A DNA stretch of 64,000 nucleotides, from NCBI GenBank assembly GCA_965277805.1, contig OZ255842.1, positions 4,480,001-4,544,000 of the forward strand. Direction: 5' to 3'. The notes beneath the pieces are model-generated. The model worked only from the letters and a program-made list of their open reading frames with translations, ran no database searches and was not told where the DNA came from. The DNA comes from Candidatus Lustribacter sp. (GTDB lineage Bacteria > Vulcanimicrobiota > Vulcanimicrobiia > Vulcanimicrobiales > Vulcanimicrobiaceae). The position numbers were made by a program, and so were the translations under genes. Below, one piece after another: positions 1-64,000 of this stretch; position 1 is the stretch's first letter; each line of letters opens with the position of its first letter.

Positions 1-53
1 TCGTAGCGTCGGTTCTGTTGTCGTGGAAGACTTCCGGTCTCAATAGTTTCCAT
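1..53 (-). CDS. 5' end of a gene running off the window edge (METIETGSLPRQQNRRY...), product unknown
   Basis: On the minus strand AAGGGGGTGAT (SD-like) directly precedes ATG at 53; the frame is open to position 1; it lies 33 bp downstream of the LuxR gene stop. Confidence 0.5.
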   Translation of the reverse strand, partial: METIETGSLPRQQNRRY

Positions 54-86
54 ATCACCCCCTTGTCGTAGCGGAAGGTTCGGCGA

Positions 87-2855
87 TTATGTCGCCACTG
101 AAAGTAGCCGCGACTCAAGTTGAACGCGCGATCTAATTCCTAATTTGCCAAAGATCGACGCCAAATGCGTCTCGACGGTCTTTTCCGTAACACTTAAGCG
201 ATCGGCGATTTCTCGATTAGTAAGCCCGTCGATTACGAGCGTCGCGACGGCATCCTCACGTGGGGTTAGGCTGTTCGCGGCTCGTCCTTGCCGATTTCTT
301 GGCGTGAGTTCTTCGCGCAACCGCCGAACGTCTCCGTAAGCTCCCATCTCTTCAAAGATAGTTATTGCTTCGTTTTTCCGTCCGGCGATTGAAAGTGCCG
401 TTGCTTCTTCGTAGCGAAATTGGAAGGCATGAAAACCGGCCGCTGCTCGGTCGGCATGCGCGGCGGCCTTTTCGCCGTCTCCGAGGCGGGCTGCTACAAA
501 TGCATCGAAAAGGTCCAGAAAGGCGGGGGCATACGGGGTGAACCAATCTCGAATCGGGACGCGTGCCTTGAGGATGTCATCGGTTTCGCCACTGGCAGCA
601 ATCGTAATCATCGTACACGGCGACCAATCAGAACTTTTCAGTCGCTTTGCAGACAAGCGCTCGACGGCGCGCCCGAGCACGGCAGCGGCTTCTTTGGAGC
701 GGCCCTCGATTAAAAGGAATTGCGCAAACGCGCCGGAGAGTTGGATGAGAAGTCCCGGCGTGTGGTCGCGCAACATCGTTTCGAGATCGAGTGCATCAAC
801 GACGCGTCTGGTGAATGACACGTCGTCGGTGCGTACTCCGAGGAAAATGCCGACCCGCCCAATCATCGTAATCAGGAGCGGATGGTCGGAATGGGACGCC
901 ACCTCGAGCGACCCTTCTAATAGCTCGCGCGCGCGATTTGGATTGCCGGCGATGAGCTCCATCTCTGCCTGAAATGCGGCGCTAATCGCGCTTTCCGTCG
1001 CGGCCCATCGACGGCGAGCGAATGTTGCCGATTCCTCGAACGAATTTGAAGCGGAGGCGACCCTGCCACTAAGTGCGAGCACCGCTCCAAGAGCAAAGCG
1101 CGCGCCGGAAGCGAGGCCATCGGAGTGGGTGCCGTCGGCGACTCGCACCGCGTCGGCCTGCGCGACAACCGCGTCGTCATAGCGACGTTGCATAAGTAAT
1201 GCGTTCGCCCGCGCGTTTAGCAGCGAGATCTTAATCGCCGTGTCGACCCGATCGGAGTTCAGCAATGATGCACAGCCGTCAATCACGGTCTCGATATCGC
1301 GATCTGCGATCGCGAGTTCGAACTGACATAGTGCCCGCTTGGCCAACAGTTGCGGATCGTTGCAGCCGGATAACGCATCCGATGCTTCCGCGAGGATTTC
1401 CAAACGGCGTTCGTCATCGCCCGTCTGTCCCGCGATTTCTGCGAGTTGCAAGAGGGCGTCGGCGATATCCGCAAGTGATCCGTGCTCACGGTATTTTTCG
1501 AGTGCGATCTTAACGGAATGCTCGGCTTGCGCGGGATAGCCGGCGAGGAGTTGCGCATTCGCCAGCTTTCGGCTGACCTCTGCTGCACGGTGGGCGTCTC
1601 GACCGAGGGCTTGCAACGCGTGCTCGTAAAAGATGACAGCCGACTCGAACGCCTGATTCCCCGCCACATAATCTCCGGCACGCTCGTTGTAAAAACTTGC
1701 GGCTTCGCTGTCGCCGGAAGCATGGGCATGGAACGCTAGCACGGCGACCTTTTCGATGCTCTCTGGTCGCTCCAAGAGCTCGGAGTACACACTGTGATGC
1801 ATCGCCTCCCGTTCCGCGAGAAGCAACGTACCGTAGATTGCATCATGCGTCATTGCATGGCGAAAGCGAAATGAGCGCGCTTGCTCGGTCTGATCGATCA
1901 GTCCCAGGTCGACGGCGTGCCGAATATCTCCGAGCAGGTCCGTGAAGCTGCGACCGGCGATCCGGGCAACCAACTCTCCGTCGAACGTTCGGCCGACGAC
2001 TGCCGCTATGCGTAACATGTTCCGGCCGGCGAGCGAAAGCAGGGAAAATCGTTCAAGGACGGTTTCGAAAATAGTCGCGGGTACACCGGCAACCGACGTG
2101 CGTCCCGTTGCGAGTGACTCGCGAACAAGCTCCTCGACGAAGAGCGGATTGCCTTCCGCGCGCTCTTGGATGCGAAGGCGCCCTTTGCGCCCGATGCGTC
2201 CATTTGATGCCGTCACGATGATGCGTTCGCACGCATTGGCTGGAAGTGGCTGGATGACCATGCTCGATACTCCGTCGAGGCGTTCCAAACGAGAAATCGG
2301 CGACGGAGCTCCGGCATCGATTGAGTTCTCCGGCCGCGCTGCGGCGAGTAGAAAGAACGGACTTTTTCGCGTCGCAACGAGAATGTGATAGAGCAAGTGC
2401 ACGGTCGCGTGATCGGCGAAATGGAGGTCGTCTACGACGATCGTCGTCGGCGCATCAGCTGATGCAAATCGGAATAGTTGCGCAATAGCATCGAAGCAAC
2501 GTCGCCGCTCTGCTGCACTTGGGGGCGCACTTTGACCGTCAACTCTACGAACGAGGTCGACTGCGGATCGCAATCCAGCATGCGCCGAAAAGAGCGTCGA
2601 TCGGGTTTCAAGCCACGTCTCTACGATCGTGACAATTGGCGCCAAGGGGGATGATGCGTAATTTTGGGCGGCGGTTACCACGACGTGCTTTCCCTCGGGT
2701 CCCGTCAGTTCGAGGAAACGTTCGATCAGACGGCTCTTTCCGATGCCCGCCTCGCCTCGAAGAATGGCCGCGCCGCCGTCGCCGCAATGCGCTTTATAAT
2801 AGCGATCCAGCAGGCGCTCTAGAATGTCGGCCCGTCCCGTAAACGGCAGCTTCAC
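87..2855 (-). CDS. LAL-type LuxR regulator (AAA ATPase + TPR-like region + C-terminal LuxR HTH)
   Basis: Walker A GEAGIGKS, Walker B VVDDLHFAD, GNPLFVEEL, FRFRHAM, C-terminal LTPREDAVATLVIDGLTNREIADRLSVTEKTVETHL. Confidence 0.92.
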   Translation of the reverse strand: MKLPFTGRADILERLLDRYYKAHCGDGGAAILRGEAGIGKSRLIERFLELTGPEGKHVVVTAAQNYASSPLAPIVTIVETWLETRSTLFSAHAGLRSAVDLVRRVDGQSAPPSAAERRRCFDAIAQLFRFASADAPTTIVVDDLHFADHATVHLLYHILVATRKSPFFLLAAARPENSIDAGAPSPISRLERLDGVSSMVIQPLPANACERIIVTASNGRIGRKGRLRIQERAEGNPLFVEELVRESLATGRTSVAGVPATIFETVLERFSLLSLAGRNMLRIAAVVGRTFDGELVARIAGRSFTDLLGDIRHAVDLGLIDQTEQARSFRFRHAMTHDAIYGTLLLAEREAMHHSVYSELLERPESIEKVAVLAFHAHASGDSEAASFYNERAGDYVAGNQAFESAVIFYEHALQALGRDAHRAAEVSRKLANAQLLAGYPAQAEHSVKIALEKYREHGSLADIADALLQLAEIAGQTGDDERRLEILAEASDALSGCNDPQLLAKRALCQFELAIADRDIETVIDGCASLLNSDRVDTAIKISLLNARANALLMQRRYDDAVVAQADAVRVADGTHSDGLASGARFALGAVLALSGRVASASNSFEESATFARRRWAATESAISAAFQAEMELIAGNPNRARELLEGSLEVASHSDHPLLITMIGRVGIFLGVRTDDVSFTRRVVDALDLETMLRDHTPGLLIQLSGAFAQFLLIEGRSKEAAAVLGRAVERLSAKRLKSSDWSPCTMITIAASGETDDILKARVPIRDWFTPYAPAFLDLFDAFVAARLGDGEKAAAHADRAAAGFHAFQFRYEEATALSIAGRKNEAITIFEEMGAYGDVRRLREELTPRNRQGRAANSLTPREDAVATLVIDGLTNREIADRLSVTEKTVETHLASIFGKLGIRSRVQLESRLLSVAT

Positions 2856-2943
2856 GTTTTACCCCATCTCGATCGTGCCCGGCGTCGGGCATGGCAGTAG
2901 GTTATCGCACCCCCGGCAACGCGGTAAAGCGTATTGCGAAAAA

Positions 2944-2971
2944 TCAGGGATGTTAGAACGAACGCTCAGGG
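2944..2971 (+). promoter_or_regulatory. Possible operator: TCAGGG direct repeat with 22-bp period in the divergent promoter region
   Basis: TCAGGG at 2944-2949 and 2966-2971, between the LuxR regulator and the TonB-C gene. Confidence 0.3.
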
Positions 2972-3142
2972 TCTCTTTTTGCCCGCGGACACGTAGCATC
3001 TACACATCGACTGCCCGCCGAGTAGACCGTAGGGTGGACCAACGTCTGCCTACTCTACAATCAAACAAGCGAGTCGGGACCGTTACATCGGCTCCGGCTC
3101 TCTCCGGTGCAGTCATCACATCACTATCAACGGAGATACCCG

Positions 3143-3523
3143 ATGACGAACCTCCATAAGACCATCTCTGCCGTCATGCTGCTGCTTCTCTTCGGCGCTT
3201 CAACCCAGGCGGCACCCGCGCAGACCCCATCCACAGACAACTGCCCGGTTCAGGATGCCGAGGCGAGGCCCGTAACGAATTACCCTGTCGACTGGCCGGG
3301 AACCGTTCCGTCAGAACTTCATCAGTTTCTGCGGGGGCCGGCAATCGTGCAGTTCGACGTCACGCCAGATGGCGTGGCGCAAAACGCAATGACCGTCAAG
3401 TCGACTGGATACTATCAACTGGACCGCGCCGCACAGGAAGCCGTCCTCAGCCAGCGCTACAAGCCTGCAATTCGTGGTTGCGTGCCCGTATTGGCTACCT
3501 ATCTCTACGAAGTCGATTATTAG
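3143..3523 (+). CDS. Secreted stand-alone TonB C-terminal domain protein
   Basis: GGAG SD then ATG at 3143; signal peptide (AVMLLLLFGASTQA); AIVQFDVTPDG...KSTGYYQLDRAAQEAV...RYKPA matches the TonB_C pattern. Confidence 0.75.
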   Translation: MTNLHKTISAVMLLLLFGASTQAAPAQTPSTDNCPVQDAEARPVTNYPVDWPGTVPSELHQFLRGPAIVQFDVTPDGVAQNAMTVKSTGYYQLDRAAQEAVLSQRYKPAIRGCVPVLATYLYEVDY

Positions 3524-3689
3524 GTCAGAGCTTCTTGCCCGAGCTGCCTCCGGAAAGCGTCGATCGCCGTCGTCTCCGGCGGCACGGGCAAGTCGCATCC
3601 GGCGTACGTAGTCACGGCTTATCCGTATTCTGAAAGGCAGAACATCGTCGACGTAGTGCGGGGCATCCGCCGCGTGCGTATGTCTTCGG

Positions 3690-6362
3690 CTAAATTTGAG
3701 GACCGTACGATAGCGGCCGGATAGGTCCGCTGGCGTCGCTTCCGGTCACGATCCCACGCCCGTGCGCGAACGCGCAGAACTCGCCGAGCGGAAGTGCCGG
3801 CGAAACAAGGAAACCTTGCCCGTAGGCGCACCCGTGCTCGCGTAGCCAGTCGAGCTGTTCTTCCGTCTCGATACCTTCGGCAAGCGAGGCAAAGCCAAAC
3901 GCATTCGCGAGCCAGACGAACGTATCGACGAGGATAACGTCCATGGCGTCACTCGGGATACCGCGCACGAACGATTGGTCGATTTTGATGACGTCGGCGG
4001 GCAAGTGCTTCAGATACGAAAGCGACGAGAACCCGGTCCCGAAGTCGTCAATCGCGATATGGATTCCGGCCTGCCGAAACGAGCCCAGCGCAAATATCGA
4101 ACTTTGCACGTTCAACATTGTCGACGATTCCGTGATCTCGAACGTAATCCGGCCGGCGAGCGCGGGGTGCGCGTCCAACCGGTCGTGAACGACTTTGGCG
4201 AAGACGGCGTCATTGAGTTGCCGCGCCGAGAGGTTCATGGAGCAGCGAACGCCCGGCGGAATAGCCGGATTCTCCGTCAGATTAAGGACGAGCCGATCGA
4301 ACACCCAAGAGGTGATCTTAGCAATCATGCCCATTCGCTCGGCGAATGGAATAAATTCGCTGGGCATTACGAGGCCCCGCTGGGGGTGGCGCCAGCGAAT
4401 CAGTGCTTCCGCGCCGGCGACCGAACGCGTTGTCAGATCGAACGTCGGCTGGTACCACAGCTCGAACTCGTCCTCGGCGAGCGCGCGTTCGATCTCGCTG
4501 CGCTGTATCCAGCGCCGGCTTAGCGCATCGCGCATCTCGTCGTCGAAGATCAGCGCCCTCCCGCCGCCCTGCTCTTTTGCAAGCTCGAGCGCAACTTCCG
4601 CTTGCCGCGAGACCTCCTCCGTCGTTGCGCCCTCACCGGAGAAGAGTGCTGCGCCGAACGACCCCGTAACCGTGAGCAGTCTCGTACCGTCACGATCTCC
4701 GGTATTGAACGGTGTTTCGAAGAGGTTCGCATAACGTGCAAGCCGGGCGTCGATATCACCGGCGTCCGCGCCACGCATGAGAATCGAAAATTCGTCGCCG
4801 TTTAAACGTACGACGAGGTCCCGATCGTCGACGGCGGCGAGTTCCGTCGCAACCTCAACGAGTAGTTCGTCGGCGATCAGATGTCCATGTGCGACGTTGA
4901 ACTCGCGGAAGTGATCCAGGTTGAGTAGGACGATCGCGAAGCGATCGTTTGTTTGGACGCAATTCATCACCGCCGACCGGAACTGAATGCGATTACCGAG
5001 GCCAGTCATTGCATCGTGCTCCATCTGGTAGCGCAGCCGGTCGGCCTGAAGCTGGCGCTGGTATCCGTTCGCCAGAAACGATGCAACGACGTCGACAAAG
5101 GCGATGTCTTCATCGACGAACGGATCGTCGAGGTTCGTTTGGAGAAAATCGAAGAGGACGAAGTGCGTCCGAGCCCCGATTTGAACGGGCGTGCCGATGA
5201 GACTCCTCACGCCGAACTCATCGCACACCTGGGCGTTCGGTGCCACCGAAGCAGCGTCGATCTCATCCCACGCCAGGGTTTTACCTGATTGGTACAGCTT
5301 CACATGCATCGTGTGTTCGAGCGGAAACGTGCTTCCGGGATAGATGATGCTCGAGACGCGGTCGAACGCCGCCGGCGTCGCGCCGTAGACCGGGCTCACT
5401 TTATCGACCAAGATCGTTTCTCGATCCAAATGCGACAGCACCCCGAGAGTCGGCCGGCCCGGTCGAATCATCGCGCTAGCGATATCGAGAATCGCCTGCG
5501 CACGTTCGTCATACGAGAGTAGCTCCGTCTCACGTGCAACTCGGGCGAGCGCTTCGATACGCCGGACACGTTTCGATGCCACGTCGACGGCGTTGTCGAG
5601 CGATTCTTGCCGGCGAGCGAGTTCACGTACTTGGTCCGCCCAGTGCCGATCGAAGGCCGCGATGACGATGACGCCGCTCAGAACAATCGCCGTCACTCCC
5701 ACGATGTTCGCAAGTGCAAGCGAAGAAATTTGAAGCGCGAACGTTTGGTCGCCTACCATCGGGGCAGCGACGAACGTAACGGCTGCCATCCCGCTGTAGT
5801 GCATCAGCGGAATGGCCGATCCCATGGCAACGGCACCTGCCAGCTTCGCTCGGGAAAACGAACGGCGTTCGCCGCGCAGTCGAAACGCCAGATGCAGAGC
5901 AATGATCGATATACCGATCGCGATCAGCACTGAGAGCGCGACACCCCATGGCTGATAGATGCACATTGCGCGCATGCGCATCGCATCCATACCGATATAG
6001 TGCATCGAGGCGATGCCGATGCCCATTGCGGCACCGCCGAAGATGCTGTCCAAATTGCGCATGGTCGGGCGGCTCACGATCGCAAGCGCTAAGGCCGACG
6101 CTACGATGGCGGCGACAAGCGATAGAAGCACGGTCGGCACATTGTAGGCCACCGGAATCGGCAAGCGGTATGCCAGCATCCCGATGTAGTGCATCGACCA
6201 AATGCCGAGACCCATTGCGACCGCGCCGCCGCTTAGCCAAATGCGCCGCACCCATCCGCGTGCCGCCGCGACTCGCCCGGCCAGGTCCAGAGCCGCGAAC
6301 GATGCGAACAACGCCAACGCGATCGAAAGCAGAACGAGCCAGGGATCGTATGACCCGACCAC
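3690..6362 (-). CDS. MHYT-GAF-GGDEF-EAL protein, probable c-di-GMP phosphodiesterase
   Basis: MHYIGM/MHYIGM/MHYSGM MHYT repeats; HDAMTGLGNR; degenerate NGDEF; EALIRW, DDFGTGFSSL, IKIDQSF, AEGIE. Confidence 0.92.
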   Translation of the reverse strand: MVGSYDPWLVLLSIALALFASFAALDLAGRVAAARGWVRRIWLSGGAVAMGLGIWSMHYIGMLAYRLPIPVAYNVPTVLLSLVAAIVASALALAIVSRPTMRNLDSIFGGAAMGIGIASMHYIGMDAMRMRAMCIYQPWGVALSVLIAIGISIIALHLAFRLRGERRSFSRAKLAGAVAMGSAIPLMHYSGMAAVTFVAAPMVGDQTFALQISSLALANIVGVTAIVLSGVIVIAAFDRHWADQVRELARRQESLDNAVDVASKRVRRIEALARVARETELLSYDERAQAILDIASAMIRPGRPTLGVLSHLDRETILVDKVSPVYGATPAAFDRVSSIIYPGSTFPLEHTMHVKLYQSGKTLAWDEIDAASVAPNAQVCDEFGVRSLIGTPVQIGARTHFVLFDFLQTNLDDPFVDEDIAFVDVVASFLANGYQRQLQADRLRYQMEHDAMTGLGNRIQFRSAVMNCVQTNDRFAIVLLNLDHFREFNVAHGHLIADELLVEVATELAAVDDRDLVVRLNGDEFSILMRGADAGDIDARLARYANLFETPFNTGDRDGTRLLTVTGSFGAALFSGEGATTEEVSRQAEVALELAKEQGGGRALIFDDEMRDALSRRWIQRSEIERALAEDEFELWYQPTFDLTTRSVAGAEALIRWRHPQRGLVMPSEFIPFAERMGMIAKITSWVFDRLVLNLTENPAIPPGVRCSMNLSARQLNDAVFAKVVHDRLDAHPALAGRITFEITESSTMLNVQSSIFALGSFRQAGIHIAIDDFGTGFSSLSYLKHLPADVIKIDQSFVRGIPSDAMDVILVDTFVWLANAFGFASLAEGIETEEQLDWLREHGCAYGQGFLVSPALPLGEFCAFAHGRGIVTGSDASGPIRPLSYGPQI

Positions 6363-6503
6363 CTCGATATCGGGTGAAACGATTACCTCCTACCCAGCAG
6401 GGTGGGATCATTGCACGCGAAATATCGTGGACCGTACCAACTGATTGCTTAAGCAACCAGCCACGGATCGTCATACCTTCGGAGTTACACAATAGCGAAT
6501 AGC

Positions 6504-7295
6504 GTGCTGGCAGACTTCTTACGCACCCGGCGTGCGCGGATCGATCCGCGCACGCTTGGCATCACCGGCGCGGAGACACGGCGCGTCCCCGGCCTGCGCC
6601 GCGAAGAAGTCGCCGAGCTCGCCGGCATGAGCGTGAGTTGGTACACCCTGCTCGAACAAGGTCAACGCGCCGACATGTCGGTCGATGCGTTGCGCGCTAT
6701 CGCTCGCGCGCTGCGCCTCAACTCTCACGAGACCGTGTACCTCTTCGCGGTTGCCAAAGAGACGGTCCCGACTGATTGCTTGCGCGACCTCGGTGACGAC
6801 CTCGGCAACGGCGAGGTTCTCGAATGCGTCGACAAGCTCGACAACCTGCTCTGTTATGACGACGCCGGCCGCATCCTCGACGCGAGTGCCGGCGTCCTCG
6901 CGCTGGGCAATATCACGCGCGCGGCGGCGCGCGGCGAACACCTCTACCGGCGCTTGTTTTTCGATGCTGCGTTGCGCGAGCGATATGCGGCGTGGGAGGC
7001 GCAAGCGGACCATGCTGTGGCAGTGTTGCGGTTTCGCAGCGCCGGCCATCACGAGCCCCCGCCGTGGCTGGGCGAGATGCTCGCGCTGCCGTCATTCCGG
7101 AAGCGCTGGCTGCGCCACGACGTCCACAGCGACATCGGCTGGCGCCCTCAGAATATGGTGCAGGTTTCCGGATCCGGCGCACCGATTGTTGTCCGCAGCT
7201 TCGGTTTCATGGCGCCGGGCGGCGGCCGGGTGATTTCCTATTTCGGAGCGACCGACGACGACGCGAACCGGATGCGCCACTACAGGTTATGCTAG
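6504..7295 (+). CDS. XRE-family HTH regulator with MmyB-like ligand-binding domain
   Basis: LADFLRTRRARIDP...RRVPGLRREEVAELAGMSVSWYTLLEQG. Confidence 0.88.
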   Translation: MLADFLRTRRARIDPRTLGITGAETRRVPGLRREEVAELAGMSVSWYTLLEQGQRADMSVDALRAIARALRLNSHETVYLFAVAKETVPTDCLRDLGDDLGNGEVLECVDKLDNLLCYDDAGRILDASAGVLALGNITRAAARGEHLYRRLFFDAALRERYAAWEAQADHAVAVLRFRSAGHHEPPPWLGEMLALPSFRKRWLRHDVHSDIGWRPQNMVQVSGSGAPIVVRSFGFMAPGGGRVISYFGATDDDANRMRHYRLC

Positions 7296-8237
7296 GATCA
7301 TATCCTGGGCTCGAACCGCAGCCGGAATCCGATGGAACTTCACGGCTGCATCGATGAGCGGCTGCAGCAGGCCGGGCGTGAGCGACGGCGCCGCTTGGGA
7401 CGGCGACATCCTGGCCAGCACGTCGGCGGGAATCTTTGTAAAATCCGCGAGCATCGGTATCATTTCGGAATAGTGCCCGGCCACGTACGTGCTCGTGCGC
7501 TCCATGACGGAAGCGAAGCTTCGCGCGACGGTGCGATGTTCGGTCACCCAGGGCGCTACCGAGAACCACGCCGCTGCCATGAAATTATCGCCGATCGCAT
7601 CGAACGGGTTCGCAAGTGGACGTGCGCCGGCTGCCAGCGCCGCGGTCAGAAACGGATCGAACGCGAGAATTGCGTCGACCCGGTGCGATTGCAGCGCGGC
7701 AATCATGAGGTTCGGTGCCGACTCGAAAAACTTGACGTTCGCTTCATCCACACCTTCGCGCGCTAGCCACGCCACGAGTGAAAGGCCGGTGATGTCGTTC
7801 ACGAGCGTGGTGCCGATCGTCTTGCCGATGAGATCTTTACCGGTCTTGATCGTGGAGTCGGCCGCAACGAGGAGCTTGATGGTCGGCGTTTTCGATGAGT
7901 ACATCGCGCCCGGCGCGACCAGCCGTAAAGGAATGCCGCGTTGGAACGCCTGGATGAGCGAGTACGTGTTCGCATAACCGAATTGCACGCTGCCGCCGAT
8001 CGCTGCTGCCAGCGTCGCCCCGCCGTTTCCCGTGTTCTGCACGGTGAGATCGATGCCGGCCTTCTCGAATGCATGCTGACTTTGCGCGTACAGCAGCGCC
8101 GACACGTCAGGCGAAGAAAACGCGCCGACGGTAGCGGGTGTCAGTGCCTGCGCGCTTGTGCGCGTCGGTGCGAAAGTGAGCGCGGCCGCCGCTGCGCCGG
8201 CGGTGTGGACGAAGCGGTTGCGCGAGATGTTGGTCAC
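7287..8237 (-). CDS. ABC transporter substrate-binding protein, NMT1/SsuA/TauA-like
   Basis: Tat-like N-terminus (SRNRFV...AQA); AFEKAGIDL; GGATLAAAIGGSVQFG; DLIGKTIG; ALQSHRVDA. Confidence 0.8.
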   Translation of the reverse strand: MTNISRNRFVHTAGAAAAALTFAPTRTSAQALTPATVGAFSSPDVSALLYAQSQHAFEKAGIDLTVQNTGNGGATLAAAIGGSVQFGYANTYSLIQAFQRGIPLRLVAPGAMYSSKTPTIKLLVAADSTIKTGKDLIGKTIGTTLVNDITGLSLVAWLAREGVDEANVKFFESAPNLMIAALQSHRVDAILAFDPFLTAALAAGARPLANPFDAIGDNFMAAAWFSVAPWVTEHRTVARSFASVMERTSTYVAGHYSEMIPMLADFTKIPADVLARMSPSQAAPSLTPGLLQPLIDAAVKFHRIPAAVRAQDMILA

Positions 8238-8252
8238 GACGTGAGCTCCGTT

Positions 8253-9239
8253 TTAGAGATAGCCGGCCTCCTGGTAGTAGCGGAGCGCCCCGGCGTGCAG
8301 CGGTATCGACGTTTGCGCCATCTTTTTCGGATCGAGCGGATACGTAACGGGACTGCGATTGGCCGGCATCGACATGTATTGCTTGTCGAGTTCGGCTCGC
8401 GCCTCGACTGCGCACCACGTTAGCAGGTGTGCGACTTCGTCGGGCATGTCGTCGCGGACTAAGATCAAGAAGTCCGAAAAATCGAGCGCGTCGAGCGGCG
8501 CAGTGAGGTTCTGCCAGAAACCGGCCGGAAGCTGGTTGCGCGGCAAACCGAAACGCTGCTGAAGTTGCGCGAGCGCGTCCGGTTCGGCCGGTAGCGGAAT
8601 GCCTTTGCCCCCCTCAACAACGCGCACCCAACCCGGCGTCATCACCGCCTCGTGCATCACGGCGTCGGCCTCGCCGTTATTCATACGGTCGAGCGTGTCG
8701 AACGGGTGCTCGTCTTCAACGAAGGTCAGTTGCGCTTCATCGATTCCGTGCGCTTCGAGCAACAGCCGGCCGACGTAACCGACCGGCGAGGTCTTCGGCG
8801 CGGTAGCAATGCGGAGCGCCGGCCGTTTCGCGCGTAACTCGGCGTACGATGAAATTCCGAACTCCGGCGCAATCGCCAAGATCAGACAATCGTTCTGCGG
8901 GATGGCCGCTAACGCGCGCAGATTCGGCGCCGCTTGACCGGCATACAATCCGCTGCCGGCTACGCGCGAGGGCGTCAACATGCTGGGCGTCATCAAGCAG
9001 AGATCTGCCACGCCGTTCTGTACCAGCGTTACCTGGTCGTCGTCGGCCATACTCCAAATCGCCGTGCGTGATTTCGGACCCGCGCGCCGGCAAAACTCCT
9101 CGGTCAGCCAGCAGCACACTTTATGCATGCTTGCGCCGCCCCAATCGCCCATGAACGTAAGCATGTACGAACGCGCGAGACGCGGATCGGCCGCGGTGAG
9201 CGCCTTGCGCCCCCGCGCGAAGGGGGCGGGAGCGGTCAT
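8253..9239 (-). CDS. TAXI-family (TRAP solute receptor-like) periplasmic-binding-fold protein without signal peptide
   Basis: NLRALAAIP, GISSYAEL, ILVRDDMPDEVAHLLT, IPLHAGALRYYQEAG; ATG at 9239 overlaps the upstream stop (ATGA). Confidence 0.7.
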   Translation of the reverse strand: MTAPAPFARGRKALTAADPRLARSYMLTFMGDWGGASMHKVCCWLTEEFCRRAGPKSRTAIWSMADDDQVTLVQNGVADLCLMTPSMLTPSRVAGSGLYAGQAAPNLRALAAIPQNDCLILAIAPEFGISSYAELRAKRPALRIATAPKTSPVGYVGRLLLEAHGIDEAQLTFVEDEHPFDTLDRMNNGEADAVMHEAVMTPGWVRVVEGGKGIPLPAEPDALAQLQQRFGLPRNQLPAGFWQNLTAPLDALDFSDFLILVRDDMPDEVAHLLTWCAVEARAELDKQYMSMPANRSPVTYPLDPKKMAQTSIPLHAGALRYYQEAGYL

Positions 9240-10204
9240 TGCGCCGCGCCGACCGCTGCGAAGAAGTCCGACTTCACGCGGGGCACGTCGTTCGCCCAGA
9301 TGTCTTTCCATTCATCGGGAATGGGGACGCCGTTGGGCAGATGCGTCAGGTACTGCCAACCCAGCTTGTCGATCTCGACGAGGCAGCTCGCGAGTTCTTT
9401 CTGCATCCGCTCGGGCGGGAAGCCGATGCTTCCACCGTGACCGGCCAGCATAAAATTGAAGCGGAAGTCACGCAACCGTTTGAGCGACCGCCGCTGCATA
9501 TCCCAATCGTCCCAGCAGCGTAAGGGGTTCGTCCATAAGCATTCTTTATCGAGTTCCCAGCTCAAGGAATCGCCGACGAAGAGCCGCTCGTCGATGAGAA
9601 AAGCGACGCTGCCGATCGTGTGGCCGGGAATCGGAATGACCTCGACGCCCGGAATCGGTTCGGTTACCGCATAGCCGGTGAGAATATCGGTCGCCTCGGG
9701 CGACGCCGAGCGATCGTTTTCGTGAATCCACAACTTCGCCCCAAAGCGCTCGGCATATTTCGCCGACGCGCCGACGTCGTCGCGATGCGTCAAGAGCACG
9801 TGATCCAATCCGCCCTGTTCCTCGAAGAACGCGACGAGCTTCGGGACGAAGCGCGGCCCATCGATGAGGATATTTAGTCCCGTTTTGGTGCGGATAAAGA
9901 ACGGATGCGCGCCGGCGGTGTCGTTGTCGTTATAGCCGAGCCGGTAGAGATTCTCGGCGAGTTGTTGCGGGAATACGTTCTCCGGCATCTTGAGCCCGTG
10001 CGGCGCCAAGATCGAGCCCGTCGGACACGCAAGCGCGGCGCGCCATGCGGCCATCGTCTCTTCTTCGTTTGCGGGTTGCCGTTTGAACTGCGCCTGGCCG
10101 ACGGCGTTTGCCCCGATGATCCCGGGCGCCAAGTTCCAAGCGGCGCGGCAAATGCGGCAGGTCGACGTAATCGTCCACTCTGTGCGATCGACAGCAGTAC
10201 TCAT
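9236..10204 (-). CDS. MBL-fold metallo-hydrolase with N-terminal ferredoxin-like domain
   Basis: N-terminal TCRICRAA...ACPTGSI; LTHRDD, PGHTIGS, FVGDSL, AGHG. Confidence 0.85.
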   Translation of the reverse strand: MSTAVDRTEWTITSTCRICRAAWNLAPGIIGANAVGQAQFKRQPANEEETMAAWRAALACPTGSILAPHGLKMPENVFPQQLAENLYRLGYNDNDTAGAHPFFIRTKTGLNILIDGPRFVPKLVAFFEEQGGLDHVLLTHRDDVGASAKYAERFGAKLWIHENDRSASPEATDILTGYAVTEPIPGVEVIPIPGHTIGSVAFLIDERLFVGDSLSWELDKECLWTNPLRCWDDWDMQRRSLKRLRDFRFNFMLAGHGGSIGFPPERMQKELASCLVEIDKLGWQYLTHLPNGVPIPDEWKDIWANDVPRVKSDFFAAVGAAQ

Positions 10205-10359
10205 GACAGTAGGCTGACAGAACGACAATATTATGTCAACATGGCCGACGCCGGCCTCGCCGGCAATCGCCCTAATCTCGCCTACACTTCAACCGGGCGG
10301 ATGATCGGCCGGCGCGTAAGTCACAACGACGAATGTCACCAATGCGGGAAAGAGTGCGT

Positions 10360-10656
10360 ATGGATATTTCCAATTCATCCGCTTTCGCGCCGAACGAAAG
10401 TAAGCTCGAAGAACGCGTACGCGAAGTCCTGGCCGACGACGACTCCGCCGGCGAGCCGCTGTCGGAAGAGGCGCTCGTCGACGCCGACGCCATCGGGACC
10501 GCGCTGAGCGATCGAGCTAATATGCAGAACGACGCGCAGTCCACGGGGGACGACGTGCTGGCCGATCCGCACGTTCCCGAGGTGGACCCGCCGGGTGACG
10601 AGCTCGGCGGCGGCCTCGGCAATGCAGTCGGCGGCGAACCGGCGACAGACGGCTAG
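10360..10656 (+). CDS. Small very acidic, probably disordered hypothetical protein
   Basis: 98-aa ORF rich in D/E/G with GC-typical codon usage; no recognised domain. Confidence 0.6.
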   Translation: MDISNSSAFAPNESKLEERVREVLADDDSAGEPLSEEALVDADAIGTALSDRANMQNDAQSTGDDVLADPHVPEVDPPGDELGGGLGNAVGGEPATDG

Positions 10657-11261
10657 CCGCCGACAGAGCAATGCTGATTGGAAAACGCCAGTGCGGAGGC
10701 GATCGACGCTGCGGTAACCCGCTTTCGGCCATAACGGAGCGCCCGCCATTGGCCGTGCTTCCGCGACCTCAGGCTCCGCCTGCGTCGCGCCACGAAACAC
10801 CGTTGTATCAGAAGTTGGTTATCGCAACTAAGAGACGACTGCATCATCGCGGCAAACGCTGGTCACATACCCGCAGCCCGTCGTGCTATTCGGGCTCGGC
10901 AGCAACAACGAACTGATTTTAGCCCCAACCTTTCATACGCTCGTCGTTCGGGAAATGCTAACGCGGGCTTATCACAGGCGTTTCAGCTGACCTACAGCAT
11001 TGCATATTTTGCTACGGCTAAGCTTGGAATTACATCGGTAAGCACGTTGCTCAACTCATCAGGTGCAGTCCCATCTGGCGTCATCGGTCGCTACGCGGAT
11101 TCAGGAACGGAATCTCGCAACACACTACGTTCGAATTCGGATTATCGGTTCAATTGTGACCGTGGAGTCACACCCATTTGAGAGGCCAGTTGCCGAACGC
11201 GATCTAAGGAACGGTCGTACGATCATCCGAGTTGACGACAACAGTCGAGGAGGTCTGTAAG

Positions 11262-11918
11262 TTGAGATTTCACCTGACAGTCACCTTATGGGCCGGATTT
11301 GTGGCGGCCGGCGCATTCGGCTCCAGCGCGAACCCGGCGCGCGCAGCGGATCTGCTTAGTGAATGGCCGTCAATTCAGATGCCGCCGGCGCCCGCACTGA
11401 AAGCGGTCACCGTCGATCCCAAGACGACTGCACTCCTCTTGTTCGACTTCATGATCGACAACTGCGGGCAGCGTCCGCGCTGCGTTGCTGCGGTTCCCAC
11501 GCTTAAGGCCATCCATGACCGAGCGCGCGCCGCCGGGATGATGGTCGTCTATACACTGCCCAGCGGGGGCAAAATCATCGACCCGGCCATCGCTCCGCGC
11601 GAGGGTGAGGTCTTAAATCAAACGCCGGGCGGACCCGACAAGTTTCTTGGTGACGATCTCGACCAACGACTCAAGGCTCGCGCCATCAAGACGGTGATCC
11701 TCTGCGGGACTTCCGCGCAGGGAGTCGGCCTCGGCACCGGCGCGAGCGCGGTTCAGCGCGGTTATACCGTAATCTATCCGATCGATTGTTTGCCGTCGGA
11801 AAGCGCTTTCCGCGAGGCTTACGCGGCCTGGCACATGGCCGGCGGCGGGCCGCCGGTGACAACCAAAAATGTTACCGTGACCCGCGCCGCTATGATCACG
11901 CTTGCGGGCGCAAACTGA
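11262..11918 (+). CDS. Secreted isochorismatase/cysteine-hydrolase-fold protein with atypical active site
   Basis: GAGGAGG SD before TTG 11262; signal peptide ending ARA; DPKTTALLLFDF, LDQRLKARAIKTVILCG, RGYTVIYPIDC. Confidence 0.78.
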   Translation: MRFHLTVTLWAGFVAAGAFGSSANPARAADLLSEWPSIQMPPAPALKAVTVDPKTTALLLFDFMIDNCGQRPRCVAAVPTLKAIHDRARAAGMMVVYTLPSGGKIIDPAIAPREGEVLNQTPGGPDKFLGDDLDQRLKARAIKTVILCGTSAQGVGLGTGASAVQRGYTVIYPIDCLPSESAFREAYAAWHMAGGGPPVTTKNVTVTRAAMITLAGAN

Positions 11919-12099
11919 CGCGGGCGGATATGGGCTTTACGCCGAGATTGTCGCCGGATTTGAGCGCCTGTGCGAAGACGAGCCACAATGCCACCGACCC
12001 GAGCGCAAAACTGCCGAGAGTAAGAAACGAAAAGCTGTAACCGAGCCGTTCGGCCAGGAAGCCACCCAGCGCGGGGCTGAGGGAGGCGCCCAAGCCCTG
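11896..12099 (-). pseudogene. C-terminal remnant of an MFS transporter
   Basis: QGLGASLSPALGGFLAERLGYSFSFLTLGSFALGSVALWL resembles the last two MFS helices; no N-terminal part present. Confidence 0.6.
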
Positions 12100-12126
12100 C
12101 GATCGTGCTTTCGGGAGGCACGATCG
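12100..12126. terminator. GC-rich hairpin downstream of the ABM monooxygenase gene
   Basis: CGATCGTGC-N9-GCACGATCG inverted repeat; no clear U-tract. Confidence 0.35.
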
Positions 12127-12157
12127 ACATCGACGACGTTCACGTCTACGGGTTGGC

Positions 12158-12472
12158 CTAGGCCGATGCGGCGGCCGGCGTCTTCACGGCAAGGATCTCC
12201 GGCTTCTCGATCGCCGGCGCCGTCACAAACAGTTCCTCGGCCTTCGCGAACAGGGCTTTCGCGACTTCGCCGGATAGGTGCGCTTCGCGCCCTTCCTGAT
12301 TTGGAAACGTATCGAAGATACCGAACTTCGATGAACCCATCTTGAGAGCATACCAGCTCGTCGTCCCGATTTCAGCCTGCACCAGCGGCAGCGCCGATTT
12401 CAGAAACTCCTCGACTTGCCTCTCTTTGCCGGGCCGCGCTTCGAGCAGCGCCAAGACCGCTAATTTATCCAT
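12158..12472 (-). CDS. Antibiotic biosynthesis monooxygenase-like protein (putative quinol monooxygenase)
   Basis: LEARPGKERQVEEFLKSALPLVQAE...FGIFDTFPNQEGREAHLSG. Confidence 0.85.
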   Translation of the reverse strand: MDKLAVLALLEARPGKERQVEEFLKSALPLVQAEIGTTSWYALKMGSSKFGIFDTFPNQEGREAHLSGEVAKALFAKAEELFVTAPAIEKPEILAVKTPAAASA

Positions 12473-12571
12473 GTCGTTCAAATACCCGACCCCCAAGCTT
12501 GGCAATCAGCAGCGGCCAGCGTGTTCTGTTTTCACAAAGGCGGGTCGAGCGGGCCCGTCTGAGTGAGCCCT

Positions 12572-13018
12572 ATGACGCGAGATGAATTGACCCGTAAGAT
12601 CGAGATCCGGAAGCGGACCAAGAAGCTGACCTGGAAGCAGATCGCAACGGCGATCGGCCCCGCATCACCAATTGTGACCACGGCGGCGCTCTTTGGCCAA
12701 ATGCGCCTGGACGACGGTGAAGCCGCAAAGGCGGCGGAGCTGCTCGACCTCAGTGATGAGGAACGAGATTTGCTCACCGAGATTCCCTACCGCGGATCGT
12801 TGCCGGCCGGTCCACCGACCGACCCGTTGATCTATCGCTTCTACGAATTAGTGCAGGTGTACGGAACGACGTGGAAGGCGCTGATCCAAGAGGAGTTCGG
12901 CGACGGGATCATGAGCGCGATCGACTACAACATGCAGATCGAACGTGAACCCAATCCGAACGGCGATCGCGTGAAAATCACCATGTCCGGCAAGTTCCTA
13001 CCATACAAAAAATACTAG
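12572..13018 (+). CDS. cynS: Cyanase (cyanate hydratase)
   Basis: PTDPLIYRFYELVQVYG...EEFGDGIMSAID...DRVKITMSGKFLPY signature. Confidence 0.97.
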   Translation: MTRDELTRKIEIRKRTKKLTWKQIATAIGPASPIVTTAALFGQMRLDDGEAAKAAELLDLSDEERDLLTEIPYRGSLPAGPPTDPLIYRFYELVQVYGTTWKALIQEEFGDGIMSAIDYNMQIEREPNPNGDRVKITMSGKFLPYKKY

Positions 13019-14007
13019 CTTCGTTCGTTATACCATCGTAAGACGCGCAAAGCGCGTAGGGTATTCCATCGACTGGGCTGCCCTTCTCCATCGTCAATGG
13101 GGAAGTGCGTGCGCCCGCGATACTGATGATCGAGACGCCAGCGGCCGTCAGCATCGCACTTGGCCTGAACGAGCGCGACGGCTTCCCTGACTCTCTCGTC
13201 GGGAACGGCTTCGGCTGCGCGGAGATAGTCGAGGCCGCGCAGCACATCGTAATGCCAGTACGCCGGGAACGAGAACCGTTCGAACGTTTCGCCGTCGCCG
13301 GTCTTGCGATCGCGAATCGCTTCGCCGGTCGTGAGGCGTCGAAAGAGTCGCCGCTCGAGCAAATATTCTTGCCCCCGGAGGCGGCTGGAGCGAACGTCGG
13401 GCCGTCCCGTGGCTCGCTCGAAAATCAGCAGACCATCAAGCACCTCGATCGTCGTATGAAATGAGCCTCGGACGGACCCGTTCTCCTGTTCGCAGTTCCA
13501 TCCGCCGTCGCGCATTTGTTCACCGAGTAAACGATCGACGATGTTCGCGACGTCTTCGCCGAAGTACGCGCCATTAGCGACAACTCGACCGTTGATGCAC
13601 GGTTCGACCTCACCCGCGAAGTATGGCTCGCCGGCATGTTCCCAACGGCAGCCCTCGCGGATCAAGCGAACGGCGTTGCGCGCTCGTGAATCGTTGGGAT
13701 CCAGGCCGAACTGCCGTAAGAGCGACAAGCTCCACGTCGTGGACGTCCACTCCGGGAAGAGCGTCCCTTTCTGCTCGGGCGCTAGCGATTGCCACCACGT
13801 ATCCGCCGCAGCAGACGGAAATTCCGGGACGCCTGACTGCCACTGGCCGGCGGCGCTCTGAAGAGCTAAGAGCCGCGCTCCCCAGCCCTCGGCGCCGATG
13901 CGAGACCGTTCGGCCGCGACGTCCTCCGCCGTTGCGTCACTGAGATCGCGCATGACCTGCCAGCGGATCGCCGGGTCTGAATCTAACAGCCACGCCAGAA
14001 CGTCCAT
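13015..14007 (-). CDS. Prenyltransferase/squalene-cyclase-like alpha-alpha barrel protein
   Basis: WLLDSDPAIRWQVMRDL, GEVEPCING, QMRDGGWNCE, SFHTT, YWHYDVLRGLDY, PSRWNTLRALRVLRW. Confidence 0.75.
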   Translation of the reverse strand: MDVLAWLLDSDPAIRWQVMRDLSDATAEDVAAERSRIGAEGWGARLLALQSAAGQWQSGVPEFPSAAADTWWQSLAPEQKGTLFPEWTSTTWSLSLLRQFGLDPNDSRARNAVRLIREGCRWEHAGEPYFAGEVEPCINGRVVANGAYFGEDVANIVDRLLGEQMRDGGWNCEQENGSVRGSFHTTIEVLDGLLIFERATGRPDVRSSRLRGQEYLLERRLFRRLTTGEAIRDRKTGDGETFERFSFPAYWHYDVLRGLDYLRAAEAVPDERVREAVALVQAKCDADGRWRLDHQYRGRTHFPIDDGEGQPSRWNTLRALRVLRWYNERS

Positions 14008-14080
14008 TCGACGCCGTGCTGCTTCATCGATTCCTCGGCTCCTTCCAGCAAACGGCTCCCATAGGAGTGCTGAGCGCCGC

Positions 14081-14911
14081 CTAAGCCGGTACGGTGCTCA
14101 CCGCCTCGTAGGCCTCTGCTTCGTCGCCGAGACCCCGGGTCGCCGGAAGAACGACGTGAGTTCTGGCGTCCTTCGCGAACGCTTGCGCCGCCTCACGGCC
14201 GGCCCAGCGCGTGAAGAGCACTTCGTGCCCGTCGTCGTCGCTGGCGAGAAGAGCACCGCCCTGCAAATCGGCCGCGGTACTGAGCCCCGCGAGTAGCGCC
14301 TTCGCGGACTTCGTAAATGGCGGCATTTCGGCCGGCGGTGCGTGCACGCTGACAACCGCGTACGCAAACGCGGGCTCAACGTCGATCCGCGCCGTCCCGC
14401 TCGCATGCACGACATGCAAGATGTCGAGCGTCCGGTTTTCGGGAATGGCGTGATGCTCGATGTAGGTTTTGTGCGCGTCCCACGCATTCTGCATCTTGTG
14501 GAAGGCGGCATGGCCCGTAACGACGGAAACGGTCAGAACGCGGCGCCGATGAAAGCTCTCGAGTGCAACACCCCACTCGACTCCGTCTGCCACCTCGCGG
14601 TACTCCGTGCGCAGCGCGGTTAGCCAGGCGTCGACGCGGTCCGCACGCACGTGCGCATCGTCGAGACAGAACCAGCGCGCGGGATCGACCTCGAACGTCA
14701 TCACGGGCAGTGGCTGTGCCCGCGCGACTCCGAGCACCGCTTCCTCGCTTGTGGGCAAGCGTTCGACGTCATCCGGATGGACGTGGAGTTCACGGGCTTC
14801 CCCGTGCTTGTCGGGCACACGAACGACGACCGTGCGCGTTTTCACCTCGACGACCACTCCGTCGATATCTTCGGTTTTGAGATGCACGCGATCGGCCGGT
14901 TGAAGCTTCAC
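14081..14911 (-). CDS. Hypothetical protein: SH3/KOW-like N-terminus plus possible dimeric alpha-beta barrel (ABM-like) region
   Basis: 276-aa ORF; N-terminal DRVHLK..DGVVVEVK..VVVRV; C-terminal LASDDDGHEVLFTRWAGREAAQAF. Confidence 0.5.
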   Translation of the reverse strand: MKLQPADRVHLKTEDIDGVVVEVKTRTVVVRVPDKHGEARELHVHPDDVERLPTSEEAVLGVARAQPLPVMTFEVDPARWFCLDDAHVRADRVDAWLTALRTEYREVADGVEWGVALESFHRRRVLTVSVVTGHAAFHKMQNAWDAHKTYIEHHAIPENRTLDILHVVHASGTARIDVEPAFAYAVVSVHAPPAEMPPFTKSAKALLAGLSTAADLQGGALLASDDDGHEVLFTRWAGREAAQAFAKDARTHVVLPATRGLGDEAEAYEAVSTVPA

Positions 14912-15024
14912 GATCGTCCTTCAGAGCCTCGCTAGCGAAATGTTGGGATTTACGCCGTTCGGCGACGGGGAAGCGGCGGCATGCGCGACACCGTGGTAGC
15001 GCGGAACCCATGACCGCGACTTTG

Positions 15025-15053
15025 TTGACTCAACCGTAAGGCGGCGTTACGCT
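15025..15053 (+). promoter_or_regulatory. Putative sigma70 promoter for the oxidoreductase gene
   Basis: TTGACT-17 bp-TACGCT, 37 bp upstream of ATG 15091. Confidence 0.45.
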
Positions 15054-15090
15054 CCGGTGCTCAACTCCAAGCACTGGGGATGGATGGAAC

Positions 15091-16038
15091 ATGATTGCCG
15101 CACTTCCGAAAACGATGAAAGCCGCAGTTCTCGATAGATCCGGACCGCCCGAAGCCTTCTCCATCAAGGACGTCCCCGTACCACGCGTCGGTCACGATCA
15201 CGTCTTGATCGCGCTTCAGTACGCCGGCGTCGGCAGTTGGGATGCGGAGCAGCGGAAAGGCGAGTACGGAGCGGTCAAGCCCGGCACGATTCCGGGCACC
15301 GACGGAACCGGCACGATCGCCGCGGTCGGTGCCAACGTCCAAGGCCTGCAAGTCGGCGACCGCGTCTACTCGTACAGCTACGGCTTGCCGCACGGGTTTT
15401 ACGCCGAATACGTCAACGTGGCTGCCGGTCACGTCGCGCACGTTCCCGTGCAGATCGATCCGCCGGTCGCGGGCGGTATGCCCTGCGTCGCATTAACGGC
15501 ACTGAGCGGACTCGACGCCCTGAAAATAACGCAGAGGCAAACGATCTTGGTTTACGGCGCCAGCGGCGGCGTTGGTTCATTTGGAGTTTGGCTCGGGCAA
15601 CGGCGCGGAGCGACGGTGATCGCGACTGCCCGGCCCGACGCGCACGAGTACGTCCGCCAGCTCGGCGCCGCGCACGCGACCGACCCGCATTCGTCAAACC
15701 TCGAACGCGTCATCAAGCGCGAGGCGCCACAGGGATTCGATGCTACGCTGGTGACCGCCGGCGGCGGCCCGTTGCAAGAATTCCTCTCCTATCTCCAGCC
15801 ACGCGCGCCGTTAGCATATCCAAACGGTGTCGAACCCGCGCCGCACGCTGACGGCCACGATGCGATCGCCTTCGACGGCGAAGCATCGCCCGAAGCCTTC
15901 CGCCGCTTGAACGCGGCGATCGGTTCCGCGACGATTCCGTTGCGCGTCCACGAGTACTTGCTCGAAGACGTCGCCAAGGCGCACCGCCGCATCGAGCAAG
16001 GGCACGTCGTCGGTAAAATCATTCTCCGCATCACCTAG
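15091..16038 (+). CDS. NADPH:quinone oxidoreductase / MDR-family oxidoreductase
   Basis: MKAAVLDRSGPPE, PGTDGTGTIAAVG, GFYAEY, YGASGGVG, GHVVGKIIL. Confidence 0.9.
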   Translation: MIAALPKTMKAAVLDRSGPPEAFSIKDVPVPRVGHDHVLIALQYAGVGSWDAEQRKGEYGAVKPGTIPGTDGTGTIAAVGANVQGLQVGDRVYSYSYGLPHGFYAEYVNVAAGHVAHVPVQIDPPVAGGMPCVALTALSGLDALKITQRQTILVYGASGGVGSFGVWLGQRRGATVIATARPDAHEYVRQLGAAHATDPHSSNLERVIKREAPQGFDATLVTAGGGPLQEFLSYLQPRAPLAYPNGVEPAPHADGHDAIAFDGEASPEAFRRLNAAIGSATIPLRVHEYLLEDVAKAHRRIEQGHVVGKIILRIT

Positions 16039-16141
16039 CACATGCACGACGCGACCGTCCTATCCAGTGGGCGGACTCGGTCTCGTGACGGTTTACCGTT
16101 CGGCGATGCGGTGGCGTACGACCCTCAGCTAGAATTATTTG

Positions 16142-17149
16142 ATGAGGCGAACGACGATGCTCGTGGGCGCAGCGGCGGCAATTGGAGCTGCGAGCGCAGC
16201 ACGGGTTGCGCGCGCTCAGTCCAACCGAACGATCGCAGTTGCCGCGCTGGCTGTGAGCGCAGCTACCTGGCCGACGCTCGCCTGCGAAGAGCTCGGGTTC
16301 TACAAGCACTATAACGTCGAGATCGACAACTCACTGGTCAGCTCGGTGGCCTCGGCCGCGCAGCAGCTCATCGCTGGTGCCTGCGATATGACGGGGCTGT
16401 CCACGACGCAGTATATCGAGACGGCCATCGCTGGTGCGTCCCTCAAGTTCATCTGCAACCAAGTCACGACGCCACCATACTCGCTCATCGCGCAAAAGCA
16501 GTATAAAAAGTACGCCGATCTTCGCGGAACGACCATTATCATCGGCGGCATTAATGATATCACGCACATTTTCATTGACAAAATGATGGCGTCCGGGGGC
16601 GTGAAGCCGGATCAATTCGATCTTGTTTTTGCCGGGGCGACACCAGATCGCTACAGCGCCTTGCGTTCCGGCAGCGTGTCAGCCGCGCTCCTCTTTCCGC
16701 CGTTCGACTTCCGCGCGGTTGACGACGGATACAACAACGTTGGAAGTTTGCCGGACGTCATGCCGCCCTTCCCATTTACAGGATGGACGGTTCGTACCGA
16801 CTTTTTGGCGAAGAACACTGATCTCATGGTCGACTTCACCAAGGCCTATCTGCGAGGAGCGCGCTGGGTCAGCGACCCCGTCAATCGCAACAAGGCGATC
16901 GACATGCTCCTCTCCCGGACCAACGTTTCACGCAGCGATGCGCAGCGGTCGTACGACGAACTCGTCGCAAAGTATCGAATCTTTCCGGCGGACGGGCTCA
17001 CGGCCGATGGACGCATGTCGATCGTCGTCAATGCCCTCGCGGAACTCAAGATCCTCAAGCCACCGCTCCCGCGGCCCGCGTCATTCTACGATAATTCGAT
17101 CGTCAGGCGCGCCAATGCGGAGCTCGCTCGCGAGCCCCGGACGATATGA
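16142..17149 (+). CDS. ABC substrate-binding protein, NMT1/THI5-like, with Tat-type signal
   Basis: MRRTTMLVGAAAA...ARA; ELGFYKHYNVEI; DLRGTTI; RYSALRSGSVSAALL. Confidence 0.82.
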   Translation: MRRTTMLVGAAAAIGAASAARVARAQSNRTIAVAALAVSAATWPTLACEELGFYKHYNVEIDNSLVSSVASAAQQLIAGACDMTGLSTTQYIETAIAGASLKFICNQVTTPPYSLIAQKQYKKYADLRGTTIIIGGINDITHIFIDKMMASGGVKPDQFDLVFAGATPDRYSALRSGSVSAALLFPPFDFRAVDDGYNNVGSLPDVMPPFPFTGWTVRTDFLAKNTDLMVDFTKAYLRGARWVSDPVNRNKAIDMLLSRTNVSRSDAQRSYDELVAKYRIFPADGLTADGRMSIVVNALAELKILKPPLPRPASFYDNSIVRRANAELAREPRTI

Positions 17150-17850
17150 ATGAAGCGTTTGAGAATCATTGCTGGAAGGACGTGGTTCCGCGCGACGTCC
17201 TCGATCTGTACGAGCACTACGTGCGCGACCTCTACGTCGGACCCGCGCCGGCCTTGATCGCGATCGATCTGTACGAGCTTGCCTATCAGGGTGGACCGCG
17301 CCCGATCGCAGAGATCGCGGGCACGTATCCGAGTTCTTGCGGTGAGTACGCCTGGGCTGCAATCAAACCGACTCAACGGCTTTTTACTGCTGCCCGTGCC
17401 GCTGGGATTCCGATCTTTTATTCCACCGGCGAGACGCTTTCGGATAGCAAACCCAACGTCCTGAAGGCGACGAATCGACGGGGCGCGTCGATCGACGCAG
17501 CGTCCCTTGCGATTCGGGCTGAGTTCGCGCCACAGCCGGGCGACACGGTGATTCGCAAGCAGCGCGCAAGCGCGTTCTACGGGACACCGCTCGTTGCGCA
17601 CCTCACGCAACTCGGGGTGCGATCGGTCATCATGGTTGGCGAAAGCACTTCCGGCTGTCTGCGCGCCAGCGCCGTCGATGCCTACTCGAACGGCTATCAC
17701 GTGACGATCGTCGAGGAAGGCTGCTTCGACCGCAGTCTGATCTCGCACAAGATTAACCTTTTCGACCTCCATCACAAATACGCCGATGTGATGTCCGTTG
17801 ACGAGGTCGTGGCGCACCTCGAACGGCGGGGACTGGAAATCGCGAGCTGA
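17146..17850 (+). CDS. Isochorismatase-family amidohydrolase (N-carbamoylsarcosine amidase / maleamate amidohydrolase-like)
   Basis: ALIAID, KQRASAFYGT, GESTSGCLRASAVDA with the catalytic D-K-C triad intact; ATGA overlap with upstream gene. Confidence 0.88.
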   Translation: MNEAFENHCWKDVVPRDVLDLYEHYVRDLYVGPAPALIAIDLYELAYQGGPRPIAEIAGTYPSSCGEYAWAAIKPTQRLFTAARAAGIPIFYSTGETLSDSKPNVLKATNRRGASIDAASLAIRAEFAPQPGDTVIRKQRASAFYGTPLVAHLTQLGVRSVIMVGESTSGCLRASAVDAYSNGYHVTIVEEGCFDRSLISHKINLFDLHHKYADVMSVDEVVAHLERRGLEIAS

Positions 17851-17851
17851 C

Positions 17852-18739
17852 GTGAAGCCCCGTGCTTACGGCCCTTTCCCTTACTCGCCGATCATTCGTC
17901 GACCGAAATTAGAATGGCCGAACGGCGCTCGGGTCGCCCTTTGGGTCATCCCGAACATCGAGTTCTTCGCGCTTGATGACAGCATTTCGGGTAGCCACAG
18001 TCCGGCGCCGGACATCATGGCCTGGTCGGCGCGTGACTACGGAAACCGCGTCGGCGTGTTCCGGCTGATGGAGGTCATGGACCGTTACAACATCCGTGCG
18101 ACCGTCGCGCTCAACAGCAATCTCTGCGCGCAGCATCCGGAGATTATCGAAGAGGGACAAGCGCGCAAGTGGGAGTGGATGGGTCACAACCAAACCAACA
18201 CGCGCCGTCTGAACGCCGTCCCACCCGAAGAGGAGCTCGGGATCATCCAGGGAGCGCTCTCAACCATCGCTGACGCGACGGGGTCGCGCCCGGTCGGTTG
18301 GCTCGGTTCGGGGCTACAGGAGACGTGGAAGACGCTCGACTACCTCGCAGCGGAAGGCGTGGAATACGTTTCGGACTGGGTTAACGACGACCAACCCTAT
18401 CTGATGAGCCTCGATAACGGAAGCAGCATCGTCGCGATGCCGTACAGCCACGAGATCAACGACAAGCCCGCTTACGAAAATCGCAATTACACCGCGGACG
18501 AGTTCTCCGCGATGATCAAGCGGCAATTCGACGTCCTCTACCGTGAAGGTGCCGACTCGGGGCGCGTCATGGCGATCGCCCTCCACCCGTATCTAAGTGG
18601 CGTGCCGCACCGGATTGACGCTCTCGATGCGGCCTTTGAGCACATATGCCGGCACGAGCACGTCTGGCTCGCAACGGGCGCCGAGATCACCCACCACTAC
18701 TTGGAAACGGCGCTCGCCTCAGCTTCGCACCAGACTTAG
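17852..18739 (+). CDS. Polysaccharide deacetylase (CE4) family protein, PuuE/allantoinase-like
   Basis: WPNGARVALWVIPNIE, RDYGNRVGVFR, WEWMGH, DWVNDDQPY, FDVLYREG, IALHPY. Confidence 0.88.
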   Translation: MKPRAYGPFPYSPIIRRPKLEWPNGARVALWVIPNIEFFALDDSISGSHSPAPDIMAWSARDYGNRVGVFRLMEVMDRYNIRATVALNSNLCAQHPEIIEEGQARKWEWMGHNQTNTRRLNAVPPEEELGIIQGALSTIADATGSRPVGWLGSGLQETWKTLDYLAAEGVEYVSDWVNDDQPYLMSLDNGSSIVAMPYSHEINDKPAYENRNYTADEFSAMIKRQFDVLYREGADSGRVMAIALHPYLSGVPHRIDALDAAFEHICRHEHVWLATGAEITHHYLETALASASHQT

Positions 18740-19771
18740 GCCGTTGTCACTAATGGCGTCTTCTGTTCGTATCATGCGCGTCAGCATTCTGCGCGCCTCG
18801 AGCGCCACTTTATCGGCCGAAAAATACGCCAGAGCGGCACCGCGGGGATCATCGTCGATCATGCGCTGCTGGGCTTCGACGATTTCGACGTCCTCTGCGA
18901 ACGCGGTGCGGCTCATATTGAGGTAGATGCTCGAAACCGCGGGATCGTCGAGCCCCCAACACCGAACCGTCGACCAAAAATAATGCGTGGACGTTTCCGT
19001 TTCGGGCGTGAAGAAGTTGTAGAGAATATGAGTCGGCACGTCGAGCCTCGCGACAGTTCCGGGCTCCTTTGCCGCAAGAATCGCGACGGCAAGGATCGGC
19101 GGATGATACTCCATGATTTGCCAGCGGTCGATCTTGCCGTCTCTTCCCAGCGCCGCCTTGAAGATCGGCGACGGGTCGACGTTGCGCATGACGCGTTCGC
19201 CGCGCACCATGCTGTCCTCAACGGTGACCTCAAGCGGCGTTTCGGCCACGCCCGGCCCAGCGAGCGTGGTCTTGTGGACAAACGCCGTATGCGTGAGGTC
19301 CATGATATTGTCAATCAATAGCTTGTAGTCTGCAGCGACATGGATGTAGTCGCGCACCGCGGCCCAGTGCGGCGAATCATTGTGGCTAAGATCGGGAAGC
19401 AATGCTTCATCGGCCCGTTTCGCCTCGCCGAACCAGGCGTAAACAAATCCATGTTTCTCCACAACGGGAAAGGCGCGCGCGCGAAACGCCGGCGGCGGTG
19501 TATCGCCGGCTGGGATCAACGTGCACGCACCGTCACCCGCGAAGCGGAACCCGTGATACCGGCATTCGATCGAGTCACCGATGACCTGGCCGAACGAAAG
19601 TTGAGCCTTGCGGTGTGGACAACGGTCGTTCAGCATCGCCGCACTTCCGTCGGCCCGCCGAAAGATTACAACGGGTTCGTTGCAGATCCGTCGACCTATC
19701 GGCCGGTCACTAAGTTCTTCAGAGGTCGCCACCGCGTACCAGGCGTTGCGAAGAAACGGCGCTTCAGTCAT
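18719..19771 (-). CDS. Rieske non-heme iron oxygenase alpha subunit, VanA/demethylase-like
   Basis: FLRNAWY, DRCPHR...CRYHG Rieske motif, DNIMDLTHTAFVH, FTPETETSTHYFW, FAED. Confidence 0.9.
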   Translation of the reverse strand: MTEAPFLRNAWYAVATSEELSDRPIGRRICNEPVVIFRRADGSAAMLNDRCPHRKAQLSFGQVIGDSIECRYHGFRFAGDGACTLIPAGDTPPPAFRARAFPVVEKHGFVYAWFGEAKRADEALLPDLSHNDSPHWAAVRDYIHVAADYKLLIDNIMDLTHTAFVHKTTLAGPGVAETPLEVTVEDSMVRGERVMRNVDPSPIFKAALGRDGKIDRWQIMEYHPPILAVAILAAKEPGTVARLDVPTHILYNFFTPETETSTHYFWSTVRCWGLDDPAVSSIYLNMSRTAFAEDVEIVEAQQRMIDDDPRGAALAYFSADKVALEARRMLTRMIRTEDAISDNGLSLVRS

Positions 19772-19889
19772 AGGGAACCCTCAGGCGCGCAATGTTAGGG
19801 TGATTTTACGCTCACTCCCGCAATCTGTCCAATACAACGTTTGAGGCTCGAGAGTTCCTTGGATGGAGAAGCCGGCATGGCGAAGCTCG

Positions 19890-20795
19890 CTACGCTGCCC
19901 CTCGTTTGCGATAAAGAGCTCGATCTGCTCTCTCGATCAGGGTATCCACGGTATCGCCGGCCACCATTGCAGCGAGTCCAAACGTGATGGAGCCCGGGTC
20001 TGATGCCGCGGCCAGGAGAGACGCATTGACCTCCGTGAGTCGCGCCGCCGCGTCGGCTTCTGTCATATCAGAAAGAGCACACACGAACTCATCCCCACCA
20101 TAACGGACGATCCGGTCGTAAAGCCGCAACTTTTCGCCAAGCATTCTAACGACGGAGCGTAATAATCGGTCTCCGGCGGCATGCCCGTGGACATCGTTGA
20201 TAGTTTTGAGTGAGTCAACGTCGATAAATGCTAAAACCAAAGCGGCGTTTGTCCGTCCTGCCCGTTCGATCTCGCGTTCTACCTCTATGAGTCCGGGTCC
20301 GCGAAGATATGCACCGGTAAGGCCATCCATGGCGGCGGAAGCACGTTCCTTTGCCGATACAATCCGCTGGGCTGCAGCTAGATCGCGCTCAACGGCCGAC
20401 TCGCCTCGCGCAAGCATGCTGGCATTGCGGTTTTGAGATGCGTGAGCACGATCATGCGACGCTTCCGCTCGCTCAATCTCGGCAGCAAAGCGGCTCTCGG
20501 ACGACCATTTTCGGTCGGCAGCTGCATGCGAACGCATGAATGCTTCAGGTGCGCTCTCGGTCGCGGACTCAGAGGCACGTGCCCGTGCGGTTGCGGCATC
20601 CCTATCATCTGCCGCCTGATCGCGGAGCTTTGCGGCTCGGTCGCGGCTAGCTGCGAGCGTGTCGCGGCTATCAGCCGCTCCATCACGCAAAGCGCTTTCG
20701 ATATCTCGGCGTTCACTTGACGCGTCGCGCTGGGCGGCGGCATCGTTGCGCTTGTCGACGCTGCCCTCGCTTTGATTTGAATCCTCCGTACTCAA
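19890..20795 (-). CDS. Cytoplasmic diguanylate cyclase with N-terminal RD-heptad coiled coil
   Basis: DGLTGA, FIDVDSLKTINDVHGHAAGD, I-site RLYD, intact GGDEF. Confidence 0.92.
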   Translation of the reverse strand: MSTEDSNQSEGSVDKRNDAAAQRDASSERRDIESALRDGAADSRDTLAASRDRAAKLRDQAADDRDAATARARASESATESAPEAFMRSHAAADRKWSSESRFAAEIERAEASHDRAHASQNRNASMLARGESAVERDLAAAQRIVSAKERASAAMDGLTGAYLRGPGLIEVEREIERAGRTNAALVLAFIDVDSLKTINDVHGHAAGDRLLRSVVRMLGEKLRLYDRIVRYGGDEFVCALSDMTEADAAARLTEVNASLLAAASDPGSITFGLAAMVAGDTVDTLIERADRALYRKRGAA

Positions 20796-20822
20796 ATGCT
20801 AGCCTTTCATTGAATCGTCAGA

Positions 20823-21101
20823 CTAAGCCGCGGGCAAACCTTGCAAAAAATATCGTAAGCGCGTGCGATGAGTCAGATCGCCAACGAGACGCCGAGCGCT
20901 TGTCGGCGCTAGCAATGTCGGGGTTATCAGAACGCGATACTCCCAGGCTCGGTCCGGGTCGTCGAAGACATTGACAATCTCTAGCGCAAACAGCCGGTCC
21001 GGCATCTCGACTATCGCAATTTTGATGTTTGCCATCGCAGCGCTCGAACGCAACCCCTCGTTGCCCACGAACAAGAGCAGTACGATTGTCTGTGCGTTCA
21101 C
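20823..21101 (-). CDS. kaiB: KaiB-like circadian clock protein
   Basis: LLLFVG...RSSAAMANI...LEIVNVFDDPDRA...VLITPTL...RRLVGDL; TTG start overlaps the kaiC stop (TTGA). Confidence 0.85.
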   Translation of the reverse strand: MNAQTIVLLLFVGNEGLRSSAAMANIKIAIVEMPDRLFALEIVNVFDDPDRAWEYRVLITPTLLAPTSARRLVGDLTHRTRLRYFLQGLPAA

Positions 21102-22828
21102 AACACGTCATCACCGTGGCGCAACGTATGGATCAAATCGGTCTCGCGCTCGTGGGCCGGACCACTTGCGGCCGTACGCCGAGCCAGGTCTGCCCGGTGC
21201 TCCTCCAATTCGTCGAGCCGCCGCTGCGCATCTCGAAGGGTACGCAAAAGCTCCTCGCCCTCGCGGTCGAGCGAGCTGCGCTCCTGTTCGAATGCAAGTG
21301 CTTCCGAGATCCGGCTGGCAGCATCAGATTGTTCACGCTCAACACGGGCAGTCCCGACAAGAACGTCGCCACCTGAGGAATAAACATCGGCCAAGTCAAT
21401 CCCGTCGCTCGAAAGCAACAGCTCGCGCATTTGATTCGAATGGGCGGTGCCGCGCGATTTAACGATCGTCAAGGTCCGATTGCGCTCGCCGCCACGATTG
21501 GCAAAGCTCAAATGGATCCATGTGTCCGCGATTGTCGATACGCGGGTCGGCGTAGATTCAAGGTCGCCCGCCGGGGGAGGCGCGACGGCAGTAAAGATTG
21601 CCGTGATATTACGTGATTTCATCAGAACGACCAGACGCTCCGTCGTGGCATCGGCGAGATCGCTACCACCAGCCTTAACCAAGGCCGAAATCGGATCGAT
21701 GACAACTCGAGTAGGCTCGTGTGTATCTAGCAGGCGTTCGATGGCCAGATAGTGGTCGTCAGCAATGATACTGCCGGCGGAAAACGACGCCGATACAAAC
21801 AATCCCGCGCTCATGTCATCTGCGACGTCTAATCCAACGGAGCGCACGTCGATCGTCACCTGGTTGGCCGGTTCGTCGAAACCGATGAAGAGGGCACGTT
21901 CTCCGTTACTGGTCCCAGCCTTAAGAAATGCCATACTGAGTGTTGTTTTCGATGTGCCTGGCAGTCCGGAAAGCAAGACCGTGGTACCTTGCCGGTAGCC
22001 GCCGAGCAGCATTCGATCGAGTCGCTCTACCCCGGTGGACAGGCGCCCCAACGGCGACTGAAAGATGGTGTTTGTACGCGTCGGCGTGTTCAAAACCCGA
22101 ATACCGAAGTGCGAGATGTTATATGCGTGCGACCCGCCGAGAAACGGTGCACCCCGCAATTTCATCACGGAAAGCGTGCGCCGTGAAAGTTCGCCGACCA
22201 GCGTTGTTTTAAGGCGGATGACCGCATCCGCGGCGTATTCGACGACGTCGAACCTTGGTGGGAGGCGCTGATCGCTCTCGTCCGCTTTCACCGTCAGTAG
22301 CGCCGTCAAGTTAGCTCCGGTCAGCCAATTGATCAGTCGAATGATTTCGCGTCGCCGGATCGACGGATTTTCCGAAATAGCGAACAGCGCATCGAGACCG
22401 TCGATTGCGATTCTCTTAATACCCTGCTTCGTGACGATCGATGAAGCGATCGATATGAGACCACTCAAATCGAACTCACCAGCTTCAACGGCGTCCTCCG
22501 AAAGCCGGCCGTCCAATAATTGGACGCCGTTTCCGAGTACGTCCGCAAGCGGCCAGGATGCCGCGGGGTAGTTATGCTTGAGCGCGTCCGGCGATTCCTC
22601 AAAAGTAATCATGAGGCCAGGCTCGCCTAATGAAGCAGCGCCGTTAACCAGGTACTGCATTGCGAGGACCGTCTTACCGCTGCCCGGTTCGCCCACGATA
22701 ATGGTCGTGCGACCGGACGGAAAGCCGCCGCACAACACGGCGTCCAAGCCCTTAATCCCGCTCGCAGCAGTCGCTGATACTCCGCGTTCGGCGGCCCATT
22801 CGCTGCGGGAGGCGTCTTCATGCGGCAT
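21098..22828 (-). CDS. kaiC: KaiC double RecA-like domain ATPase/kinase with C-terminal coiled-coil extension
   Basis: CI: GEPGSGKT, TFEES, IAIDGLD, VMKLRG; CII: STGVERLDRML, GLPGTSKT, VVIDPIS, phosphosite VSTIADTW, IVKSRGTAHSNQMRE. Confidence 0.93.
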   Translation of the reverse strand: MPHEDASRSEWAAERGVSATAASGIKGLDAVLCGGFPSGRTTIIVGEPGSGKTVLAMQYLVNGAASLGEPGLMITFEESPDALKHNYPAASWPLADVLGNGVQLLDGRLSEDAVEAGEFDLSGLISIASSIVTKQGIKRIAIDGLDALFAISENPSIRRREIIRLINWLTGANLTALLTVKADESDQRLPPRFDVVEYAADAVIRLKTTLVGELSRRTLSVMKLRGAPFLGGSHAYNISHFGIRVLNTPTRTNTIFQSPLGRLSTGVERLDRMLLGGYRQGTTVLLSGLPGTSKTTLSMAFLKAGTSNGERALFIGFDEPANQVTIDVRSVGLDVADDMSAGLFVSASFSAGSIIADDHYLAIERLLDTHEPTRVVIDPISALVKAGGSDLADATTERLVVLMKSRNITAIFTAVAPPPAGDLESTPTRVSTIADTWIHLSFANRGGERNRTLTIVKSRGTAHSNQMRELLLSSDGIDLADVYSSGGDVLVGTARVEREQSDAASRISEALAFEQERSSLDREGEELLRTLRDAQRRLDELEEHRADLARRTAASGPAHERETDLIHTLRHGDDVL

Positions 22829-25460
22829 AAGTCACCCCCATGCGACGCAACATCTCTTCAAAAGACTCGGGGCGCGCAACCAAAAAGCCTTGACCGTAGC
22901 GGCAACCATGCTTTAGCAGCCACGCCGCTTGGGCTTCGGTCTCAATGCCCTCTGCGAGCGTAGCGAACCCAAAACGATCAGTGATTCGCAGCAACATTTC
23001 GGCGACCGCAGTATCACGTTCGTCGTCCGGTAAACCGGTAATAAACGATCGATCGATTTTGATCACGTCAACTCGCAAGTCTTTCAGATACGAAAGGGAC
23101 GAATAGCCCGTTCCGAAGTCATCAATGGCGACCTTGATTCCCCATTTACGAAACAGATCGATCGTGCTCATCGAACGTTCTACGTTCTCCATTGCAGCCG
23201 TCTCCGTGACCTCGATCCCAAGGTGATCCACGAGCTTGCCGTCGCCGCGAATCGCCTCGTTCAACTCCGCGATGAAGGCGACATCGTCAAGCATTTGGGC
23301 TGCGACATTGAAATAAATCCGGGCGCCGGGCGGCAGTGAAAGAGCGCTCGAGACGTCATGCACAACCCGCCGAAAGACCCAGCGAGTAACCGCGGCAATC
23401 AAACCATTGCGCTCAGCGAAGTCGATGAATTCCGAGGGCGGCAACCGGCCACGCTCTGGATGGTCCCATCTGACAAGGGCTTCGGCGCCGATGATCGCCC
23501 GCGTCGTCAGATCAAACGTCGGCTGATATTCAAGTAGAAGCTGGTCTTGGGATATAGCATTGCTCAACTCGACCACGCGCAAGTGAGCTTCCTCGAATAT
23601 TTCTTCCATGTGAGCATCGAACATCATCGCGCTCGAACCGCCACGGTCTTTCGCAACCGTGAGCGCGACATCTGCCTTTCGCATCAGGTCCTCGGCACTC
23701 GCACCATCTCGTGGATAGCATGCTCCGCCGAAGGAGGCACCGATCGATAGAAGTTGTGTTCCGTCGCGGTCGCCGGTATGAAAGGGGGCATGAAAGAGGT
23801 CACCGTAGCGCTGAAGTTCGGCCGTCTGACTAGCAAGTTGACTAGCGCGAATCAGCAGCCCGAATTCATCAGCACTCATTCGTGCCACCAAATCGAGTGA
23901 AGAAACGGACGTGAGTGCCGCTGACACCTCAACGAGGACCTCGTCCCCTATCTGATGCCCATGACGTTCATTGATGCGCCGGAACTCGTCGACGTCGACA
24001 AATGCTAGCGTGAACGCTCTGCCCGTTCGAATCTCATCGCGCACAGCTTTGCGGAATTGAACTCGATTCTCGAGTCCGGTGAGAGCGTCGTGTTCGATTT
24101 GAAACTGAATGCGTTCGAATTGCTGCTGCTGCTTAAAACTGCTTGCAAAGAATGAAGCGACGACATCCACATACGCAAGGTCGTCATTTACGAATGGCTC
24201 GTCAAGCATCTTTTCAGGAGACGCAAAGCCGAGGAAATACGTTACTCGACCAATATTAACCGGCGTCCCAATGAAGCTACGCAAGTCAAGAGCGTCGGAA
24301 AGCCGCCCGCTGTCGTCTACTAAGCTCAAATCATTCCATGCCGTCGTGTGCCCTGCGACGAAGAGGCTGTTCTGGAGCATGAAGGCGCGCGGAAACCGCG
24401 CGCCGGCATGGACTGTCGTCGCGAAGCCGCCCGGATCGGCCTCAGATCCGCGCCACGACGTCGCGTCGAAGACGATTTCCTCGCCGTCGAGATGACTCAG
24501 GGTCCCGAACATGCACATCCCAGGTCGCATGGCGGCCGTCGCGATGCCTAAAATCGTTTCGTACTGATCTCCATCGGGCCGCGCTACGTACGAGGCGATC
24601 TCCCACACAGCGCGGATCCGACCCGCGCGTTTGGAGGACTCGTCCTCAACCGCGCTGAGCCGGTATCGCGACATTACAAGCGTTCGTAGCGACGCAACGA
24701 GAACAAACGCGCCGCCGAGCAGCATTAGGGCGCGGCTGGCATAAAAGGCGTCGCTGAAACGCACGGTTAGCGGAGCCAGAAGCGTATCGAGCAAGAGAGC
24801 CGTTAGCGACAGTGTTAGCGCTCGATCGATGATATTCGGCGTTCGCGCAGTAAACGTGCGGATGGCCACCACCGCCAAAAATGCCGCCACCACCGGACCG
24901 ACTTTGCTGCTCGCGACACCGGCCAGCGACGGTTCGCTCACGAGTGGTACCAGCGCGCCTAAGATAAGCGCGGCTAGAACACCAAGTGCGAAGAGAAATG
25001 CGGCGAAAAGGCTGGAGTATATCTGAAAGCGTCGCGTCGGACGGACGTCTTTCTCCACATCACGAGTGAGGATATAAAACAGGGCACCGATACCAGCTGT
25101 GAAGTGCCAGATAATGATGATCCAAACGCCGGTTTGCTGTGGCGACCAGAAGATCGGCGGCGCCGAAGGTAGCAGGGCCGAAACGAACAGCATGATGGTC
25201 ATGAGGCCGGCGTTGACTGCGAACGCAAGGGCCAACACGAATATTGCACGACGTTCCGCCGAATGGCGCCACGTGGCGAAGAGCACAAGTGCCGTAGCGG
25301 CGTAGCCGAGGGCCGTCGCGAACGAGATGACCGGACCGATTGGGGCCAACCGTAGATTCATTGAAGCTGGGAAGTGCGCCATCGCGCCGACGACGGCTGC
25401 GATTCCATACACTAGGACAAGCCCGGGGCCAATTTGGACCAGCCGGCGGGGCAAAGTCAC
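22818..25460 (-). CDS. MASE4-like membrane sensor - GAF - GGDEF (degenerate) - EAL protein
   Basis: Multi-TM N-terminus with QQTGVWIIIIWH; HDALTGLENR; SADEF; EALVRW, DDFGTGYSSL, IKIDRSF, AEGIE. Confidence 0.88.
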   Translation of the reverse strand: MTLPRRLVQIGPGLVLVYGIAAVVGAMAHFPASMNLRLAPIGPVISFATALGYAATALVLFATWRHSAERRAIFVLALAFAVNAGLMTIMLFVSALLPSAPPIFWSPQQTGVWIIIIWHFTAGIGALFYILTRDVEKDVRPTRRFQIYSSLFAAFLFALGVLAALILGALVPLVSEPSLAGVASSKVGPVVAAFLAVVAIRTFTARTPNIIDRALTLSLTALLLDTLLAPLTVRFSDAFYASRALMLLGGAFVLVASLRTLVMSRYRLSAVEDESSKRAGRIRAVWEIASYVARPDGDQYETILGIATAAMRPGMCMFGTLSHLDGEEIVFDATSWRGSEADPGGFATTVHAGARFPRAFMLQNSLFVAGHTTAWNDLSLVDDSGRLSDALDLRSFIGTPVNIGRVTYFLGFASPEKMLDEPFVNDDLAYVDVVASFFASSFKQQQQFERIQFQIEHDALTGLENRVQFRKAVRDEIRTGRAFTLAFVDVDEFRRINERHGHQIGDEVLVEVSAALTSVSSLDLVARMSADEFGLLIRASQLASQTAELQRYGDLFHAPFHTGDRDGTQLLSIGASFGGACYPRDGASAEDLMRKADVALTVAKDRGGSSAMMFDAHMEEIFEEAHLRVVELSNAISQDQLLLEYQPTFDLTTRAIIGAEALVRWDHPERGRLPPSEFIDFAERNGLIAAVTRWVFRRVVHDVSSALSLPPGARIYFNVAAQMLDDVAFIAELNEAIRGDGKLVDHLGIEVTETAAMENVERSMSTIDLFRKWGIKVAIDDFGTGYSSLSYLKDLRVDVIKIDRSFITGLPDDERDTAVAEMLLRITDRFGFATLAEGIETEAQAAWLLKHGCRYGQGFLVARPESFEEMLRRMGVTYAA

Positions 25461-26254
25461 GCAACGACTTTCAGGACGAGCGCAGCGACATCGTCGTGGA
25501 GCTGACGCGATGCGAACTCGTAGGCATAATCGACGATCGCCTCCGCCTGGCGCTCGGCGCTGCGTGCCGCATGTCTCTGCAGTATCTCGATGACCGCGTC
25601 CGCACCTAAGAATCTGCGCTGTTCGTCGCGCGCCTCCGAAAAACCGTCGGTAAATGCCGCAATCGCATCGCCGGGCCGTATTGCGATCGTGCCTTGATCG
25701 AACCCGGCGTCGCTATCCATCAGCCCTATGATCGGGCCGGTCGCCGGAAGTTGCTGTGCACCCAAGGGTGCAAAGAGATATGCCGCTTCGTGACCTGCTG
25801 AAACGTAGTTCAGACTTCGCCGATCGGGTGGTATGATCGCAAAGAAGAGCGTTGCGAAGAACTCTTCGTCACCCTCGAAATCGCTATTCTCAATACAAAG
25901 TCGATTTAGCGCCTGGACGCAACCGCGCGCATCGAGACCAAGTGATGCGTAGCCGCGCAGCGCGTGTTTGGCAAGTCCGGCATTACGTGCCGCTGGAATG
26001 CCATGCCCCGTGATGTCCACGACGGAGAGTGCGGTTGAACCGCCTCCGAAAAAAAAGACGTCGACGACATCGCCCCCGTAGTGGAAGTCGCCCACGGCAC
26101 CGCGATACGCGCGTCCAACGTCAAGACCGGGCAGCTGGCGGACGCTCGGCCGGTAGAGCGCCTCCACAATACGTCGCATTTCACCCTGCAAATGGCTTTC
26201 GGCCACGGGCTCATCGGCCGATTCTCCAGTGAGGCGACGCGCCTGGAAGCTCAT
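25457..26254 (-). CDS. Stand-alone SpoIIE/RsbU-like PP2C Ser/Thr phosphatase
   Basis: GGDVVD, VVDITGHG, FFATLF, SAGHE, FTDGFSEARD, DDVAALVL; ATG 26254 overlaps the crp-like gene stop (ATGA). Confidence 0.9.
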   Translation of the reverse strand: MSFQARRLTGESADEPVAESHLQGEMRRIVEALYRPSVRQLPGLDVGRAYRGAVGDFHYGGDVVDVFFFGGGSTALSVVDITGHGIPAARNAGLAKHALRGYASLGLDARGCVQALNRLCIENSDFEGDEEFFATLFFAIIPPDRRSLNYVSAGHEAAYLFAPLGAQQLPATGPIIGLMDSDAGFDQGTIAIRPGDAIAAFTDGFSEARDEQRRFLGADAVIEILQRHAARSAERQAEAIVDYAYEFASRQLHDDVAALVLKVVA

Positions 26255-26985
26255 TCCCGTATAGACATTTCGAATGCCATCATGCAGGCTTGATAGCATT
26301 CGCATGCGGTGACGCGTAGGAGTTCTAGGTCAAGTATCGTGACGATCCCGCGAGAATACGAGATCGCTCCAGCGCGTTGAACGGCCTCCGTCGCTTCAGA
26401 AACACTTGACCGTGGAACGGCGAGCATGATCGCAAGGAATTCGTCGCTAAGCTTGAACGTCGGCTCGTCAACTCGGTCTGCAGTCATCGCGAGCCATCGC
26501 GCACATCGCTGAGTCACCGAGTGCTTCGCGTTGCACGCCGCGTATTGCTGCGCGCTGAAAAGCGCCGCGCGAACACTCAAATGCATACGCCGCGCGAATA
26601 CCGCGCTGCTTGCCATTCGAGATGCGAATCGTTCGATAGACATTCGCCCGACGGAGCCGCGAACCTGACAAAACGAAGAGCGCTGCGCGCGGGCCGAAGC
26701 GATAACAGCGTCGTACTCAACGAAACCTTCTCTTCCGACGGTCCCAACTTCAATGCTTTCGCCACCCTTGAGCGTGGCCACAACCGACAGCACGGCATTG
26801 ATGGGAAAGTCAACAAAGTCTAGAACGTCATCGGCGGCATGCGTATGCCGATGGGCCTCTAGTGTCACAATCGTAAGATCGGCAAGCAAATCGACGCGAT
26901 CGTTATACGGTAACGCGTCGAGCAGGCGATTTCCGCTGCGAATATTGCCCGCGGCGTCAGGGGATATGGTGGAACCGCGAGGCAC
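26251..26985 (-). CDS. Crp/Fnr-family transcriptional regulator
   Basis: NRLLDALP, EVGTVGREG, ACNAKHSVTQRCARWL, EFLAIMLAVPRSSVS, ACECY. Confidence 0.9.
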   Translation of the reverse strand: MPRGSTISPDAAGNIRSGNRLLDALPYNDRVDLLADLTIVTLEAHRHTHAADDVLDFVDFPINAVLSVVATLKGGESIEVGTVGREGFVEYDAVIASARAQRSSFCQVRGSVGRMSIERFASRMASSAVFARRMHLSVRAALFSAQQYAACNAKHSVTQRCARWLAMTADRVDEPTFKLSDEFLAIMLAVPRSSVSEATEAVQRAGAISYSRGIVTILDLELLRVTACECYQACMMAFEMSIRE

Positions 26986-27192
26986 GGCAGTCCGATCGTC
27001 GAGATCGCAGTTCAGCCGGGTTGGCTCGACTACGTCCTCACGCTAAGATTATAGCATACCGTGCGTACTCTAGCGTACGCCTGTTAGCGGGTGTCCAAAT
27101 GATCAGTTTGCGCGTTTGCCTTACTAGGCAACGGCTAACCCCCCGTGGCCTCACGGGGCTCCATCGCATCATCGGAGAACGACTCGAGCGCG

Positions 27193-28173
27193 ATGAGCGT
27201 ACTCGTTACGGGAACTGCCGGCCACCTTGGCGAGGCACTCATGCGTACATTTCGAGCCCGAGGCGAAGCGGCGTTGGGCGTCGATATTCTGAGGTCACCG
27301 TTCACCGATCGTGTCGGCAGTATTTGCGATCGTGAATTCATCCGTGATTGTATGCGCGGTGCGCGCGCGGTTTTGCATACCGCAACGCTGCACAAGCCGC
27401 ACGTCGCGACGCACAGTAAACGTGACTTCGTCGACACGAACGTCACCGGGACGCTCGTCCTCCTCGAGGAAGCCGTCGCGGCCGGTGTCGAGGCCTTCGT
27501 CTATACGAGCACGACGAGCGCGTTCGGAGGAGCGCTCACCGGAGACGGCATCGATGCCGCTTGGATCACCGAAGACGTGCGGCCGATTCCGAAAAATATC
27601 TACGGCGTGACCAAAGTGGCGGCGGAGGATCTCTGCGAGCTGGTGCACCTCGAGCGCCGGTTGCCGGTCATCGTCTTGCGGACGGCGCGATTCTTTCCCG
27701 AAGAAGACGATAACGCAGAGACACGCGCGACGTATACTCTGGCGAACGCGCAGGGGAACGAGATGTCCTATCGGCGCGTCGATATCGCCGACGTCGTGGC
27801 CGCGCACGAGCTGGCGCTCGAAAAAGCGGTGCGACTCGGATTCGGGCGCTACATCATTTCCGCCACGACGCCGTTCGCGCATAGCGACCTGCCCGAGTTG
27901 GGCCGTAATGCGCCGGCCGTTCTGCACTGGCTTTTTCCGACGTCCAAGGACCTTTACGCAGCAAAGGGTTGGACGTTCTTCCCGCGTCTCGACCGCGTGT
28001 ATGTGAACCGAGCCGCCGTTACCGACTTGGAATGGCAGCCGCAGTATGATTTTAAGCACGTCCTCGCATGCCTCGCTGCGGGGACCGATTTTCGCAGTCC
28101 ATTGGCCCTCGAAGTCGGCAGCAAGGGCTATCACGATAGGAGCTTCGCTGAGGGTCCCTATCCGGTCGTCTAA
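27193..28173 (+). CDS. NAD-dependent epimerase/dehydratase (extended SDR)
   Basis: VLVTGTAGHLG, HTATLHKPH, YTSTTS, YGVTK. Confidence 0.9.
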   Translation: MSVLVTGTAGHLGEALMRTFRARGEAALGVDILRSPFTDRVGSICDREFIRDCMRGARAVLHTATLHKPHVATHSKRDFVDTNVTGTLVLLEEAVAAGVEAFVYTSTTSAFGGALTGDGIDAAWITEDVRPIPKNIYGVTKVAAEDLCELVHLERRLPVIVLRTARFFPEEDDNAETRATYTLANAQGNEMSYRRVDIADVVAAHELALEKAVRLGFGRYIISATTPFAHSDLPELGRNAPAVLHWLFPTSKDLYAAKGWTFFPRLDRVYVNRAAVTDLEWQPQYDFKHVLACLAAGTDFRSPLALEVGSKGYHDRSFAEGPYPVV

Positions 28174-28190
28174 CGCCTTACAACGGACAC

Positions 28191-29081
28191 TTAGGGTCGT
28201 GTTTCCGAAACAGTTATGGCCGCGCCGCGATATTCGCGTGCTGCCGCCGGGCGCGCCCCATGGCACGTCAGTTGAGCGGGCGATTGCGTCTCTGCAAGAA
28301 TCGTGACGTCCACATGACCGAACGGTGCTGAGAGACGCACGGTCGCAGTGTTTCCGTCCACCCGCTCCAAGGTCTCCACCGCAAACGCATCGACCGTGTC
28401 GATAGACAACATCTCGTGAGCGTAAACGATTGCGGCTTGTGCGATGGACGGAAGGCCGATACGCCCACGTTGATGCGCCATGAGAAGTCGCCCGTCATCG
28501 GCGCAATCGGCCAGGGCCGACGCTGCCGACGCGGGGACGCGCCCGTACAAAACACCGGATGGCAAAACGAGCACATTCGCCGCAAAACGGTCGCCGCCCA
28601 GGTGCGTTGTTTCCCAAGCCCGGCCCGGCCGAGCACGATCGAGCGCCTCGACGAGGGGCCGGCCGCGCAGAGCGCAGCACGGATCATGCCGCCCGTGCGT
28701 GCATACCAAGAACAGCGGTGCCGTATCAATCGTTGACGGTGGTCTCAGCGGGAAGCCTGCCTCAAGTTCGGCAGCGAAATACGCTAGGTCGTCGGTGCGC
28801 CACCATTGGACCTTCCCCTCATCGGCGATCCCGACGTGATAGCCGCCGTCCGGCATACCGTGCCCGTGCTCGCCGGGCCGCCGAATGGCTTGCAGTCGCA
28901 TGCCCGCACGCGCCCCCGCGATATCGAGGCGCCTCGCAACGGCCGGGTCGCATCGGCTCTCGAGTAAACCACGCGGTCCCCAAGGGCCGGGCTGATGGAT
29001 CAGCAATACGCGTGATTGAGGCGGCGCGGTGCCGATCATCGAGTCTCCCCGCGCATCCGCCTCTGCTGAACAAAGGATCAC
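28191..29081 (-). CDS. Sucrase/ferredoxin-like protein (thioredoxin-like 2Fe-2S)
   Basis: LLIHQPGPWG, LVCTHGRHDPCCALRG, WETTHLGGDRFAANVLVLPSG.LYGRV; GTG 29081 overlaps the JmjC gene stop (GTGA). Confidence 0.85.
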   Translation of the reverse strand: MILCSAEADARGDSMIGTAPPQSRVLLIHQPGPWGPRGLLESRCDPAVARRLDIAGARAGMRLQAIRRPGEHGHGMPDGGYHVGIADEGKVQWWRTDDLAYFAAELEAGFPLRPPSTIDTAPLFLVCTHGRHDPCCALRGRPLVEALDRARPGRAWETTHLGGDRFAANVLVLPSGVLYGRVPASAASALADCADDGRLLMAHQRGRIGLPSIAQAAIVYAHEMLSIDTVDAFAVETLERVDGNTATVRLSAPFGHVDVTILAETQSPAQLTCHGARPAAAREYRGAAITVSETRP

Positions 29082-30271
29082 GCCGGAACGAGAACTCCGG
29101 CACGCACCAGATCCGCGAGCACATGCACGCACGCTTCAATGTCACTGCCCGGCAACGTTTCGGCAGCGACGACCGATCCGGTTATTGCGCTGCGAACCAC
29201 ATGAAGAGCGGTATTCGGGAAACGGATGTCTTTGTCGGGCAGGTGCAGGATGCACTGCTCATCGCCAAAGTCGAGCCTTACATGTAAGCCTGGTCGCAAA
29301 CGAAGACGCGTAGCGGGTACCAATGACGTCGCCACGACGAATTGAGCGAGCGGGGAAAGCGGCTCCGGCCGCGTTGCGGCGTCGAGTGCCCGGCCAATGC
29401 CGGCCGTCACCTTTGCAACGTCGATGCGCGCTAGAGCGGCGCGCAAGGCCTCGACCGTGGCTGCAAATTCGTAATCGAGCGCTGGTGCTTCCCTGAAATT
29501 CACGCCCGCGGGCAGCGATCCACGCAGCGAGACGTCCTCTGAAAGCGTTGCGAAAATCTGTTCCACGAGCGCCATGCGCGTTATGGGATGGATACCGATC
29601 GTCAGATGGCCGGAAATCTCATCCAGCGAAGTCGCCGCATGAATATAACCACGCGGTAAATACAGGACGTCGCCTGCCTCCAGAATGATGTCGAGAAGCG
29701 GCAACTCGCGCGCACGAGCAACAACCGCGGACTGCCGCTTCTGCCAAGATTGCTCGCGCAAGGGTGAAGTCAGGACCGGTTGATGGACCCGCCAATGCTT
29801 TCTTCCCGCGAATTGTAGCAGAAACACGTCGTGGACATCGTAGTGCGGCGTGAGGCCCTGGCTCATCGGCGGTGTGACATAGGCATTCACCTGCGCCGGG
29901 TGTCCCAATTGCTCAGTCAGGGCGACGGCGAAGATCTCAATAGGCTCCCACGTGCGATGCAGGCCCTGCAGCACGATCGTCGCGCCGGCGCTGAATTCCG
30001 CGAGCACCTTATCATCAGCTATTTGATCGGAAATCTCGGCGCCGGCACCACCGCTGCGCGTGTAGCGAGCAGACGGGATGACATTGCCATCGCGCGTCAT
30101 CCGCAAAAACGGCGTGCGCAAGCCGCGGCGCGAAAGTAATTCGTCTACCGCTTCACTATTGAACAGATCGGCGAAGCTCTCGTTCTGCGCCGAGGAACGG
30201 TGAAGTCGCGGCGCAGAACCCCAGTGTTCCGCGTTGAATCTGGCGAGAGGTAATCCGGTGAGGCGTTGCAC
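29078..30271 (-). CDS. JmjC/cupin_4 2OG-Fe(II) oxygenase (YcfD/ROXA/NO66-like protein hydroxylase); start codon uncertain
   Basis: QVNAYVTP, HYDVHDVF (HxD), GRKHWRV, GDVLYLPRGYIHAA (distal His), HLTIG. Confidence 0.88.
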   Translation of the reverse strand: MQRLTGLPLARFNAEHWGSAPRLHRSSAQNESFADLFNSEAVDELLSRRGLRTPFLRMTRDGNVIPSARYTRSGGAGAEISDQIADDKVLAEFSAGATIVLQGLHRTWEPIEIFAVALTEQLGHPAQVNAYVTPPMSQGLTPHYDVHDVFLLQFAGRKHWRVHQPVLTSPLREQSWQKRQSAVVARARELPLLDIILEAGDVLYLPRGYIHAATSLDEISGHLTIGIHPITRMALVEQIFATLSEDVSLRGSLPAGVNFREAPALDYEFAATVEALRAALARIDVAKVTAGIGRALDAATRPEPLSPLAQFVVATSLVPATRLRLRPGLHVRLDFGDEQCILHLPDKDIRFPNTALHVVRSAITGSVVAAETLPGSDIEACVHVLADLVRAGVLVPA

Positions 30272-30280
30272 CGGATTACC
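30249..30280 (-). promoter_or_regulatory. Perfect 12-bp stem-loop overlapping the probable JmjC start codon
   Basis: GGTAATCCGGTG-N8-CACCGGATTACC. Confidence 0.5.
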
Positions 30281-30311
30281 ACCGCCCGTTAATGGTCTGG
30301 CGCTCGCGAGG

Positions 30312-30554
30312 CTAGGCGCCTTTGTCAGCCCCGCCATCAGCCCCGCCGTCCGGGTCGGCGCCTGCATCCGCTCCGCCGTCGGCTCCGCCGTCCGGATCGG
30401 CACCGGCGTCTGCGCCGCCGTCGGCGCCACCGTCAGGATCGGCTCCGGTGTTCGCGCCGCCGTCTGCGCCGCCGTCGTGGACACCGGGTGTTCCGGACGC
30501 ACCGCCGTCTTCCGGACCCTCGGTGCCGGCATCTAAATCGTCATCATCAGCCAT
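30312..30554 (-). CDS. 80-aa Asp/Gly/Ala repeat peptide, candidate precursor or substrate of the adjacent JmjC enzyme
   Basis: GAGGT SD then ATG 30554; MADDDDLDAGTEGPEDGGASGTPG-VHDGGADGGANTGA-(DPDGGADGGADAGA)2-DPDGGADGGADKGA. Confidence 0.75.
   Translation of the reverse strand: MADDDDLDAGTEGPEDGGASGTPGVHDGGADGGANTGADPDGGADGGADAGADPDGGADGGADAGADPDGGADGGADKGA
30315..30482 (-). repeat. Four tandem 42-bp coding repeats (14-aa unit)
   Basis: Units differ mainly at synonymous positions in the peptide frame. Confidence 0.85.
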
Positions 30555-30666
30555 GGACTTTACCTCAAGATTGGGAAAGGAATCGATATCGAAGCAGCAG
30601 GCACTCCGTTCGCCATAGCTCGATGCCCGTGAACTCATGCTGTGAAACTCGTGAGGAGTCGAATTC

Positions 30667-31194
30667 TTGGACATCACACAACTCATTCTGGACGACCATC
30701 ACGAACAACGGCGTCTCTTTGCGATTCTCGAGCAAATCGACGCGGCGGACGTCGGTGCGCTCGAAGCGATCTGGCGACGGCTAGCAACGTTTCTCGAGGT
30801 CCATGCGCTGGCTGAGGAAGACATCTTCTATCCGGCACTCCTCCGTCTCGGCGCCGGTACGGTAAAGGTAGCGAGCGCGGAAGACGAGACCGAAGATGCG
30901 ATTAAGGATCACAACGAGATTCGTGATGCCGTTGCGTCTGCCAATCGCCTGAAGGTTGGGACCGAACAATGGTACGTTGCCGTTGCTGCGGCAAACGAAG
31001 CGAACGGTGATCATATGGCGGAAGAGGAGCGCGAAGGTTTGACAGACCTGCGTGCTCACGCAGATCTTGCGACGCGGCACGATCTAGGCGTGCGCTTTGC
31101 CGTCTTTGAAGCCGAGCACGTTACCGGGGTGCGTGCCGTCGACAGAGATCCCAAGGCCTACATCGCGGATCATTCAGCGCCCAGCACGTCGTGA
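30667..31194 (+). CDS. Hemerythrin/HHE cation-binding domain protein
   Basis: GAGGAG SD; DDHHEQR, EVHALAEEDIFYPAL, KDHNEIR, DHMAEEE. Confidence 0.88.
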   Translation: MDITQLILDDHHEQRRLFAILEQIDAADVGALEAIWRRLATFLEVHALAEEDIFYPALLRLGAGTVKVASAEDETEDAIKDHNEIRDAVASANRLKVGTEQWYVAVAAANEANGDHMAEEEREGLTDLRAHADLATRHDLGVRFAVFEAEHVTGVRAVDRDPKAYIADHSAPSTS

Positions 31195-31230
31195 TCAACG
31201 GCAATTGGGCTGGTTAGGGAGCGAGCTCGT

Positions 31231-32166
31231 TCAACACGAGTGACTAAGCGGGTGGTGCCGCATCTCGCGCATGTGCTCGACGACGGTACGCGCCGGAAAT
31301 CGTGGTTCACCACCCTCGGGAAGACACGTCGGCACGCATTCCACGATTTCGTCGTAGCCCGGATCGAAGAACGTCGGCATCGAGTAGCGATCGCGGCCGC
31401 TCGTGTTACGAGTGACCCGGTGCATCGGCGAGCGGTAGGCACCGCCGGTATAGCGGACCATCAACTCACCGAGAATGATAACGAACGTGTCCGCGATTGG
31501 TGGTATTGAGTGCCACACGCGGTCTGCGTCGCGGATCTCGAGGCCGCCGACGTCGTCCTGGGCGAGGATCGTGAGCATACCCCAGTCAAAATGCGCGCCG
31601 GCGCCGCGCGCTGATGCGGAGGCGCCGGCAAGTGACGGATAGCGGAAGAGCTGCGTATACACCAGCGGCTCGCGCAGCGCAGCGTCGAAGAACGTTGCCG
31701 GCAGATCGAGCGATTGCGCAAGAACGTGCGCAAGGCGGCACCCGACGCGCGTCATCGCCTCAACCCAGGCTTCCATCTGTGCGCGAAAATGCAGGGGCAT
31801 TGACGGCCAGCGATTCGTGCCGGTGTTGGGATAGTCGGCAACCACATGAAGGTGATCCGGCGGAAGATCCGGCCCCATGATGAAGCCTTCTTTGAGATCG
31901 CCCGGTGCATCGGCGTCGATCGTCTGGGTGCCGAGTGGTTCGTAGCCGCGAAACGCGGCTCCGGGCCTGACCGCGATCGCATGTTTTACCGCGTCGTCCA
32001 AGGCAAAAAATTCGCGCGCCAGATCGAAGTGGGCGTCGACGAGCGCGCCGGGCACCCCGTGACCGGCGAGATAGAAAGCGCCGATGGATCTTCCCGCTTC
32101 TCGCACCTTCGCCGCTGCGCCGGGCGCGCGGAGATCCACCGTCGCGAGTGGAGCAGTCTCAATCAT
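31231..32166 (-). CDS. Isopenicillin N synthase-family 2OG-Fe(II) oxygenase
   Basis: GAFYLAGHGV, GDLKE, GAHFDWGMLTIL (HxD), HRV, RYSMPTF (RxS). Confidence 0.9.
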   Translation of the reverse strand: MIETAPLATVDLRAPGAAAKVREAGRSIGAFYLAGHGVPGALVDAHFDLAREFFALDDAVKHAIAVRPGAAFRGYEPLGTQTIDADAPGDLKEGFIMGPDLPPDHLHVVADYPNTGTNRWPSMPLHFRAQMEAWVEAMTRVGCRLAHVLAQSLDLPATFFDAALREPLVYTQLFRYPSLAGASASARGAGAHFDWGMLTILAQDDVGGLEIRDADRVWHSIPPIADTFVIILGELMVRYTGGAYRSPMHRVTRNTSGRDRYSMPTFFDPGYDEIVECVPTCLPEGGEPRFPARTVVEHMREMRHHPLSHSC

Positions 32167-33584
32167 GCCAGTGCCGCGCGCGCGTCGGCAACGCTTCGAA
32201 ATTCAGCCACTTCCGCCATTAAAGCAATGATGCCGCGCAGGGACGGCCCCGACCGGGCGCCCAGGGCAATTTTGAACACGCCGTTGCGCGCTTCGTTCTC
32301 CAATTCGATCGCCTCGCAGCGGTGACCGCGAAAGCCGAAGCTGCCGCCGCGGTCGAGGACTAGACCTCGCTTGCGGGCGGCGCCGATCACGACGTCTTCG
32401 AGCTCGGCGTAGCGGGCCATAGAGTCGTCACGAAGGTGGAAGAAAACGAACGGCCCTTGTGCCCAAGGCAAGCGCCGCGGATCGAGCGAGGGATGGGCAA
32501 CAGTTTCGAAGAGCCCGTCCGTCGCGACGGCAGCCACTGCTTCCGCCAACGCCGCGTTGTGCCTGTAGAGTGCCGACGTATACTCATCCAATGCCGCCGG
32601 ATCGAGAAAAAACGGGACATCGAGCAAAGCGAGGGCGTCGAACGTCAACGCAGTGCCATTGAGCCGGCGCAGCATTCGGAACCGCTCCTCCACGCCGTCG
32701 AGGCTTTCGGCGTGCGTCGCCGGCGCGTAGATCGAGACGATGCCCACATTTGCCAGTTCGAGCCCGGCTTGATCGAGTTTGAGTCCGGAGTTGGCCTGTA
32801 TCACGAGCGGCAACTGCGGTGTCTCAGCAAGAATTCGCCTCATCGGAAGCGTTGGGCCCACGAGGGTACTGTCGATGACGACGATGGGCGGCTCTGAACA
32901 CTGCGCAGCTGCGTGCATCGCTTCCCGAACGTCAAACGGCCGCAGCCATGGGTCATAGATGATCGGCTCGATGAACACGACGTCGGGCGCGCCGCTCGCA
33001 AGGGCCGCGTGAAAGTCGGCGTCCGAATTCGTGATGAGCGCGCTGAAGCCGCCCAGTGAGAGCAATTCCCTCGTTTCGAAATACGCCACGGCGGCCAACA
33101 GAGCGGATGACTCACCGTACGGCATTCGCGATCTCAAGAACTGCGCGATGCTCGAGAGCGCGGCCATTCCGCTGGAAAAGAGCAGATGACGTACCGACCA
33201 TCCGCTGGGCGCGGTGCGGTACGCTTGCAGTCGCGCATCGAGGGGGCTCGATTCGAGGGACCGCTCGTAGCCGTAATCGATGATGACCTGAGACGGCAAC
33301 AGCTTGCCGTCGCCGGCGAACGGCGAGCGGTAGGTGGCGTCGGCGTACTCGTGCGCCGTGCCCATCCACGCACGGCGCAACTTGGCCGTGAGCCGATCGA
33401 GTTTTCGTTCGCCATCCGCCGTCTCGAGTGACGCTTGGGCCGCCAATTCGATCACGTTTTGATACCATGCGCCGGCGATCGCTCGGCGTCGCTCCGCCAC
33501 TGCGGGCATCGCATCGGCCACCGCAACGAGCCGATCGCATTCGGCGGCTAACTCATGGGTCTCACTGTGCATTACGCCGATCAC
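32163..33584 (-). CDS. PLP-dependent enzyme of Cys/Met-metabolism (cystathionine gamma-synthase/lyase-like) fold with N-terminal extension
   Basis: LFSSGMAALS, AYFET, VFIEP, VIDSTL, SGLK (candidate PLP Lys), GSFGF; overlaps the oxygenase start (ATGA). Confidence 0.68.
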   Translation of the reverse strand: MIGVMHSETHELAAECDRLVAVADAMPAVAERRRAIAGAWYQNVIELAAQASLETADGERKLDRLTAKLRRAWMGTAHEYADATYRSPFAGDGKLLPSQVIIDYGYERSLESSPLDARLQAYRTAPSGWSVRHLLFSSGMAALSSIAQFLRSRMPYGESSALLAAVAYFETRELLSLGGFSALITNSDADFHAALASGAPDVVFIEPIIYDPWLRPFDVREAMHAAAQCSEPPIVVIDSTLVGPTLPMRRILAETPQLPLVIQANSGLKLDQAGLELANVGIVSIYAPATHAESLDGVEERFRMLRRLNGTALTFDALALLDVPFFLDPAALDEYTSALYRHNAALAEAVAAVATDGLFETVAHPSLDPRRLPWAQGPFVFFHLRDDSMARYAELEDVVIGAARKRGLVLDRGGSFGFRGHRCEAIELENEARNGVFKIALGARSGPSLRGIIALMAEVAEFRSVADARAALA

Positions 33585-33632
33585 CTACCCAAAGCGATGT
33601 CTCGACCGCAACGTCTCGGGTATGGTAGCGAG

Positions 33633-34784
33633 ATGATCGAAGGTGCGGACCGACGTCTCGTGCGCGGTTTGCTGGTAACGTTGCTGACGCTCGGAATCGG
33701 CTTCCTCATATGGATGCTCGCTGCCGTGTTCGACCGCGTGCACAACACCCTGGTCGTCATCGTCTTCGCCGTGCTCTTCGCCTACTTTGTTTATCCGGGC
33801 GTGATCTGGCTTGGCCGGCGCGGCGTCCCGGTCGCGATTGGCGCGCTCATCATCTACGCAGTCCTCGGACTGATCTTAGCCGGCGCGATCGCCTGGCTTG
33901 CACCCGCGGTCGCTTATCAGGCCACCGACCTAGCGCAAAACTTCCCGCATGTGGTCGCCAACGTCCAGCACCAAATCAGCGACCCGGTACACTCGCCACT
34001 GCTGAGCCGTTTGCCGGCCGGCGCGCGGTCTCAGATCGCTTCGAACACCGGCAAGATCGGTGCGCTCGCAGGCGTTGCGGCCGCGGGCGCGGGAACGCAC
34101 GTGCTCGACTTTCTGAGCGGCACCACGACCGCCCTGATCGACGTTCTGCTCGTACTCGGCCTTACGTTGCTGATCCTCGGTGACCTCGCGAACATCCAGG
34201 CCTTCGGCGTGCGCATCGTTCCGCCGGCATATCGGGTGACCGCCATCGCATTCATGCGCGACGTCGATCAAGTGATCGGCGGCTTCGTGCGCGGACAGGT
34301 GCTGTTAGCTCTGGCGGTCGGCGTTTCCGGGACGATCGTGCTGATGATTGTGGGCGTTCCGTACGCGATTCTGCTGGGGCTTTTTGCGGGCATCGTGAGC
34401 ATCATCCCCATGGTCGGGCCGGTCATCGTCGGCATTCCCGTGCTTGTCATTGCGTTCTTCACCGTGGGCCTTGCGAAACTGTTGATCGTCGCGGCACTCT
34501 ACGCCGTGATTCTCGTCGTCCAGCAAAACGTGCTCTCTCCGATGATCGTCTCGAAGTCGGTCGGCGTCACGCCGCTCGTCATTTTCGTCGCGTTGCTCTT
34601 GGGAAGCGAAGCGTTCGGCGTTCTCGGCGCGCTCCTCTCAATACCGGTCGCGGGAATTTTGCGTGTTGCGGCCGAGCGTGTGTTCCCGCGCGATCCAAAA
34701 GCGGATGCTCTCTTGGCGCAGGAGCGAAACATGAGCGGCGAGCCGGAGCGAGAAACGCGCGAGGCTACGACACCAGCGCGGTAA
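33633..34784 (+). CDS. AI-2E family transporter
   Basis: Multi-TM; FAYFVYP, GGFVRGQ, IIPMVGP, QQNVLSPMIVSKSVGVTP, GVLGALLSIPVA. Confidence 0.9.
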   Translation: MIEGADRRLVRGLLVTLLTLGIGFLIWMLAAVFDRVHNTLVVIVFAVLFAYFVYPGVIWLGRRGVPVAIGALIIYAVLGLILAGAIAWLAPAVAYQATDLAQNFPHVVANVQHQISDPVHSPLLSRLPAGARSQIASNTGKIGALAGVAAAGAGTHVLDFLSGTTTALIDVLLVLGLTLLILGDLANIQAFGVRIVPPAYRVTAIAFMRDVDQVIGGFVRGQVLLALAVGVSGTIVLMIVGVPYAILLGLFAGIVSIIPMVGPVIVGIPVLVIAFFTVGLAKLLIVAALYAVILVVQQNVLSPMIVSKSVGVTPLVIFVALLLGSEAFGVLGALLSIPVAGILRVAAERVFPRDPKADALLAQERNMSGEPERETREATTPAR

Positions 34785-34817
34785 ACGTGCGGCGGCCGCA
34801 ATCGGTGTGCGATTGTT

Positions 34818-35510
34818 CTATCGGGAGGACATGTATTGCATCGATGCGATCGCTCCGGCAAAGGCCGCTGGGCGCAGGATGCCGACGCCGTGTGGAGCGT
34901 TTTGCTCGACGATCACCTGGCCCGCCACTGCTGCGCGCGCAAAGCGCGCTGCATTCCAGACGATCGGGACATCCCAGCCGCCAACGATGAAAGTGATCGG
35001 GGCGCGAATCGCGCGCACGTCGGCCAGGACGTCATGCCCGAGCAGCGCCCGCATCGTAACGTTACGCATCGCCGGCGCGAGCCCGCGCGTTTCGATCGCG
35101 CGCGCGACGTCCGGTTCGCATATGCGGTAGATTAGCGTCCGCATGGCACCCGGTGGGACCAACATGCCGGGGACGAGAGAGATGTGGGCAACGGCCTCGG
35201 CTAGTCCGCGCATCGCGAACGTACAACTTCCGGCAACCACTCCGGCGATCGCATCTCCGAGTTGCGCTCCGGCAGCCAAGACCACATACCCGCCGAGCGA
35301 ATCGCCGACGAGGACGGTCCGCGGACCCGCGCTGCGTGCGGCCGCAATGATGCCGCCGACGGCGGACGCGAAATCAAACGGCTCGTCGCGACGTTCCCCG
35401 TGCCCGGGCAGGTCATCGGCGATCAACGCTACGGAGGCCGGTAAGATCCGCTTGAGCGGGATCCACGTCGCGCCGTTGACGGCCGCGCCGTGGACCGCGA
35501 TTACTCGCAA
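34818..35510 (-). CDS. Alpha/beta fold hydrolase
   Basis: VHGA, DLPGHG, GDSLGG nucleophile elbow, GGWD, APHG. Confidence 0.85.
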   Translation of the reverse strand: MRVIAVHGAAVNGATWIPLKRILPASVALIADDLPGHGERRDEPFDFASAVGGIIAAARSAGPRTVLVGDSLGGYVVLAAGAQLGDAIAGVVAGSCTFAMRGLAEAVAHISLVPGMLVPPGAMRTLIYRICEPDVARAIETRGLAPAMRNVTMRALLGHDVLADVRAIRAPITFIVGGWDVPIVWNAARFARAAVAGQVIVEQNAPHGVGILRPAAFAGAIASMQYMSSR

Positions 35511-35511
35511 C

Positions 35512-36126
35512 TTATGAGCTGTGCGGTAGGAGCATCACGTCAGCCGCTTCGTCGGCGTCTTTGAGGAGCGTCTCTCGCGGCATGCCCATCTGGGCACGCA
35601 TCGTCAGACCGCGCGCAAGGTCAACGACCTGGATCGCGCGTGCGCCGACCGGAAAGTCAGATGGGATTTCGCCCGCGTTGATCCCGTCCTGGAAACGACG
35701 TTCGACGAGGGCCACGGCGCCGGCGGCAGCGTCCTGTATGAACTGCCGGACTTCAGCGTCGTCGACCAGCGGCGCGACGCACATGAGCAGACACCCCGAG
35801 GCGCTGCCTTCCTCGGTCGCCGTTGTGACGGCGTACCTCAGGAAGCTTGCGATGGAGTCGCGCAGTCCCTGCGGCGCGAGGAGTGCCTCCGCGGTCCCAG
35901 CGCCCTTCACTTCGGCGTAGGCACGGAGGGCTCGCAAAAAGATCGTCCGCTTGTCCCCAAAGATGGCGTAGAGGCTCGGGCGCCCGACCCCCATGCCGGC
36001 GACGAGATCGTCGATGGTGACTCCGTCATAGCCCTTGAGCCAGAACACCTGGATCGCCTTTAGGAGCGCGGCGCTCTCATCGAAGCTGCGCGGTCGCCCA
36101 CGCGGCCTCGCTGATTTTTGAATCAT
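35512..36126 (-). CDS. TetR/AcrR-family regulator
   Basis: RGRPRSFD, VFWLKGYDGVTIDDL..GMGVGRPSLYAIFGDK. Confidence 0.92.
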   Translation of the reverse strand: MIQKSARPRGRPRSFDESAALLKAIQVFWLKGYDGVTIDDLVAGMGVGRPSLYAIFGDKRTIFLRALRAYAEVKGAGTAEALLAPQGLRDSIASFLRYAVTTATEEGSASGCLLMCVAPLVDDAEVRQFIQDAAAGAVALVERRFQDGINAGEIPSDFPVGARAIQVVDLARGLTMRAQMGMPRETLLKDADEAADVMLLPHSS

Positions 36127-36214
36127 TTCGTTCGAAATTCCTTGCCCATGCCCGTCTAATCCATTATTGTACGAAAGGGTTCGAAATTAGCAAGGGTTCA
36201 TCACGGAGCAAGCA

Positions 36215-37189
36215 ATGACACATTCGATCGCTCTCGTCACCGGCACCACCTCCGGGCTTGGCCATGCGGCAGCCCGCCTGCTTGCTGCCAAGGACTACCG
36301 CGAAATCTTCATCACCGGGCGCAGTCTGGCCGGGATGAAGCAAACGGCCGCTGAGCTTACGGCTGAGACCAAGAAACAGGTCTTCACGCCGCTTCAGCTG
36401 GATCTGGACGCGCCGTTCAGCGCTCAGTCCGTCGTCACCGAACTCGTCAAGCGAGGTCAGCCAATCGATTTTCTACTGCTCAACGCCGGGATGATCGGTG
36501 GCAAGGCGCGCGTGATCACGGCAACGGGCGTCGAGGCCGCGCAGGCCCCGCTGATCGGCCACCATGAACTGACGGTCGGGTTGCTACGCGCCAACCTGCT
36601 GAGCCGCAACGCCCGGATCGTCATCGCCGGCGCGGAACCTGCCCGAGGCGACGTCCCCATGTTCAGCTACACCGATGTGGCAGCCCTCGCATCCACGCAT
36701 TTCCACGGTGACCGGACCGCGGCAGTGGAAGCTCTGATTCGCAGCGGACCCAACGTGAAGTACGAACCCAATCGGGCGTATACCGACGCGAAACTGATTG
36801 TTGCTTGGTGGGCCGCAGCGCTTGCCCGCCGGCTGCCTCCCGGCATGGCCGTGTACGCTGTGTCGCCCGGAGCGGCGACCGCGACCAAGGTGGTTCGAAA
36901 CGTTGTCCCGGCGTTGAAGTATCTGATGATCCCGATCGTGAGCCTCATTCCGGGCATGAATCAGACGCCGGAAATGGCGGCCGGCCGCTACCTCCAGGCA
37001 TCGGAGTTCGGAACCGACGTCTCAGGGCAATTCTTCGCCTCGCCGCCCAAAAAGGTCACCGGTCCGCTCACGCCGATGCGCCAGCCACACCTTCACGATC
37101 GCGCCAACCAGGACGCCGCGTGGCAAGCCGTCGTCCACGTCTCCGGCGTCGACTTTTCCTACGCTGCAGCCCCGAGCGCAGCGTCCTGA
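36215..37189 (+). CDS. Short-chain dehydrogenase/reductase (retinol dehydrogenase-like)
   Basis: VTGTTSGLG, LLLNAG, YTDAK, AVSPG. Confidence 0.88.
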   Translation: MTHSIALVTGTTSGLGHAAARLLAAKDYREIFITGRSLAGMKQTAAELTAETKKQVFTPLQLDLDAPFSAQSVVTELVKRGQPIDFLLLNAGMIGGKARVITATGVEAAQAPLIGHHELTVGLLRANLLSRNARIVIAGAEPARGDVPMFSYTDVAALASTHFHGDRTAAVEALIRSGPNVKYEPNRAYTDAKLIVAWWAAALARRLPPGMAVYAVSPGAATATKVVRNVVPALKYLMIPIVSLIPGMNQTPEMAAGRYLQASEFGTDVSGQFFASPPKKVTGPLTPMRQPHLHDRANQDAAWQAVVHVSGVDFSYAAAPSAAS

Positions 37190-37220
37190 CCGGGCGCTAG
37201 GTATCACTATCTTTTGGTGT

Positions 37221-37739
37221 TGCTTTGGACGGTCTGGAAGCGCGCAAAAGGAGAGCATGATGCAACTCGATGCAAGCTGGGTCGGCGCGATCGCGTCGGT
37301 CGCCTCAGCCTTTGTTGTCGCGATCGCCGCCGTTGCGGCAGTCGCGCAAATTCGCTATATCCGTTCCTCAAACGAGATTACGGTGTTTCTCCGAATGATC
37401 GAACGCGTGGATTCTCCCGAGTTCACCGATGCGTTCTCGGCGATCGGACCATTGCGGCAGCGAATGGCAATCGATACCGGCCTGCGGCAACGGCTTTCAA
37501 ACGACGAGCGCGTCGAATTCCGAAGCTCTCGTGCTCGCCGAATATGCGGACAACATCGATGAATTATGGGACCGGTTGGGCAGATGGTGTATCTGCGACG
37601 TCAGGCGCGCGGCCCTTTCGTGGGCGTAGCCTTCGAGCATCTCGCTATGCGCGCACGGCAGTTCGTAAAGGAGGGTCACATGGCGCAACTCTACGGGCGC
37701 CTAAAGAAAGACCCGCAGTACGCCGCATTCAAAAACTAA
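37221..37739 (+). repeat. Direct repeat copy 1 (pairs with 43003-43594)
   Basis: Near-identical from TGCTTTGG(G)ACGGTCTGGAAGCGCGCAAAAGG through the stop codon of the repeated gene. Confidence 0.95.
37257..37739 (+). pseudogene. Frameshifted copy of the 43040-43594 membrane-anchored protein gene
   Basis: Relative to copy 2 it lacks 71 bp (43301-43371) and one G near 37581; premature TGA at 37560-37562. Confidence 0.85.
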
Positions 37740-37741
37740 TG

Positions 37742-37778
37742 AAAAGGAAAAGAGTCGCCGGAGCGATCCGGCGACTCT
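37742..37778 (-). terminator. Rho-independent terminator of the 37795-38127 gene
   Basis: AGAGTCGCCGGA-N4-TCCGGCGACTCT followed on the minus strand by TTTCCTTTT. Confidence 0.8.
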
Positions 37779-37794
37779 CATCGTTCGGTTGAGC

Positions 37795-38127
37795 TTACCG
37801 GCGCCAATCGCTGTGATCGTCGCGCTGGTGTTGCGGCTGCGCCGAATAGCCGCGGCCTTCGCCTGAGCGATTGTTGCCCTGGTAGCCGTTCCGTTGGTAG
37901 CCGTTCCCCTGGTAGCAGTACCCGTTGTAGCCGTACGCTTCTTGGTTCGCTTCGGCGTTCTTATTCGAGACGTTGATGGCGGTGGCGATACCAGCCACCA
38001 GCGCGAGTCCGCCGATGATTTCGTTACGCGTAGCGGCCGCTTGGTCCGCGCTCGCCGGTGCGATCGCTGCGAGGCTGAAGCCGGCTGCCAATGCGATGGC
38101 GGTTAGTGACGTGCTGAGCTTGTTCAT
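37795..38127 (-). CDS. Small secreted protein with YQGNG-like repeats
   Basis: GGAGG SD; signal peptide ending PASA; hydrophobic segment; YNGYCYQGNGYQRNGYQGNN. Confidence 0.75.
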   Translation of the reverse strand: MNKLSTSLTAIALAAGFSLAAIAPASADQAAATRNEIIGGLALVAGIATAINVSNKNAEANQEAYGYNGYCYQGNGYQRNGYQGNNRSGEGRGYSAQPQHQRDDHSDWRR

Positions 38128-38303
38128 GAGTGAACCTCCACCAACACACTACGGCCGGCGTTATAGGGGAGGCTGGCGTTCTGAGGAGCGTTTGATGAGA
38201 ATTTCGGACGGAGCCGATCGGTCAATTCCAATTAGCGGGGATGGGCTCTCCTAGGATAGCGAGTGTCTTGATCCGGGGGAGTGCGAGTGCCATCATGCGC
38301 GGC

Positions 38304-39164
38304 ATGCGCGCCGCGTCAGCCGCCCAGATGGAACGTCGCCCCCTCGGCTCTTCGAAGCAACTCGTGCCGGTCATCGGTCAAGGCACCTGGTATCTCGACC
38401 AGGTCGACCGCCGAGTCGCGATCGCGACGTTGCGCCGCGGCCTCGAGCTGGGAATGACGCACATCGACACCGCCGAGATGTACGGTACCGAAGACATCGT
38501 CGGCGAGGCGATCGCCGGCCGGCGCGACGACGTGTTCCTCGTTTCCAAAGTCCTGCCGGAGCACGCTTCGCTCACGGGCACGATCGTCGCGTGTGAAGCG
38601 TCGCTACGGCGGCTGCGCACGACATATCTCAATGGCTATTTGCTGCACTGGCGGGGCGAGTATCCGCTCGCCGAAACGATTCACGCCTTCGAACAGCTGC
38701 GCCATCAGCAAAAGATTCTGTTCTGGGGCGTGAGCAACTTCGACGTTGCCGACCTGAACGAAGCGCGCGACGCCGCGAGCGGCGTGGGCTTCGTCTGCGA
38801 CCAAGTTCTCTACCATCTCCAACAGCGCGCGATCGAGCACGCCGTCGAGCCCTGGTGCGAACGGCACGACGTTGCCGTCGTCGCGTACAGTCCTTTAGGG
38901 CACGGCCATTTTCCGAGCGACCGCACCACCGGCGGCCGCGTTCTGCGGGAAATCGCGGCCGCCCACGGCGCGACGCCGCGGCAAGCTGCGCTGCGGTTCA
39001 TCGTCCGCCGCCCGTCGACGTTCGCCGTTCCGAAAGCATCGAGCCCGGAGCATGCGGTCGAGAACGCTGGAGCCGGCCGGCTCGTGCTCACCAAGGACGA
39101 GATCGAGCGCATCGATCGGGCCTTTCCGCTCGGTCAACGCCCGCACGTTCTGCCGACACTCTGA
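38304..39164 (+). CDS. Aldo/keto reductase (start 38304 or 38328)
   Basis: IGQGTW, HIDTAEMYG, LVSKV, YLLHW, WGVSNF, AYSPLG, VPKAS. Confidence 0.92.
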   Translation: MRAASAAQMERRPLGSSKQLVPVIGQGTWYLDQVDRRVAIATLRRGLELGMTHIDTAEMYGTEDIVGEAIAGRRDDVFLVSKVLPEHASLTGTIVACEASLRRLRTTYLNGYLLHWRGEYPLAETIHAFEQLRHQQKILFWGVSNFDVADLNEARDAASGVGFVCDQVLYHLQQRAIEHAVEPWCERHDVAVVAYSPLGHGHFPSDRTTGGRVLREIAAAHGATPRQAALRFIVRRPSTFAVPKASSPEHAVENAGAGRLVLTKDEIERIDRAFPLGQRPHVLPTL

Positions 39165-39336
39165 GGGCGCGGCGCGGCTATGACTATTAGCGCTTCAAGT
39201 TTCCAGCTGTCGCAAGGTGGTAGTGCGGTTTACTTTTCCGCCGCCTCCATTCGTGGGACGATCAAGCACCGTGACGAGCGCCCCCGCGCAGCGGGCGTGA
39301 GCGCGCCCGCAAGCGATCACACACACAGGAGATGTC

Positions 39337-41196
39337 ATGGCAGCACCAGTCGTCGGTATCGATCTCGGTACGACCAACTCGGTCATCGCCGCGATGCAGG
39401 GCGGGCAAGCCGAAGTTATTCCCAACGCAGAAGGAAGCCGCACGACGCCGTCCGTCGTTGCCTTTACCAAGACCGGTGAGCGGCTCGTCGGACAGCTCGC
39501 GAAGCGTCAGGCGGTTGTTAATCCCGACCGAACGATCGCTTCAATCAAGCGCCAAATGGGCACCGACCATAAAGTCAAGATCGACGGGCGGGACTACACG
39601 CCCCAAGAGATCTCGGCGATGATTCTCCAGAAGCTCGTAAACGACGCCTCGAACTACCTGGGCGATCGCGTCACCAAAGCCGTCATCACCGTCCCCGCAT
39701 ACTTCAACGATTCGCAGCGCCAAGCGACCAAAGACGCCGGAAGAATCGCCGGCCTGGACGTGCTCCGAATCATCAACGAGCCGACCGCCGCATCGCTGGC
39801 GTACGGTCTCGACAAGAAGGAGCACGAGACGATCCTCGTGTGGGATTTAGGCGGCGGAACGTTCGACGTCTCGGTTCTCGAAGTCGGTGACGGCGTGTTC
39901 GAAGTGAAGGCGACGAACGGCGATACGCATCTCGGCGGCGACGACTACGACGCTCGCATCGTTAATTGGCTGGTCGCGGAATACCGCAAAGACCAAGGGA
40001 TCGACCTGAGCAACGACAAGCAGGCGCTGCAACGTCTGACCGAGGCGGCGGAGAAGGCCAAGGTCGAACTCTCGAGCGTCGTGCAGACGTCGATCAATTT
40101 GCCGTTCATAACGGCGGATCAGAGCGGCCCCAAACACCTCGAATATACGCTTACCCGGGCCAAGTTCGAAGAGCTCACGCACGATCTCACCGAGCGGACG
40201 ATTGGGCCGTTCCGGCAGGCGCTGGCGGACGCGGAGATCGATCTGTCGGCGCTCAACGAAGTGATCCTCGTCGGTGGTGCGACGCGCATGCCGGCGATCC
40301 AAAGCCTCGTCCGCAAATTGACGAACAAGGACCCAAACCAATCGGTGAACCCCGACGAAGTCGTCGCAGTCGGGGCGGCGATCCAGGCCGGGATCCTTTC
40401 GGGCGAAGTCAAGGACGTCGTGCTGCTCGATGTCACGCCACTCTCACTCGGTATCGAGACCATGGGCGGCGTGACGCAGAAGATGATCGAGCGCAACACG
40501 ACGATCCCCACGCGAAAGTCGGAGATCTTTACGACCGCGGCAGACGGCCAAACCGCCGTCGACATCCACGTCGTGCAGGGTGAGCGCGAAATGGCGGCTG
40601 ACAACAAAACGCTGGCGCGCTTTCGCCTCGAAGGCATTCCACCCGCGCCGCGCGGCACACCGCAGATCGAGGTGACGTTCGACATCGATGCCAACGGCAT
40701 CGTGAGCGTTACCGCGAAGGATCTCGGTACCGGCAAGGAACAGCAAGTCACGATCACGGCCACGAGCAATCTCACCAAGGATGAGATCGAGCGCATGGTG
40801 CGCGATGCGGAGGCGCATGCCGCCGAAGACCGCCGCAAGCGCGAAGAAGCCGAAATTCGCAACGCTGCATCGAGTACGATCTACACCACCGAATCGGCAC
40901 TCAAAGACAACGGCGACAAGGTCGAGGCGGGCGTACGCGCACCCGTTGAGAACGCGCTCGCCGAGCTCAAGCGCCTATCGGAAAACGGCACGGCGGCGGA
41001 GATCAAGTCGGCGACGGAGCGGATGGACCAAGCTGCGCAGCGATTTGGCGAGGCAGTCGCACAAACGGCCGCTAGCGGAGCGCGATCAAACGGAGCGGGG
41101 GGCAATGGGCATTCGTCGACCGGCGGAGCGGGAGCGGGTGCGGGTGCAGGGTCTCGCGGCGAAGACGTGATCGACGCCGAATTCAAAGAGACGTAA
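39337..41196 (+). CDS. dnaK: Molecular chaperone DnaK (Hsp70)
   Basis: [69 protein letters not shown]. Confidence 0.98.
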
Positions 41197-41205
41197 CGCA
41201 CGAAC

Positions 41206-41652
41206 ATGGAATCGGAATCGGACTCGAGATCGGAGCCGGAGTCGGACTTCCGCGCGAAATATCTCTTTGCGGCGGCGGAACTCGAGAACACGAAAAAGCG
41301 AGAACGCCGCCGTGCCGACGAGTTCGCGCGCGCAATGAAGAAGCGCGTGCTCCTACGGTTCTTGCCGGTCCTAGATAATCTCGAGCGGGCCGTCGCTCAC
41401 CAGGACTCGGAGGCGATGCGCGCAGGTTTGGCGGCGACGTTGCGCGGTTTCGAGTCGGCCCTCGCGAGCGAGGGCGTTGCGCCGATCCTCACGACCGGAC
41501 AGCGCTTCGATCCCAACCTAGCCCAAGCTGTGGGCACGCAACAGGCGGAGGGCGTCGAGGACGACACGGTGCTGGCCGAAACGCAACGGGGCTACCTCGT
41601 CGACGAGGAGTTGTTGCGTCCCGCGCTCGTCATCGTCGCAAAGAATGCGTAG
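41206..41652 (+). CDS. grpE: Nucleotide exchange factor GrpE (short form)
   Basis: AELENTKKR, LPVLDNLERA, FDPNLAQAV, QRGY...LLRPALVIVAK. Confidence 0.93.
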   Translation: MESESDSRSEPESDFRAKYLFAAAELENTKKRERRRADEFARAMKKRVLLRFLPVLDNLERAVAHQDSEAMRAGLAATLRGFESALASEGVAPILTTGQRFDPNLAQAVGTQQAEGVEDDTVLAETQRGYLVDEELLRPALVIVAKNA

Positions 41653-41661
41653 CGCGAATCG

Positions 41662-42666
41662 ATGGCGGTCGCGTATAAGGACTATTATGAAACGCTCGGC
41701 GTTCCGAAAACGGCAACTGAGAAAGAGATCAAGTCGGCATATCGTAAGCTAGCGCGAAAGTGGCACCCCGACGCGAATCCAAAAGACCCCAAGGCGGCCG
41801 AGGAAAAATTTAAGGAGCTTCAGGAAGCAAACGAAGTCCTAAGCGATCCGGAAAAGCGCCGTAAGTACGATGCACTCGGCAGCGACTGGGCGAGCGCGTC
41901 CCGGCAAGCCGACGAACAGCGGCAGCACCGGTCGGAACGAGGACGCACGGTCGACTTCGGCGACCTCGAAGCGGAGTTCGGTGCAAACGGGTTTTCCGAT
42001 TTCTTCGACAGTTTCTTTTCGCAGGTCGGCCGGCGCGGATCGGCGGCCACCGACGTGCCGCAGCGCGGACGCGACATCGAAGGCTCGATCGAGTTGAGCC
42101 TCCGCGATGCGTACAACGGCGGCCCGAAGGCCGTCACGCTTCAGGTCGAAGACACCTGCCCTCAGTGCGGCGGAACAGGCATCCTCGACGGCCGGATCTG
42201 TCCGACCTGTCACGGCACCGGTCGCGTTACGACGACCAAGACCTTCGAGGTAAGGATACCGGCTGGGATTCGGGATGGTCAAACGATACGGCTCGCCGGG
42301 CAGGGCGGAAAAGGCAGCAACGGCGGTCCGGCTGGAGATTTGTATATGCGGGTCGTGCTGCAAGACGACGACACGTTCGAGCGGGACGGCGATGATGTCT
42401 ACGTCGATTTCCCAGTGAGCATGTACACGCTCATCCTCGGAGGTCAGGTTCGCGTACCAACGCTGTCCGGAGCGGCGACGATGAAAATACCGCCCGAAAC
42501 GCAGAACGAGCGACTTATGCGGCTGCGCGGCAAAGGGATGCCCCACGCCGGGGGCGGCCACGGCGACGAGTACGTGCGACTCGTAGCGCTGCTACCGCAG
42601 AGACTGAACGAGCACGAACGCGAGATGTTCGAAGAACTTGCAGCGCAATACCCCGTCCCGGCCTGA
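41662..42666 (+). CDS. dnaJ: DnaJ/CbpA-like co-chaperone with J domain and two CxxCxGxG motifs
   Basis: [12 protein letters not shown] motif, [29 protein letters not shown]. Confidence 0.85.
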
Positions 42667-42687
42667 CGATTACGTTTCCGTCTGCGT

Positions 42688-42995
42688 CAAGTCACCTCGG
42701 CGGCCATTCTCGCCCGCCGCAACCGAGTGGTCCGGCTCCGAGCCGAGAACGCGTAACGAGATTTTCAACATCACGAACGGCGACTATTTTCGCTGGCAGC
42801 AACGGCTTGTTGCCGATCCCGTACGCTCAGGTCGCGTCATGGGCGTTCGGCGACTTCATCTTCCACAGCGGCTTCGACAACATCAGCAGCACGATCAAGG
42901 CGCGCCGCGCCGGCTTCCACGATTGCATCGATACCGAGGAAATGTTTCGCCGCTTCTTCGACCAGCTTCGTGGACGCAAGATCATCCCCGCCTAG
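42688..42995 (+). pseudogene. C-terminal remnant of an atypical SDR (progesterone 5-beta-reductase/PRISE-like)
   Basis: Pieces in different frames: QVTSAAILAR / ATEWSGSEPRTRNEIFNITNGDYFRWQ / NGLLPIPYAQVASWAFGDFIF...SSTIKARRAGFHDCIDTEEMF...RKIIP; frameshifts and an internal deletion. Confidence 0.7.
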
Positions 42996-43002
42996 CTGGA
43001 AC

Positions 43003-43594
43003 TGCTTTGGGACGGTCTGGAAGCGCGCAAAAGGGGAGTATGATGCAACTCGATGCAAGCTGGGTCGGCGCGATCGCGTCGGTCGCCTCAGCCTTTGTTG
43101 TCGCGATCGCCGCCGTTGCGGCAGTCGCGCAAATTCGCTATATCCGTTCCTCAAACGAGATTACGGTGTTTCTCCGAATGATCGAACGCGTGGATTCTCC
43201 CGAATTCACCGATGCGTTCGCGGCGATCGGACCGTTGCGGCAGCGAATGGCAATCGATACCGGCCTGCGGCAACGGCTTTCAAACGACGAGCGCGTCGAA
43301 GAATTTCGCGACATCGGCGTGTTGTTGCAATTTATGGAACATCTCGGGACGCTCGTTGTAACGGGCCACATTTCGGAGGGTCTCGTGCTCGCGGAATATG
43401 CGGACAACATCGATGAATTATGGGACCGGTTGGGCGAGATGGTGTACCTGCGGCGTCAGGCGCGCGGGCCTTTCGTGGGCGTAGCCTTCGAGCATCTCGC
43501 TATGCGCGCGCGGCAATTCATAAAGGAGGGCCATATGGCGCAACTATACGGGCGTCTTAAGAAAGACCCGCAGCACGCCGCATTCAACAACTAA
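43003..43594 (+). repeat. Direct repeat copy 2 (pairs with 37221-37739)
   Basis: Matches copy 1 except for the two indels in the coding part, one upstream G and scattered substitutions. Confidence 0.95.
43040..43594 (+). CDS. Membrane-anchored hypothetical protein, DUF4760-like
   Basis: N-terminal TM (AIASVASAFVVAIAAVAAVAQIR); LQFMEHLGTLV..GHISE; FEHLA; 184 aa. Confidence 0.7.
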   Translation: MMQLDASWVGAIASVASAFVVAIAAVAAVAQIRYIRSSNEITVFLRMIERVDSPEFTDAFAAIGPLRQRMAIDTGLRQRLSNDERVEEFRDIGVLLQFMEHLGTLVVTGHISEGLVLAEYADNIDELWDRLGEMVYLRRQARGPFVGVAFEHLAMRARQFIKEGHMAQLYGRLKKDPQHAAFNN

Positions 43595-43675
43595 GTGTAT
43601 CCAACAGCTGCGACTTCCAGAATAATGGTGCCGCCGGTGCATGTTCGATAAAACCCCGCCGCCAATGGGGAGCTG

Positions 43676-44263
43676 ATGTCACGGCTCGAGATTCCGTCCC
43701 CGGCGGCGCTTTTGCAGTACGCTCAGCGTGCTCGACTCGGATCATTCGAAGCGCCGCCGATCGATCGGATAGTGCGGCCGGGGCCAGGTCAGGAATCCGT
43801 ATGGGACTTTCCGCGACCGCCCCGGGTCGAACCAGTGCATTCACGAGTGCGTGTCGTCGCGCTCGGAACAACAATCGCGGAATCGACCAGTGCGATACGC
43901 ATCGTCGAAACGGCCGGCGCGCCGTGCTATTATCTCCCACCGGGTGATTGCATGAGTGGAGCGCTCGTCAAGACGGACGAGTGGACGGTTTGTGAATGGA
44001 AGGGCATCGCGTTCGCATACGATATCGTAATTGATGGCGAGAGGTTGCGAAGCGCAGCGTGGGCCTATCCTGACCCTCTGACGGATCTGGGTGCGGGTTA
44101 CGAACGCATCGCGGGGTATTTCGCGTTTTACGCAGCGCGCGTCGATGCTTGTTTTGTCGGCGATGAGCGCGTACGACCGCAGGGCGGTGGATTTTACGGC
44201 GGTTGGATTACCTCAAACCTTACGGGCCCCATCAAAGGCGATCCCGGATCAGGCAATTGGTAA
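43676..44263 (+). CDS. DUF427 (nucleotidyltransferase-like) protein
   Basis: QESVWDFPRPP, ET.G.PCYYLP, CEWKG, AWAYPDP, GGFYGGWIT..LTGPIKG.PG. Confidence 0.88.
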   Translation: MSRLEIPSPAALLQYAQRARLGSFEAPPIDRIVRPGPGQESVWDFPRPPRVEPVHSRVRVVALGTTIAESTSAIRIVETAGAPCYYLPPGDCMSGALVKTDEWTVCEWKGIAFAYDIVIDGERLRSAAWAYPDPLTDLGAGYERIAGYFAFYAARVDACFVGDERVRPQGGGFYGGWITSNLTGPIKGDPGSGNW

Positions 44264-44710
44264 AGGCAACTCCCGCTACACGAGCGACGCTTAGGTCATA
44301 GTACGTGACCTAAGCACCAATCTTGTGGTTGTAATCGCGAGCGTTTTCTTCCTCGACAGCATCCAGCAGCGATTTGTGGAAGCACTTGCGGTAGCGTTCG
44401 ATATGAAACCATGCGAGGCTGGTAACTTCTTCGCTGTTGTGCGTGTAGATGGCACGACGCGCGAAGAACACCGTGCGCGCGTTTATTACGGCCGCACCCG
44501 CTGGGCTAATCGTGGCGCGCGACGGCAGCGGCACGTTGGCAAACAACACCGCGTGCCTTCGGCCTAACGGAAGCGTTAACTCCACCTTCTGAGGTGGATC
44601 GAGCTGCCAGAATAGCACGCGTTACCCGGCCGACGTTATCGCACCGTCGAGCGCGGGTTCGCAGAGCGCTAGGAAGGCGCCGAAGCGGCATTGCCGACAC
44701 GGCCGTAGCT

Positions 44711-45379
44711 TCACGAAGGCAGTTTCGTCCCGGCCTGCTCAGCTGCCATATACTCGCCGTACCAGTCGGGCCAGTTGGCGTCAGCCTTCCCTAGGCGCTT
44801 CTCGTGTTCCCCATGAGCGACCGCCGCACGCCGCATGGCGTTCGCGAGATCCGGGGCAGATGCGTACGTGGTCGCATTCGGATCTATCCGGCCCGGCAAC
44901 CGCGTCGTCACCTCCTGGCAAAGCCACCCATTGCCGTCTGGATCGCTGAATGACGCGAAAGAGCCGTAGCTGGCGTGATTGGGCGCGGGCCCTTCGACGC
45001 GACCGGCGGCGTCGTCGGGCTGAAACTGTGCGCCGGGCGTTCCCGCGTGAAACGCAATGCTGACCGCGACGCCACGGGCGGCGAGATCATTACGCGCGGC
45101 CATAATATCGGACACGGCCAAGTAAAGACCACGCGCGGAACCCGGTTCGGCCGACGTGATGTTCGTACCGAATTGTACAGAGCACGCCGACCCAGGTGGC
45201 GTAAACTGCACGACGCGGAATCCGTTGTCGAAGGAGAAGTCGGCGTCGAGGCGCCATCCGAGGCTGGCGTAAAACCTCTTCGCGCGGTCGACATCGGAGA
45301 CAGAGATAACGATCGCCTCGAGCTTCATATTGATCTTCGCTACATTCGCGTCAAGAGCGCTGGCTTCGTCGGCTTTCAT
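44711..45379 (-). CDS. VOC/glyoxalase-family protein
   Basis: KLEAIVISVSDVDRAKRFY, RVVQFTPPGS, SFSDPDGNGW; AGGAG SD. Confidence 0.9.
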   Translation of the reverse strand: MKADEASALDANVAKINMKLEAIVISVSDVDRAKRFYASLGWRLDADFSFDNGFRVVQFTPPGSACSVQFGTNITSAEPGSARGLYLAVSDIMAARNDLAARGVAVSIAFHAGTPGAQFQPDDAAGRVEGPAPNHASYGSFASFSDPDGNGWLCQEVTTRLPGRIDPNATTYASAPDLANAMRRAAVAHGEHEKRLGKADANWPDWYGEYMAAEQAGTKLPS

Positions 45380-45491
45380 GGTTTACTCCTGAAGATGAGT
45401 CACGTGGTATGGCGAGATGATGGTGGGCTATATGCGACACTCGCTGGCATCAAACCGAAATCTGACTTTCAGCGAGCGTCCGCTGCATGCG

Positions 45492-45863
45492 CTACGCGGC
45501 CCTCGCCGTTTCATGGCGGCACGTGTCGAAATATATTTCGGGGATAGCTAGTTGATAGATCGTCATTGCCTCTTTTGCGCTAAGCCGTAATGCAACGATT
45601 AGACGAGACACGAAGCGAGGAGAAACTCGCACAGGACGCCCGCATTCAAGCCAGCGGTACCACTCGACGGAGACTCCGGCGAGTTCCGCTACTTCGCCAC
45701 GCCGCAAACCCGGGACGCGGCGCCGATTCGTGGGCGGCAAGCCGACGTCGCTCGGGTTAAGGCGAGAACGGCTACTCAAGAGAAACTCACGCAACTCTCG
45801 CCGGCGTTCGCTGTCAGCTTCCTCCAGGTTGGAGTCAAGATTAGCGCAATGCACGAAACGCAT
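45492..45863 (-). CDS. Short XRE HTH protein (MmyB-like N-terminal domain only); start uncertain
   Basis: RRELREFL..RSRLNP..VGLP..RRRVPGLRRGEVAELAGVSVEWYRWLE. Confidence 0.75.
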   Translation of the reverse strand: MRFVHCANLDSNLEEADSERRRELREFLLSSRSRLNPSDVGLPPTNRRRVPGLRRGEVAELAGVSVEWYRWLECGRPVRVSPRFVSRLIVALRLSAKEAMTIYQLAIPEIYFDTCRHETARAA

Positions 45864-47052
45864 CCCGAATCTCAGCCGAAAGGATCGCCGGCTGTTCCCA
45901 GGCGGCAAAGTGGCCCCCCCTATCTACCTCGTTCCAATGGATGAGCTTGTGGTAGTTGCGTTCGCCCCAGCTGCGCGGCGCACGGTAAATCTCGCCCGGA
46001 AAGACCGTCACGCCGACAGGGAGCGAGATTTCAATGGCGTTGAACGGGTTGCCGCCGTAAACTTCCCAGTAACTTTGCGACGTGGACGCCGCAGTATTCG
46101 TCAACCAATAGAGCGAGATATCGTCAAGCATTTCGTCTTTGGTGAGCGCACGTTCGGGATCGCCGCCGCTGTACGGTCCAGCGGTAAACCGGTCATAAAT
46201 CCACGCTGCTTGGCCGGTCGGCGAGTCGGCTAAGCCGTAGCTGATGGTTTCCGGACGTGTTCCCATTATCGCCGAGTAGGCGCTACTATGCTTGTAGAAA
46301 GCGTCGAGCGATCTAAACGCAGCCAGTTCCGCGTCGGACAGTCCTGCTGGTGCCGGGTCGCCAACGCTCAGGGCCTTTGCTGCATCCGCGGGGACCGTTG
46401 CCGGCATGTTGACGTGAATCCCCAACAATCCCGCCGGCTGCTGAAGCGCCATGATATGCGATAAAACCGCACCCCAATCGCCACCTTGAGACACATAGCG
46501 CGTGTAGCCAAGCCGCGCCATCAACGTGGCCCAGGCGCTCGCGATTCGCGCTACACCCCAACCCTTCGTTTGCGGTTTCCCAGAAAAGCCGTAGCCCGGA
46601 AGTGAGGGCAGAACCAGATCGAATGCGTCTTCTGCACTTCCGCCATACGCAGTGGGATCGGTGAGTGGGCCGACGATTTTCAACAGTTCGAAGATCGAGC
46701 CGGGCCAACCATGCGTCATGATCAAAGGCAACGCATTCGGATGCTGTGAACGAACGTGCGCGAACTGAATGTCGAGTCCGTCGATCTCCGTCACAAACTG
46801 CGGCAAGGCGTTCAGCTTTGCTTCTCCCCTGCGCCAGTCGTAGTCGCTGCCCCAATAACGCACTAATTCCTGAATCTTTGCAAGTTGCACGCCCTGCGAC
46901 TGATCTGCGACCGTTTCCCTGTCGGGCCAGCGGGTTGCGGCCACTCGCTGGCGCAGATCGATGAGAGCAGCGTCCGGCACGCTGATGCGGAAGGAGCGAA
47001 TCGCGTCCGAAGCACCTATTTCAGCGAATTGCAGATGTTGGTTCAAGAGCAT
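45841..47052 (-). CDS. Epoxide hydrolase (microsomal/EHN type)
   Basis: DLRQRVAATRWP, HGWPGS, PSLPGYGFS, QGGDWG, GGHFAAWEQP. Confidence 0.93.
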   Translation of the reverse strand: MLLNQHLQFAEIGASDAIRSFRISVPDAALIDLRQRVAATRWPDRETVADQSQGVQLAKIQELVRYWGSDYDWRRGEAKLNALPQFVTEIDGLDIQFAHVRSQHPNALPLIMTHGWPGSIFELLKIVGPLTDPTAYGGSAEDAFDLVLPSLPGYGFSGKPQTKGWGVARIASAWATLMARLGYTRYVSQGGDWGAVLSHIMALQQPAGLLGIHVNMPATVPADAAKALSVGDPAPAGLSDAELAAFRSLDAFYKHSSAYSAIMGTRPETISYGLADSPTGQAAWIYDRFTAGPYSGGDPERALTKDEMLDDISLYWLTNTAASTSQSYWEVYGGNPFNAIEISLPVGVTVFPGEIYRAPRSWGERNYHKLIHWNEVDRGGHFAAWEQPAILSAEIRDAFRALR

Positions 47053-47143
47053 TGAGTCCTCCGAGTTCGCGTTGAGGATTCAACTCTATCGTCATCTGCC
47101 GGCTAATGATTGCAGCGATGTTCGCTGAATTGTTGATATGTAT

Positions 47144-47986
47144 TCAATATAACGATCTTGCGGACCATCGCAAGATGCTTGTGCCGAGACGATTGGGGTG
47201 TTTCGCGAGCATAACGCGGATGAGATCTTCTGGACCGTCGGCGTGCCTGTAAGCCATTTCAAAATCTTGAATGTAGGTCTCCGTATCCGTGATCGATTGC
47301 GCGCTATCAACCGCACCTGGACGCTTATGCGACGCCACAACGATGCGCGGGTCGAGGGCCGCAATTTTAGCGAGGCTTGCGAGCCACCCGTGCCACTGCT
47401 CGGGCGTTTTCAGGGCGAGGAAGGGATGCACGTCGTTATAAACTACATCGCCGGCAGCGACCAAATTCATCTCCGGAACATGCAACACCGTCGTGTCTTC
47501 CATGTCGCTCTGCCCAATGGAGATCGGTACTAACACCCGACCTTCGAGTTCGATCGTATCCGTTTCGAGCGCTTCGGCTATTAAGAGTGGGTGCTCGATT
47601 TGACCTGGAAAACGGGTCTCCCACCTTTCCAGGAATACCTTCAGTTGCGCTGCAGCTCGCATCCGTCCGACAACTTCTCTTGTCGCTACGGCGCGCGCTC
47701 CCGGGAAGTGCCTGAGGACGATTGCAAGGCCATAAAAGTGGTCGGCGTGTCCGTGCGTGATATAAATCGTTGTTAGGCGCTTTCCAATCGACTTAATCCA
47801 CTCGCAGAGGTCCTCTACTTCTGTTCTTGTCATAAGCGCATCAACTAATACCGCATCCCGCGCTCCGGAGATAAGTACCGCGGAGGTCGGAGACCAAATG
47901 TACTCATCCGCCGGGTCGCGTGACCCGGCGGCGATGTACGGCTTCCCTGGAGCTACGAACACGTCGGCCCTCAACGAAGCAGACAT
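47144..47986 (-). CDS. MBL-fold metallo-hydrolase
   Basis: AVLVDA, ITHGHADHFYG, AAGDVVYNDVH, VASH. Confidence 0.88.
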   Translation of the reverse strand: MSASLRADVFVAPGKPYIAAGSRDPADEYIWSPTSAVLISGARDAVLVDALMTRTEVEDLCEWIKSIGKRLTTIYITHGHADHFYGLAIVLRHFPGARAVATREVVGRMRAAAQLKVFLERWETRFPGQIEHPLLIAEALETDTIELEGRVLVPISIGQSDMEDTTVLHVPEMNLVAAGDVVYNDVHPFLALKTPEQWHGWLASLAKIAALDPRIVVASHKRPGAVDSAQSITDTETYIQDFEMAYRHADGPEDLIRVMLAKHPNRLGTSILRWSARSLY

Positions 47987-47989
47987 GGA

Positions 47990-49252
47990 TCAGCGTAGGG
48001 AGCGGAACGCCGCACGAATCTCGGCAGCGAAGAGTTGCGGTTGCTCCCAAGCGGCGAAGTGACCGCCCTTGTCGACTTTGTGATAGTAGACGAGCTTGTG
48101 GTAACTGCGCTCCGCCCAGCTTCGGGGTGCATTGTAGATCTCACCCGGGAACACCGTTATTGCAGTCGGTATAGAGATGTCGACAGCGTTGAAGTTGTTG
48201 GCGTTGTTTTCCCAATATAGCCGCGCTGACGAGGCTCCGGTATTGGTGAGCCAGTAGAGCGTGATATCGTCGAGCATCTCGTCTTCCGTGAGCTCACGCT
48301 CAGGCACTCCACCGGTGTAAGTCCAGTCCGCGAACTTATCGTAGAACCATGCCGCGAGGCCGGCCGGCGAATCCGCCAAACTATAGCCCACGGTTTGCGG
48401 CCGGGTCACCATGATGCCGGCATAGCCGCTGCCTTTGGTGTACAGCAGATTGAGCTGTTCGTAGGCTGTTTTCTCTTCATCGGAGAGGCCGGCCGGCGGC
48501 GGATCGCCATTTTGAAGAGCCTTCGCGATCTCCGGCGGGACGGTTGCGGGCATGTTTACGTGGATCCCGAGCAGTCCTGGCGGCGCCTGGCGCGCCATGA
48601 CGTCGGCGACAACGGAGCCCCAATCGCCACCTTGTGATACATAGTGCTTGTAGCCGAGCCGCTTCATGAGCACGTCCCACGCACGTGCGATTCGTTCGGG
48701 TCCCCAACCGGTTGTCTTTGGCTTGCCTGAGAAGCCGTAGCCCGGCATTGACGGCAGCACGAGATGGAATGCGTCTTCGGCACGCCCACCGTAGGCCGTT
48801 GGATCTGTAAGCGGCTCGATGACCTTCATGAGCTCGAGGATCGAACCCGGCCAGCCGTGGGTCATGATGAGTGGCATCGCATTTTTGTGCCGCGAGCGGA
48901 TGTGCGCGAATTGGATGTCGAGCCCGTCGATCTCCGTGATGAACTGCGGTAACGCGTTTAACTTCGCTTCGACCTTCCGCCAATCGTAGCTGGTTCCCCA
49001 GTAGCGAACGAGCTGCCGAAACTTTACTAGCTGGACACCCTGCGATCGATCGTCAACGGTTTCGCGGTCGGGCCAGCGCGTCTGCGCAATGCGCCGGCGA
49101 AGATCGATGAGTGCAGCTTGCGGCACGTTGAAACGGAAAGGGCGGATCGCTGATTCTGCGCTCGCGGAACCGCTCATAGCGAACTGGGCGACGGCGATAC
49201 TCATGGCCGCAGTGCCCAAAAAGTGGCGGCGGCGATACATAATTTCATGCAT
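47990..49252 (-). CDS. Epoxide hydrolase with Tat signal peptide
   Basis: RRRHFLGTAAM...ASA; HGWPGS, QGGDWG, GGHFAAWEQP; close paralog of 45841-47052. Confidence 0.92.
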   Translation of the reverse strand: MHEIMYRRRHFLGTAAMSIAVAQFAMSGSASAESAIRPFRFNVPQAALIDLRRRIAQTRWPDRETVDDRSQGVQLVKFRQLVRYWGTSYDWRKVEAKLNALPQFITEIDGLDIQFAHIRSRHKNAMPLIMTHGWPGSILELMKVIEPLTDPTAYGGRAEDAFHLVLPSMPGYGFSGKPKTTGWGPERIARAWDVLMKRLGYKHYVSQGGDWGSVVADVMARQAPPGLLGIHVNMPATVPPEIAKALQNGDPPPAGLSDEEKTAYEQLNLLYTKGSGYAGIMVTRPQTVGYSLADSPAGLAAWFYDKFADWTYTGGVPERELTEDEMLDDITLYWLTNTGASSARLYWENNANNFNAVDISIPTAITVFPGEIYNAPRSWAERSYHKLVYYHKVDKGGHFAAWEQPQLFAAEIRAAFRSLR

Positions 49253-49332
49253 TGGTTCTCCGATTAGGTAAGTGAGATGTTGATCTTACCGGTGGCCTGT
49301 CGCGAATGATTGCACGAATGTGCGTCCGATTG

Positions 49333-49845
49333 TTAATGCGTGTCCAAACAATGCAACTTACGCCACCGACTTGGCGTAATTCCAGCCGCGCGGCGAAATA
49401 GGTTCGAGAAATGTGCCTGATCGGAAAACCCAGTGGCAACTGCAATCTGGCTGAGCGGTACGTCCGTTTCTCGCATCAACTTCATTGCGCGTTCGATTCT
49501 TGCGCCGACGACATATTCGTGCGGTGTACGGCCAACGCTCGTGCGAAACGCATGGGAAAAGTAAGATCGACTCAGGCCGGCAACCGAAGAAAGCATCGAA
49601 ACAGAGATCGATTCACTGATCTTTTCGCGTATCGCGCCGTCCACGAGTGAAAGTTGTCGCGCATCTAAGCCTCGACTTGCCGCCTCTGAAATACGCCCTT
49701 TCGGGTGGTCATTAGTTTGCACTGAAACGACGACGGTTTTCCCCTCGGTCACCGGAAGCGTAATCGAAATACTCCGGCAGGCTGCGATTGCGTCGATAAT
49801 GGGTTGAAGTTCAGTAACTACCGATTCGGAAACGGATTGCATCAT
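49333..49845 (-). CDS. Short AraC-family regulator
   Basis: LSSVAGLSRSYFSHAFR..GRTPHEY, IAVATGFSDQAHFSNLFRR..GITPSRWR. Confidence 0.88.
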   Translation of the reverse strand: MMQSVSESVVTELQPIIDAIAACRSISITLPVTEGKTVVVSVQTNDHPKGRISEAASRGLDARQLSLVDGAIREKISESISVSMLSSVAGLSRSYFSHAFRTSVGRTPHEYVVGARIERAMKLMRETDVPLSQIAVATGFSDQAHFSNLFRRAAGITPSRWRKLHCLDTH

Positions 49846-49854
49846 CGTGTTTCG

Positions 49855-50718
49855 TCAGTCTTTGAGAAAGCGCAGCACTTGGTCGGTGAACAACTCCGGG
49901 TACTGAAAAATTGATCCGTGACCGGCGTCCGGATAGAGCACGAGAAATGCCTGGGGCAGATTTTCCGCCAGGATAAACGAGTTGATCGCGGGGCACATGC
50001 TGTCCCAGAGCCCGTTGGCGACGAATGTGGGTTGCGTGATTGTCTTCAGGCGATGATAGTGGTCGTCGCACGGCGCAGCCCAAGCGCCGATGGCCTGCAT
50101 CTGAGCATCCCGCACTTCAAGCGTGCTGGGAGCATCCGGCGCAGCGCTGCGGGCAGCGAGCCGCTGGACGAATGCGCGCGCCAGCTTCTGACTCGTCTCG
50201 GTATGCGCGAACATAAGCGACATGAGATCCTCAGCACCCGGTGAGTCGATTGCTGCATGATCCGTCACGCTACGGTTAGAGCGCCAGTCGAGGTGCTGGC
50301 CGCCTTGCGGCCCGGTGCCGGCGAGTATCAGGCGTCGAACCAGGGAGGGGTAGTCGATCGCGACTTGTTGTGCCGCGAATCCGCCCATCGAAAAGCCAAA
50401 CAGGTCGACAGAATCGAGGTGCAACGCACCGGCGAACGCGGCCACGTGGTGAGCCATGCCCTTGACGGTCGTTGCAGGCGGACCACTCGAACCGCCCACG
50501 CCGGCGTTGTCGAAGAGGATTACATCATGGGATGCAGCGAGCGGGTTGACGACCGCGGGGTCCCAGTTGTCCATCGTGCCACGAAAGTGCTGTAGTAATA
50601 CGAGCGGCCTTTGGCCTGAAGCACCGAATCGCCGATATGCATACCGTACGCCGCCGGCCTCGACCGAACGATTCGGAGCGGTCTCATGTGACTGGCCGGC
50701 CATCTGAATGATTTCCAT
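49855..50718 (-). CDS. Alpha/beta hydrolase
   Basis: LQHFRGTMDNWDP, FDNAGVG, GFSMGG, YPDAGHG. Confidence 0.9.
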   Translation of the reverse strand: MEIIQMAGQSHETAPNRSVEAGGVRYAYRRFGASGQRPLVLLQHFRGTMDNWDPAVVNPLAASHDVILFDNAGVGGSSGPPATTVKGMAHHVAAFAGALHLDSVDLFGFSMGGFAAQQVAIDYPSLVRRLILAGTGPQGGQHLDWRSNRSVTDHAAIDSPGAEDLMSLMFAHTETSQKLARAFVQRLAARSAAPDAPSTLEVRDAQMQAIGAWAAPCDDHYHRLKTITQPTFVANGLWDSMCPAINSFILAENLPQAFLVLYPDAGHGSIFQYPELFTDQVLRFLKD

Positions 50719-50849
50719 GCCTGAATCACATCACAAGGCTGAGGGCGAATCTATTGTGCCATGGTGTAAACAGAGCCGTGTAACATCAAGGTATAATGGA
50801 CGTCGGCATTCGAGTGGCTTAGCCTGGTTACACGCGCGAAAGGACCGGT

Positions 50850-53246
50850 ATGGAGAACGAACTCAGCCGCCTCGTCGATGCGCTACCAGGATTGATTTGG
50901 ACGGCGCTCCCTAACGGGGAAGCCGACTTCCTCAATCAGCAGTGGTTAGCGTATACCGGGCTTAGTGCCGGCCAAGCGTATGGCCTGGGCTGGATCGATG
51001 CAGTCCACCCCGAGGATATCCCCGACTTGCTCGTCCGTTGGCAATCCACTTTGGCTTCGGGCGAGCCGCGCGAACTGGAAGCCCGTCTTCGGCGGTTCGA
51101 TGGAGAGTATCGGCGCTTCGTATTCCACGCTCGCCCAATCGTCGACGCATCTGGAGCGATCGTCAAGTGGTGCGGAATTAACACGGATGTCGAGGATCGG
51201 CGAAGAGCGGAGGATGCGCAAAAGGAGCAGGATAATCGCTTTCAGCTCACGTTCGACGGCCTCCCCACGCATGTCGCTCTTTCAAACGCCGGCGGCGAGA
51301 TCGAACGCGCTAATCGCAACTACCTAGAATATTTCGGCGCCCCGCTAGATGAGCTGAAACTTCAGGGTCGCTACCACAACTGCCATCCGGACGATCGCCC
51401 CACTGTGCTGGCTGCACACGCTGCGGGAATCGCCGCCGGTCAGCCCTTTGAGCTTGAGACCCGCCGGCGGCGCTTCGATGGGATCTACCGCTGGTTCAAG
51501 ATCCGCTACTCCCCGGTGCGCGATTCGAATGGAAGAATTAGCTTCTGGTACCTACTGCAAAGCGACATCGACGATCAGAAGCGTGCCGAAAATCTGCTTG
51601 CCGGCGAAAAGCAATTGCTGGAAATGGTGGCGAGCGGGGCCTCGCTGTCGGCGGTACTTGATACTCTCTGTTTACTTGTCGAAGACGCAGCGGACGGCTG
51701 CTCTTGCAGCGTCGTGTTGGTCGATCCGACCGGCACGCGCCTCGAACACGGCGCGGCGCCGAGTCTTCCCCCTGCCTTTACCGCCTCGATCATTGGGCGC
51801 CCCGTGAATCTCGACTCAGGCCCGTGCGCGATGGCGGCGTTTCTAAACGAACAAGTTATCGCTGCGGACCTTGCGACTGAAACACGCTGGGAGCCCTACC
51901 GATGGTGCCCGATGGCCTTGTCCCACGGACTCCGAGCTGCGTGGTCCACGCCGTTCTCCTCCACCGATGGGAGAGTCTTAGGTGCCTTTGCACTTTACTG
52001 GAACGCGCCCGGATCACCGACATCACTTCACCAAAACCTGATCGAGCGATTTGCCCATCTCGCAAGCATCGGCGTCGAGCGCGTTCAGAAAGACACGGCG
52101 ATTAGGCGGAATGAAGCATTTCTGACCCAAGCTCAGCATCTAAGCCAAACTGCGAGTTTCTACTGGCGAGTCGCGACGGAAGAAATCACCTGGTCGGAGG
52201 AGGCGTACCGCCTTTTTGAGCTCGATCGTTCTGGCCCCATAACGAATGAACTTATCTATTCGCGTATTCATCCGGAAGACCGAGCATACTTATTTGGAAT
52301 GATGGACAAGGCGCGTCACGGCGAGGTCGTCGATTTTGCTTACGAACATCGGCTGTTGATGCCCGATAAAAGAATTAAGTACGTGAGTATGGCTTGCCAC
52401 GGCGCCCGCGACGCCAAGGGTGATCTCGAGTACATTGCAGCGGTGCAAGACATCACGGAGCGCCGCCAATCCGAGGAAGCTCTCGGCAAAGCCCGATCAG
52501 ATCTCACGCACGTAGCCCGGGTCTCGAGCCTCGGCGCGCTTACAGCGTCGATCGCACACGAAGTCAACCAGCCGCTATCGGGCATCCTTATGAATGCCGG
52601 AACGTGCCTGCGCTTGCTCGACTTAGATCCGCCGGATATTGGCGGTGCCCAAGGATTAGTACAGCGCATTACTCGGGACAGTAACCGCGCATCTCACGTG
52701 ATTGCACAGCTACGTTCTCTCTTTTCCAAGAAAGAGGCCGCTGCCGAACTGGTAGATCTAAACGAAGCCATCCGCGAGGTCATCGCTTTGTCGCGTAGCG
52801 AGCTCCAACGGCTTCGGGTTGTTTTACAGTTAGAGTTTACGGCGGATCTTCCACGGGTTATTGGCGACCGAATTCAACTTCAGCAAGTCATCCTTAACCT
52901 TCTTCTAAACGCGGCGGAAGCAATGCGGGAAATTGACGATCGCCCGCGACAGCTCACTATCCGAACAGTACAAGACGACGACGCTCACGTGCAGCTAACT
53001 GTCCAAGATGCCGGCACGGGGTTCGACCCGCAGGCCGTTGAGAAGCTGTTCGACGCTTTCTACACCACGAAGAACGGTGGAATGGGTATCGGCTTATCCG
53101 TTAGCCGCTCAATTATCGAAAATCACCACGGTCGTCTGTGGGCATTGGCAAACGAAGGTCCGGGCGCCACCTTCTCGTTCGCACTGCCGTCCCAACCACT
53201 GGAGGCGCCAACGTTGCAAACGCGTCATGCGGTAAGTAATGCGTGA
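50850..53246 (+). CDS. Cytoplasmic PAS-PAS-GAF-PAS sensor histidine kinase (NodV/FixL-like)
   Basis: VHPED, CHPDD and IHPED PAS folds; GAF SGPCAMAA; H-box SIAHEVNQPL; QVILNLLLNA; DAGTG; FYTTK; GMGIGL. Confidence 0.92.
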   Translation: MENELSRLVDALPGLIWTALPNGEADFLNQQWLAYTGLSAGQAYGLGWIDAVHPEDIPDLLVRWQSTLASGEPRELEARLRRFDGEYRRFVFHARPIVDASGAIVKWCGINTDVEDRRRAEDAQKEQDNRFQLTFDGLPTHVALSNAGGEIERANRNYLEYFGAPLDELKLQGRYHNCHPDDRPTVLAAHAAGIAAGQPFELETRRRRFDGIYRWFKIRYSPVRDSNGRISFWYLLQSDIDDQKRAENLLAGEKQLLEMVASGASLSAVLDTLCLLVEDAADGCSCSVVLVDPTGTRLEHGAAPSLPPAFTASIIGRPVNLDSGPCAMAAFLNEQVIAADLATETRWEPYRWCPMALSHGLRAAWSTPFSSTDGRVLGAFALYWNAPGSPTSLHQNLIERFAHLASIGVERVQKDTAIRRNEAFLTQAQHLSQTASFYWRVATEEITWSEEAYRLFELDRSGPITNELIYSRIHPEDRAYLFGMMDKARHGEVVDFAYEHRLLMPDKRIKYVSMACHGARDAKGDLEYIAAVQDITERRQSEEALGKARSDLTHVARVSSLGALTASIAHEVNQPLSGILMNAGTCLRLLDLDPPDIGGAQGLVQRITRDSNRASHVIAQLRSLFSKKEAAAELVDLNEAIREVIALSRSELQRLRVVLQLEFTADLPRVIGDRIQLQQVILNLLLNAAEAMREIDDRPRQLTIRTVQDDDAHVQLTVQDAGTGFDPQAVEKLFDAFYTTKNGGMGIGLSVSRSIIENHHGRLWALANEGPGATFSFALPSQPLEAPTLQTRHAVSNA

Positions 53247-54370
53247 TGGCGCAATTATCGCTGCCGCTCGATAGATTCTGGCGCGTCGCCGTTCAGGGAA
53301 CGCTCGGATGTATCGCTGTTATATTGGTGACCCTGGTTTGCTTTGCGCTGCATCTGAAGCTCGCCGCGCCGCTATGCCTGGACCTGACTGTCGTCGTTCT
53401 GTTGTCGCTGCAAGGTAGCTTTCTTACATCGGCCCTCATATCAATTTTTGCGGTAGCAACTCTGGATTACTATTTCACCGATCCTCTTTATTCGGCATTG
53501 ATCCTCGATCCCGTGGATGGCTTTGCCATTGTTCTTTTCTTGCTAACGGCAGCCGTGATCACCATGCTGGTGTCTCGACTGCGCGTTCACGGTGAGCAGC
53601 TTGCCACGACGAACGCGAAGCTCCGGGAGCAAATTGCGGAAGTCAAATATGCGCAAGATCAAGTCGGTCTAGCGCGCGTCAATCGCGTTACGCTTATGGG
53701 CGAGCTGACAGCATCCATCGCGCACGAAGTCAATCAGCCGCTTACCGGGATACTCGCACATGCCGGGACTGCGCTGCGGTATCTCGAGCGAGATCTTCCC
53801 GATATCGGAGAGAGCAAGCACTACCTTGGCCTTATCGTTCGCGATTCTAAACGCGCAGGCGAGGTGATCGCTCAGATACGCGCGCTCGCTAGAAAAACTC
53901 CGCGGCAAAAGCGTCAGATAGATATCAATGAGGTGGCTCGCGAAGCAATCGCCTTGACGAGCCGTGAACTGGAATCGAGCAAAGTAGAACTGCGCACGGA
54001 TCTCCAGAGCAGCTTGCCACATATCCAGGCGGATAGAATCCAGGTGCAGCAAGTGATTCTGAATCTGATCGTCAATGCTATCGAGGCGTTGAACGAGTCT
54101 CAGAACGGGCGTCGCGAAATACTGCTACGATCGGGTCCCAGCGACTCGAACGGCGTATTCTTTGAAGTACGTGATTCGGGCATTGGCCTTAATGTTTCGA
54201 GCCCTGATGAGCTCTTCAAATCATTTTACACCACGAAACCGGAAGGCATGGGGATGGGCCTCTCCATCAGCAGGTCGATCGTCGAAGCGCACTGCGGACG
54301 GCTCTCGGCGTCACCAAACGAACCTCAAGGTGCCGTTTTCCGATTCACTTTGCCAACCGAGACGGTTTGA
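53243..54370 (+). CDS. Membrane sensor histidine kinase (DUF4118/KdpD-like TM region)
   Basis: Four TM helices with LDYYFTDPLYS; SIAHEVNQPL; DSGIG; GMGMGL. Confidence 0.88.
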   Translation: MMAQLSLPLDRFWRVAVQGTLGCIAVILVTLVCFALHLKLAAPLCLDLTVVVLLSLQGSFLTSALISIFAVATLDYYFTDPLYSALILDPVDGFAIVLFLLTAAVITMLVSRLRVHGEQLATTNAKLREQIAEVKYAQDQVGLARVNRVTLMGELTASIAHEVNQPLTGILAHAGTALRYLERDLPDIGESKHYLGLIVRDSKRAGEVIAQIRALARKTPRQKRQIDINEVAREAIALTSRELESSKVELRTDLQSSLPHIQADRIQVQQVILNLIVNAIEALNESQNGRREILLRSGPSDSNGVFFEVRDSGIGLNVSSPDELFKSFYTTKPEGMGMGLSISRSIVEAHCGRLSASPNEPQGAVFRFTLPTETV

Positions 54371-54990
54371 TGCCCGAAGACGGTGCAACCGTTCTCGTCG
54401 TCGACGACGACCCATCGGTCCGCGAGGCCATCGAGGGCATTGTAAAGTCGGTCGGATTACAGGTGAGGAGCTTTGACTCAACGCAGGCATTTTTCCAGCT
54501 CGAACTCCCGCAGGGCCCGAGCTGCCTTGTGCTTGACGTGCGGTTACCCGGATTGAGCGGCCTCGATTTTCAAAATGCGCTGGCAAAGGCCGACATCCCG
54601 ATTCCGATCGTCTTTATTACCGGCTACGGCGACATTCCCATGTCTGTACGTGCCATGAAGGCCGGCGCAGTAGAGTTTCTCACTAAGCCTTTTACAGATC
54701 AGGATTTGCTGGATGCGATCCACCACGCATTGGAACGTGATCGCCGAACGAAGCTACAGCGCGCTGAACACTCACTGTTAGAAGAACGCTTTGAGACCCT
54801 AACCGATCGCGAGCGCCAGGTTATGGCATTGGTCGTTGCGGGCAAGCTTAATCGCGAAATAGCTGCCGACTTTGGGACTACGGAGATTACGGTCAAGGTG
54901 CAGCGGGGACAGGTGATGCGCAAAATGGGAGCCGATTCCGTTGTTGCGTTGGCCCGAATGGCCGACAAGCTTATCGATCAGCTGCGATAG
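54370..54990 (+). CDS. FixJ/NodW-family response regulator (REC-LuxR)
   Basis: VVDDD, LDVRLPG, TGYGD, EFLTKP, LTDRERQV, VKVQRGQVMRKM. Confidence 0.93.
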   Translation: MPEDGATVLVVDDDPSVREAIEGIVKSVGLQVRSFDSTQAFFQLELPQGPSCLVLDVRLPGLSGLDFQNALAKADIPIPIVFITGYGDIPMSVRAMKAGAVEFLTKPFTDQDLLDAIHHALERDRRTKLQRAEHSLLEERFETLTDRERQVMALVVAGKLNREIAADFGTTEITVKVQRGQVMRKMGADSVVALARMADKLIDQLR

Positions 54991-55012
54991 GGTTCGCAAA
55001 GTATACGTCTTC

Positions 55013-55028
55013 TTATACCTTCGTATAA
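55013..55028. promoter_or_regulatory. Palindrome TTATAC-N4-GTATAA, candidate response-regulator box
   Basis: Perfect inverted repeat in an intergenic gap; degenerate copies at 50754-50769 and 50781-50796. Confidence 0.5.
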
Positions 55029-55085
55029 TGCGGAACGGATATATGCACAATTGCAGTCCATATCGTAAGCTGCTAGTCTCGTTCG

Positions 55086-55469
55086 GTGGAAACGTCTCAA
55101 CTGCCAGCTTCCTTTTTGGTCGCCATCGTCGATGACGATGAGTCGGTGCGCAGCGCCGTCGAAGGCGTGCTGAAATCCGTTGGATTCCGGGCTCAGACGT
55201 TCACCTCGGCGGAAGCGTTCTTAGCGGCGGGGTTAGAGAGCGAAGCTCGGTGTCTCATCACTGATCTTCAGATGCCCGGCATGAACGGTCTTGAGTTGCA
55301 AGCGAAATTATCGCAGAGCAACTGGGCGATACCGGTCATTTTCATCACAGCATTCGGTGAACCGCAGATGCGTGAGCGCGCAGTCAAAGCCGGCGCCGTT
55401 GGCTTTTTGGATAAGCCATTCGATGACAACAAGCTGATCGCCGCTGTCCGTACGGCGCTTAATATCTGA
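55086..55469 (+). CDS. Single-domain response regulator
   Basis: IVDDD, ITDLQMPGMNG, ITAF, LDKPF. Confidence 0.9.
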   Translation: METSQLPASFLVAIVDDDESVRSAVEGVLKSVGFRAQTFTSAEAFLAAGLESEARCLITDLQMPGMNGLELQAKLSQSNWAIPVIFITAFGEPQMRERAVKAGAVGFLDKPFDDNKLIAAVRTALNI

Positions 55470-55503
55470 CTATTCGAAGCGTAAGTCTCACGAGGCATCC
55501 ACA

Positions 55504-56151
55504 ATGACCGCTTTAGCAGAGTACTCACCTGAGAAGACTGTCAAGCCGACCGTATTTGTCGTTGACGATGACCTCTCGATGCGCGACGCCATTGAATCGC
55601 TAGTTCTTTATGCTGGTTGGCAACCGGAGACCTTCGACTCTGCAGATGCGTTTCTCGCATACCCGCGCGTTGATGTCCCAAAATGCCTCGTGCTTGACAT
55701 AACGCTTCCAGGCCTTAACGGGCTGGATCTTCAAAAGATTCTTGCCGTCGATCAGCTTTGTATGCCCATCATTTTCATAACCGCCCACGGAGACGTGCCC
55801 ACAAGCGTTCAAGCAATGAAGGCCGGCGCATTTGAGTTCTTAACAAAGCCGATCAGCAGCGACGTTCTGCTAACAGCCATGCGAAGTGCCATCGACCGAA
55901 GCCAAGAAGCTCTTGCAGACAAGGCCGCGCTGCTATACCTGCAGGAGCGTTATGCCTCGCTCACGGCTCGTGAACGGGAGGTTATGGCTTTGGTGGTGGG
56001 TGGCATGTTGAATAAACATGTAGCGAACAAACTCGGCATCAGCATCATTACGGTTAAGGTTCATCGAGGTAAAGTGATGCAAAAAATGAACGCTGGCTCG
56101 TTCGCTGAGCTCGTCAACATGGAGGCGAAGCTCCGTCAGGCAATGGCGTAA
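55504..56151 (+). CDS. Second FixJ/NodW-family response regulator
   Basis: VVDDD, LDITLPG, TAHGD, LTAREREV, VKVHRGKVMQKM. Confidence 0.92.
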   Translation: MTALAEYSPEKTVKPTVFVVDDDLSMRDAIESLVLYAGWQPETFDSADAFLAYPRVDVPKCLVLDITLPGLNGLDLQKILAVDQLCMPIIFITAHGDVPTSVQAMKAGAFEFLTKPISSDVLLTAMRSAIDRSQEALADKAALLYLQERYASLTAREREVMALVVGGMLNKHVANKLGISIITVKVHRGKVMQKMNAGSFAELVNMEAKLRQAMA

Positions 56152-56231
56152 GTCGTTGGAAGAATGTGCGATTGCAAGAGGGGACGCTCGTTCTATCTTG
56201 CACGAGGCAGACGTTCTATGTTGTTCATATC

Positions 56232-57248
56232 ATGAACACGACGACGATCAAAGCTTCGCTCCTGGGAGTTACCCTTGTCTGCACGATGACGCTCGGAGCG
56301 ATCGCTGACGACGCGAAAAGCGCTGCGCCTTCGGAGCCGCTGCCAGTACGGATAGACAACAGCCTTAACGCTGTGTTCGGCGCGCATTCTGGTGCACGTG
56401 CGGTTCACGCCAAGGGCGTTGTACTGGTGGGTTCCTTTACGCCGAGCGCCGAGGCCAGATCGATTACGAAGGCTGCGTTCCTGCAACAGATCAAAGCAGT
56501 CCCGGTAACGGTTCGCTTTTCTAACGGTTCCGGTGTGCCTACCGTTGCTGATACTGATCCGTCTGCGCTGCCGCGCGGTTTTGCGGTCAAATACCACTTG
56601 CCGAACGGCAGCGATATGGACACACTCGCACAGTCCATCAACTTCTTCCCAGTGCCGACGGGTGAAGAGTTTGCAAACCTCTTTAGAGCGATTGCCGCGA
56701 GCGGGCCGCATGCTCCAAAACCCACCGCTCTTGATACCTACCTAGGAGCTCATCCAATCGCACGGGCCTTTCTTGCGTATCGCACCCTGCCGGCTGAAAG
56801 CTACGCGACGCTCGCATACTTCGGAATCAATTCGTTTAAGTTTACCAACGATCGTGGTGATATTCACTATGGCCGGTACCTCTTCAGGCCGCGCGCCGGC
56901 GCCCACTATCTGCCGGCAAACGCGACGGCCGATCTGTCGCCGAATTATTTGGTAGACGAGATTACACGCCGAGTTCGCAATGGCCCCGTTTCTTTTGACT
57001 TTTACGTGCAAATTGCAGCTGGTGACGACGATATCCGCAACCCATCTGTTGCGTGGCCAGTGACACGACGTATGGTAAAGATGGGGACGATTCTAATACG
57101 CAGCACGGTTGCAGACTCGGCGGCTGTGCAAAAGACCTTACTTTATTTGCCGACGTCTGTTCCTGAGGGCATCGAACCGGCGGACCCAATGATCGCGATT
57201 CGCACTGCCGAGTACGGCGTATCTTTTAGCCATCGATTGACTCGCTAG
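56232..57248 (+). CDS. Secreted small catalase-like heme peroxidase (SrpA-like)
   Basis: Signal peptide; RAVHAKG, VRFS, PRGFAVK, DPMIAIRTAEYGVS. Confidence 0.88.
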   Translation: MNTTTIKASLLGVTLVCTMTLGAIADDAKSAAPSEPLPVRIDNSLNAVFGAHSGARAVHAKGVVLVGSFTPSAEARSITKAAFLQQIKAVPVTVRFSNGSGVPTVADTDPSALPRGFAVKYHLPNGSDMDTLAQSINFFPVPTGEEFANLFRAIAASGPHAPKPTALDTYLGAHPIARAFLAYRTLPAESYATLAYFGINSFKFTNDRGDIHYGRYLFRPRAGAHYLPANATADLSPNYLVDEITRRVRNGPVSFDFYVQIAAGDDDIRNPSVAWPVTRRMVKMGTILIRSTVADSAAVQKTLLYLPTSVPEGIEPADPMIAIRTAEYGVSFSHRLTR

Positions 57249-57260
57249 GCCGCTTACTCA

Positions 57261-58310
57261 ATGAATACTTTACGCATTGGATTCAAAAGCGCGGCAGTCG
57301 CGCTTTTAGCAGTCGGCGCGTTGTTCGCCGGCTGGAACGTCACGCAAGGCGCGGTGCCCGACCGTTTTACGACTGAGAGCAACGCCTGGATAAACTCCCC
57401 TATGCTGACCAGCGAGTCGCTGCTCGGAAAAGTCGTGCTGGTCAATTTTTGGACCTATTCATGCATCAATAGCCTGCGCGCTTTACCGTACACCGAGAGC
57501 TGGGCGGTAAAATATAAGAATGCGGGCCTCGTCGTGGTCGGCGTGCACACGCCGGAATTCTCGTTTGAGAAGGAGCGCCCGAACGTCGAGCGTGCCGTAC
57601 GTGATTTGAGCGTCACCTACCCGATCGTCATGGACAGCAACTATCGGATCTGGCAAGCCTTCAGCAATGAGTACTGGCCGGCGTTTTATCTGATCGATCG
57701 CAAGGGTGTCATTCGTGCCCATTACTTCGGGGAAGGCGAATACGCCGACGCCGAACGCGAGATTCAGAAGCTGCTACACGAAGGCGGAGTAGTGCCCGTG
57801 CCTTTCGGTGCCGTGAACCCATCAGCGGGCGGAGTGAAGGCCGCACCTGATTTCGCTGGCGGCCAGTCTCCCGAATCCTACCTCGGCTATAATCGCGCCG
57901 AACGTTTTGCTTCGACCGAACGGTTGACGCCGGCTGCGCAAACGACCTACAGCTTGCCGCCCGAACTGGCTTTGAATCAGTGGGGACTGAGTGGTTCGTG
58001 GAGCGTCGGCAGCGAGAGTGCCGTGCCGGTCTCCGTCTCCGGCACGATCGAATTTCGATTTCACAGCCGCGATCTGCACATGGTGTTAGGCCCAACCAAG
58101 GACGGCAAACCCGTCCGCTTCCGGATAACGCTTGACGGCGCTGCGCCCGGTGCCGATTGCGGGATCGACTGCGCATCTGACGGCAGCGGCGAGGTCCGCC
58201 TGCCGCGGCTCTATCAGCTCGTCAGGCAAAAGGGTCAGATCAAAGACCGGACGTTCGAGATTAGATTCCTTGACGCCGGCGTTCGCGCTTACGTCTTCAC
58301 GTTCGGTTGA
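57261..58310 (+). CDS. Exported DipZ-like redoxin (thioredoxin domain plus C-terminal beta domain), CxxS variant
   Basis: GKVVLVNFWTYSCINSLR, GVHTPEFSFE, NEYWPA, SPESYLGY, RFHSRDLHMV, PRLYQL, AYVFTFG. Confidence 0.88.
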   Translation: MNTLRIGFKSAAVALLAVGALFAGWNVTQGAVPDRFTTESNAWINSPMLTSESLLGKVVLVNFWTYSCINSLRALPYTESWAVKYKNAGLVVVGVHTPEFSFEKERPNVERAVRDLSVTYPIVMDSNYRIWQAFSNEYWPAFYLIDRKGVIRAHYFGEGEYADAEREIQKLLHEGGVVPVPFGAVNPSAGGVKAAPDFAGGQSPESYLGYNRAERFASTERLTPAAQTTYSLPPELALNQWGLSGSWSVGSESAVPVSVSGTIEFRFHSRDLHMVLGPTKDGKPVRFRITLDGAAPGADCGIDCASDGSGEVRLPRLYQLVRQKGQIKDRTFEIRFLDAGVRAYVFTFG

Positions 58311-58842
58311 GCCGTGACGGTGTAGTCGCCATCGCACAACAAACCGGTTCACAAAGCACCTATGTTCCCAGCGTATTCGTGAAGAATTTATGCCGCCCCC
58401 TTAGGCTCCGCCGGTTTCCCCGGTGTCGTCTTGTGCACCGTCGCAGTCTGAGCTCTCCCGGATTCTTCGCGGCGGCCTCGGAGAATGGGGTAACGATGCG
58501 CAGTGCCTTGCGTGCAACGATAATCGAGCGTGGTCAACCCCTCGCATTCAATCGAAACGTTCGTGTTGCGTTCATGCGGCGCGCCGGATATCCGGGGCCC
58601 ACGCGACGCCGGTATTTATCTGGGATCTCGGTCGAGAGTGCTACCCATACGCAAAACCTGACTCATGCTTTTCCTAGGCACTCGCCTTCGTATAAGTCGG
58701 TTGATCACTCCCGATTGTTTGGTGCGGAGGTTTGTTTCGTACCTAATGCTCAGGAAGAGCAACGATAAAACAGCCCAACGAACGCGAGCGCCGTTACGAC
58801 GAGGCGGGTGCGACACTGACAAAAGCCTAAGGCCATCCCGCC

Positions 58843-61329
58843 GTGAAGAACCGGAAACCGCCTGCTGCTGCCGCAACGAATGCTCTTTCGAGCCTATCCG
58901 ACGAAGCGGGACTACGGCGCAACCCACTCCTGCTTGCCGCAAGAACCGTCCCGGCGTACGGAGCACTGCGCAGCGCGATTCTACGAGCGCTGCACTCACT
59001 CACGTGGAATGAACTGAGCAGCAGACCGGAGCACCGCCGCCATTACGAGATCCTTGCGCGGTGCGACCTGCAGGGTGAGGCGCACAAAGGAGTCTTTGCG
59101 GCGCTAGGCATTTCTCGCCGTCAGTTCTATCGCGAGCGCCAAGCGGCTGCCCTTCGACTTGCTGCCGCAATCGAGTCCGAGCTGCAACGGCTGCAGTCGA
59201 CCCTTCCACGCTACCTGTCACCAATAGTCGGCCGCCTGGATGATATCGCGAATATTGGATCCGCAATACAACGGGAGCCGCTGTTGACGATAACTGGCCC
59301 GGGAGGCGTCGGAAAGACGCGACTAGCCGTTCACGTAGCACAGGAACTGCTCGAAGCGTACGACGGTGAGATCTACTTTGTTGACCTAGCGCGCGTTGCG
59401 GATCCCGTAGGCGTGCCGAGTGCGATTGCGGACGTGCTCGGCATTGCCGACGAACAAGCGTCGCACCCATTGACAGCGCGAATCGCTACAGCCCTGAACG
59501 GTAAAACGGCGCTGATCGTGCTGGATAACTGCGAACATGTGGTCGCGGCTGCGGCCGCCGTAGCTGAGGAGCTCATTCAATCTTCGCACCAGGCGCGCAT
59601 TCTTGCGACGAGCCGGGAGCCGCTTGGCGTAGCCGACGAAGCGGTTTATCGTTTGCAGCCCTTCGCCGAGGCTGAGGCCGTCGAACTTTTTGTCGCGCGG
59701 GCGCGAAGCGCGCGGCGCGATTTCGAACTTACCGACGAGAATGCGGCTTCCGTAACGGGGATCGCGAGGCGGCTGGACGGCATTCCACTTGCGATTGAAA
59801 TCGCCGCCGCACGTTTGAAAGCACTAAACCTCGAGCAGTTAGAGATGTGCCTTGAGGATCGTCTCTTATCGCTCGCAAGCCCGAAGCGCTCGGAGGGCCG
59901 TCATCGGACACTTTCCGCGATGATCGAGTGGAGCTACGATCTGCTCTCCGTCGCGGAACAAACGGCCCTGCGGCAAGTAGCGGTTTTTCGCGGCGGCTGC
60001 ACCCTCGAAGCCGCCGAGGCCATTTGCTGCGCCGAACAGGTTGCTGGTTGGAATATTCAAACTGCGCTCGAGGCCTTAGTCGACAAATCGTTGATCGTAT
60101 TCAGTGGCGCGGCCGAGCACTCGCGTTACAGCATATTGGAGCCGACCAGACAATTTGCACTCGCCCGGTTAACGCGCGACGAGGCCGCCCAGGTTGGTGC
60201 GCGCCATGCATCGTTCTTCGCCGGGGTGGCAAAGCTCAGGCACGATGACTATTGGCGCGCCGATACCGCATCGTGGCTGGCATCGGTTCGCCGCGACCTC
60301 GACAATTTTCGCGCGGCGATCGATTGGGGATTGAGCGACACCGGCGATCCCGCAGTGGCGGGCCTGATCGTTGGAAGTCTGCGGCGATTCTGGTGTTCGT
60401 GCGCAAGTCGCGAAGGGCGCTGGTTCCTCGAGCGCGTAAAGCCGGCAATTGGTCGTGCCGGGCCGGACCTGGCGTTAGGACTGTTGGCCCTCACGGAGGC
60501 GCATCTCAGGGCGTATTCGACGCTAAACGGACTGGCTGCGGTTGAAGCGGCAAAGCGTTTAGCGGGCGTCGATGAGGCCGCACGAGTCGAAGCACTTTTG
60601 CTCGGAGCACAATCGCTTTCGCTCGAGGGCCGGCTTCAAGAAACGATCGAGACGCTCAAGACGGTATTGGTGGCGGCCCGCGCTACGCAAGTGCCGCACT
60701 TAATTGCGCGGGTTCTTTGCTTTGCGGCGAACCGAGTTGGCGTCGCCGGCGATCCAGAGCGCGCAAGCATGCTCTTTGAGGAAGCGGCGATGCTTTTGGA
60801 AGATTGGCATGATTCGCTGGAGTTTGCAAAACTGCAATACCTGTGGGCAGAGCTCGACTTCTGCCAAGGCGATGCCGATGCAGCCATCGTGCATTCGCGC
60901 GCGGCCGAGCTGGCCTTGCGCGCCGCCGACGCGGAGGGGTTTCTCCCCGCGGTGATTGTGAATCGCGCCGCGTACTTGCTCGCCCTTGGGCAGTTCGATG
61001 AGGCGATGTTCGCTTGCCGGCAGGCCGTGAAGTCGGCATTGACGAGCGGCGCTGCGGGGACGATTGTAATGGCCGTAGGGCACGTCGCGCATGTAGCGGC
61101 TGAACGCGGGAACTTGGCTCGAGCGGCAAGCCTGCTCGGTTACGTCAACATGGAGTACGACACAACGATCCAAACGAGCAAACGCGAGAATACCGAGCAG
61201 ATCGGTTACGATCGCACGATCGCGTTGATTCGCGCGGCACTCCCGGAAGAGCGAATTAGCGCGCTGATGGCCGAGGGGGCGGCCATGGGCCAAGCAGCCG
61301 CCTTAGCGCAGGTAGCCGCACTGGCGTAG
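58843..61329 (+). CDS. HTH - NB-ARC-like ATPase - TPR regulator (STAND class)
   Basis: HTH-like LGISRRQFYRE; GPGGVGKTRL; VLDNCEH; TSREPL; LDGIPLAIEIAAAR; IEWSYDLL; helical repeats at the C-terminus. Confidence 0.88.
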   Translation: MKNRKPPAAAATNALSSLSDEAGLRRNPLLLAARTVPAYGALRSAILRALHSLTWNELSSRPEHRRHYEILARCDLQGEAHKGVFAALGISRRQFYRERQAAALRLAAAIESELQRLQSTLPRYLSPIVGRLDDIANIGSAIQREPLLTITGPGGVGKTRLAVHVAQELLEAYDGEIYFVDLARVADPVGVPSAIADVLGIADEQASHPLTARIATALNGKTALIVLDNCEHVVAAAAAVAEELIQSSHQARILATSREPLGVADEAVYRLQPFAEAEAVELFVARARSARRDFELTDENAASVTGIARRLDGIPLAIEIAAARLKALNLEQLEMCLEDRLLSLASPKRSEGRHRTLSAMIEWSYDLLSVAEQTALRQVAVFRGGCTLEAAEAICCAEQVAGWNIQTALEALVDKSLIVFSGAAEHSRYSILEPTRQFALARLTRDEAAQVGARHASFFAGVAKLRHDDYWRADTASWLASVRRDLDNFRAAIDWGLSDTGDPAVAGLIVGSLRRFWCSCASREGRWFLERVKPAIGRAGPDLALGLLALTEAHLRAYSTLNGLAAVEAAKRLAGVDEAARVEALLLGAQSLSLEGRLQETIETLKTVLVAARATQVPHLIARVLCFAANRVGVAGDPERASMLFEEAAMLLEDWHDSLEFAKLQYLWAELDFCQGDADAAIVHSRAAELALRAADAEGFLPAVIVNRAAYLLALGQFDEAMFACRQAVKSALTSGAAGTIVMAVGHVAHVAAERGNLARAASLLGYVNMEYDTTIQTSKRENTEQIGYDRTIALIRAALPEERISALMAEGAAMGQAAALAQVAALA

Positions 61330-61330
61330 T

Positions 61331-61348
61331 TGGCACTTTCCCGGCACT
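61331..61348 (+). promoter_or_regulatory. GGCACT direct repeat with 11-bp period
   Basis: TGGCACTTTCCCGGCACT upstream of 61427; similar motif at 62286. Confidence 0.4.
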
Positions 61349-61426
61349 CGATGCGGGATTACGGGGCATACCCGCGGGGAACGCGCTGAGCACTAATGTA
61401 CGATTCCGTCAAACATCGGAGATTTA

Positions 61427-62260
61427 GTGAAGAAGATTCTGACGCTCGTCGTGGCTGCAGTTCTTTTGTTGTCAGTTGCGGCAAGCCCGTACGCTAAGGC
61501 ATCAACCGATGGTCACGTGCTCCAACCGCTACCGCGAGATCTGGAAATTCAGTTAGCGCTCAGCGCTCTTCCGCCCTATCTCAGAGACAAGGCAACTGTT
61601 TATGTTTTGAATCCTGACAAGGGCTTTGATGTCGCCCGGCCCGGAACGAATGGATTTCACGCATTCGTTGCGCGAACGGGCGACGACTCGTTCCGGGGTA
61701 CTTGGCCTTTAAAAAAATATCGCGATGATATTCTCTACCCCATCTCGTTTGATAGTACAGGTGTGAAGGCAGGGATGCAGGTCTTTATTGATGCTGCTGC
61801 GCTGCAGGCTAGAGGCACGCCGCCTGAAGAGCTGAAGCAGATCATCCAAGAGCGTTACAAGACTGGCTATTACAAACCGCCGGTGCGACCTGGTGTTTCG
61901 TACATGATATCTCCCATCCTAAGAACGTATGTCAATCCGGAGATTAGTGACCAAGTCGCTACTACCGTCGTCCCTCACATAATGCACTATGCTCCCTACC
62001 TTTCCACGAAAGATCTCGGCGGTAAATTTCCAACACCGGAACAATTGCGTTTCTTCAGCACGCACGGGCGCTACCAGGACACGCCGTCTCCTTTCGTCAT
62101 CATGCACGGTATGCACGGGTATTTCATTCAGTTTCTCGGCGTAGCGGAAAGAGATGCCATCGTCAAGCAATACGCACCGATGCTCGCACGACTCTGCAGG
62201 ATCAAAGAAGCGTGGTGTTTGCCTGAGAAGTTGCCTTCGCTAGCGCCTGGGCAAATGTAG
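61427..62260 (+). CDS. Secreted hypothetical protein
   Basis: GGAG SD; signal peptide MKKILTLVVAAVLLLSVAASPYAKA; EIQLALSALP...ATVYVL...GTNGF, GVSYMISP, PHIMHYAP. Confidence 0.75.
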   Translation: MKKILTLVVAAVLLLSVAASPYAKASTDGHVLQPLPRDLEIQLALSALPPYLRDKATVYVLNPDKGFDVARPGTNGFHAFVARTGDDSFRGTWPLKKYRDDILYPISFDSTGVKAGMQVFIDAAALQARGTPPEELKQIIQERYKTGYYKPPVRPGVSYMISPILRTYVNPEISDQVATTVVPHIMHYAPYLSTKDLGGKFPTPEQLRFFSTHGRYQDTPSPFVIMHGMHGYFIQFLGVAERDAIVKQYAPMLARLCRIKEAWCLPEKLPSLAPGQM

Positions 62261-62285
62261 GTAAGGGGACGACGAAATCAGCCGG

Positions 62286-62302
62286 TGGCACTCCTTTGGC
62301 AC
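62286..62302 (+). promoter_or_regulatory. TGGCAC direct repeat with 11-bp period
   Basis: TGGCACTCCTTTGGCAC upstream of 62409. Confidence 0.4.
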
Positions 62303-62408
62303 CGTTGCAACGCTTAATGCGCCTATCCTACGGAAAAACCACCGATATGGAGTCGCAAAAGGGCGGCTGTTCGACCGCTGACCGCACCGATCGTAATAAG
62401 CGTGCACC

Positions 62409-63077
62409 ATGAGCGCGGCGTCTAAGCTTTTGCCGCTGGGCGGCCTAGCAATCATCGCGGCTGCCACTTGGGCCTATCTTTTCACCATCGCGATGACATT
62501 CACGAAGAACGTTATGACCATGCCGGACGGAGCCCTCATGACGGTCCCCATCGAGTGGGCGCCTGCGCATGTCATGCGCCTCTTTCTGATGTGGGCGGTG
62601 ATGACGGTGGCGATGATGCTACCGAGCGCATTGCCGGCAGCCGCACGACTTTCCGGTCCGCCGATGCTCCGCTTCGCGGGAGCCTACACGGCGGCGTGGA
62701 TCGCGTTCGCCGTGGCCGCAACGCTTTCACAATGGCTGCTGTCGTCAGCTGGTTTAATGTCCGATGGAATGGCGCTCTCCAACAAAATACTTGCCGGGGC
62801 TATCCTCATCGCGATTGGGCTTTACCACTTGACGCCACTGACGGCCCAAGATCTCGAACGCTGCCATAATCGCAAAGATTACGTCGTGGCCTGCCTCAGG
62901 TGCTGTGCGCCGCTGATGCTTATTATGTTCGTCGTCGGGACCATGAACCTGACATGGTCGATTGGACTCACCCTCTTTGTCGCGACGGAAAAAGCTTGGA
63001 ACCGCGGCGTCTGGCTCGCGTGGGTTGGAGGATTGACCCTCGTTACCTGGGGAGCGTCGCAACTCTTGAGCACATGA
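62409..63077 (+). CDS. DUF2182 predicted metal-binding integral membrane protein
   Basis: MWAVMTVAMMLPS, GLYHLTPL, CLRCC.PLM..MFVVG.MNL, EK. Confidence 0.82.
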   Translation: MSAASKLLPLGGLAIIAAATWAYLFTIAMTFTKNVMTMPDGALMTVPIEWAPAHVMRLFLMWAVMTVAMMLPSALPAAARLSGPPMLRFAGAYTAAWIAFAVAATLSQWLLSSAGLMSDGMALSNKILAGAILIAIGLYHLTPLTAQDLERCHNRKDYVVACLRCCAPLMLIMFVVGTMNLTWSIGLTLFVATEKAWNRGVWLAWVGGLTLVTWGASQLLST

Positions 63078-63087
63078 AGTCAGCTAG

Positions 63088-63819
63088 ATGTCAGCAACCG
63101 CGGCGTCGCGCACGATCGAGATCGAGCGAAGCGCGAAAGGATCGTATATCGTGGATTCAAGTCTCTTGATGCCGGGAGCCGGAGAAGAGTACCGGCTCTC
63201 GCGGGATCGCCTTCGCTCGGCAGAAATCGACTTACGCGATCGCATTGAGGCGGTAGCGGCGATGCGCCGAGAACTGCCACCGGGCCCGCCCGTTCTAGAT
63301 TACGCTTTCATCGAAAGCAACAATCGCGTTCGCCTCTCGCAGCTATTCGCTGCGGATAAGCCGTACTTGATTGTCTATCATTTGATGTATTGGCCTGATG
63401 ACGGTTCATTCTGCCCGAGTTGCTCGATGTGGATCGATGGATTCAACGGCATCGCTCCGCACATCACGCAGCAGGTAAACTTCGTTGTTGCCTCCCGAGC
63501 CCCAATCGAGCGAATCCATGAGTGGGCGGAACATCGGGAGTGGCGTCGCCTGCGCTTTCTTTCCGACGAGGGAGCGGTTTTCGCGCAACATATTGGCGCC
63601 GAAGATGGCGAAGGCAACCCGGATTCGACGATTGCCGTGTTCGCAAAAGAGAGCGGCGGCGTTCGCCACGTCTACACTGCGCATCCGACGCTGGAGGGGC
63701 GCGGTCAAGGCTTGGATTTGCTGACTCCGGCGTACGCACTTCTCGATCTTACGCCGGCCGGCCGTGGCGACTGGGATCCATCGAATGAGGCATTCGACGA
63801 ACAAGTGTCCCTCTGTTGA
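63088..63819 (+). CDS. DUF899 thioredoxin-like protein
   Basis: VAAMRRELPPG, LSQLF, LIVYHLMY, CPSCSMWIDG, SRAP, LDLTPAGR. Confidence 0.88.
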   Translation: MSATAASRTIEIERSAKGSYIVDSSLLMPGAGEEYRLSRDRLRSAEIDLRDRIEAVAAMRRELPPGPPVLDYAFIESNNRVRLSQLFAADKPYLIVYHLMYWPDDGSFCPSCSMWIDGFNGIAPHITQQVNFVVASRAPIERIHEWAEHREWRRLRFLSDEGAVFAQHIGAEDGEGNPDSTIAVFAKESGGVRHVYTAHPTLEGRGQGLDLLTPAYALLDLTPAGRGDWDPSNEAFDEQVSLC

Positions 63820-63851
63820 CACCTCGAACCTTGACCAGATCGGAGATAAAA

Positions 63852-64000
63852 ATGCAGACATCGTATGAGAACAGCAGCCATGGCGAACCGCATATGAAAA
63901 CGCCGCCGGTTGTGTCGCCGCAAGAGTGGCAGGCTGCGCACGAACAACTGCTCGCAAAAGAAAAAGCCCAGATGCAAGCCCATGACGCGCTTGCGGCCGA
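63852..64000 (+). CDS. Second DUF899 protein, truncated by the window end
   Basis: GGAG SD; MQTSYENSSHGEPHMKTPPVVSPQEWQAAHEQLLAKEKAQMQAHDALAA. Confidence 0.75.
   Translation, partial: MQTSYENSSHGEPHMKTPPVVSPQEWQAAHEQLLAKEKAQMQAHDALAA

Follow-up and report, generated by a model that had tools for sequence, protein, structure and literature searches.

A gene for a small, acidic Asp/Gly/Ala repeat peptide, a gene for a NO66-like Fe(II)/2-oxoglutarate (2OG) oxygenase of the JmjC_2 family and a gene for a Suc_Fer-like protein follow one another on the minus strand of the 64,000-nt stretch of DNA analysed here (the window). We propose, on evidence that leaves the matter about evenly poised, that they form a self-contained three-gene operon in which the peptide would be the dedicated substrate of the oxygenase. 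All three ORFs were located where the preliminary description of this DNA had placed them (Table 1).

Table 1 Features of the three-gene locus, in positions of the window.
Feature	Position	Strand	Remarks
Acidic Asp/Gly/Ala repeat peptide gene	30312..30554	(-)	80 aa ORF; no Pfam, NCBIfam, PADLOC or PDB match
JmjC_2 (ROX-type, NO66-like) Fe(II)/2OG oxygenase gene	29078..30271	(-)	397 aa from GTG 30271; Pfam PF08007
Suc_Fer-like (Apd1/Aim32-type thioredoxin-like ferredoxin family) gene	28191..29039	(-)	282 aa from ATG 29039; Pfam PF06999
SigB/SigF-like promoter motif GTTT-N16-GGGCA	30624..30648	(-)	ends 69 nt 5' of peptide start; consensus match only
Shine-Dalgarno GAGG of peptide gene	30563..30566	(-)	8 nt 5' of peptide ATG; sequence
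Oxygenase iron and 2OG site codons	29639..29845	(-)	H143 29843-29845, D145 29837-29839, K158 29798-29800, H211 29639-29641
Hairpin, 11 pairs and T-rich tail, at oxygenase stop codon, before third gene	29079..29104	(-)	
Candidate metal-cluster ligands of third protein, C113, H115, H118, D119, C121, C122 ... H146-x-G-G-D150	28590..28703	(-)	

The oxygenase and third genes had been described as coupled by a GTGA overlap. Such an overlap is present (GTG 29081-29079 over TGA 29080-29078), but orthologues of the third gene begin at the downstream ATG 29039, which matches their consensus start MLGTA... and has GGGGAG upstream, so that the real spacing between the two genes is probably a gap of 38 nt. 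The region has 2 sites that combine a hairpin with a T-rich tail, where shuffled sequences lead one to expect 2.1, a count that is non-significant alone.

The repeat peptide gene and its family

The peptide gene (ATG 30554-30552, TAG 30312-30314) is preceded by its own Shine-Dalgarno sequence, as first reported, and encodes a protein beginning MADDDDLDAG... with 26 Gly, 20 Asp and 17 Ala among its 80 residues, four DGGADGG cores and a net charge of about -21. The underlying DNA repeat has a period of 42 nt, with 3.6 copies and 81% matches at 30324-30476 (Tandem Repeats Finder). Of the four 14-aa units initially counted, three are clean (DPDGGADGGADxGA) and the fourth is only partial. Nor is the 24-residue N-terminus, at first considered leader-like, a separate leader, as it holds the conserved acidic M-x-x-DDD motif and the first canonical unit of the peptide family (EGPxDGGAxGxPGxHDGGADGGA); across the family this motif spans 4-10 residues and the repeat units come directly after it.

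When the peptide frame was compared with its orthologue in a sister genome (G003), 8 of 8 base differences fell at codon position 3 (7 synonymous, 1 Asp/Glu), and on this ground the small repeat ORF is, as judged from substitution pattern, a real gene with its frame under purifying selection. The Asp, Gly and Ala codons of the peptide also show mixed synonymous usage across loci. The same comparison bears on a different interpretation of the locus, which sees in the repeat only GC-rich tandem DNA without coding function, or else takes ATG 30532 as the start of the true, longer oxygenase. The oxygenase frame is indeed open up to this codon, across the peptide gene (484 aa), gene callers often annotate it so, and several relatives are entered in databases at a length of 481-494 aa, their N-termini being rich in Pro, Thr and Ala. 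Comparison of the window with G003 shows, however, that the overlapping extension changes freely and is not conserved whereas the D/G/A frame is; of the seven other Eremiobacterota orthologue loci, three have an open frame of just 403, 403 and 415 aa, and most orthologues have about 402 aa. We consider this interpretation very improbable and take the extension of the oxygenase frame across the peptide gene to be non-coding. A programmed frameshift that would join peptide and oxygenase in one product was rejected, the frame being closed just upstream in several relatives (the same 403, 403 and 415 aa). Were the oxygenase to start at the alternative ATG 30337, its gene and that of the peptide would share 26 nt. 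Public annotation often swallows the peptide gene inside such over-extended oxygenase ORFs, and it has therefore been systematically missed.

With 16 GGAD/DGGA motifs, the peptide ORF has no counterpart in the genome of 5.53 Mb, the runner-up being a Gly-rich ORF of roughly 7,979 aa with 5 motifs, and the only match of the peptide profile in another genome was the cassette itself. Members of the family range from 58 to 183 aa (median 86), with 18% Asp and a median net charge of -17; DGGADG was found in all 67 peptides, His in 46 and Cys in none. Searches of Pfam, NCBIfam and PADLOC with the peptide returned no match, leaving the family nameless in the first two, and a PDB profile search gave 0 matches at E <= 10. 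The protein atlas yielded only clusters of unnamed "hypothetical protein" entries, 74-91 aa in length and for the most part from Actinomycetota.

The NO66-like oxygenase

The second protein matches Pfam JmjC_2 (PF08007) with an E-value of 2.6e-27 and 95.3 bits against a cut-off of 22. The intact HxD...H site noted earlier was borne out by alignment, H143, D145 and H211 being invariant in 17 of 17 orthologues and aligning to HYD...H of human NO66, with H211 opposite its FIH. The 2OG-binding K158, equally invariant (17/17), aligns to GRKLW of NO66, and from these four residues the oxygenase is predicted to be catalytically competent. Human NO66 was also the best match in a PDB profile search (E 6.8e-29) and, as structure 4y33, in a Foldseek search with the AF2 model (pLDDT 75.3; E 9.7e-22 over 454 columns, with 443 columns to the Rhodothermus marinus enzyme). 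The model is compatible with the three-domain ROX build (JmjC, helical dimerisation and C-terminal winged-helix-like domains), at Foldseek TM values of only 0.4-0.5 and a model pLDDT of 75. In both sequence and fold the oxygenase is nearest NO66, MINA53 and YcfD, all of which are protein hydroxylases. A second JmjC_2 paralogue in the same genome (29% identity) is not accompanied by such a peptide and could serve the ribosomal role.

Membership of this family would also suit an ordinary ribosomal-protein hydroxylase like YcfD/NO66, with the upstream ORF acting as a translated leader that tunes its expression, and the short distance of 8-15 nt from peptide stop to oxygenase match in some relatives suggests translational coupling. 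Proteins of 58-183 aa with conserved units and their own Shine-Dalgarno sequence, occurring in two phyla, nevertheless go far beyond what a regulatory leader needs; substitutions in the peptide frame are synonymous, and among relatives the number of repeats varies while the unit is kept. Taken together, these features make this reading improbable.

The Suc_Fer-like protein

The third protein matches Pfam PF06999 (Suc_Fer-like; E 1.3e-15, 58.4 bits against a cut-off of 34.9). The best fold match of its AF2 model (pLDDT 87.7) was the Aquifex thioredoxin-like [2Fe-2S] ferredoxin 1f37 (prob 0.99, E 0.1, TM(target) 0.65), and its C-terminal beta domain (residues about 220-278) had no fold match. 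A PDB sequence search yielded chance-level matches only, the best being to 35 residues of a chorismate synthase (E 6.6e-4); a match to uL16 in the same search (E 0.023) was regarded as noise.

All of the 73 sequences compared have C113, H115, D119, C121, C122, H146, G148 and G149, while H118 is present in 72 and C259 in 70. In Suc_Fer-like/Apd1-Aim32 ferredoxins two Cys and two His, the latter in an HxGGH motif, serve as cluster ligands. The second His of this motif is missing from the third protein (0/73), position 150 being Asp in 49 sequences, Cys in 14, Glu in 10 and never His, while C113, C121/C122 and H146-x-G-G are kept. This pattern implies a putative cluster-ligand set differing from Cys2 plus HxGGH.

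Conservation and distribution of the cassette

The preliminary description had raised the question whether the repeat ORF and the sucrase-ferredoxin are conserved neighbours of JmjC homologues, and both are. Of 80 oxygenase loci, 77 have the repeat ORF upstream, the other 3 having just 15-123 nt of upstream DNA present. The Suc_Fer-like gene lies downstream in 75 of 80, at most 221 nt from the oxygenase in 73 of these 75; the remaining 5 gave no match to the window query, and 3 of them have 4 kb of downstream DNA. In a separate sample of the phylum, both partner genes were kept at 7 of 7 oxygenase orthologue loci. The reverse test, starting from the peptide, found a match in 34 of 201 Actinomycetes genomes (about a sixth), and the oxygenase lay directly downstream in 28 of the 30 loci examined; at the other two the contigs end 122 and 167 nt past the peptide. 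Similar gene trios do occur in actinobacteria, as the preliminary description had stated.

In keeping with the preliminary description, no protease or dedicated exporter was found among the conserved neighbours, nor any gene for a recognition domain, either in the 80 loci or by de novo clustering of neighbours at 81 loci. Export or immunity genes were likewise not conserved, an ABC ATPase cluster appearing in just 7 of 81 loci. The next commonest de novo clusters, menaquinone or pyrophosphatase genes, reached at most 25 of 81 loci and were set aside as partners, being taken as lineage synteny. The other neighbours in the window (an epimerase, a hemerythrin, a second 2OG oxygenase, a PLP enzyme, a Crp-like regulator and a PP2C phosphatase) each recurred in 0-1 of 80 loci, leaving a functional link of the trio to them unsupported. 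In the window as well as in G003, the hemerythrin gene and the peptide gene share one intergenic region, from which they are transcribed in opposite directions.

The cassette is common in Actinomycetota and rare in Eremiobacterota (8 of 251 genomes), the phylum to which the organism of the window appears to belong. The oxygenase of the window nests among Actinomycetota sequences in a quick tree, making horizontal transfer of the cassette into the Eremiobacterota lineage likely. That it is found in a few Eremiobacterota, with sequences that fall inside the actinobacterial ones, suggests that the three genes are transferred and retained together as a unit.

Conserved gene order is a functional link and not proof of an enzyme-substrate relation. 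It would fit equally well with an acidic protein that is a partner of the oxygenase and not its substrate. Such a partner might be an Fe/Ca buffer or chaperone for loading or protecting both the oxygenase and the iron-sulfur protein; alternatively, as an inhibitor or decoy, it might keep a ribosomal oxygenase from acting on its basic target before the need arises. The richness in Asp, the lack of Cys and the negative charge of the family (18%, 0/67 and a median of -17, as above) suit cation binding without modification, the oxygenase and the third protein are both iron proteins, and the known relatives of the oxygenase target ribosomal proteins. The divergent hemerythrin gene points the same way, although hemerythrin occurs at only 1 of the 80 other loci. 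On the other hand, the second JmjC_2 paralogue is available for the ribosomal role, and a plain metal buffer needs no DGGADG so sharply conserved that it is found in 67 of 67 peptides. We give a partner role limited credence.

Promoter and expression

A motif of the form GTTT-N14-17-GGG[ACT]A, which we take to be SigB/SigF-like, was detected in 13 of 75 regions upstream of the peptide gene, as compared to a mean of 0.19 and a maximum of 2 in shuffles and to 0 of 74 control stretches within the oxygenase gene. A relaxed form, GTT[TA], raised the count to 25 of 75, and the motif was found in all 6 Eremiobacterota-type loci of the 75-region set. Judged from these consensus matches, a stress-type (SigB/SigF-like) promoter appears to drive the operon; occurrence of the strict and relaxed forms in only 13 and 25 of the 75 regions counts against the operon model. 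The 75 upstream regions contained no SigH/R-type promoter, sigma-70 promoter (TTGAC-N-TAnnnT), IdeR half-site or extended -10 element (0 of 75 for each), and a sigma-70 scan of the window region gave 0 sites. Expression was represented by one 177-nt contig from one soil RNA library, lying inside the third gene and possibly due to DNA carry-over. Short matches of 30-40 nt between sequencing runs and the repeat were discarded, as they come from other GC-rich sequences; gaps in the coverage by the RNA run, and runs holding only a small share of the stretch, were likewise given no weight.

Proposed function

In the substrate model that we favour, a stress-type (SigB/SigF-like) promoter would turn the operon on and the first gene would give rise to a small, disordered, strongly acidic protein made of DGGADGG-type units. 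The NO66-like oxygenase would take this protein as its dedicated substrate and would most likely hydroxylate side chains of the repeats, with C-3 of Asp as the best candidate, while the thioredoxin-like iron-sulfur protein would support the oxygenase, for instance as a supplier of iron or by maintaining the oxygenase iron in its reduced state. The product seems to remain intracellular, since no export or protease gene travels with the cassette. We infer the identity of the peptide as substrate, the residue modified, the role of the third protein and the function of the product.

His, as a universal target of the NO66-like kind, was rejected because 21 of the 67 family peptides lack it. Asp, Gly or Ala would then be left as the target, which is consistent with modification of Asp and no proof of it. 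Characterised JmjC_2/ROX enzymes act on basic ribosomal proteins and not on acidic peptides. As 2OG oxygenases have no stoichiometric need for a ferredoxin, the supporting role of the third protein is a guess. Prediction of the complex from oxygenase and peptide alignments scored 0.00 in both runs, which were made without controls and are informative neither way.

More tentatively still, and with considerable doubt, the cassette may represent a new class: an intracellular, ribosomally made poly-Asp repeat protein, hydroxylated by an oxygenase that would be the first of the NO66 type in bacteria to have a dedicated substrate outside the ribosome. Stress-induced hydroxylation of many Asp residues would convert this disordered protein into a chelator with high affinity for iron or calcium, comparable to beta-hydroxy-Asp siderophores but borne by a protein. 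The iron-sulfur protein, with its unusual Cys/His/Asp ligands, would be the partner for redox reactions or iron handling, and the whole module would be mobile between phyla. Should the peptide be the substrate of the oxygenase, the cassette would offer a simple two- or three-protein system for studying oxygenase chemistry. Given that the cassette occurs in 34 of the 201 Actinomycetes genomes and that many cassette-bearing Actinomycetes are cultured, such as Marmoricola endophyticus, Amycolatopsis coloradensis and a Pseudonocardia species, the substrate hypothesis is directly testable at the bench.

Comparison with known systems

Literature searches on the repeat motif and on ribosomal oxygenases, JmjC enzymes and Actinobacteria, which did not extend to supplementary files, found no paper on the cassette, and those on JmjC enzymes and RiPPs returned only unrelated systems. 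Among the PADLOC anti-phage models, 0 families matched any of the three proteins at E <= 0.01.

JmjC Fe/2OG enzymes acting on a gene-encoded peptide encoded nearby are exemplified by the ornithine hydroxylase BipG of biphenomycin (PMC12707348) and by the Phe hydroxylase CzlI of curacozole (PMC11575548). Both belong to large clusters with cyclases, proteases and exporters and have short cores, whereas the cassette has three genes, a long acidic repeat peptide and no conserved protease or exporter. The designation RiPP-like given in the preliminary description holds insofar as a peptide gene stands beside a candidate modifying enzyme, in searches from either direction, but not as regards a leader/core split, a recognition element or a protease, none of which was found.

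The third protein resembles Apd1/Aim32-type [2Fe-2S] ferredoxins in its Pfam match, the thioredoxin-like core of its model, the conserved Cys pair and His-x-Gly-Gly, and differs from them in having Asp, Cys or Glu at position 150, the additional conserved Cys259 and the unmatched C-terminal beta domain. For the chemistry proposed here, Asp/Asn beta-hydroxylation by 2OG oxygenases has precedents in FIH on ankyrin repeats, AspH on EGF domains and CinX in cinnamycin, which however belong to other enzyme subfamilies and act on structured substrates.

The closest relatives are the ROX enzymes (human NO66/RIOX1 and MINA53/RIOX2, E. coli YcfD/RoxA and the R. marinus YcfD-like enzyme), which share with the oxygenase of the window the JmjC_2 family, the HxD...H site and the 2OG lysine, and whose catalytic, helical and C-terminal domains may all be covered by the full-length fold match, at an identity to NO66 of about 20-22% in the fold alignment. 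They differ in that ROX enzymes hydroxylate His or Arg of basic ribosomal proteins encoded elsewhere, namely Arg of uL16 and His of uL2 or uL15, and we know of no ROX enzyme that travels with a private acidic peptide gene or with a Suc_Fer-like gene. To our knowledge, the bacterial relatives of NO66 and MINA53 have been described solely as hydroxylases of the ribosome. Should a widespread subgroup indeed possess an acidic, gene-encoded substrate of its own, the known role of this enzyme class would be widened.

A tightly linked three-gene cassette

We show that the repeat peptide gene, the JmjC_2 oxygenase gene and the Suc_Fer-like gene, arranged in a head-to-tail row on the minus strand of the window sequence, constitute a mobile unit of three tightly linked genes. 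The window genome (G000) is a single 5.53-Mb contig with 64% G+C, the window being G000:C1:4480001-4544000; judged by how the closest database relatives are named, it appears to belong to Eremiobacterota. NCBIfam provided no name for any of the three cassette proteins and PADLOC returned zero matches for them.

Features of the cassette and its surroundings (window positions)
Feature	Position	Strand	Details
Repeat peptide gene	30312-30554	-	80 aa; GAGG 8 nt before ATG
Oxygenase gene	29078 to GTG 30271	-	397 aa; Pfam JmjC_2 (E 2.6e-27), also Cupin_8; possible alternative start ATG 30337
Third gene	28191 to ATG 29039	-	282 aa; Pfam Suc_Fer-like (E 1.3e-15)
GTTT-N16-GGGCA motif	30648-30624	-	ends 69 nt before peptide start codon
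Hairpin	29079-29104	-	11 pairs, T-rich tail; exactly on oxygenase stop codon, before third gene
Soil metatranscriptome match	28576-28752		one identical 177-nt contig; within third gene
Hemerythrin-domain gene	30667-31194	+	Pfam E 3e-12
Second 2OG-Fe(II) oxygenase gene	31231-32166	-	DIOX_N + 2OG-FeII_Oxy; 4-nt overlap with next gene
PLP-enzyme-like gene	32163-33584	-	473 aa; weak Cys/Met PLP-enzyme match (E 0.0049)
Signalling gene run	22818-26985	-	includes 880-aa membrane protein gene; GGDEF- and EAL-like motifs by eye
SpoIIE/PP2C phosphatase gene	25457-26305	-	overlapped by membrane protein gene
Crp-like HTH regulator gene	26251-26985	-	

The oxygenase-side scan, with one genome per species, yielded at least 575 relatives, of which the best 80 loci were retained (4 of Eremiobacterota type and 76 from Actinomycetota). 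Among these best 80, a same-strand Asp/Gly/Ala repeat ORF was located directly upstream in 77, the remaining three having just 15-123 nt of upstream sequence, and a Suc_Fer-like gene was located downstream in 75 (at most 221 nt away in 73 of them), which gives a positive answer to the check suggested in the preliminary description, whether both are conserved neighbors of the JmjC gene. The five loci without Suc_Fer contained 120 nt (L031), 1,428 nt (L082) or 4 kb (three loci) of downstream DNA, and the last three are true misses for the query used because those 4 kb were present. From the peptide side, the oxygenase was immediately downstream in 28 of 30 loci retrieved (27 of 29 without L130, a locus from a genome marked unpublished); in the two exceptions the sequence stops 122 and 167 nt past the peptide. 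The cassette copy was the sole match in the Marmoricola endophyticus genome to A2, a profile of 21 aligned repeat peptides. De novo neighbor clustering revealed no additional common partner, the next being menaquinone and pyrophosphatase genes (no more than 25 of 81 loci), and no epimerase, second 2OG oxygenase, PLP enzyme, Crp-like regulator or PP2C phosphatase was found near the cassette in any of the best 80 loci.

The repeat peptide and its family

The window peptide consists of MADDDDLDAGTEGPEDGGASGTPGVHDGGADGGANTGA followed by three units DPDGGADGGADxGA, with 26 Gly, 20 Asp and 17 Ala among its 80 residues; Tandem Repeats Finder detected a 42-nt period with 3.6 copies. It had no Pfam or PDB match, its nearest atlas clusters are all unnamed, and no further ORF resembling it was detected in the whole G000 genome. 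Outside the window, G000:C1:3459179-3483115 (-) holds about 7,979 codons without a stop, encoding a Gly-rich repeat protein whose units include AQSIGGGGGNGGFS.

As judged by comparison with the same-genus sister genome G003, which carries the same cassette with a 93% identical oxygenase, the small ORF is a real gene, because the base differences are confined to third codon positions (8 in 76 codons, 7 synonymous and one Asp/Glu change; G003 also has a one-codon deletion). Between the two oxygenase genes, synonymous codon changes number 47 and non-synonymous ones 28. With no stop codon as far back as 30532, the oxygenase frame runs through the peptide gene and makes an ORF of 484 aa. Read in this extended frame, the differences to G003 alter many residues, and other relatives have an open frame of just 403-415 aa; the long form was therefore rejected as an artefact of GC-rich repeats without stops. 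Over-extended calls are common in public annotation and conceal the peptide gene: in records P0002, P0003, P0005 and P0007 the oxygenase is stretched to 481-494 aa in the wrong frame, with Pro/Thr/Ala-rich N-termini, and the peptide gene is unannotated.

Family statistics were obtained from 67 peptides, after dropping four fragments that lacked a start and seven peptides with either a tail that switches frame or an erroneously long start. These peptides have 58-183 aa (median 86), a median net charge of -17 and 37% Gly, 19% Ala and 18% Asp; Cys is present in none, His in 46 and a DGGADG core in all 67 (median 4 copies). Frequent elements are an M-x-x-DDD-I/M-T-T N-terminus, the unit EGPADGGAxGxPGxHDGGADGGA and a C-terminus in DGGA or DGSA; the window peptide has an acidic start and one canonical unit, followed by its own Pro-containing variant. 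In five of 77 loci (L019, L029, L034, L042 and L066) the Asp/Gly/Ala frame shifts mid-repeat to a Pro/Thr/Ala/Val frame before the stop, reflecting either assembly slips within the repeat or genuine slipped-strand variants.

Candidate promoter motif and neighboring genes

The motif upstream of the peptide gene resembles the SigB/SigF-type consensus and is, as a pattern match, a candidate SigB/SigF-like promoter. GTTT-N14-17-GGG[ACT]A occurred in 13 of 75 upstream regions (shuffles, mean 0.19, maximum 2; control stretches, 0 of 74) and a relaxed form in 25 of 75; the motif was present in all six Eremiobacterota-type loci of the upstream set and in five of seven in the phylum sample. The hairpin might make read-through to the third gene less frequent, but the count of such hairpin/T-tail sites in the region equals chance expectation; the soil contig is a weak hint of transcription of the third gene.

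The hemerythrin-domain gene diverges from the peptide gene across a common 112-nt intergenic region, an arrangement present in the window and G003; hemerythrin was beside the cassette in one of the best 80 of at least 575 other loci. Its NCBIfam match, 'PA2171 family ribosome-binding persister protein', was far below threshold (23 bits, cut-off 190). The second 2OG oxygenase and PLP-enzyme-like genes look like a separate small-molecule operon. The PP2C phosphatase of the signalling run would be in keeping with a stress-sigma system of the partner-switching type and may be related to the SigB/F-like motif.

The oxygenase and the Suc_Fer-like protein

All 17 orthologues in the oxygenase alignment have H143, D145, H211 and K158, and these align to the residues with which human NO66 binds iron and 2OG. 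The nearest solved proteins by sequence profile were NO66 (E 6.8e-29), MINA53 (1.1e-24), a Rhodothermus enzyme (9.3e-13) and E. coli YcfD (3e-8), and the model (pLDDT 75.3) gave the same ranking by fold, with NO66 4y33 best (E 9.7e-22, 454 columns). G000 encodes one more JmjC_2 protein, a paralogue of 29% identity whose gene has no acidic ORF upstream. The Arg-rich residues 47-90 are the most conserved outside the iron site (R49, R52, R57 and R72 invariant) and include an invariant GGAGA loop (71-90, T-R-x-G-G-A-G-A-x-I-x-D-Q-x-A-D-D), modelled at pLDDT below 50, that resembles the GGADGGA repeat of the peptide. Speculatively, this stretch would be a peptide-binding element, and the loop could serve as a pseudo-substrate or undergo self-hydroxylation.

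The third protein was modelled confidently (pLDDT 87.7), its core resembling an Aquifex thioredoxin-like [2Fe-2S] ferredoxin in the fold search (probability 0.99, E 0.1). All 73 sequences compared have C113, H115, D119, C121, C122, H146, G148 and G149; H118 is kept in 72 and C259 in 70, and position 150 is Asp in 49, Cys in 14 and Glu in 10. This Cys/His/Asp pattern, together with the Asp/Cys/Glu position, suggests a metal cluster with a predicted ligand set differing from that of Apd1/Aim32, whose clusters have bis-His ligands.

Origin and proposed function

Among 40 relatives of the window genome, only G003 had an orthologue of the cassette oxygenase; phylum-wide, it was found in 8 of 251 Eremiobacterota genomes (one family, 5 of 91 genera), against peptide matches to A2 in 34 of 201 Actinomycetes genomes sampled. 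In a quick maximum-likelihood tree, drawn from the best 80 of at least 575 matches and rooted on a long-branch paralogue, six Eremiobacterota-type oxygenases formed a single group (SH-aLRT 99) adjoining Allobranchiibius and Marmoricola (99) within a larger actinobacterial group (98). These two actinobacteria have the peptide unit type and promoter motif in common with Eremiobacterota-type loci. The simplest reading would be that the cassette was acquired as a whole from Actinomycetota.

Our literature search, with supplementary files outside its scope, found no publication on the cassette. In the reading that we favor, and to which we give an even chance, the peptide would be the dedicated substrate of the oxygenase, with Asp as the likeliest target, being the sole functionalised residue present in every family peptide. 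The main rival, that the peptide is a partner of the oxygenase but not its substrate, for instance a metal buffer or regulator, appears unlikely. BipG and CzlI are described in the respective reports (PMC12707348 and PMC11575548) as JmjC hydroxylases whose substrates are gene-encoded peptides.
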